DNA of 32,000 bases from Bacteroidetes bacterium UBA7662. GTDB lineage: Bacteria; Bacteroidota; Bacteroidia; UBA7662. Numbering within the stretch: position 1 is the first letter of the stretch; each line of letters starts with the position of its first letter. The notes beneath the pieces were generated by a model, which saw only the letters and a program-made list of their open reading frames with translations, had not been told where the DNA came from and did no database searches. Position numbers and translations under genes: made by a program. The stretch lies in assembly GCA_002483345.1 (NCBI GenBank), contig DLHS01000009.1, positions 24,060 to 56,059 on the forward strand. The letters run 5' to 3'. This document shows positions 1 through 32,000 of this stretch, piece after piece.

Positions 1-880
1 ACCGGTAGTACCAGCCGTTGGGCAGTTCTCCTCCGTTGGGTGCCCCTAAACCGCCTCCCGTGGTATCACCCACCAGTCTGGCCTGCGGCAATGCCCGAAC
101 ATGCAGGGCAAACATAGAGGTAGCACTGTAGGAGCCCCGGTTGGTCAATACGGCTAAACGACCGGTAAAACGCCGGGAAGACGCAGCAGGTATGGTTCGT
201 ATCACCGATTCCGGTGTAAAATGATCAGGATCTGGTCCTCCCTTGATACGGCTGTAATACGCAATCCGTTCCACCGCTGTGAATCGTCCCGCCAGGTTAT
301 GGGCATGCTGTATGGCCCCGCCACCGTTTGAGCGCAGGTCGAGTATTACCCCATCCACCCCACTCATTTTGCCCAATACAAAATCAAGTTCAGCTCCACT
401 GAAACTACCTGAAAATGAACGATAACTGATCAGCCCTATTTTTAACCCAAGGGTATCCAGCACCGTGTGCTGAAAAGGGCCTGTCACAAAATATTTTTCA
501 GGATACCGGAGCATATAATGCTCCAGCAGCAAACGACTGTCATAGTTAACCGGACTATTCAGGAAAACAGGATAATAATTAGAAAAAGTAAAAGGCGCGA
601 ACAAATTGGCATGTCCGTCCCGGAGTTCGTTGGTCATGGCTTCCAATACCCTGAAAAGCGCTTCATCGCTCATGTCAGGCCGTATCCGGGGGCTGTAGCG
701 GTTGTATACTTCATCCCAGTCGATTTGTTTGTAGGTCAGAAAACTGTACTTCTGCCTTATCTGCTCCCAGAGGTATTCAAAATTTTCGCGTGGGCTGTTT
801 TCCGGCTGATCGCCGAGAAATGGCTTCGTACAGGAGGCCAATACGACCATCATCAGCAGGACAAGAAGGTACTTCTTCAT
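1..880 (-). CDS. S41 family (C-terminal processing / tail-specific) peptidase, lipoprotein; 3' end runs off the window
   Basis: Not in the ORF track because no stop lies in the window. Reverse translation from ATG (878-880) gives MKKYLLVLLMMVVLASCTKPF (lipobox-like LASC). Further in are ILDLRSNGGG and LTNRGSYSATSMF, which resemble the S41 Ser-protease core motifs. The ATG overlaps the TGA of the upstream gene (ATGA at 877-880). Confidence 0.8.
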   Translation of the reverse strand, partial: MKKYLLVLLMMVVLASCTKPFLGDQPENSPRENFEYLWEQIRQKYSFLTYKQIDWDEVYNRYSPRIRPDMSDEALFRVLEAMTNELRDGHANLFAPFTFSNYYPVFLNSPVNYDSRLLLEHYMLRYPEKYFVTGPFQHTVLDTLGLKIGLISYRSFSGSFSGAELDFVLGKMSGVDGVILDLRSNGGGAIQHAHNLAGRFTAVERIAYYSRIKGGPDPDHFTPESVIRTIPAASSRRFTGRLAVLTNRGSYSATSMFALHVRALPQARLVGDTTGGGLGAPNGGELPNGWYYR

Positions 881-1815
881 TTTCTCAGCTCCCCGTTTTT
901 ATCCAGTTTTATACGCAGTCCCAGTAAAATCTGCCCATTCGAGGACCGGGTCGGCTGGCTCTCATAATTATAGGCATATCCGGCCCATTGCCAGCCGAAT
1001 GTCAGCGCATTGCCGTTTTTCAGAAAGTAATGTCCGTAAAAATGATTGCGCAGATAGAGATAACTACCAGGCCCTTTGAAACGACTGTTATCCATCAGAT
1101 CGGCCAGAAGTCCATCGACCGGATCATTGCCGATGGTATTGGTTACACCCGCGAAAGGTGACCTTGTATGCAAACCTGCCAGGGGTAGTTCCAATTGCCA
1201 ACCCAGCCGGATAGGACGCAAGGCCCGTCGGGTATACCGAAAGATTAAAAATTTGTAGCTTCTGTCAGATTTCAGGTAAAGGGGGAACTCCAGTCTGCTG
1301 ACGCCCCCCAGGCCTGCATAAAAATCATAACCAAGGCTTGAATTCCCCAGATCGGGCAGGGTCCTGAGTTGGGTATAAAGCTGAATAGCGGGGCCTGCAT
1401 ACCATTGCCATCTACCCAAAGGCAACCGTATCCGCCACAACCGGCCGCCCGTATACTGCAATCCCATGACAGAGGCACTGTTGCTGCCAAAACTACCCGA
1501 TAACTGATTACCGGCAGTACCGGTAAAAGCCACCAGATCGAGCAATTTTATACGCCGGGCATCCAGTTTTTCATAGCCTGCTGAAAATGAGAAGCTGCCA
1601 CCCTGATAAATTCTCGGCGACTGCAACTGATCCCGGAAACCGGCATTTCCATAACCACCTCCCATCAGCAGCACACGGTTTGCCATTTTAGGCTGTTTTG
1701 GGGTAACGGCATCCGCCACATAACTGTAACAGAGCATGATCAATACCAGGGCAAGCTGTCGCAATGCCTGTAGTTTGCTGTTGTTGCCTGAACGGTATTG
1801 GTACCTCTTTGTCAT
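877..1815 (-). CDS. Hypothetical secreted protein, probably an outer-membrane beta-barrel
   Basis: 312-aa ORF with an N-terminal signal-like segment (LALVLIMLCYSYVADA). It is Gly/Tyr/aromatic-rich with alternating hydrophobic strands (YDFYAGLGG, LTFGWQWAGYAYNY). I recognise no named family. Its start overlaps the kinase stop by 1 nt (TAATG) and its stop overlaps the peptidase start. Confidence 0.6.
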   Translation of the reverse strand: MTKRYQYRSGNNSKLQALRQLALVLIMLCYSYVADAVTPKQPKMANRVLLMGGGYGNAGFRDQLQSPRIYQGGSFSFSAGYEKLDARRIKLLDLVAFTGTAGNQLSGSFGSNSASVMGLQYTGGRLWRIRLPLGRWQWYAGPAIQLYTQLRTLPDLGNSSLGYDFYAGLGGVSRLEFPLYLKSDRSYKFLIFRYTRRALRPIRLGWQLELPLAGLHTRSPFAGVTNTIGNDPVDGLLADLMDNSRFKGPGSYLYLRNHFYGHYFLKNGNALTFGWQWAGYAYNYESQPTRSSNGQILLGLRIKLDKNGELRK

Positions 1816-4187
1816 TATCTGCTGCCCAATATGCGTAGAATGGTAAGCCGCAGGTCGTCCGGATTAAATGGCTTTACCACGACTGCATCCAATCCTGCTT
1901 TAAATGCGTCACTTTCAACCTCTTTCGGCAAACTGGCCGTGAGTGCAATGATAGGCAATGATTCACCCCTGGCCCTTAGCTGGCGGGTGGCCTCGTATCC
2001 ATCCATGACAGGCATGTGCAAATCCATCAGTACCAGCTGGTGTTTGTTGGCGTCCAACTGATCAATGGCCTCCTGACCATTGGTTGCCACTTCAATCTGC
2101 GCACCCCAACGCTGCAAAAAGGCTTTGGCTACCATCACATTGAGGGCGTTGTCTTCCACCAGCAGTATATTAACATCTTTCAGGGGCTTCCCTTGTTGTT
2201 CTTCCTCCAGCAAATCCTGGTTAGCGGTGGTATTCAACACAATGTTTTCCTTGCTTTTCGCCATCCACAGGTCGAAAAAGAAACGGGAGCCTTTGTCAGG
2301 TTCACTGTCGAGCTGAAGTTTACTTCCCTGCAGTTCAAGTATACGACGCGCGATGGAAAGTCCCAATCCTGTCCCGCCAAAACTTCTGGAGGTAGATGAA
2401 TCCGCCTGGGTAAAACGTTCGAAGATCAACTGCTGTTTTTCCGGAGCGATGCCTATTCCGGTATCAATCACCTCAAAACGCAGTAAAATTCTGTTGTCTA
2501 TCTCTTCTATCTTTCCTACCCGCAGCAGCACTTTGCCATGCCGGGTGAATTTGATGGCATTGTGCAGGAGGTTTACCAATACCTGACTTAACCGCGTTGG
2601 ATCGGTTAGGAGCTTATATTCCTCCTTTAAGCCTAATTCCAACTGCATCTCCAGGCTCTTTTCGTCTCCCTGAGAACGCAGTCCGAGAAAAATATTCCTG
2701 GTGAGGCCGGATACATCCACAGGTATGGCTTCAAAAGTAATTTTACCGGCTTCGATTTTATTGTAATCCAGTATGTCGTTGACAATACTCAGCAGATTGC
2801 GGGCTGCAAAAAGCAAGACGTTCAGCTGTTCCTGCTGGTCGGCCCGGGGCTTGTCCTTCAGCAGTATGTGTGTCATGCCGATCACCGAATTCAAAGGTGT
2901 CCGTATTTCATGTGACATGGTACTCAAAAACTCCGACTTCACCCGAAGGGCATTTTCCGCGTCTCTCCTGGCTCCATCCAGCTGTTCGGCAAAACGGTAG
3001 CTGAGTATGAGCGACTGTAAAAAGAAAAACAGAATGTAACCGAAAAAAATGACGGCCTTGTCAGGCATGATAATGCCGAAATATTGAAAATTAATCAGCA
3101 GCACCACGCACAGCACCACAGCCGTGCTCCAGAGCGCATAACCCGACCCCAGTCGTTTGTTCCTGTAAGCCTGTATGTATACCCAAAAAGAATAAAAAGT
3201 GAAGGCGAACATCAATACCAAAAACGGATTGATTGTTTTCGTGAAAATGGAAGGTGGTGTGACAATTACCAGGGCTGAAAGTGCAATGTTGAACCCTACC
3301 ATCACCCGCATGATGGCTGTATTGGTTTCAACCGGATACAACCGCAGGGTGTAAAAGCAGAAAAAAGTAACGCTGGCAAACAAGCTGAAATATTCCAGAC
3401 GTACGGCAATGTGCCAGCTAAGATCCGGTAAAAGCTGGTGGAGGACATAATTATGGGTTCCTACAATGCGGTAAGCGTACGTCAGGCAAAAAAGGGCGAA
3501 GAACAAAATCACTTTGTCATGCCTGCCAAAGCTGTACAGCCCCAGAAAGAAGAGCCCGCCCATCAGCAGGCAGCCAAACAAAACAAGATCGAAAGCATTG
3601 TCAAGGCGGCGATTGCTCAGCAGGGTTTCCAGCTGACCGATAGCAACCGGCTTATAAGGCCCCCCCTTGGAATGCCAGTAATTGGCAACATGCAAAACAA
3701 GGTGTACGCTGTCCAGACCGGCCGGAATGGCCAGGATTTTCCGCTCCCAGCGGGGTACTGCTCTTTCCGGTATACTATCAGGACTTCCATTTGCACCCAG
3801 TAAGCGGCCGTTGAGATATACCCGGTAGGCCGTATACACATCGGGCATGTCAATGGCGAGATTGCCGCTGTTTTCCGGAAGCAGCAGGGTAAGACTGTAA
3901 CTCGCGTAACCAACCGCCGGTAACACCTTCCCTTCGTATTTCAATTCGTTCCAGCGTACCGGAAAAGCAGCAAACTGCAGGTCGCTGTAAACAGAATCCG
4001 GGGCAATGAGTTGTTTCCAGTAGAATCCCCAATCACCTTTGAGAATTACTTTCTGATCCGAAAAATCATGGTGGCGTAAATCTGCGACCCCTTGTCTGAC
4101 CACTCCCGCAGCGTTTGCCTGACAGGAAAAAAAACAAAGCAGACTTACCCAGAACAAGCGGGACATACCTTTAAAATCAGTCACCAT
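1815..4187 (-). CDS. Hybrid sensor histidine kinase/response regulator with 7TMR-DISM-type extracellular and 7-TM sensor module
   Basis: 790 aa. Order of parts: signal peptide, about 190-aa extracytoplasmic region, seven hydrophobic helices, H-box SHEIRTPLNSVIGM, HATPase N/G boxes (HNAIKFT, DTGIGI, GGTGLGLSI), C-terminal receiver (LLVEDN...LVLMDLHMPVMDG...KP). An alternative start at M8 (ATG 4164-4166) gives a cleaner signal peptide. Confidence 0.9.
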   Translation of the reverse strand: MVTDFKGMSRLFWVSLLCFFSCQANAAGVVRQGVADLRHHDFSDQKVILKGDWGFYWKQLIAPDSVYSDLQFAAFPVRWNELKYEGKVLPAVGYASYSLTLLLPENSGNLAIDMPDVYTAYRVYLNGRLLGANGSPDSIPERAVPRWERKILAIPAGLDSVHLVLHVANYWHSKGGPYKPVAIGQLETLLSNRRLDNAFDLVLFGCLLMGGLFFLGLYSFGRHDKVILFFALFCLTYAYRIVGTHNYVLHQLLPDLSWHIAVRLEYFSLFASVTFFCFYTLRLYPVETNTAIMRVMVGFNIALSALVIVTPPSIFTKTINPFLVLMFAFTFYSFWVYIQAYRNKRLGSGYALWSTAVVLCVVLLINFQYFGIIMPDKAVIFFGYILFFFLQSLILSYRFAEQLDGARRDAENALRVKSEFLSTMSHEIRTPLNSVIGMTHILLKDKPRADQQEQLNVLLFAARNLLSIVNDILDYNKIEAGKITFEAIPVDVSGLTRNIFLGLRSQGDEKSLEMQLELGLKEEYKLLTDPTRLSQVLVNLLHNAIKFTRHGKVLLRVGKIEEIDNRILLRFEVIDTGIGIAPEKQQLIFERFTQADSSTSRSFGGTGLGLSIARRILELQGSKLQLDSEPDKGSRFFFDLWMAKSKENIVLNTTANQDLLEEEQQGKPLKDVNILLVEDNALNVMVAKAFLQRWGAQIEVATNGQEAIDQLDANKHQLVLMDLHMPVMDGYEATRQLRARGESLPIIALTASLPKEVESDAFKAGLDAVVVKPFNPDDLRLTILRILGSR

Positions 4188-4299
4188 TTAACAAAAGGAA
4201 GTGGCCATTGTCTGAGCGTATATTAAGGTTATAGGTCTGCAGTCAAACCCTGAAAAAAGTTTGGTTGCTACACGAAACTACGGGGTAAGTAGCCACCGG

Positions 4300-4779
4300 C
4301 TAAGGCAGCGGGTCACCTACGGCAACTGCACAATCATGGCCTGGCTGACCATGGGCAGGGTTGAGTCTTTTTCCGCCACTGTTTTGCTGTGCCGGAACGG
4401 CTTCTGGTTTTTCAAGTCCTTTCAGATTTTGTTCTGCCGCATTCTGAGCAGATGATGGCGGAACGACCATTGTGCTTATCTCATTTTGCGCAGGTTTTTG
4501 GGCTGTCGAGTTCAGCGGAGAGCCTACCGGTATGTCACATCTGTGACCCGGCTGGCCATGCTCAGGATTCATCCCGCTGGCAGCAACGGCGGCGGCAGGT
4601 GCCGGAGCCGCGTTACCGGCTGCTTGCTGAGGCATTTCAAAAGGAACATCGTTGGTTTGATTTGACTGAGGAGCGCCGATCGCAGGAGCAGGGCGGTAGG
4701 TATTTGGGGCCTTTCCGGTACAGCCCGACACGACCGCAGTGGCTGTTACCAGCAAAAGGGCAGGGACGAATAAGTTCAT
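4300..4779 (-). CDS. Low-complexity lipoprotein with two copies of an NPxHGQPGHxC motif
   Basis: 159 aa with lipobox VVSGC. The linker is Ala/Pro/Gln-rich. The two motif copies are MNPEHGQPGHRCDIPVGSPL and LNPAHGQPGHDCAVAVGDPLP. No named family recognised. Confidence 0.75.
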   Translation of the reverse strand: MNLFVPALLLVTATAVVSGCTGKAPNTYRPAPAIGAPQSNQTNDVPFEMPQQAAGNAAPAPAAAVAASGMNPEHGQPGHRCDIPVGSPLNSTAQKPAQNEISTMVVPPSSAQNAAEQNLKGLEKPEAVPAQQNSGGKRLNPAHGQPGHDCAVAVGDPLP

Positions 4780-4872
4780 GGCAATTGTTTCGAGCTAACA
4801 AGTTAAGACTTTCCCGACAGAAAAGGCCTTAAAACCTGCTTAAGCTTTGTTCAGTTTATTGTCAAATGAATC

Positions 4873-6354
4873 TCAGAGGCTTTTCCTGTCTACCTTGCCC
4901 GTAGCTGTTTTGGGGATTTCTGCCACAAGCTCAAAGTGTTTGGGCACCTTAAACTTAGCCATCCCTCCTATGCAAAAGCCCTTGAGTTCGTCGGTCGTAA
5001 TTTTTTGTCCCGGACGGAGAACTACGAAGGCCTTGCCGGTTTCTCCCCATTTTTCATCGGGCACCCCTACAACCACTACCTCACTGACTGCCGGATGGGT
5101 TAGCAGGTATTTTTCAATTTCTGCCGGGTAAATATTCTCCCCGCCACTGATGAACATATTTTTGATACGATCGACCACATACAGATACCCTTCCGCATCT
5201 CTCCGAAGCATATCGCCTGTATGAAACCAGCCATCGACTATGGTTTTGGACGTGGCTTCCGGGTGTCGCCAATAACCAGGTGTAACCACATCTCCCTTCA
5301 GGCAGAACTCGCCGATACCTTCTCCCCTTACCTCCTGCCCTTTTTCATCCACCAGTTTTGTTTCCAGATAAAAATTCGGGAAGCCGATAGATCCTATTTT
5401 CCGGATCGCATCTTCATGTTGGAGAGAGGTCACATTGGGTCCCACTTCTGTAAGCCCGTAACCCTGCCGGATGGGCACCCCTTTCTGTTTCCAGTTTTCG
5501 ATTACAGGTATAGGCAGGGCCTCTCCCCCGACAATAAAATAACGCAGCGCGGAAAGGTTTACCTGATCAAAAGCCTTGGTCTCCGCCATGAGCCTGATCA
5601 TGGTTGGCACGACCATAAACAAGCTGATTTTTTCACTTTCGAGTAATTCCATCACCTTTTCTGCTTCGAATTGGGCCATCAGTACAACCGTGGCCCCAAA
5701 ATGCAAAAAGGGAGTGGTAAGTACATTCCAGCCACCGGTATGAAAAGGCGGCATGCACATCAGGGTACGGTCGGCACCGGTTACCTGCAACCGCAGGGCG
5801 GTGTTCAGGCTGTTCCATACCAGCATTTTATGGGTATACAAGGCCCCTTTGGGGAAACCCGTGGTGCCACTGGTGTATAGAATGAATACCGGATCATCTT
5901 CATGCAAAACTGCTACCGTGTAGACATCCGGATATGCCTCTTCGGTTGCAATGTGATTTATCTGTGCCACGGTTCTTTGGGGAATACCTGCCGAAAGCGG
6001 CGCATCGTCGAGGGTGGTCTCAAATTTCGGAGAGAAAATGATGAGGGCCGGATCGGCATCTCCCAGCAGATAATCTATTTCACGGGGAGCCAGTCGGTAG
6101 TTGAGCGGAACAAGTATAATTCCCGTTTTTTGAGCAGCACAGAAGAGCATCAGATATTCGGCACAAAATTCTGCCAGAACCACCACCCGGTCTCCTTTCT
6201 GAAGTCCCTGGGCCGCAAACATATGAGCCAGTCTGGCTGCTGCGGCATCAAGCTCCTGATAGGTAAGTTCTCTCCCGGTTTGAGCTTCCTTTACAGCGAT
6301 CTGACCTGGTGTATACTTACGCCAGCGTGCCGACCAGTCGAATTCGGTAATCAT
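4873..6354 (-). CDS. AMP-dependent (adenylate-forming) acyl-CoA synthetase/ligase
   Basis: 493 aa with the AMP-binding signature YTSGTTGFPKGA, plus GYGLTE, HTGD and the terminal PKTATGKVDRK lysine loop. Its start overlaps the stop of the symporter gene (ATGA at 6351-6354). Confidence 0.9.
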   Translation of the reverse strand: MITEFDWSARWRKYTPGQIAVKEAQTGRELTYQELDAAAARLAHMFAAQGLQKGDRVVVLAEFCAEYLMLFCAAQKTGIILVPLNYRLAPREIDYLLGDADPALIIFSPKFETTLDDAPLSAGIPQRTVAQINHIATEEAYPDVYTVAVLHEDDPVFILYTSGTTGFPKGALYTHKMLVWNSLNTALRLQVTGADRTLMCMPPFHTGGWNVLTTPFLHFGATVVLMAQFEAEKVMELLESEKISLFMVVPTMIRLMAETKAFDQVNLSALRYFIVGGEALPIPVIENWKQKGVPIRQGYGLTEVGPNVTSLQHEDAIRKIGSIGFPNFYLETKLVDEKGQEVRGEGIGEFCLKGDVVTPGYWRHPEATSKTIVDGWFHTGDMLRRDAEGYLYVVDRIKNMFISGGENIYPAEIEKYLLTHPAVSEVVVVGVPDEKWGETGKAFVVLRPGQKITTDELKGFCIGGMAKFKVPKHFELVAEIPKTATGKVDRKSL

Positions 6355-7829
6355 GACTTTTTATCTTTTTTCAAAAGGTACAAAATGCCACCGGTCAACA
6401 GGCTGGCAGTGATGGCCAAAGATGCCGGAATAGCAGGGTTTTTTACTGCTGCCTGCATCCAGGGGGTTAGTTCAGCGTAGTACACAACAAAATGCACCAC
6501 CAACGCCATGACCGATGCCGGCGCCACCACCCGCAGACCGGCCTGGGGTAAAAACATGCCAAACAAAACGGGCACAAAGGCAGCTGCGAAATAGGCATAC
6601 ACCCCGTTTTGCGCAAAAATTGCCACACTCAGGTTAGGTGCAACCAACTGCTGGTAGCTGAAATAACCACTGACTGCTGCCAGCAGGATGATTACAAGGC
6701 GATTAAGTTGCATTCGTTTTTTATCGGCCAGTCCGCGTACGCCTGATGAAAGCGGGGGCAACAAATCATTCGTAATGGTGGTACTCAGCGACTGAATAAG
6801 CCCTTCAAGGGTGGAGATACCTGCTGAAATAAGCCCCAATACCACCACCAGGCCTATCCAAACAGGAAATTCCTGTACAACGTAGGCTGACAAAATAGCA
6901 TCTGTCCGGATTGCCATTCCACCCATCTGTAAATCAGGAAACTGCAAGCGGGCGTACAAACCTGTGAAGACAACGGAAAAAAAGATGAGCTCAACGAGGA
7001 CTGCCACCGTCAGAAAACGGTTTACATCCTTTTCATCTTTCAGCAAAAGGGCTTTGGTAATGATGTGCGGCTGGCAAACGATGGCGATACCTATCATAAA
7101 CTGGGCAAAGCCTATCTCAAACCAATCCCGGAACAATAAACTGCCCGGATTGGTGACCTCCACCAATACCGGATCGATGGCTTTCAGCTTGGCTATAAAA
7201 CCATGCACGCCGGCACTGAAATGCTCATAACCCGACCCAAGCAAAAGAAAGGCCACTATCAGCATGAGTATTGCCTGTATCATATTGGTATAGACCATAG
7301 AATTGGCACCGCCAAACATCATATACCCGAATACAAAAACAATGATGCCAAGCAGTACCCAGGACGGGTCGGCATCAAGCGCCTGTGATAATATCTGGGT
7401 TAAACCAACATGAATGAGTACAATAAAAGTGATGAGCAACAAAGCCAGAAAAGCAAAAAACAAGCCGTAACCCTGACTTTTGTACCGGCTGCTCATCCAT
7501 TGCGCCAGACTCAGGGCCTTTACCGTATGGCCATATCGCCTGAACCCTTTGCTGAGTATTACGAGAGAACTCAGCGCTGCCACCGGCATAACAATGCCAT
7601 AACTGATTACGCCACTGAGGCCATACATGGCAATAAAACCCGGATTGATGATAAAGGTAGCTGCACTTGTCATACTCGCCGCAAGTGCCAGACCGACGGC
7701 AACCGGTGAAAAATGCCGGCTGCCTACCGCATAATCTGACAGGCTTTTGATGCGCAGGGCTGCCCGTACAACTATCCAAAGCGTTACGGCCATATAGACC
7801 AGCAAGAGTATCCAGGTGGCTGTTACCAT
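6351..7829 (-). CDS. Sodium:solute symporter (SSS) family transporter
   Basis: 492 aa with about 13 hydrophobic helices. The N-terminal pattern is typical of SSS proteins (DYAVGSRHFSPVAVGLALAASMTSAATFIINPG). Substrate cannot be inferred. Confidence 0.85.
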   Translation of the reverse strand: MVTATWILLLVYMAVTLWIVVRAALRIKSLSDYAVGSRHFSPVAVGLALAASMTSAATFIINPGFIAMYGLSGVISYGIVMPVAALSSLVILSKGFRRYGHTVKALSLAQWMSSRYKSQGYGLFFAFLALLLITFIVLIHVGLTQILSQALDADPSWVLLGIIVFVFGYMMFGGANSMVYTNMIQAILMLIVAFLLLGSGYEHFSAGVHGFIAKLKAIDPVLVEVTNPGSLLFRDWFEIGFAQFMIGIAIVCQPHIITKALLLKDEKDVNRFLTVAVLVELIFFSVVFTGLYARLQFPDLQMGGMAIRTDAILSAYVVQEFPVWIGLVVVLGLISAGISTLEGLIQSLSTTITNDLLPPLSSGVRGLADKKRMQLNRLVIILLAAVSGYFSYQQLVAPNLSVAIFAQNGVYAYFAAAFVPVLFGMFLPQAGLRVVAPASVMALVVHFVVYYAELTPWMQAAVKNPAIPASLAITASLLTGGILYLLKKDKKS

Positions 7830-7835
7830 GCTGCT

Positions 7836-8870
7836 TTAGCTTAGAAAAGTGTGGAAATGATTCAGAAACTCCGCTGGCTTTTCAATAAAAGGGCTGTGTC
7901 CGGTGTCTTCCATCACAACTTCCCTGTAGCTGCCGCCATTTTTAACCAGTTCGTTCAGTACATGACGGGTCTGACTCACCATGGGTTGCGGCGGATAAAT
8001 GCTCTCGCCGGGATAACCCGGTATATACCCCAGCTTGCCCAGGGTTCCGAAGTCAAATAGGCTGTTATCACTCACAATGAGGTCGTCGGAACCACGTACC
8101 CACAACACAGGTACCCTGATTGCCTTTTGAACAAAATCAGTCACCGCATTACCGATGTATTTGGGCGAAGAGGCGTTGATAGGTCCCCATTGGCCGGGTG
8201 CCACAAAGGGATAATTTTCGGAAGTCACAAAGTCACCCGGATAACGATCGGGGCCAATTTTTTCAGTAAGCAAACTCTCCAGCAATTCTTCTTCCCAGTG
8301 CGGTACAAAAGGAGGTTTCCAGTAATAACTGTTCATTACCACCCGCGGGCTTGCCTGCGGATGGTCGCTGCTTTTATCTCCGGCAGCAATCAGTCTGGCA
8401 AATTCTGCATTGACAATACCACCGCCTGAACCGGCGTAATCAGGAAAACAAGGAGTACCTATGACATCCTTCGTCCCGCCAAATCCATACGGTGAAGCCG
8501 GATTGACAACCGTAGCAGTGTAAAACCGCTCGGGGGCTGTCGCCAGCAGCGACCAGATAATACCACCTCCCAACGAATGTCCTATCACATGGCATTTTTC
8601 AACGCCATAATGATCCAACAACACCAACAGATCTGCCACAAAGTCACCAAATCCCAGGCTTCCGTCGATGCGCTTGTCTTCGGTATGGCCATAGCCCCTT
8701 AAATCAGGTGCCAGGCAGAAATAGTCTGCCGACAATGTTTCACCTATCTCCTGCCAGAAAACAGAAGAGGACGCATTGCCGTGAATAAACAAAACAGCAG
8801 GGGTATCCGGTTGCCCGGCGACCAGCACATGTTGCTGCAATCTTTTGGTAGCTATGGTGGCGGGTGTCAT
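7836..8870 (-). CDS. Alpha/beta-fold hydrolase (Ser nucleophile) with a large cap insertion
   Basis: HGNASS oxyanion region, nucleophile elbow GHSLGG, later GSDD and TGHSPF (Asp/His candidates). I chose the start at M25 of the track ORF (ATG 8868-8870, MTPATIATK). The longer ORF to 8942 would overlap the upstream KAS III gene. Confidence 0.85.
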   Translation of the reverse strand: MTPATIATKRLQQHVLVAGQPDTPAVLFIHGNASSSVFWQEIGETLSADYFCLAPDLRGYGHTEDKRIDGSLGFGDFVADLLVLLDHYGVEKCHVIGHSLGGGIIWSLLATAPERFYTATVVNPASPYGFGGTKDVIGTPCFPDYAGSGGGIVNAEFARLIAAGDKSSDHPQASPRVVMNSYYWKPPFVPHWEEELLESLLTEKIGPDRYPGDFVTSENYPFVAPGQWGPINASSPKYIGNAVTDFVQKAIRVPVLWVRGSDDLIVSDNSLFDFGTLGKLGYIPGYPGESIYPPQPMVSQTRHVLNELVKNGGSYREVVMEDTGHSPFIEKPAEFLNHFHTFLS

Positions 8871-8910
8871 GGTAGTTGTTTTAGCGTATAGTTCCGGGAG
8901 ATAACATGCT

Positions 8911-9900
8911 TCAAAAACGAAAAGCTGCAGCAGCAAAGGCAAGTCCGCCGCCGCTACCTATGAGAAAGATAAGGTCTCCCTGTTGAATAGTTCCTTTACG
9001 CGCTGCGATATCGAGTGCCATGGGTATGGCGGCAGAACCCGTATAGCCATGTTTTTGCATGATATAGGTAGCCCTGTCGTGTGGCAGACCCAAAATATCG
9101 AGTGTGGCCCAGATGCTGTTGATGTTAATCTGGGTAATGAAGAAGTGGTTTATTTCTTCGGGGCCTACCCCAATCCGGTTGCAGAGCGACAGTGTCATCT
9201 CACTCCAGTAGGTAGGATTGAGTTCTTTGGGGAATTTGTGAACGAACTTCAGCAGTTGGTCTTGTTGGGCCACTACAGATTCCGTGACGGGCTGTTTGGT
9301 TCCCCCGGCGTATATACCCATCCAGCTGGCATACTGACCCTCGGTACGAAGTTCGCTGGCCAGAAAACCGCGATTTGTATTTGTCTGCGCACTTACCACC
9401 ACTGCCCCCGCGCCATCCGCGAAGAGTGTGACGGTTTTTTTATCGTGCAGATTGAGGTATTTACTCATAGCATAAGCTCCTACCACCAATACGTGCTGAT
9501 AGCGGTTGTCGGCGATGATGTATTTGGAGGCCACATCGAGGGCTGTTACAAATCCGGCGCACGCTGAGTTCAGGTCGAAGGTACCCGCCTTTCGGGCGCC
9601 AAGGCGGTCCTGAAGCACTGCCGCGGTAGCGGGAGAGATGTATTCAGGGGTGTCGGTAGCTACTATTACAAGATCGAGGTCGGTGGCCTTTATACCGGCA
9701 GCTTCAAGTGCTCTGCCGGCTGCCGCTTCACACAAATCTGCCGTTGACTCGTCAGCCGCACACCAGCGTCTTTCCTCTATGTGTACATTTTGTCGCAGCC
9801 AGGTATCGACATCTTCGCCCAGCAAATCGTTGAAATATTGGTTGGTGACTATCCTTTCGGGCACATAGTGACCGGTACCGGTGATGACAGCTTTGCGCAT
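8911..9900 (-). CDS. KAS III (FabH)-like thiolase-fold protein with non-canonical active site (Cys retained, His and Asn replaced)
   Basis: 329 aa and colinear with FabH from end to end (GTGHYVPERIVTN, NSACAGF, C-terminal GGGLAFAAAAFRF). Cys114 (codon 9559-9561) is present. The HQAN motif reads TQIN (Thr256, codon 9133-9135). GNTSAAS reads GYTGSAA (Tyr286, codon 9043-9045). Confidence 0.9.
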   Translation of the reverse strand: MRKAVITGTGHYVPERIVTNQYFNDLLGEDVDTWLRQNVHIEERRWCAADESTADLCEAAAGRALEAAGIKATDLDLVIVATDTPEYISPATAAVLQDRLGARKAGTFDLNSACAGFVTALDVASKYIIADNRYQHVLVVGAYAMSKYLNLHDKKTVTLFADGAGAVVVSAQTNTNRGFLASELRTEGQYASWMGIYAGGTKQPVTESVVAQQDQLLKFVHKFPKELNPTYWSEMTLSLCNRIGVGPEEINHFFITQININSIWATLDILGLPHDRATYIMQKHGYTGSAAIPMALDIAARKGTIQQGDLIFLIGSGGGLAFAAAAFRF

Positions 9901-9907
9901 ACTTAAA

Positions 9908-10651
9908 TCAAAGGCTTAAAGCGCCATCCACACTGATGCAGGTACCGCTGATGTAAGAGGCTTCGTCGGAAGCCAGGAAACAATAAATATTGGCGATGTC
10001 TTCCGGGGTACCGAGACGGTTCAGCGGTGTTTTGGATTTCATCATTTCAATCACCTTTTCCGGCATCGCGGCAACCATATCCGTGGCGATAAATCCGGGT
10101 GCGACGGCATTTACCAGAATGCCCTTTTTGCCAAACTCCCTGGCCCAGGTTTTGGTCATGCCGATCACGCCTGCCTTGGTGGCTACATAGTTGGTCTGAC
10201 CGAAATTACCGTATAAACCAACCACCGAAGAGGTATTGATAATTCGGCCATAACCCTTCTCCACCATAAAAGGTGTGATAGCCTTGGCACAGTTAAATAC
10301 TCCGGTGAGGTTAACATCGATTACCTGCTGCCATTGTTCAGCTGTCATTTTAGCCAGGGTGGCATCACGGGTAATGCCGGCATTGTTTATCAGTATATCG
10401 ATTTGACCGTATTTTTCAACAACTGCGGCAGCGGCAGCTTCAACAGCCGCCAGTTGTGTGGTATTGACCTCCATAAAATCATGTCCCGGACTTATTTTTT
10501 CCGCTTCGGCAAGGGTTTCCTTTCCTTTTTCGGTTTGTAAATCCCAGATAACTACACGGGCCCCTTCCTGCGCGAACTTCAGTACCGCAGCTTTCCCGAT
10601 ACCGCTGGCCCCGCCTGTAATGACTGCCACTCTTCCACTCAATCGATTCAT
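9908..10651 (-). CDS. Classical short-chain dehydrogenase/reductase, FabG-like 3-oxoacyl reductase
   Basis: TGGASGIGKA Rossmann motif, NNAGITRD, and catalytic S...YVATKAG. Start chosen at M45 of the track ORF (ATG 10649-10651, MNRLSGRVAVITGG). The upstream 44 codons look non-coding. Confidence 0.9.
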   Translation of the reverse strand: MNRLSGRVAVITGGASGIGKAAVLKFAQEGARVVIWDLQTEKGKETLAEAEKISPGHDFMEVNTTQLAAVEAAAAAVVEKYGQIDILINNAGITRDATLAKMTAEQWQQVIDVNLTGVFNCAKAITPFMVEKGYGRIINTSSVVGLYGNFGQTNYVATKAGVIGMTKTWAREFGKKGILVNAVAPGFIATDMVAAMPEKVIEMMKSKTPLNRLGTPEDIANIYCFLASDEASYISGTCISVDGALSL

Positions 10652-11056
10652 TTTTTCCGCTTTTACTTGCTCCCTCAAGTTACAGTAAGGGTACAGCTTG
10701 TTGTTTTCGGGAAGCGTTAAGTTAAAGGCCGACTTATAGTATAAAATGCATACAGAATCAATTAAAAAGCTGTAATACAGCAATTTGAGTCATTTTTTAC
10801 AATATCCGACCCTTTTCATCCGAAAACAGCCTGTGCTTTCCGGATAATCCCACCAGGTGTATGATTGCTAAAAAAAATCTGCCCCCGAAAAACAGTCATA
10901 TTTCAATCAGAAGGCAATGCATGGCCATTTTAACATTTCATTTGAAGAAGTTAACCGACCCTTAACGGAAGTCCGTGCAACCTCTGCGCAACTTTGTGCG
11001 TCTGATAAAATGTAACCCAACTTACAAGACCCAACCAGACCCTAAGTACCCACGCC

Positions 11057-11395
11057 ATGAAAAAGTTATTTGCCCTCCTGCTCCTGTCCGCCCTCGGTTT
11101 TCAGACTGCCATTGCAGGTGGCACCCTGCATGCCGAAGATGTCAGTGTTAAAAAAATGTGGTCGAAAATCGAGAAAGACCTTCGGATTCCCGCCAAAGTC
11201 ATCACACTCCATGAGGGAGAGACACCTGAAGTCCACTTTACCCTTGATTCAACCGGAAACATTCAGGTTCTGGAAATTGAAAATGCCACTCCGTTTCTGG
11301 AAAAGCAACTTCGCCGCAGCTTTGAAGATATCCGTGCTGCCGGCAACCCTTTGATGAGCGGTCAACGCTTCTCTATTCAGCTGAAACTACAATAG
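11057..11395 (+). CDS. Small secreted hypothetical protein
   Basis: 112 aa with the signal peptide MKKLFALLLLSALGFQTAIAG. A hairpin and T-run terminator follows. There is a vague resemblance to TonB-C-like small domains, with no firm family call. Confidence 0.6.
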   Translation: MKKLFALLLLSALGFQTAIAGGTLHAEDVSVKKMWSKIEKDLRIPAKVITLHEGETPEVHFTLDSTGNIQVLEIENATPFLEKQLRRSFEDIRAAGNPLMSGQRFSIQLKLQ

Positions 11396-11424
11396 TTTTT
11401 TTTCATAGATCAGATTTCGCTTTG

Positions 11425-11458
11425 GCGGACCAGTCGGGAGATAGGTCCGCTTTTTTTT
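11425..11458 (+). terminator. Rho-independent terminator after the 11057-11395 gene
   Basis: GCGGACC (11425-11431) pairs with GGTCCGC (11444-11450) and is followed by T8 (11451-11458). Confidence 0.6.
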
Positions 11459-11464
11459 GCCATT

Positions 11465-11490
11465 AAAAAACCCCGGCGAAAGCACGGGGT
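11465..11490 (-). terminator. Rho-independent terminator for the minus-strand membrane-protein genes
   Basis: On the minus strand the sequence is ACCCCG-TGCTTTCGC-CGGGGT followed by T6 (plus-strand A6 at 11465-11470). Together with 11425-11458 it forms a back-to-back terminator pair. Confidence 0.55.
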
Positions 11491-11496
11491 AGAAGA

Positions 11497-11580
11497 TTAA
11501 TGTGGTTCCTTGGTGTAATAAGTGAGGGCGAACACAAAGCCACCCAAGGCCAATACTGCAAAAATTATCCAGCCGATCAT
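11497..11580 (-). CDS. Possible 27-aa single-pass membrane peptide
   Basis: ATG to TAA gives MIGWIIFAVLALGGFVFALTYYTKEPH, one clean TM helix placed immediately upstream of a terminator. It is too short to validate from sequence alone. Confidence 0.3.
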   Translation of the reverse strand: MIGWIIFAVLALGGFVFALTYYTKEPH

Positions 11581-11634
11581 AGTTTGAGGTTTACCGCTAA
11601 GGTAAGTCAATAGCCCGGCTTATGCAAGCATGGC

Positions 11635-11990
11635 CTAAACGGCTGCTCTTTTGGTATTCAACCAGCGAAACATATACCAAAACATTACGAGCAACATCAG
11701 CAGGCTTAAGGCAATACCCGCAAAGCTTTTCCCGGCCATTCCAGACAACCCCGGATACACCCCCCACAAACCTGCATATCCCACCAGCACCAGCCAGCGG
11801 GCCATCCACACCCCGCTACCCCGGTAAGTTTGCCGGGTGCCTGCATAAATAAGTACGAAAGCCAGTGGCAGACTGACAAAAAAAAGGGATAGGTTTGAGT
11901 AGCTCCAAACAGGGCACCGGCCTGCAACAGCATACTCAGGCCAAACATCCAAAGACCGGGGGCTTTAAGGTCTAAACCATTTCTGAACAT
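11635..11990 (-). pseudogene. Four-TM integral membrane protein, reading frame broken at an 8-nt homopolymer (or assembly error)
   Basis: ORF 11706-11990 starts with ATG and reads as membrane-like (MFRNGLDLKAPGLWMFGLSMLLQAGALFGATQTYPFF) up to the T8 tract (plus-strand A8 at 11878-11885). After the tract it turns into Cys/Trp/Gly-rich nonsense. ORF 11635-11952 has only a TTG start but is membrane-like after the tract (VSLPLAFVLIYAG...LLMLLVMFWYMF). A 9th T would join the two frames. Confidence 0.5.
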
Positions 11991-12142
11991 AAATCAAGTT
12001 TAGGAGGAGGGGACAATTTTCAAAGCAGAAGGCACAGTCTGCCAGCCCCGAACTGTGGTCGTTTTCCTCAGAATGTGGCATATAGCGCCAGTTAAGCAAC
12101 AGATAATCTTCGTTTCATGCCAGAAAACAGCATTTTTTAAAC

Positions 12143-12158
12143 TGGCACAACCTTTTCA
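12143..12158 (+). promoter_or_regulatory. Candidate sigma-54 (-24/-12) promoter upstream of the PepSY-like gene
   Basis: TGGCAC-aacct-TTTC compared with the consensus TGGCAC-N5-TTGC. Spacing is correct, with one mismatch in the important -12 GC. It lies 37 nt upstream of the ATG at 12195 and next to an NtrC-type activator gene. Confidence 0.3.
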
Positions 12159-12194
12159 ATAGGGTAATCAAACATACACTTAATCATATTTATC

Positions 12195-12515
12195 ATGAAA
12201 AAAGTACTCTTGATTGCCGCCCTGTTTACTGCCACTACAGCGGTTGCTTTTGCGCAGACCGCCCCGGGCATCAACAACGAACCCACCGCACAGCCTGTGT
12301 CGGAAGGCGAGGATAAAAGCAAAAAAATCGAATTCAGCGCGCTTCCTGAAGCCGTTCAAACTGCCTTCAAAGCCAGCACGCACAAAGATTCACCGGTAAA
12401 AGAAGTGTTTGAAGTAACCAAGACGGATGGCAACATTTACAAAATTGTTGTGGACGTCAAGGGTACTGCTACCACTTTGAAATACAACGCCAAAGGCGAA
12501 TTATTGAAAGATTAA
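12195..12515 (+). CDS. Small periplasmic protein, PepSY-like (DUF2874-type) fold suspected
   Basis: 106 aa with the signal peptide MKKVLLIAALFTATTAVAFAQ. The LPEAVQTAFKA...YKIVV...LKYNAKGELL pattern is typical of PepSY-like small beta-lactamase-inhibitor-like repeats. A strong terminator follows. Confidence 0.65.
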   Translation: MKKVLLIAALFTATTAVAFAQTAPGINNEPTAQPVSEGEDKSKKIEFSALPEAVQTAFKASTHKDSPVKEVFEVTKTDGNIYKIVVDVKGTATTLKYNAKGELLKD

Positions 12516-12550
12516 AGCTAGGTATAGCTTTTCATAGGTTTAGTTGGTTA

Positions 12551-12587
12551 ACCCCGCGGCTGTGAAGTAGCGGGGTTTTTTGTTTTT
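12551..12587 (+). terminator. Rho-independent terminator
   Basis: ACCCCGC (12551-12557) pairs with GCGGGGT (12570-12576), followed by TTTTTTGTTTTT. Confidence 0.65.
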
Positions 12588-12632
12588 GGAATTAGACCCG
12601 GCTTTTTTAGGTTAGAGGGACAAAGCCCCGCC

Positions 12633-13988
12633 ATGCCCCGCATACTCCTTGTTGAAGACGACATCCTTTTTTCAGATTTGCTGCAACAATACCTTGTAAA
12701 AAAGGGTTTTGAGGTGGTTTGTGCCGCTACCGGCCGACAGGCGCTCAGGGCGCAGGCGGATAAATCCTTTGAGCTGGCATTACTGGATTACCGGCTACCC
12801 GACACCAATGGGCTGGATTTGTTACGGCAGCTCAGACAATCGGCGCCCGCTATGCCAGTATTGTTAATGACTGCCTATTCCGACATCCGTCTGGCCATTG
12901 AGGCCATGAAAATGGGGGCTTCTGATTATATCATCAAGCCTATCCATCAGGAAGAATTGCTGCACGGTATACAATCTGCCCTGCCTGATGAAAAAAACGC
13001 CCGACCATCGGCAGGTAGCAGTCCTAAGGCGAGCCACCCGGCCTCTTTTGTGAAGGGGCAGTCGGCCAGATCCAGGGAGGTGCAGGAGATGTTAAGCCTG
13101 GTGTCTCCCACACCCATTTCTGTCATTATCCTCGGTGAAAGTGGTACAGGAAAGGAGTATGCAGCAAGGTTTATTCACCAGAACAGCAAAAGATCCGACA
13201 AGCCATTCGTCGCCATTGACTGTGGTGCATTGGGGGAAGAGCTGGCTGCCAGTGAATTATTCGGGCATCTTAAAGGTGCCTTCACAGGGGCTATGACAGA
13301 CAAAACAGGTGTCTTTGAACATGCAAACGGAGGCACGCTCTTCCTCGATGAAATCGGTAATCTTTCCTACGAAATTCAGGTGATGCTGTTGCGCGTCTTA
13401 CAGGAAAAACAACTGAGACGCATAGGAGAACAAAAGCTCAGGCCTGTAGATGTTCGCATCCTGGTGGCTACCAATGAAGACCTGAGAAGTGCCGTTCAGC
13501 GCGGAAATTTCCGGGAGGATTTATACCACCGGCTGAATGAATTTACCATTTCCCTGCCCCCCCTGCGCGAGCGAAAAGATGACTTACCCCTGTTTATCAG
13601 TCATTTTCTGGCTCAGGCCAATGCAGAGCTTGAAAAAAATGTGAGCAGTTTCAGCGGAGAAGTCCTGGAAATGTTTGCCAGGTACGACTGGCCCGGGAAT
13701 TTACGTGAATTCAAAAACATCATTAAACGCTGTGTACTGTTAACCGCTGGAAATGAAGTAGAAAGCCGGGTACTGCCTGATGAAATTAAACATTATCAGC
13801 CTCAGGGCCTTGCTTCGGGAGGCAATAGCAGTGATCTGTACTCCAAAAGGGAAGAGCAGGAAATTCAACTGATACGAGAGGTACTTGAGAAAACCAGGTA
13901 CAATAAAAGCAGGGCGGCGTTGCTACTGAACATCGACCGGAAAACCCTCTATGCCAAACTCAGGAAATACGGACTGGATCAGGATTGA
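12633..13988 (+). CDS. Sigma-54-dependent two-component response regulator (NtrC family)
   Basis: 451 aa. Receiver domain (ILLVEDD...[13 protein letters not shown]...KP), AAA+ domain with Walker A GESGTGKE, the sigma-54 contact loop GAFTGA, Walker B LFLDEI, and a C-terminal Fis-type HTH ([24 protein letters not shown]). Confidence 0.92.
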
Positions 13989-16441
13989 TGCTGCAAAAAA
14001 GTACGGCAAAGCGCCAGTATCTGGTGAAGACGGGCTGTTGCCTGCCAGGGCCATGGTTCGTTGACAGGCAGGGCTTCCATCTCCCGCAGGGAGGGTGAAA
14101 ATGGCAAATCAAAAAGCTGAAGCCGCGTGGCCAGCTGATGAACCCCCTCTTGCAGGCCCCTCCGGTCAGCCGACGAAAGTGCCTGTTCCAATTGACTTAG
14201 CAGGTTCAGGGTATCCTGTTTAAACCGTTGTAAAAACGCCCCTTTGGCAGCAATATCATCCTCCAGAAACCCCGCCATGCGCTCTGTACGAATGAACAGA
14301 TTGGGGAACCGGCGGAGGCTTTCTTCCCGTAGTATGCGATGCAGTTGCTCCGATTCAAAAGGTTTTTCAAGCACCCATATAATTCCTGCCCTCAGGTAAT
14401 TTCTAAAATCCTCCTCCGAAACAGCTGCCGTCATCAGATAAACAGACAGCTTTTCATCTTTAGCCAAAAGCGCGACTGCCAGTGCCGGTCCTTCCATCCC
14501 CGGGAGGCGCCGATCTGTAATGACCAGGTCAAAGTTTTGATTTCCGGCTATTTCAAGCGCCTTTTCAGCCGAAAGGCATGCCTCCAGCAGCGCCACCCTG
14601 GGCTCCAGGAACTGCTGCATCAATTCGATGTTCAGCGGATCATCGTCAACAATCAGCAGCCGTAAGGGGAATTGGGTTTCCGGCAGTTGTTGTTCCGTTT
14701 CCTCGGTTTCCGACATAAACAAGACAGGCAATTCGACGAGAAACGTGCTCCCTTCTCCGGGTTGACTTTCGATGGTCAGTTTCCCGTCCAGCAATGTTAT
14801 CAGCTGACTCACCAGGTGCAGGCCCAGCCCTATCCCTCCTTTTGCCTGATCGGTGGCAGGGTTGTGTTGTTTATAAGCCTCGAAACCAGTCAGATCAGCG
14901 CTATCCATCCCTACTCCTGTATCGATGATCCGGAAAATCAACTGGTCTTCGGATTTATCCACTTCCAGACAAACGCCTCCTGTCCGGGTGAATTTAACCG
15001 CATTATCAAGGAGATTGAATAAGATCTGCCGAAGCCGGTACGGATCAGTTCTGACAGAAAAAGTGTCTGTTAAATTGGATAACAGCTCCCAATGCAGTTG
15101 TTTTTCGGTACAACGCGCCTTGTAAATCTCATCTACTTCGTCTATCAAGCCGGAAAGTGAAAACACCTCCGGCAGCAGCTGCGCTTTTCCAAGCGAGAGC
15201 TGGTTAAACTGCAACAATTGTCCGATTAAAAAGCTGAGTTGACGGGACGACTGTTTGATGAAAGCCAGCCATCTTTTTTGCTTACCGGCAGGCGCAGCAG
15301 CCAACTGTTCTGAAAACCCGGCAATCGCCTGCAGTGGTGTTCTCAACTCATGGGAAATCCTTGACAATAACTCCTGACGGGCTTTTACCAGATCAGCCAC
15401 TTTTTTCTGTTCAGCATCCAGCATTTTCTGCTGTTCGGCCGATAACCTTAATAATTTGCGGAGATAAAGCATCAAAATCAAGCCTAAAGCCAGTCCGCAG
15501 GCACTGATCAGCGCGAGCATATTGGCCGCACTACGGGCAAGTTTGAGGGCTTGTGTGGCTCTTTTTTGCTGCTCATTCAAAAACTGGCGTTCCAGCACTT
15601 CCGTCAATCGGTTGAGTTGCATCTGAAGCAACTGACCGCTCTCCCGCAGTGATATCTCCCTTTTCTGCACGCCTGATAATAATTGGCTGTTATAGCGTCG
15701 GGCTTCCTCCAGCAGTGCCCTTACTTCGGCACGCCGGTCGGCCTGCAGGGGTTCTATTTGTAACACACTGTCTGTCAGGATTACCTCTTCCTGGCTTCCG
15801 GCCGTTGTTGTATTTCTTTTTTTACCACCAAAGAAGTCTTTGAACTGTTGCAGCAAATTCCGTTTCCCCTGCTCATCGGGTAAAACATCGTCTGTGGCTA
15901 CGGGCACCTGTCGGCGTTGTATGTACCGGTCAAGCCGGATGAGAATGGTGGAATCATACCTGCCGGCGAGCACATCTTCCACTTCATTGAGCAGGGATTC
16001 CGGCATGGTAGCATCGGCCTGCGCCTCTTTGAGCCGTAGCAGGGTGCTCAACTGTTTGGTCCTTGCCGCTATCAGATAACCCATGCTATCGATAAGCATG
16101 AGGGCAGCCGTATCCGAAACCTGCATTTTTAAAGACTCCAGGTGTGTAGTCAGTCTTTTTTCACTCTCCTTAAGTTGTGCAGAAAACGGTTTATTCTTTT
16201 CCTGACCACTGAACCGGGAGGCGGTTTCCAAAGCAAGTATATCCTCCCGCAGCGCCCGTAAAATCTGTAGTTCACTGCTTTCTACTTCGAGGGAGACAAT
16301 CGCACGCTGGAGGGTGATAAACCGGTTAATACCAATACCCCCGATGACCAGGATGAGTAGCAAGGTAAAAAACAACCATCCCGCCACGGCATTCCATAGC
16401 GTAGACAATAAGTCTCTGAAGCCCCTGGTAGAATTCCGCAT
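13979..16441 (-). CDS. Hybrid sensor histidine kinase (two TM helices, coiled-coil sensor, HisKA-HATPase-REC, C-terminal Hpt-like segment)
   Basis: 820 aa. TM helices WLFFTLLLILVIGGIG and MLALISACGLALGLILMLYL flank about 280 aa of heptad-rich sequence. H-box SHELRTPLQAI, with DNAVKFT, DTGVGM and GGIGLGL, and receiver LLIVDDD...LVITDRRLPGMEG. The last 100 aa or so contain GVHQLATRLQLF, which resembles an Hpt His motif. Confidence 0.9.
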   Translation of the reverse strand: MRNSTRGFRDLLSTLWNAVAGWLFFTLLLILVIGGIGINRFITLQRAIVSLEVESSELQILRALREDILALETASRFSGQEKNKPFSAQLKESEKRLTTHLESLKMQVSDTAALMLIDSMGYLIAARTKQLSTLLRLKEAQADATMPESLLNEVEDVLAGRYDSTILIRLDRYIQRRQVPVATDDVLPDEQGKRNLLQQFKDFFGGKKRNTTTAGSQEEVILTDSVLQIEPLQADRRAEVRALLEEARRYNSQLLSGVQKREISLRESGQLLQMQLNRLTEVLERQFLNEQQKRATQALKLARSAANMLALISACGLALGLILMLYLRKLLRLSAEQQKMLDAEQKKVADLVKARQELLSRISHELRTPLQAIAGFSEQLAAAPAGKQKRWLAFIKQSSRQLSFLIGQLLQFNQLSLGKAQLLPEVFSLSGLIDEVDEIYKARCTEKQLHWELLSNLTDTFSVRTDPYRLRQILFNLLDNAVKFTRTGGVCLEVDKSEDQLIFRIIDTGVGMDSADLTGFEAYKQHNPATDQAKGGIGLGLHLVSQLITLLDGKLTIESQPGEGSTFLVELPVLFMSETEETEQQLPETQFPLRLLIVDDDPLNIELMQQFLEPRVALLEACLSAEKALEIAGNQNFDLVITDRRLPGMEGPALAVALLAKDEKLSVYLMTAAVSEEDFRNYLRAGIIWVLEKPFESEQLHRILREESLRRFPNLFIRTERMAGFLEDDIAAKGAFLQRFKQDTLNLLSQLEQALSSADRRGLQEGVHQLATRLQLFDLPFSPSLREMEALPVNEPWPWQATARLHQILALCRTFLQHQS

Positions 16442-16486
16442 ACCTCAAGATATGGGTTGAGGCCGAAAAACCGGCTGAATTACCTC

Positions 16487-17440
16487 CTAAAATACAGCAG
16501 AAGCTATCTGCCTGGTGGCTTCACTTTTACCCATGGTATAGAAATGGAGAACGGGTGCCCCCTTGGCTTTGAGCTCTTTGCACTGTGCTATGGCCCATTC
16601 TATCCCTATTTCCTTCACCTGTTTATCATCTTTGGCTTTCTCAACAGCATCAGAAAGCGCTTCGGGTATATCGATGTGAAACACCTTCGGTAATACAGTC
16701 AGCTGTTTTTTAGTGGCAATGGGTTTGATGCCCGGAATAATAGGTACCTCCATACCAGCTTTTCGGCATTTATCTACAAAATCAAAATATGCCTTGTTAT
16801 CGAAAAACATCTGGGTGGTGATGAACTCAGCCCCTGAATCCACTTTTTTCTTCAACCACAACATATCCGATTTCATATTGGGCGCATCCTGATGCTTTTC
16901 AGGATAACCTGCCACACCGATGCAAAAATCAGTATGAACCGGATTAACCAGGTCTTCATCCTCATATTTACCGGCATTCATACGCTTTACCTGATCCAGT
17001 AACTCAAGCGCGTTGGTATTTCCATCCAGCTCCGGAACAAACACAGTTTCGTGTTTCAGATTATCACCCCGCAGCACCAATACATTGTCGATGCCCAGAA
17101 AGTGGAGGTCAATGAGGGCATTTTCCGTTTCTTCGCGGTTAAAACCACCACAAATCAGGTGTGGAACAGCATCAACCTTAAATTTATTCATGATAGCCGC
17201 ACAGATAGCAACTGTACCCGGACGTTTACGGGTCGTGATACGCCGGAAAGTGCCATCCGGGAGGGGTTTCATGATAAACTCTTCCCGGTGATACGTCACA
17301 TCAATAAAGGGCGGATTGAACTCCATGAGGGGCTCAATACCGGCGTAAATCTGGTTGATATCCTGCCCCTTGAGCGGGGGGAGTATCTCGAAAGAGAAGA
17401 GGGTGTCTTTAGCGGTGGATATGTGGTCAGTGATTTTCAT
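16487..17440 (-). CDS. metF: 5,10-methylenetetrahydrofolate reductase
   Basis: 317 aa. The N-terminus LFSFEILPPLKG, the motifs DVTYHREE, HLICGG and GYPEKH, and the overall length match bacterial MetF. It sits in a metH context behind a SAM riboswitch. Confidence 0.92.
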   Translation of the reverse strand: MKITDHISTAKDTLFSFEILPPLKGQDINQIYAGIEPLMEFNPPFIDVTYHREEFIMKPLPDGTFRRITTRKRPGTVAICAAIMNKFKVDAVPHLICGGFNREETENALIDLHFLGIDNVLVLRGDNLKHETVFVPELDGNTNALELLDQVKRMNAGKYEDEDLVNPVHTDFCIGVAGYPEKHQDAPNMKSDMLWLKKKVDSGAEFITTQMFFDNKAYFDFVDKCRKAGMEVPIIPGIKPIATKKQLTVLPKVFHIDIPEALSDAVEKAKDDKQVKEIGIEWAIAQCKELKAKGAPVLHFYTMGKSEATRQIASAVF

Positions 17441-17454
17441 ATTTTTGGGGTTAA

Positions 17455-17525
17455 CACGGGGGGCACGGAGGGCACGGAGCAGAGGTTACGGAGGGCACGG
17501 AGCGGAGGTTACGGAGGACACGGAG
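17455..17525. repeat. Tandem array of CACGGAGG-type units (23-nt period, about 2.7 copies); left arm of the cassette
   Basis: ACGGAG occurs at 17465, 17474, 17488, 17497, 17511 and 17520, giving spacings of 9, 14, 9, 14, 9. The repeat unit is ACGGAGGGCACGGAGCRGAGGTT. The array ends 7 nt before the stop codon of the GxxExxY ORF. Confidence 0.9.
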
Positions 17526-17532
17526 TTGCCTT

Positions 17533-17913
17533 TTAAAGCACAATTCTGATGACACCTTGTTTTAGCAGCTCACAGTTAAAATTGATGAGCAACCCTACTT
17601 TGTGACGCGATAGTTTCAGATAAGTCATCAATTGCGCCTTGAACAGATTGTGTATGTGTTCTGCAGCTTTCAGTTCTATCAGAATTTTACCTTCAACCAG
17701 AAAATCTGCCCGGTAGCCACAATCAAGTCTTTCACCTTTGTATAACATAGGGATAGGCACCTCAACCCTGAAGCCCAGATTACGCTCTGTCAGTTCTTTC
17801 ATCAAAGCGACTTTGTATGCCGACTCCAGCAAACCTGGCCCGAGATTCCGGTGGACTTCAAGTGCTGCACTCCAGATTTTATCTGTTATATCACCGTGTA
17901 TAAGGGTTGTCAT
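17533..17913 (-). CDS. GxxExxY protein (PD-(D/E)XK nuclease-fold superfamily)
   Basis: 126 aa. It has the eponymous motif GLLESAY and the core RADFLVEGKILIELKA (D...ExK). From memory this matches the family known as TIGR04256 / Pfam PDDEXK_3. Confidence 0.85.
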   Translation of the reverse strand: MTTLIHGDITDKIWSAALEVHRNLGPGLLESAYKVALMKELTERNLGFRVEVPIPMLYKGERLDCGYRADFLVEGKILIELKAAEHIHNLFKAQLMTYLKLSRHKVGLLINFNCELLKQGVIRIVL

Positions 17914-18032
17914 TGCCTCTGTTTACTTCATGCCTTCTCCTTTCAAAACTCTGAATTTTATTTATTTGGTTTAAAGCTATTTTTATCAATTAACATTATA
18001 TAATACAATCGCTGCAAGTCATAGGCACAATG

Positions 18033-18073
18033 CGCTCCGAAACCCCCGCTCCGTGTCCTCCGTGCCCTCCGTG
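18033..18073. repeat. Inverted copy of the CACGGAGG-type array; right arm of the cassette
   Basis: CTCCGTG occurs at 18049, 18058 and 18067. The reverse complement of 18058-18073 equals 17464-17479 (16/16). The reverse complement of 18049-18063 equals 17511-17525 (15/15). The reverse complement of 18041-18055 matches 17496-17510 at 14/15. Confidence 0.9.
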
Positions 18074-18074
18074 T

Positions 18075-21000
18075 TTAATAATTCAGTGCAGGTGCCAGCC
18101 ATTTCTCCGCTTCTTTTAAAGTAACACCACGCCTTACCGCATAATCTGCCACCTGGTCCTTGCCTATTTTACCTACCCCGAAGTATTTGGCATCAGGATG
18201 GGCGAGATAGTAGCCACTAACAGCAGCTGCAGGCCACATGGCATAATGATCGGTAAGCACAAGGCCAATACGTTCTTCCACCTTCAGCACCTTCCAGAGG
18301 GTTCCCTTGTCGAGGTGATCGGGACAAGCCGGATACCCGGGGGCAGGGCGTATACCTCTGTATTTCTCCGCTATCAGGTCATCATTACTGAGGCGTTCAC
18401 TGGGCTCATAGCCCCAATATTCTCTGCGGACGCGTTCATGGAGGTGTTCGGCAAAGGCTTCCGCCAAACGATCGGCCAACGACTTCAGCAGGATGGCGTT
18501 GTAGTCATCGTGCTTGGCTTCGAATGCTTTCGCCCTTTCCTCGGCACCAAAAATACCGATGGCAAACAGACCGAAATAGTCCTGAAAACCGGTTTCTTCC
18601 GGGGCAATAAAATCAGACAGGGCCAGGTTGGGGAGGCCTGTCGTTTTTTGGGATTGTTGTCGGAGGGTGAGGAATTTTGCTACTTCCTCTGCCGCTCCTC
18701 CCAGGGTAGGGGTCGGGGATGGTGTCCGGATGACAATATCATCCCCCGCTGCATTGGCTTCAAACAGGCCAAACACCGCACGGGCATCAAGCCATTGTTC
18801 ACGGATGATGGTTTTCAGCATCTGCTGGGCCTCCTCAAACAACTTGGTAGCTGTCTCTCCAACCAGGGGGTCGTGCAGAATATCGGGGTATTTGCCATGC
18901 AATTCCCAGGCCTGGAAGAACGGTGTCCAATCTATGTAATCAGCTATCGTCTGTAAAGGGTACTGCCTGAATTCGTGTACCCCCGGCTGTTGCGGTACGC
19001 TCAGATCTGCCGGATCCCAGTTGATGGGAAAACAGTTGTTTCTGGCTTCCTCAATTGAAAGCAATACCTTTTCGCGACCGCGGCTGAGATAACCTTCTCT
19101 TAACTTATCGTAATCGGTTTTGGTATTGGCCGCAAAACCATCCCGCTGCTCCGGACTCAGCAAGCTGCTCACAACGGGTACTGAACGACTCGCATCCAGC
19201 ACATGCACCACGGTGCCACTGAATACGGGCGCAATTTTAACGGCTGTATGTGCCCGGGAGGTGGTTGCTCCACCTATCAGAAGTGGCTTTTTAATGCCCA
19301 AACGTTCCATTTCAGAAGCCACAAACACCATTTCATCGAGTGAAGGTGTTATCAGACCTGACAGGCCTATCACATCTACTTCATGATGAAGGGCTGCTTC
19401 GAGTATTTTATCGCAACTGACCATCACCCCCAGGTCAACCACATCATAATTATTGCATTGTAGTACGACACCAACAATGTTCTTACCTATGTCGTGTACA
19501 TCGCCCTTTACCGTAGCCATCAGGATTTTACCCTTGGCCTGGCGGTTCTGACCCGGATTGGCCAGTTTTTCTGCTTCCAGATAGGGCATCAGATAAGCAA
19601 CCGCCTTTTTCATGACGCGGGCGCTCTTCACGACCTGAGGCAGGAACATTTTACCGGCACCAAACAAATCGCCGACAACGTTCATACCGGCCATCAGCGG
19701 CCCTTCAATTACCTGTAACGGCTTATCGAATTCGTGGCGGGCTTCTTCCACATCCACATCAATATATTCATCTATTCCCTTGACGAGGGCATGGGTGAGA
19801 CGCTCCTGAACGGGTGCCAGGCGCCAGCTTTCATCTTTAGCCACCGCTTCCTTGCCGGGACCACCTTTGTATTGTTCAGCAAGTTGAATTAAACGCTCCG
19901 TAGCATCGGGACGGCGGTTAAAAAGTACATCCTCCACATGCAAAAGAAGCTCTTTGTCGATTTCCTCGTACACTTCGATCTGACCGGCATTGACAATCCC
20001 CATGTCCATACCTGCCTGAATGGCATGGTACAGAAAAGCGGCATGCATGGCTTCACGCACCTTGTCGTTGCCCCGGAAAGAGAAGGAGATATTGCTCACC
20101 CCGCCACTGACTTTCACGCCCGGCAGGTTCTCTTTGATCCATTTAGTGGCCTTGATGAAGTCGATGGCATAGTTATTATGTTCTTCTATACCCGTGGCGA
20201 CTGTAAGGATATTCGGGTCAAAAATGATATCCTCGGCAGGGAAACCAACTTCTTTGGTAAGAATATCATAGGCCCGCTGACAGATTTCGATGCGACGCTC
20301 GTAGCTATCGGCCTGGCCCTGTTCATCAAATGCCATGACAATGACAGCTGCACCATAGGCGAGTACCTGGTGAGCATAGTAGCGGAAACGCTCCTCCCCC
20401 TCTTTCATGGAGATAGAGTTGACAATAGCCTTTCCCTGCACGCATTTCAGACCTGCTTCGATGACACTCCATTTGGAAGAGTCGATCATCACCGGAACAC
20501 GGGCAATGTCGGGTTCGGCGGCAATCAGATTGAGAAAGCGGGTCATGGCTGCTTCTGAGTCGAGCATACCTTCGTCAAAATTCACGTCAATGACCTGAGC
20601 ACCGCTTTCAACCTGCTGCCGGGCGACTTCCACCGCGGCATCGAATTTTTCTTCCTTGATAAGTCTGGCGAACATGCGGGAGCCGGTAACGTTGGTCCGC
20701 TCGCCTACATTCACAAAATTGGTGGCTTTGGTGATGCTCACCGGCTCCAGGCCACTCAGATGAAGTACAGACTCCAGTTCCGGCAAGGTGCGCGGTACAT
20801 GCAATGCTGCTTCGGCGGCTATCTCGCGGATGTGATCGGGTGAGGTGCCACAACAACCGCCTATGATATTGACAAAGCTGTTGTCCAGAAAATCCTTGAT
20901 CTGCGCACGCATCATGGCAGGCGATTCGTCGTATTCTCCGAAGGCGTTCGGTAAGCCGGCATTCGGGTGGGCAGAGATACGGTATTTACTGGCTTTCGAC

Positions 21001-21776
21001 AATGATTGCAGGTGCGGGCGCATCTGTTTGGCTCCCAACGCGCAGTTTAAACCAATGCTGAGCAACGGCAGGTGCGACATGGAGTACAGAAATGCCTCTA
21101 CCGTCTGTCCTGAGAGGGTACGGCCACTGTTGTCGGTAATGGTACCGCTGACCATAATGGGCAGGGGTTGCTGCGACCGGTCGCGGAAATATCTATCAAT
21201 GGCATACAACGCCGCCTTGGCATTGAGGGTATCAAAAATTGTTTCAACCAGCAGCAAATCCACCCCTCCGTCTACCAATCCCTGCACCTGTTCGTAATAG
21301 GCTTCGACCAGTTCATCAAAGCTGATACTCCGGAAGCCCGGATTATTTACATCAGGGCTGATGCTGGCTGTTTTATTGGTGGGACCGATGGCACCTGCCA
21401 CAAAACGGGGTTTGTCCGGATGCAAAGCCGTGAAATCTGCTGCTACTTTTTTGGCTATGCGGGCTGATTCCAGGTTCAACTCATAACTCAGGGCCTCCAT
21501 GTGGTAATCTCCCATGGAAACGCGCTGCGCATTGAAGGTATTGGTTTCTGCAATGTCTGCGCCGGCCTCAAAATAGGCCCGGTGGATATTTTCTATGATT
21601 TGTGGCTGGGTAAGAGAAAGGAGTTCGTTATTGCCTTTGAGATCAGAGGCCCAGTCTTTGAAACGCTCACCCCGGTAATCAGCCTCTGAGAGTTTATAAT
21701 TCTGAATTTGCGTACCCATGGCGCCGTCCAGGACCAGGATGCGTTTTTTGAGTTCTTGTTGTATATCGTATTGCAT
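18075..21776 (-). CDS. metH: Cobalamin-dependent methionine synthase
   Basis: About 1233 aa with all four modules. These are the Hcy-binding N-terminus (LDGAMGT, GGCCGT), the pterin-binding domain, the B12-binding DxHxxG motif (GDVHDIGKN), and the C-terminal AdoMet reactivation domain. The track ORF start at 21788 is a TTG, so I use the ATG at 21774-21776 ([11 protein letters not shown]). Confidence 0.95.
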
Positions 21777-21802
21777 AAAAAAAGCCAAACGTTTCGTTTA
21801 GC
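21777..21802 (-). terminator. Putative riboswitch expression-platform terminator abutting the metH start codon
   Basis: The minus strand reads GCUAAACG-AAA-CGUUUGGC, an 8-bp stem with one G-U pair. U7 follows, and then the AUG of metH comes directly after. Confidence 0.45.
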
Positions 21803-21867
21803 TCATCCCCGAAGGTTCGGGTACAGACTTGCAAGTAGCACACAGCCCTTTTCAGCTGTTTCCTGCT

Positions 21868-21997
21868 TGCTCATCTCCTGCCTCAGTTATTTGTTAGTGG
21901 CAGCGGAATTGGCACCAGACCACCGTGAGGCAAGTGTCTCACGCTGCGGTTGCCAGGACTTCGTAGGGCCGTTCCCTCCGTCCTTCTGGATAAGCTT
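21868..21997 (-). promoter_or_regulatory. SAM-I (S-box) riboswitch aptamer
   Basis: The minus strand reads AGCUUAUCCAGAAGGACGGAGGGAACGGCCCUACGAAGUCCUGGCAACC...GGUGCCAAUUCCGCUGCC...GGCAGGAGAUGAGC. This matches the conserved SAM-I core almost position for position: CUUAUC.AGA..GG..GAGGGA..GGCCC.A.GAA..CC.GCAACC, then GGUGCCAAUUCC, then AGAUGAG closing P1. Confidence 0.9.
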
Positions 21998-22000
21998 TTG

Positions 22001-22031
22001 CAAAGATAACACTTCGGCTGTTTAATTCAAA
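22001..22031 (-). promoter_or_regulatory. Bacteroidota-type promoter for the riboswitch-metH transcript
   Basis: The minus strand has TTTG (22028-22031), 19 nt of spacer, then TATCTTTG (22001-22008). This is a perfect TTTG-N19-TAnnTTTG arrangement ending 6 nt before the riboswitch P1 helix. Confidence 0.5.
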
Positions 22032-22060
22032 ATGTCAAAAATATCGCAAACAGGATAAAA

Positions 22061-22747
22061 TTACTTTTTTACAAAGTGTCCTATCAGCAGGCCATACGCA
22101 CCGCCATCATAAGGCTCCGCTAACCGGATACTCTCATAAATCTTCGTTCCCCGCCTGAATTGTTGGTGCCATTGCTTTTCAAGATTGCCTGCAAGGCGTT
22201 CTGAAAAATCCCACCCTACTACCGTAGGTTCACAGAGAGCAGGCCTGCTGTGTATGTCTGATATAAGCAAAAAATCACCTCCAGGCTTTAAAACACGGCA
22301 AATCTCAGAGATAGCCGCGTCAAAATCATCCACATGGTCCAGCGAATTAAATGAACTCACCAAATCGAAAGAATTGCTTTCAAAGGGCATCAACTCTGCC
22401 GCTGCAGGCACATATTTCATGCGATGTTTCCCTTTGTTTAACTTCAGATACTGATTAGCCAGCGGGTCTAAACCAAAACAATCCGCTGAGGATGGCGCCC
22501 ACTCCAGGCTTCCGCGGGGACCACAACCTACATCCAGTATTTTTTTGCCTTCATAGTAGGTTGTTTCGAGACCAAAGCCCTCCGTAAAAACCCATTGATA
22601 GTGCCTGTTGGTAAGGCTACCTCCTTCTTTGAGACATTTCATGAGCCAATACAAGTATTCAAAGAGGTATTTAGCCCTTTTCTGCCCCAGCAGAAAGACC
22701 ATAAGTGCTCCTGTTTTGTCGTATAAAAACAACCTTACTCCATTCAT
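22061..22747 (-). CDS. Class I SAM-dependent methyltransferase
   Basis: Motif I is ILDVGCGPRG. Post-I and motif II-like segments are present (FDLVSSFNSLDHV, LKPGGDFLL). The start is uncertain, with in-frame Met at codons 1, 16 and 36. GC is lower than in the neighbouring genes. Confidence 0.8.
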   Translation of the reverse strand: MNGVRLFLYDKTGALMVFLLGQKRAKYLFEYLYWLMKCLKEGGSLTNRHYQWVFTEGFGLETTYYEGKKILDVGCGPRGSLEWAPSSADCFGLDPLANQYLKLNKGKHRMKYVPAAAELMPFESNSFDLVSSFNSLDHVDDFDAAISEICRVLKPGGDFLLISDIHSRPALCEPTVVGWDFSERLAGNLEKQWHQQFRRGTKIYESIRLAEPYDGGAYGLLIGHFVKK

Positions 22748-23153
22748 AGGTTCATATCCAGACAGGGATCAGCATTCCAGTCATGCCTGACCCAATTTAA
22801 AAGCACAATTATAGGCAAACAGTACCTAATTAGAAACAAGCGGAAACATCAATATGCTATTCTCAGGAGACAAGCTTTTTTTTTGATTTTAAATCATTAT
22901 TATAATTCAATTAATAATTATTCCTGGTTAGTATTTCTCTCCTTTTTCCCAACATCCTAACACAGATTAATTTGATTTCTGGTGCCTATTGACTAAAATA
23001 GCATCTTCATGAAGCGTTTGGTTTTAAAGGTGAAATCGCTTGTGGCGTAAGCTTTCTGATGGCTGGCGGGAGCTTTCATCCAAAATATAACGTATTCAAC
23101 AGGGGGTTAACACGTATCTGCCGGGCACATACAAGGAGTACCATTCACGAAAA

Positions 23154-24197
23154 ATGACAACAAAATATACACTTGGAGCTCCATTGAGCTTTGTTTCCAT
23201 AGTCCTGGCATTTTTAACAGCCTGTACTTCCGGGCCGGGCGAAACCGCCCCTTCTTTTAAATTACCCTACGAAGGGCATGTAGCCTTCCATACCCTGCCG
23301 CAGGCTCATTACAAAAGGACCCTGAAAGACACCTTGTTTTACCACTTCAAAGACTATTCAACCTATCGTATACTCCCGAAGGTCAGAGAACTGGGCCAAC
23401 AAATGCCCGAAAGATTTTTTGAGGTAGATAAACGTTTGTATTACCTCCATCAACAAGGTGTTTTTGATTTTGGAAGCCGCAGGTTTCACCCTTTCAGTAA
23501 TAAAAAAATAGCAAGTATCGTATCTCACAGCCAGTCCATTGTACAGTTTAATGGCCAAATAATATTCCAGCTGACATATGCCGATGAACCTGTCATCTCC
23601 GACCAACTGATCCATGCCAGTTTCCTTCAAAAACCCGGATTGGCAGCCTTCCGCTTACCTCTGATGGAAGACAGTCTGAAACTGACCTTTTTACCCGTTA
23701 GCAGGCAACCCGAAAAGGAAATACCCGCCAATGTTTTCCCGGGCTCTTCTTTTTATGTAAGTATGAACGACAGCAGCCTCCTCATCTCCTACAAGTCTTA
23801 CCCCCATATCCAAAGCTGGCAAAGTCAGGATACAGCCGCCCGGCTGATTACCCGCTTTAAACCCCTGACCGGGTTTGGACAACGTCCCTTTCCATTCGGA
23901 GAAACATCCATTTCCAAAAGGAAGGTCTATTTTAAAGGGCAGCCGTTTTACTTCGAAGCCTATCCGGAGGGACAAAAGATTTACAGACTCCTTAAAACCA
24001 GAAAAAAACTTTACTTGTGTGTTGCAGATTTGGAAGCAGGTGTTTCCCGTTACATCCACATACCGGCAGATCATGGGGTTGTTACACTTCTTAAAGCGGG
24101 CAACCATGTATTTTACATTAAAGTAAAGTTTGAAAAGGCACATCGGCTGGTTCAGCATCGTCCGGTAGAAGAGCTGATAGATTTGTACGAACGATGA
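23154..24197 (+). CDS. Orphan lipoprotein, no recognisable family
   Basis: 347 aa with the lipobox LAFLTACTSG and a Tyr/Phe/Lys-rich, beta-rich composition. I could not recognise any motif. Confidence 0.6.
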   Translation: MTTKYTLGAPLSFVSIVLAFLTACTSGPGETAPSFKLPYEGHVAFHTLPQAHYKRTLKDTLFYHFKDYSTYRILPKVRELGQQMPERFFEVDKRLYYLHQQGVFDFGSRRFHPFSNKKIASIVSHSQSIVQFNGQIIFQLTYADEPVISDQLIHASFLQKPGLAAFRLPLMEDSLKLTFLPVSRQPEKEIPANVFPGSSFYVSMNDSSLLISYKSYPHIQSWQSQDTAARLITRFKPLTGFGQRPFPFGETSISKRKVYFKGQPFYFEAYPEGQKIYRLLKTRKKLYLCVADLEAGVSRYIHIPADHGVVTLLKAGNHVFYIKVKFEKAHRLVQHRPVEELIDLYER

Positions 24198-24356
24198 CCC
24201 GCATACAATAGCAGCCTTATCAGACCATCACAGCTAGTCCCGGCATGCTGCGTTATCCACCGACGCCTGCAGGTGCAGCCGACGGCACCAAGCGTCCGGC
24301 TGTTACCGGTCAACAGATTTTCCGCTCACCCCCACTCTCCCGCCAGACACAGTCAA

Positions 24357-24426
24357 TCCACTCTCCACTCCACACTCTCCACTCTCCACTCTCCACTCTC
24401 CACTCTCCACTCTCCACTCTCCACTC
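24357..24426. repeat. Heptanucleotide microsatellite (TCCACTC)n
   Basis: Seven perfect consecutive units span 24378-24426. Three further units lie upstream, two perfect (24357, 24364) and one variant CACACTC (24371). The array sits inside a 78-nt tract with no G on the plus strand (24357-24434) and ends in C6. Confidence 0.95.
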
Positions 24427-24487
24427 CACCCCCCGATAGCACAAATATCCGGCGCAATGATTAACTTCTCCCGCCAAACCCAATACC

Positions 24488-25216
24488 ATGCAACGCCACC
24501 TCGACCACTGGCATAGCCCCTCCCTGAACAAGGATATGCCCATTGCCTCTTATGGCCATTATGGATTTGCTCTTCTGCTCGTCCCGACTGCAGCAGCAGA
24601 TTATCTTGAATACGAACGTTTTCAACTCCTCGACAGTCTGCAGGAGCACCTCAACGGAGGCAAAATAAGGGTCTTTTCGGTCGACAGCATCAACAATGAA
24701 AGCTGGCTCAACAACCAGATGCATCCCGGAAACAAAGCCGAACGACACGATCAGTGGAACAATTATATCTTTCAGGAAGTGATTCCCTACATAAAAAAGG
24801 CAACCTCGGCCGAAACACCCATCGTGGTTGCCGGTGCTTCATTCGGGGCATTGCACAGCATGAACCTTTTTTTACGCCGGCCTGATCTGATTAATGGGGT
24901 GATAGCCATGAGCGGTGTTTATAACCTGATGGAATACACCAAAGGATTCTACAACGACAAAGTATACTTCAACAGCCCTTCTCATTACATCCCGAATCTG
25001 GAAGACCACCACCTGCTGGAAACCATCCGGGCTGGCCGGATCATCGTATCCACCGGAAGCGGGGCCTATGAAGATCCGGGGGCTTCCCGCGATTTCGGAG
25101 GTGTGCTCAACAGCAAAAATATTCCACACGAACTGAGTATATGGGGACAGGAATGGACCCATGATTGGCCTACCTGGCGGGAAATGTTGCCATTTTTTAT
25201 CCGTGAACGCTTCTGA
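24488..25216 (+). CDS. Esterase-family alpha/beta hydrolase (putative esterase type)
   Basis: 242 aa with the nucleophile motif GASFGA (GxSxG) and distal Asp/His candidates (EDP..., THDWPTW). The overall layout matches small esterase D / putative-esterase proteins. Confidence 0.75.
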   Translation: MQRHLDHWHSPSLNKDMPIASYGHYGFALLLVPTAAADYLEYERFQLLDSLQEHLNGGKIRVFSVDSINNESWLNNQMHPGNKAERHDQWNNYIFQEVIPYIKKATSAETPIVVAGASFGALHSMNLFLRRPDLINGVIAMSGVYNLMEYTKGFYNDKVYFNSPSHYIPNLEDHHLLETIRAGRIIVSTGSGAYEDPGASRDFGGVLNSKNIPHELSIWGQEWTHDWPTWREMLPFFIRERF

Positions 25217-25302
25217 AATTCCTTTAAACATCTGAATCACTGCGTCTTATTTATTTCATGAAAAAGATAAGATTGTCCTTTTCTATTTTGGATAAATTTA
25301 TC

Positions 25303-25310
25303 TAATTTTG
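25303..25310 (+). promoter_or_regulatory. Candidate -7 box (TAATTTTG) for the CoA-transferase gene
   Basis: A perfect TAnnTTTG lies 19 nt upstream of the ATG at 25330 in an AT-rich spacer. No well-spaced -33 TTTG was found. Confidence 0.3.
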
Positions 25311-25329
25311 ACTCATCAAACCATTACCC

Positions 25330-26604
25330 ATGTTTAAAAAAGCCGTAACCCCCGAACAAGCCGTTGCCCTCATTCGCTCTGGTGATCACGTTTACATTCA
25401 GGGAGCTGCCGCCACGCCCCTGCGACTGGTTGAAGCACTCACCGCCCGGCACGCCGAACTGCGGGATGTAGAATTATACCACATGCACACCGAAGGCAAA
25501 GCTGATTATACCCGTCCGGAATTTGCCGACAGCTTTCAGGTAAGCGCTTTTTTTATCGGCGGTAACATCCGGCCATCTGTACAGTCTGGTCATTCTCAGT
25601 ATATACCAATCTTTCTAAGCGAGATCCCTTTGTTGTTCCGGCGTGAAATTCTGCCGGTAGACGTGGCGCTCATCCATGTTTCACCGCCGGACGCCCACGG
25701 TTTCTGCTCTCTTGGCACCTCCGTAGATGCATCTCATGCTGCCCTGGAGAAGGCACGCATCGTAATCGCGCAGGTTAACAAAAAAATGCCCCGCTCACAT
25801 GGCGACGGGCTGGTACCGCTGAGTCGCTTTGACGCCTATATTGAAGTAGACGAATACCTCCCCGAGCACGATCTGGGAGAACCTGATGACATCGAAACCC
25901 TGATTGGCCAGCATGTTGCCAGCCTGGTAGAAGATGGAGCCACCCTTCAGATGGGCATCGGGGGTATTCCAAACGCCGCGCTCAAATTCCTGGGCAACCA
26001 CAAACACCTGGGTATCCATACTGAAATGTTCTCCGACGGCGTACTCCCGCTCATTGAAAAAGGCGTGATCGACGGGTCTCTCAAACGGGTACACCCCGGT
26101 AAAATCGTCTCTACCTTTGCCATGGGCACCCAAAAACTATATGACTTCATCCACGACAATCCACAGGTTGCCATGCTGGATGTACAATATGTAAACGATA
26201 CGGCTGTCATCCGGCGCAATCCAAGGGTAACTGCCATCAATTCAGCAATCGAAATCGACCTCACCGGTCAGGTTTGCGCCGACTCCATCGGTTACAAAAT
26301 GTATTCCGGGGTGGGTGGTCAGATGGACTTTATCCGGGGTGCATCGCTCTCGGAAGGCGGCCGGCCTATCATCGCCCTGCCTTCTCAGACAGCCAGAGGT
26401 ATCAGCAAAATTGTACCTGCCCTGAAAGAAGGTGCCGGTGTGGTCACTACCCGAGCCCACGTTCATTTTGTGGTGACTGAGTTTGGAGTCGTGGATTTAT
26501 ATGGCAAAAACCTGAAACAGCGTGCCCATGCCCTCATCAACATCGCCCATCCCGACCACCGGGAGGCGCTGAGCGAGCTGGCATGGAATCGTTTTGGCAG
26601 ATAA
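25330..26604 (+). CDS. Acetyl-CoA hydrolase/transferase family protein (4-hydroxybutyrate/succinate CoA-transferase-like)
   Basis: 424 aa. It has the N-terminal motif GDHVYIQGAAATP, the HTEMFSDG region (catalytic Glu region), and the family-typical GVGGQMDFIRGA. Confidence 0.88.
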   Translation: MFKKAVTPEQAVALIRSGDHVYIQGAAATPLRLVEALTARHAELRDVELYHMHTEGKADYTRPEFADSFQVSAFFIGGNIRPSVQSGHSQYIPIFLSEIPLLFRREILPVDVALIHVSPPDAHGFCSLGTSVDASHAALEKARIVIAQVNKKMPRSHGDGLVPLSRFDAYIEVDEYLPEHDLGEPDDIETLIGQHVASLVEDGATLQMGIGGIPNAALKFLGNHKHLGIHTEMFSDGVLPLIEKGVIDGSLKRVHPGKIVSTFAMGTQKLYDFIHDNPQVAMLDVQYVNDTAVIRRNPRVTAINSAIEIDLTGQVCADSIGYKMYSGVGGQMDFIRGASLSEGGRPIIALPSQTARGISKIVPALKEGAGVVTTRAHVHFVVTEFGVVDLYGKNLKQRAHALINIAHPDHREALSELAWNRFGR

Positions 26605-26665
26605 GCAACCTTCCGCTGCAACTTTTCAGCCTACAGGGGTGTTCTTACTTTTTTAATCCTACTTC

Positions 26666-27166
26666 ATGGCACAAATCACCCTGGGAGGTACTCCCGTCCA
26701 TACTTCCGGACAGTTACCGCAAAAAGGTCAAAAGGCACCGGAATTTACGCTCACTGGTTCTGATCTGAAAGATGTAAATCTTTCTGACCTGCAAGGTCAG
26801 CGGTTGGTACTCAATATCTTTCCGAGCATTGATACGAATGTTTGCGCCAGTTCTGTTCGTAAGTTCAATGCCGAAGCCGCGTCTCTGGAGAATACAAGAG
26901 TACTGAATATCAGCCGGGATTTACCTTTTGCACACAAACGTTTCTGTGCTGCTGAGGGCATTGAAAATGCCGTTTGCCTGGCCGAGTACAAAAACCATGC
27001 TTTTGGTAAAAACTATGGCGTTGAGATGGAAGATGGCAATCTGGCAGGTTTGCTGAGCAGAGCTGTTGTGGTAGTAGACGAGCAAGGCAGTGTAATTTAT
27101 GCCGAGCAGGTCCCTGAAATTAAACAGGAGCCGGATTATGCCGCTGCACTGGCGGTTCTAAAGTAA
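26666..27166 (+). CDS. tpx: Thiol peroxidase (atypical 2-Cys peroxiredoxin)
   Basis: 166 aa. SIDTNVCASS carries the peroxidatic Cys and RFCAAEG the resolving Cys. The APEFTL...LNIFPS layout is identical in style to E. coli Tpx. Confidence 0.92.
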   Translation: MAQITLGGTPVHTSGQLPQKGQKAPEFTLTGSDLKDVNLSDLQGQRLVLNIFPSIDTNVCASSVRKFNAEAASLENTRVLNISRDLPFAHKRFCAAEGIENAVCLAEYKNHAFGKNYGVEMEDGNLAGLLSRAVVVVDEQGSVIYAEQVPEIKQEPDYAAALAVLK

Positions 27167-27268
27167 TTATCCCCGCTCAAAGCAACTTCACTGCGCCTGA
27201 AAATCATAAAAAATCCCGCTCGGGCCGGACATGCATAAAACCCGTGTCCCGGCATCGGCTGGACAGGA

Positions 27269-28048
27269 TTACTTATTTGATTTAGCCGCTTTTTTTGCTT
27301 CGGCCTTGGCTTTCGCAGCTTCCTTTTTCTGCAAGGCTTTTTGTCTGGCTTTGGCCTTTTCAGCTTCTTTATCCGCTGCAGCTTTGGCTTTGGCGTCAAC
27401 CAGCTTCTGGTCTATTTTTTTGAATTCAAAGCCTTTTTGTTCTGCTGCCGGACCCCATAGTTGGGTATGGTCGTGTTCAAAACCCCGATCTGCCCGGATG
27501 ACTTTCTCTTCGTAAATCTCAATGGAAGAAGTAACATAAAAGGCATTCTTCTTGCCGTATTTACACTCTTTTCTGATGGTGGCCCCGGCATATTTGTTAT
27601 CTCCCTTTTTATTGAAGATAATCGTGCATTCTGCCAGTCCGTTCAGATCAGCTTCTGGATCAAACCCTTCGAAAGGTTCCGGTTTCTGCCATTCTCCGGC
27701 ATAACGCTCCATGTCTGTGAGTTCATAAATAACAGCCTCCCATTGAAAGGCATTTACATCCGCAAAGCGGTAAATGCGCTGACTGATGATGACTTGTTTA
27801 TCATCCGTAATTTCTTCGTACATCCAGATAGCGTCTGTTACCAGATTTTCCCAGATGGGCACCACATAGGCGAAAGCTGCCTGTGCGGTTGTATCCCGGC
27901 GAACCTGACTCTGGTTTTGGTATTTACCCTGAAACCAGTCCGTTATTTTAATCAGATCTTTGGAAAACTTAGGCGGCATAAGAGCCTCGCTTGTCGTGCT
28001 GAACACAGACAGGGATATCATTAGAATCAGGAGCAGCTTTTTATACAT
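27269..28048 (-). CDS. Secreted CpcT/CpeT-like (DUF1001) beta-barrel protein with Lys/Ala-rich C-terminal tail
   Basis: The signal peptide is MYKKLLLILMISLSVFS (start at 28048; an upstream ATG at 28063 is also possible). GKYQNQSQ, QRIYRF, CTIIFNKKGDNKYAGATIRKEC and RADRGFEHDHTQLWGP parallel the FSNQAQA / YRL / C...G...C / DRG.D....WG landmarks of CpcT. The last 43 aa or so are DAKAKAAADKEAEKAKARQKALQKKEAAKAKAEAKKAAKSNK. Confidence 0.65.
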   Translation of the reverse strand: MYKKLLLILMISLSVFSTTSEALMPPKFSKDLIKITDWFQGKYQNQSQVRRDTTAQAAFAYVVPIWENLVTDAIWMYEEITDDKQVIISQRIYRFADVNAFQWEAVIYELTDMERYAGEWQKPEPFEGFDPEADLNGLAECTIIFNKKGDNKYAGATIRKECKYGKKNAFYVTSSIEIYEEKVIRADRGFEHDHTQLWGPAAEQKGFEFKKIDQKLVDAKAKAAADKEAEKAKARQKALQKKEAAKAKAEAKKAAKSNK

Positions 28049-28443
28049 GGTCTTAAATATCATGGGTCTTAAAATTACAACTGTATACTAAACTAAACAG
28101 CTTTCAGTGACATTTTCTTATATCTCACCCATTTTTAGCTGATTTTCAGGCTAGTTGACACCTGCTTTCTTAACCTTCCCTTAAAGTAGGTCAATAAACT
28201 TTTTGCAACAATCTGTATTTCAATTACTTAAATAATTTAAAGGCTGTTGTGCAAAAGTCCAAAATGGTTGTGGACAACGGCGGTCGTTTGTTTTCAAAAT
28301 TTGTAAAGTCGCTGAACACGCTACAGCCCATTCCACTTCGTATTTCACTTGCTATCGGAAGACCAGCCGGTAGAAGGAAAGTTTTTCGGGTTGGTTCTGT
28401 ATCGTACAGCTTCCTTTAACTGACTGAAACAGAGCTAATAATT

Positions 28444-29412
28444 ATGGTTGAGCACATTTTACAAGAGAACAAAGACCGCTTCGTCCTGTTCCCCATCAAA
28501 CATCCCGACATTTGGGAATATTACAAAAAATCAGAAGCCAGTTTCTGGACGGCAGAGGAAATTGATCTTTCTCAGGATCAGACAGACTGGGAAAACCGGT
28601 TAAATGCCGACGAGAAGCATTTTATCAAACATGTGCTCGCATTTTTTGCTGCTTCGGATGGTATTGTGAATGAAAATCTCGCCATAAACTTCCTCAATGA
28701 GGTACAATATCCGGAGGCCCGCTGTTTTTATGGTTTTCAGGTAATGATGGAAAATATCCACTCTGAAACCTATTCATTGCTCATTGATACATACATCAAA
28801 GATCCGGTCGAGAAAGATTATCTCTTCCATGCGGTGGAGAACCTGCCCTGCGTAGCCAAAAAAGCCGACTGGGCTTTGCGTTGGATCAGCAATGGCTCAT
28901 TCATGGAGCGACTGATTGCCTTTGCAGCCGTAGAGGGCATCTTCTTCTCGGGTAGTTTCTGCTCTATTTTCTGGTTGAAAAAACGGGGGTTGATGCCCGG
29001 TCTGACTTTCTCCAACGAGCTCATCAGTCGGGATGAAGGTTTACACCGCGACTTTGCCTGTCTGCTGTACACCCGTCACCTGCAGCATAAAATGGATCCG
29101 GCCCGTGTGGTTGAAATCATCACGGATGCTGTCGAAATTGAAAAAGAATTCGTGAGTGATGCCATTCCTGTCAGGCTGATAGGTATGAATGCCGACCTCA
29201 TGTGTCAGTATATAGAGTTTGTGGCCGACCACCTGCTGACCACACTTGGTTTGCCGAAACACTACCATGCCACCAATCCATTCGACTTCATGGAGCTGAT
29301 TTCAATGGAAGGCAAGACAAACTTCTTTGAGAAGCGTGTAGCTGAATACAAAAAGGCTGGTGTTGGCACCAACCGTGAGAAGCAATCGTTCAGCATCGAC
29401 GAAGATTTTTAA
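28444..29412 (+). CDS. nrdB: Ribonucleoside-diphosphate reductase class Ia, beta (R2) subunit
   Basis: 322 aa. Iron ligands and the radical site are in [26 protein letters not shown] and ISRDEGLH. The N-terminus is eukaryote-like ([18 protein letters not shown]) and the C-terminal tail is acidic (SIDEDF). Confidence 0.95.
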
Positions 29413-29438
29413 TCTGACAATCCTAAACCAGCCCAACC

Positions 29439-31832
29439 ATGCAAGTAATCAAAAGAGATGGCCGGAGGGAACCGGTAAAGTTTGACAAAATCACCTCGCG
29501 CATCGAAAAGATGTGCTACGGTTTAAATCCCGAATATGTAGAGCCCATTGAAGTAGCCAAAAAAGTTATCAATGGTCTTTTCGACGGTGTAACCACCACC
29601 CAGCTTGACGATCTGGCGGCGGAAGTAGCCGCATCGATGACGGCTTTACACCCTGATTATGCCATACTCGCGGCCCGCATCGCGGTATCCAACCTCCACA
29701 AGGAAACGAAAAAATCGTTTTCGGAAACCATGCGCGATCTGCATCAGTATATCGACAAAAAAACCAATTCACCGGCTTCGCTGATTGCTGACGATGTGAT
29801 GGAAATCATAGACAGACATGCCGACGAACTGGACTCAGCCATCATCTACAGCAGGGATTACGATTACGATTATTTCGGTTTCAAAACCCTCGACCGGTCG
29901 TATCTGCTGAAAATTGATGGCAAAATCGTGGAACGCCCGCAGCACATGCTTATGCGTGTAGCCGTTGGTATTCACCGGGATGACATTGAAGCCGCTATAA
30001 AAAGTTATGAGCTGATGAGTGAGCGTTGGTTTACCCACGCTACCCCTACCCTGTTCAATGCGGGCACTCCCAAACCACAACTGTCGAGTTGTTTCCTGTT
30101 ATCGGCACAAGACGACAGCATTGATGGCATCTACAACACCCTGAAACAATGCGCCAAAATCAGCCAGTCGGCTGGTGGTATCGGCCTCAGCATCCACAAC
30201 GTAAGGGCCACCGGCAGTTACATCAAGGGCACCAATGGCACCTCCAACGGTATTGTGCCGATGCTTCGGGTGTTCAACGATACCGCGCGTTATGTAGATC
30301 AGGGTGGTGGTAAACGCAAAGGTTCGTTTGCCATCTATCTGGAGCCCTGGCATGCCGATGTTTTCGACTTCCTGGATTTGAAAAAGAACCATGGTAAGGA
30401 AGAAATGCGTGCCCGTGACCTGTTCTACGCTATGTGGATTCCTGATTTATTCATGAAACGGGTGGAGGCCAACGGTGACTGGAGTTTGTTCTGTCCGAAC
30501 GAAGCCCCTGGTTTGTACGATTGCTGGGGTGAAGAGTTTGAAAAACTCTATCACCGTTACGAGCAGGAAGACAGGGCCCGTCGCACCGTAAAAGCGCAGG
30601 ATCTGTGGTTTGCCATACTTGAATCGCAAATCGAAACGGGTACCCCTTATCTGTTGTACAAAGATGCCTGCAATGGCAAAAGCAACCAGCAGAACCTCGG
30701 CACCATCCGCTCGAGCAACCTTTGCACAGAGATAGTAGAGTATACCTCGAAAGATGAAGTAGCTGTCTGTAACCTCGCGTCGCTGGCATTGCCCCGCTTT
30801 GTAAAGGCCGACAAAACCTTTGACCACGAGCGTTTGTATGAAATCGCGTATACCGTTACCCTCAACCTCAACAAGGTAATTGACGTAAATTATTACCCCA
30901 TTGAGGAGGCAAGACGTTCGAATATGCGTCACCGTCCGATTGGTATCGGGGTACAGGGACTGGCCGATGCATTTATCCTGATGCGTTATGCCTTTGATTC
31001 ACCTGAAGCCAAGGCTTTGAACCGGGACATCTTCGAAACCATCTATTTCGCGGCCATGACGGCCTCGAAAGACCTGGCGATCAAAGACGGAGCTTATGAG
31101 ACCTTCCCGGGTTCACCCACTTCAAAAGGAATCTTCCAGTTTGATATGTGGAACGTAACGCCAACCGACCGTTGGGACTGGGCAAGCCTCAAAAAAGAAG
31201 TGGTGAAACACGGTATCCGCAACTCTTTGTTGCTGGCCCCGATGCCAACGGCTTCTACCAGCCAGATTTTAGGTAACAACGAGTGTTTTGAGCCGTATAC
31301 CTCCAACATTTACAGCCGCCGGGTACTGAGTGGTGAATTTGTAGTGGTAAACAAACACCTGCTCCGCGATCTGATTGAGATGGGTATCTGGAGTCTGGAA
31401 CTGAAAGACAAAATCATATCCGCCAACGGCTCGGTACAAGGTATTGCGGAGATTCCGGACGAGCTCAAGGAAATCTACAAAACTGCCTGGGAGATCAAAC
31501 AAAAAACCATCATCGACATGGCGGCCGACCGGGGCGCATTCATCTGTCAGAGTCAGAGCATGAATGTGTTCATGAGCGAAGTGAATTTTGCCAAGCTGAC
31601 TTCGATGCACTTCCACGCCTGGAAGAGTGGCTTGAAGACAGGCATGTATTACCTGCGTACACGTGCTGCTGCCAATGCGGTGAAATTTACCATTGCCAAA
31701 CAGGCGGAAGTGGCATTAGAACCTAAAACAGCCATTGAAGCAGATGGTGTCGACCTTAGCAAAGAGGAGGCACTGGCACAAATGGCCTGTTCACTCGATA
31801 ATCCGGATGCCTGCGAAGCCTGTGGCAGCTGA
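29439..31832 (+). CDS. nrdA: Ribonucleoside-diphosphate reductase class Ia, alpha (R1) subunit
   Basis: 797 aa with an N-terminal ATP-cone ([20 protein letters not shown]). Active-site segments are SSCFL, SNLCTEI and [10 protein letters not shown]. The C-terminal redox pair is CEACGS. Confidence 0.95.
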
Positions 31833-31865
31833 GAAGAGTGTCTAATTTATTGGAATATGAACAAA

Positions 31866-31888
31866 AGGCGCCTCTGGGCGCCTTTTTT
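31866..31888 (+). terminator. Rho-independent terminator after nrdA
   Basis: AGGCGCC-TCTG-GGCGCCT followed by TTTTTT. Confidence 0.7.
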
Positions 31889-31926
31889 CCTGTTTAAAGT
31901 CGTGCATAACTTTTGGAAATTGTCGA

Positions 31927-31956
31927 TTGTACCCAAAAACCGTTAAAGTATATTTG
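31927..31956 (+). promoter_or_regulatory. Bacteroidota-type promoter for the gene starting at 31979
   Basis: TTG (31927-31929), 19 nt of spacer, then TATATTTG (31949-31956, a perfect TAnnTTTG). The -7 box lies inside the palindrome GTATAT-TTG-ATATAC, 22 nt before the ATG. Confidence 0.4.
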
Positions 31957-31978
31957 ATATACCTTAAAACCACCCATT

Positions 31979-32000
31979 ATGAAAAAAATCATTGCATTCG
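31979..32000 (+). CDS. 5' end of an unidentified ORF (MKKIIAF...), truncated by the window
   Basis: An ATG preceded by the candidate promoter, with an N-terminus in signal-peptide style. Only 7 codons are visible. Confidence 0.3.

Follow-up and report, generated by a model that had tools for sequence, protein, structure and literature searches.

The spacer between metH and metF in a 32,000-nt stretch of Bacteroidota DNA, referred to here as the window, is best explained as the resident copy of a widespread nuclease-plus-repeat unit. This reading, in which a PD-(D/E)XK nuclease takes part in a REPIN/RAYT-like partnership, has a probability of about 0.5. We infer that the nuclease recognizes the heptamers of the repeats and mobilizes the elements. 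Together with gene-less hairpins in at least eight phyla, the units look like an undescribed nuclease-plus-repeat mobile system. No published description of a GxxExxY nuclease-plus-heptamer-repeat system was found in the literature, and the sole survey found gives the function of GxxExxY as unknown (PMC3424549).

The spacer (17441-18074, minus strand) is 634 nt long and holds one 126-aa GxxExxY/PDDEXK_3 gene between complementary arms. It is the one copy of the cassette seen within the window. The metH stop codon TAA (18077-18075) and the metF ATG (17440-17438), both on the minus strand, border it. The features of the locus are as follows.

21868-21996, minus strand: SAM-I riboswitch upstream of metH (70.4 bits against a cut-off of 44.4).
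18075-21788, minus strand: metH (cobalamin-dependent methionine synthase, five Pfam domains), whose stop codon falls within the arm end.
18031-18078, minus strand: 5' arm (RNA sense), found by inverted-arm, motif and repeat searches.
17914-18030, minus strand: AT-rich leader from the 5' arm to the ORF.
17533-17913, minus strand: GxxExxY/PDDEXK_3 gene, 126 aa, identified by profile matches, motif, residues and predicted fold.
17451-17532, minus strand: 3' arm array of CTCCGTG heptamers, found by tandem- and inverted-repeat searches.
17441-17450, minus strand: residual native spacer CCCCAAAAAT preceding the metF ATG; compare the outgroup junction, TAA-8 nt-ATG.
16487-17440, minus strand: metF (MTHFR), the host gene downstream.

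The 5' arm opens with a terminal TTAAA, which includes the metH stop codon. This is followed by three CACGGAG heptamers with a 9-nt period (18073-18049) and by an extension of 18 nt (18048-18031), which likewise matches the 23-nt unit of the 3' side. The 3' array can be read as about three 3' arms in tandem (...CCTCCGTAACC / ...CCCTCCGTAACC / ...CCCCCGTGTTAA(CC)), each of which apparently ends in GT(G/A)(T)TAACC. The final one (17451-17479) pairs with the heptamers of the 5' arm. Overall, the inverted arms at 17453-17497 and 18031-18075 are 87% complementary over 45 nt. The sequence CACGGAGGNCACGGAG, allowing up to two mismatches, has six matches in the 32 kb, all within the two arms, where 0.05 would be expected. 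All coordinates of the initial annotation hold, including its perfect inverted matches of 16 and 15 nt. Its 23-nt repeat unit is recovered as an array by Tandem Repeats Finder (17465-17525, period 23, 2.7 copies, 94% matches), but the basic unit is the 7-nt CACGGAG at a 9-nt period.

Evidence that the spacer was inserted comes from related genomes. The initial annotation had proposed an insertion and predicted a tight, empty metH-TAA-…-ATG-metF junction in relatives. Such a junction is found in the outgroup L217, where it reads metH-TAA-TATACGTT-ATG-metF, with 8 nt between the codons. A second empty junction occurs in L214, which has no cassette and in which metH and metF overlap (ATGA); L213, with 98% metF nucleotide identity, is filled. 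The spacer is thus an insertion and not native. All examined relatives of 87-93% MetF identity carry the filled junction except L214, and its empty allele, nested within the filled clade, is a clean loss of the cassette. The cassette is old and vertically inherited in this Bacteroidota clade.

Arms and gene have had different histories since. Strains whose proteins are identical differ in the number of arm units, which indicates slippage of the arms. In some relatives, for example L125 and L213, the arms are decayed and the ORF is still constrained, so the protein has a selected function independent of its own flanking arms. Across the clade the gene shows a dN/dS of 0.04–0.10, that is, strong purifying selection.

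The 126-aa protein matches the profiles PF13366 (PDDEXK_3; E = 1.2e-38, 132.5 bits, cut-off 22) and TIGR04256 (GxxExxY; E = 1.5e-40, 138.2 bits, cut-off 35). Its GxxExxY motif is GLLESAY, residues 27-33 (G27-LLES-A-Y33). Residues E40, D70, E80 and K82 are invariant among 30 sequences, and the E...D...ExK pattern of PD-(D/E)XK enzymes is present. An AlphaFold2 model has a mean pLDDT of 95.2. The best Foldseek matches to it are Cas4 SSO0001 (probability 0.99-1.0, TM 0.55), lambda exonuclease and EndA; each has a PD-(D/E)XK fold and each match is weak (E≥5e-3), so the protein has no close solved relative. Other weak matches include tRNA-splicing endonucleases and the homing endonuclease I-Bth0305I (PDB 3r3p). 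The protein is predicted to be a minimal PD-(D/E)XK nuclease fold and, judging by its model and its invariant catalytic residues, looks active. Tandem two-domain fusions of about 270-295 aa top the representative search and hint at a dimer. The GxxExxY/PDDEXK_3 family is large, with 16,989 clusters at 50% identity (E≤1e-3).

The arms accompany this family well beyond the window. Among 72 unrelated metagenomic GxxExxY genes, picked by protein similarity alone, inverted repeats around the ORF are significant in 60 (83%). The heptamer skeleton C-R-Y-N-R-A-G is present in 54 of these 60 loci, and the remaining six have close variants. A typical arm consists of TT(C/A)AC followed by three such heptamers with an 8–9-nt period. 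This pattern has 350 matches in the fetched loci and one in shuffles, in a sample biased by the selection of loci by arm pattern or by protein. Exactly three units are found in 313 of 337 arms, with a period of 8-9 nt and the outer end TTnAC. Pairs of arms in F>R orientation are bimodal: 97 have loops shorter than 150 nt, and 54 have loops of 300-800 nt, of which 53 contain GxxExxY. No other small cargo recurs between arms among the fetched loci, and no recurrent transposase was found adjoining them. One genome (L003) has two arm types flanking two cassettes.

The same ORF-plus-arm layout can be found at unrelated junctions in many phyla, involving met, pur, fab, gatA, ade and mutase genes; junctions in isolates include fabD|GxxExxY|fabG and ade|GxxExxY|manC. 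In 73-77% of cases the ORF runs in the same direction as its neighbours. In 12 of 59 cassettes, four of the 12 being one orthologous junction, the arms point outward (R>F, with TTCAC beside the ORF). Such cassettes fit poorly to a simple transposon with defined outer ends.

Comparison of the heptamers suggests what the arms are for. Within an element, heptamer identity at unit positions 2-5 is the same for base-pair partners, non-partners and units within an arm (0.93/0.98/0.68/0.92); between elements it is 0.56/0.92/0.44/0.67. Inter-heptamer spacers are conserved in length (95%) but only 24% identical in sequence, near the chance level estimated for purine-only spacers. As far as sequence comparison can tell, six homogeneous heptamers per element are the pattern of repeated candidate binding sites and not of a selected stem.

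Arms also occur without the gene. A gene-less hairpin consists of arm modules placed head-to-head around a loop of 20-150 nt. A search for arms only detected such hairpins in Acidobacteriota, Planctomycetota, Verrucomicrobiota, Gemmatimonadota, Pseudomonadota, Bacteroidota, Spirochaetota and Chloroflexota; both arms were present at 47 of its 120 loci, and six loci had an adjacent GxxExxY gene. No GxxExxY remnants were seen in the loops of gene-less hairpins (of 54, a single one had a match, to a full ORF), so the hairpins are not simply decayed cassettes. An example of their multiplication can be found in Gemmatirosa kalamazoonensis KBS708, in which four 50-kb samples (200 kb) contain 25 arms and shuffles contain none. 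These arms are of three heptamer types with near-identical copies, notably of type B, and the hairpins nest concentrically in the form [A[B[C C']B']A']. Complete type-B hairpins lie on both sides of this species' GxxExxY gene. The suggestion of a mobile multi-copy family is thus borne out by units at many operon junctions and by nested, multi-copy hairpins in an isolate genome.

TTAA occurs at 17451-17454 and 18075-18078, and had been proposed as a duplicated target site. This idea fails. TTAA belongs to the palindromic end that the arms conserve, TT(C/A)AC...GT(G/T)AA, and in 154 elements flanking direct repeats (k = 2-6) equal the control.

The resemblance of the locus to rRNA intervening sequences (IVS) excised by RNase III, also pointed out in the initial annotation, leads to an explanation at the RNA level. 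The arms would pair on the metH-metF transcript, and RNase III, or GxxExxY itself as an RNA endonuclease, would cut there, releasing the ORF mRNA and uncoupling or re-juxtaposing the metH stop and metF start. The predicted pairing is strong: the folded spacer RNA pairs the arms (MFE -211.9 kcal/mol, z -6.2), and the arm-arm duplex reaches -90 kcal/mol (z -8.3) in the window and is strong also in L130 (z -7.6) and L216 (z -5.8). The metH stop lies at the base of the stem with the metF ATG 10 nt beyond, and both F>R and R>F arrangements enclose the ORF in a stem, which this model tolerates and a transposon with defined ends does not. The co-orientation of the ORF and the tRNA-splicing endonucleases among the fold matches also agree with it. 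However, neither an excess of wobble pairs on the sense strand (61 G·U versus 87 A·C) nor register-specific covariation between the arms was found, which weakens the idea. Pairing is no better than in shuffled sequences in L125 (z -0.9), L126 (z -0.5) and L213 (z +0.4), despite an intact ORF and operon. Complementarity between inter-heptamer spacers is no higher than the estimated chance level, and partners are no more alike than non-partners. No Rfam family matches, none of 20 GxxExxY loci lies near rRNA, and nested multi-copy hairpins favour a process at the DNA level. An RNA module is consequently unlikely.

Alternatively, the hairpins may be independent REP- or MITE-like repeats, moved by another enzyme or by replication slippage, with GxxExxY as a passenger, perhaps a nuclease of repair, restriction-like or defence function, that tends to lodge in or beside them. 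Co-location of the protein and the heptamers could then reflect a shared insertion preference. In agreement with this, hairpins outnumber cassettes and lack gene remnants in their loops, arm units slip, the ORF stays under selection where its own arms have decayed, and a PD-(D/E)XK hydrolase has no joining activity. But GxxExxY is the only recurrent cargo of the long F>R pairs, arms surround most independently sampled GxxExxY genes, and no transposase recurs beside them. Neither the PADLOC defence models nor PHROG (E≤0.001) gave a match to the protein, no relatives were found in IMG/VR, and a relative was present on just 8 of 72,556 plasmids. The passenger role is therefore unlikely. Improbable is a free-standing homing endonuclease gene for the metH-metF junction, which would cut empty alleles and be copied in by repair. 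The filled and empty alleles of L213 and L214 suit it, as does the weak match to a PD-(D/E)XK homing endonuclease. Between L125 and L213 the ORF is also somewhat more alike than its flanks (pS 0.22 versus 0.51 for metF; nucleotide identity 0.95 versus about 0.89), but sliding-window identity gives no clear transfer signal. Homing leaves the gene-less nested hairpins and the same arms at many unrelated junctions unexplained, and an empty allele inside a filled clade fits loss better than non-invasion. Finally, if the spacer were a native regulatory part of the methionine operon and not mobile, the position conserved among close relatives would be accounted for. This is hardly credible, since it is contradicted by the empty junctions of the outgroup and one sister strain and by identical architecture in other phyla, at junctions of pur, fab, gatA, ade and mutase genes.

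In the preferred reading, that of a nuclease-plus-repeat unit, the unit is a GxxExxY gene between two inverted modules, each made of TT(C/A)AC and three element-specific heptamers (here CACGGAG). Paired modules form gene-less hairpins that multiply in genomes and insert into one another. The heptamer arrays are putative recognition sites of the nuclease, which probably acts as a dimer. It would bind or cut these arrays on DNA, in a structure- or sequence-specific manner, and in this way cause the hairpins, as well as its own cassette, to spread and turn over. Since targets are not duplicated, mobilization would proceed without staggered target cuts. A PD-(D/E)XK hydrolase alone has no DNA-rejoining activity, so mobilization would need host repair or replication; we know of no repair- or replication-based mobilization mechanism for hairpin repeats. 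Cassettes would come to occupy, in sense orientation, the short gaps that separate co-directional housekeeping genes, and could be expressed there by read-through transcription. The unit of the window entered a tight metH-metF junction long ago and has been inherited vertically since. Its arms now evolve freely, with slippage of units, accumulation of solo arms and possible loss of one arm. Purifying selection on the gene suggests that the nuclease retains an activity in trans or is of use to the host. By means of the stem at the metH stop and metF start, ribosomes or RNA processing might bridge the insertion, keeping the two genes coupled. A more far-reaching version is tentative: GxxExxY proteins may be enzymes dedicated to a new class of bacterial mobile hairpin repeats found across phyla. 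They would recognize inverted arrays of three heptamers and mobilize hairpins and their own cassette by a non-DDE, non-HUH route, with no duplication and a preference for hairpin loops and operon junctions.

Several known systems resemble this unit. In REPIN-RAYT systems (PMC3116915, PMC3337134, PMC5581495), as here, short inverted pairs form non-autonomous hairpins with many near-identical copies per genome (here Gemmatirosa). The enzyme gene is likewise flanked by inverted repeats (the window, 60 of 72 loci, the complete hairpins of Gemmatirosa), long vertically inherited and constrained, and targets are not duplicated. However, the enzyme here is a 126-aa PD-(D/E)XK protein and not an HUH/Y1 (IS200/IS605-like) transposase, and its arms are three direct heptamers after TTnAC, whereas a REP is a short self-palindrome carrying a GTAG or CGTC tag (PMC3733652). 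In addition, different phyla have the arm skeleton in common, and the enzyme gene frequently occurs in several copies and inside the hairpin loop; mobilization by the enzyme is putative. Intervening sequences of 23S rRNA with a small ORF, such as S23p of Coxiella and Leptospira (PMC4990558), share a small ORF with no assigned role, complementary flanks, a host transcript and selfish-like insertion. They differ in lying in an rRNA helix instead of an mRNA operon junction, and the GxxExxY stem lacks covariation support and loses its pairing in relatives; its processing by RNase III would be hypothetical. MITEs and Correia-type elements are non-autonomous, have terminal inverted repeats and are at times RNase III targets (PMC3184786). 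They too are about 100-200 bp long, intergenic, multi-copy and co-transcribed with neighbours. Unlike them, the present elements show no target-site duplication, have internally repetitive arms (3 x 7 nt) and are partnered by a nuclease instead of a DDE transposase. PD-(D/E)XK homing endonuclease genes (I-Bth0305I, PDB 3r3p) are similar in being small nuclease genes present or absent at a fixed site between close strains, but GxxExxY genes come with conserved flanking arms of their own, have gene-less derivatives and are inserted at many unrelated sites.

A family named only after a motif thus becomes testable, with an enzyme, candidate cognate DNA sites and a cultured host, G. kalamazoonensis KBS708. 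If the nuclease mobilizes the repeats, the system would be a second counterpart of REPIN-RAYT with a different mechanism, and might represent a new way for DNA to move. Should GxxExxY proteins be dedicated enzymes, about 17,000 clusters at 50% identity, annotated only by motif, would gain a function, and many unannotated intergenic palindromes of soil phyla would be explained. For annotation, a common class of long spacers within the core met, pur, fab and mutase operons can be read as insertions, and read-through C-terminal extensions of GxxExxY ORFs as translated arms.

The leader of the cassette contains the clade-conserved motif GTGTT[A/T]AT...AAATAAA. A sigma-70-like match at 18022-17995 is weak and not above chance. 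The leader also contains a mini-ORF of two codons, ATG AAG TAA (17931-17923), which is common to L123 only.

The gap between metH and metF in the window is occupied by a small gene lying between two complementary arms.

Features of the metH-metF spacer, from a reading of the minus strand
18077-18075, minus strand: metH stop codon, TAA
17440-17438, minus strand: metF start codon, ATG, 634 nt from the metH stop
17533-17913, minus strand: GxxExxY open reading frame (ORF), 126 aa, the only sizeable ORF in the gap

Profile matches place the ORF, over its full length, in PF13366 PDDEXK_3 (E 1.2e-38) and in TIGR04256 GxxExxY (E 1.5e-40). The neighbouring genes encode a cobalamin-dependent MetH with five domains and an MTHFR, and a SAM-I riboswitch is located upstream of metH. 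The arms (17453-17497 and 18031-18075) are 45 nt long and 87% complementary, and Tandem Repeats Finder reports 2.7 copies of a 23-nt unit at 17465-17525. They are far above chance: allowing up to two mismatches, CACGGAGGNCACGGAG matches six times in 32 kb against 0.05 expected, each time within an arm. In the predicted fold of the spacer RNA the arms are paired (z -6.2), and the predicted arm-arm duplex has an energy of -90 kcal/mol (z -8.3). The reading of the minus strand, the coordinates, the ORF and the arms all agree with the initial annotation, which described the spacer as a single structured unit. Scans of the cassette found no internal terminator and a single sigma-70-like promoter match, not above chance, with models that do not cover Bacteroidota promoters.

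A comparison of this junction among relatives, proposed earlier as a way of finding the empty site, indicates that the cassette is an insertion that is old and vertically inherited in the window's clade. The closest homologues of the window protein (81% and 67% identity) are all found at metH-metF, as are the cassettes located through relatives of MetF (88-91% identity); the nearest named relative of the window's MetF comes from a Sphingobacteriaceae MAG, which places the window in Bacteroidota. The outgroup L217, with a MetF identity of 74%, has the empty junction metH-TAA-TATACGTT-ATG-metF. A second empty junction is found in L214, a relative of the window in which metH and metF overlap (ATGA) and the arms leave no trace. 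The L213 and L214 contigs encode the same MetF protein, and only L213 carries the cassette. Since the flanks of L214 are 93-98% identical to those of L213 and L214 is nested among filled lineages, its empty site would most simply be explained by clean secondary loss. It is not a simple excision footprint, as no single clean deletion in L213 would give the junction AATTAC-AATCC-ATG. The earlier view of the spacer as an insertion is thus borne out by both empty junctions, and the guess that the insertion is selfish is judged correct.

Within the clade the ORF is under strong purifying selection, with dN/dS of 0.04-0.10 in pairs whose synonymous sites are unsaturated. Recent horizontal transfer of the cassette is only suggested: between L125 and L213 the ORF is slightly closer than the flanks, both in sliding identity and in pS. 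In another relative, L215 (4461-4799), the GxxExxY protein is called as 112 aa owing to one inserted base (CTTTTTCAAAG, where L216 has CTTTTCAAAG); either the gene has recently become a pseudogene or the assembly is wrong at this point.

The arms are the fastest-changing part of the locus. Upstream TTCACGGAG units number two, three or four among strains with identical protein, relatives have solo 3' arms in tandem, two or three of them, and the 5' arm has been lost in L213. Predicted arm pairing in L125, L126 and L213 is no better than in shuffled sequence. The window's own tandem solo 3' arms and extended 5' arm probably record events resembling nested insertion. Beside the gene itself, a mini-ORF of two codons, ATG AAG TAA, is located at 17923-17931 on the minus strand, 9 nt 5' of the GxxExxY start; it is preceded by AAAGGAGAAGG, kept in the relative L123 and absent from the others.

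Thirty diverse GxxExxY proteins share the invariant residues E40, D70, E80, K82, Q94, Y98 and N111-F112 along with the GxxExxY motif. The AlphaFold2 model, of high confidence (pLDDT 95), has a minimal alpha-alpha-beta4-alpha-beta PD-(D/E)XK core, whose best fold matches in the PDB, all weak (E>=5e-3), are Cas4 SSO0001, lambda exonuclease, the DrdV nuclease domain, tRNA-splicing endonucleases and I-Bth0305I; no solved structure is matched by sequence. The family comprises 16,989 clusters at 50% identity (E<=1e-3). Many top-scoring representatives (P0241-P0254 and others) are 260-295 aa long with two tandem GxxExxY domains, and these fusions suggest that the single-domain proteins may work as dimers. 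Some single-domain ORFs extend through 3' arm sequence and so end in tails such as ...SETSAPSAPLR (P0111) and ...ETPRSLRSRR (P0047). A defence or phage origin can be rejected, as the protein has no defence match in PADLOC, no PHROG match at E<=0.001 (the sole match is marginal, E 0.079) and no relatives in IMG/VR by pattern search and tblastn, and is rare on plasmids (8 of 72,556, mostly megaplasmids).

A metagenome scan seeded with the GxxExxY protein alignment alone yielded 80 loci, 72 of them with enough flank. Inverted repeats well above shuffled controls surround the ORF in 60 of the 72. A common arm skeleton is present in 54 of these 60, and the remaining six are close variants: TT(C/A)AC is followed by three C-R-Y-N-R-A-G heptamers with a period of 8-9 nt, for example CACGGAG, CGCAGAG, CACGAAG, CACAGAG, CATGAAG or CGCAAAG. 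A strict version of this pattern matches 350 times in the fetched loci against once in shuffles, and 313 of 337 arms have exactly three units. The arms are a signature of the whole GxxExxY protein family.

Cassettes are also found at junctions unrelated to methionine metabolism, such as purS/purQ/purL and gatA in Verrucomicrobiota, fabD/fabG in Sphingomonas parapaucimobilis and ade/manC in Bernardetia. The last two are cultured isolates, and their gene annotation gives nothing beyond 'GxxExxY protein'. The ORF has the same orientation as its neighbours in 73-77% of cases. L003, a Terrimicrobiaceae MAG locus, has two cassettes in one pur operon (6040-6520 and 7190-7360): the one at purS/GxxExxY/purQ has a divergent arm type with CACTAA units, and a decayed one after purQ retains of its ORF only the last ~20 codons, enclosed by arms of the CACGGAG type.

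Of 59 cassettes, 12 have arm modules that face outward from the ORF. Four of the 12 (L165, L201, L209 and L212) share an orthologous insertion site, where a methylmalonyl-CoA-mutase-like large subunit gene meets that of its B12-binding small subunit; all four have outward modules, with TTAA/TTTCA adjoining the ORF. Outward cassettes fit better with a gene placed between recognition modules than with a transposon that has fixed outer ends.

Arms can also occur without the gene. Scanning one genome per species (596 Gb) with the window arm motif gave at least 120 loci. Because roughly 1,100 chance matches are expected in 596 Gb (an estimate that assumes uniform composition), single matches mean little. 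Among the matches listed, 47 of 120 loci have the partner arm 20-300 nt away, in every case with ACGGAG on the 5' side and CTCCGT on the 3' side, and in 6 of 120 the arm adjoins a GxxExxY gene or the decayed remains of one. Hosts among the matches listed belong to Acidobacteriota, Planctomycetota, Verrucomicrobiota, Gemmatimonadota, Alpha-, Beta- and Deltaproteobacteria, Bacteroidota, Spirochaetota and Chloroflexota. When all loci are pooled, inward-facing arm pairs have a bimodal spacing, with 97 pairs below 150 nt and 54 at 300-800 nt. GxxExxY is present in 53 of these 54, and longer pairs enclose ordinary host genes. No other recurrent small cargo or gene family, such as four-helix-bundle/IVS proteins, was found beside arms among the loci examined. 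The gene-less hairpins do not appear to be decayed cassettes, as their short loops are free of GxxExxY remnants and the one clear decayed cassette is that of L003.

Gemmatirosa kalamazoonensis KBS708 provides an example of arms in many copies. Four 50-kb samples of its 1.1-Mb replicon (NZ_CP007129.1) contain 25 arms against 0 in shuffles, unevenly distributed as 11, 13, 0 and 1. Three heptamer types are present (CGCGGAG, CGCAGAG and CAC[A/G]GAG), and the end motif differs from type to type. Within a type, copies are near-identical, spacers included, and each type pairs only with itself.

Features in two G. kalamazoonensis loci, L222 and L223
L223 12296-12556: concentric nest [A[B[C..C']B']A']
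L223 45290-45532: concentric nest [A[B..B']A']
L222 23735-24166 (region 23600-24261): GxxExxY gene with a complete type-B hairpin on each side

Nesting and near-identity are hallmarks of multiplication at the DNA level, with hairpin loops as preferred targets. Young copies have perfectly complementary arms and are thus able to form a hairpin; what older copies have conserved is not the pairing itself.

Two other explanations of the arms came from the initial annotation. One took the TTAA at the arm ends for a target duplication. It fails because flanking direct repeats of 2-6 nt in 154 elements are equal to the permuted control, and because TTAA is itself part of the conserved palindromic end. 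The other compared the unit to intervening sequences excised by RNase III, an analogy for which the comparative tests of wobble and covariation give no support. Arm mismatches in inward-facing cassettes have no sense-strand excess of G·U (61 G·U against 87 A·C). Spacers of 1-3 nt separate the heptamers; their length is kept in 95% of cases and their sequence is identical in 24%, about the chance level estimated for purine-only spacers. Identity at the variable positions of the heptamer is 0.93/0.98/0.68/0.92 whether base-pair partners, non-partners or units from the same arm are compared, and is much lower between elements (0.56/0.92/0.44/0.67); this test finds no register-specific covariation between arms. 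Partner, non-partner and within-arm identity being equal, and above that between elements, each element amounts to six homogeneous heptamers of its own, three per orientation. Such a pattern points to repeated recognition sites or concerted slippage and not to a stem maintained by compensatory change. No known RNA family reaches its gathering threshold in the window or 20 loci, and an E-value scan of eight hairpin loci gave only chance miRNA-hairpin matches.

The most economical mechanism would have the GxxExxY nuclease act on the heptamers. The overall reading, in which heptamer arrays and GxxExxY nucleases form a system that spans phyla and includes nested, multi-copy hairpins without the gene, and in which the nuclease would act on the heptamers, is given a probability of about 0.5. 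The architecture and evolutionary history of the cassettes and arms, taken alone, are very probably right, and there is a fair chance that the system is a mechanistically new class. Its nearest analogue is REPIN-RAYT (PMC3116915, PMC3337134, PMC5581495), which also has hairpin-forming inverted repeat doublets in many copies per genome, a repeat-flanked enzyme gene, long-lasting vertical inheritance and insertion without target duplication. However, the GxxExxY enzyme is a PD-(D/E)XK protein and RAYT is HUH/Y1, and whereas REPs are self-palindromic and GTAG- or CGTC-tagged (PMC3733652), the GxxExxY arms are triple direct heptamers. Location and the lack of covariation also set the elements apart from rRNA intervening sequences (PMC4990558), and they differ from MITEs in having neither target duplication nor a DDE partner. 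In its entry in one survey, PF13366 is given as 'unknown, multiple transfers' (PMC3424549). A passage in the literature mentions the GxxExxY domain only in passing, and the arm sequences were not found in the literature searched.

Several relatives of the window have a MetH of ~1450 aa with a 212-aa in-frame insert in the activation domain (L124 4628-5263). The insert carries a DUF559 (Vsr-like PD-(D/E)XK endonuclease) domain, and a GC-rich palindromic motif, CCCCTCTaCAGAGGAGAGGGG / CCCCTCTCCAGAGGAAAGAGG, borders the insert at either end. It is missing in strain L125, which has an identical GxxExxY protein, and in the window, where the equivalent site in metH (18075-21788) is unoccupied. This insert is a second, different unit made of a small nuclease between palindromic ends, polymorphic between close strains. 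Elsewhere in the window, a perfect-looking tandem repeat of TCCACTC x 10 (24357-24426, 93% matches) separates two ORFs, 23154-24197(+) and 24488-25216(+), and has a C/T-rich stretch on both sides.
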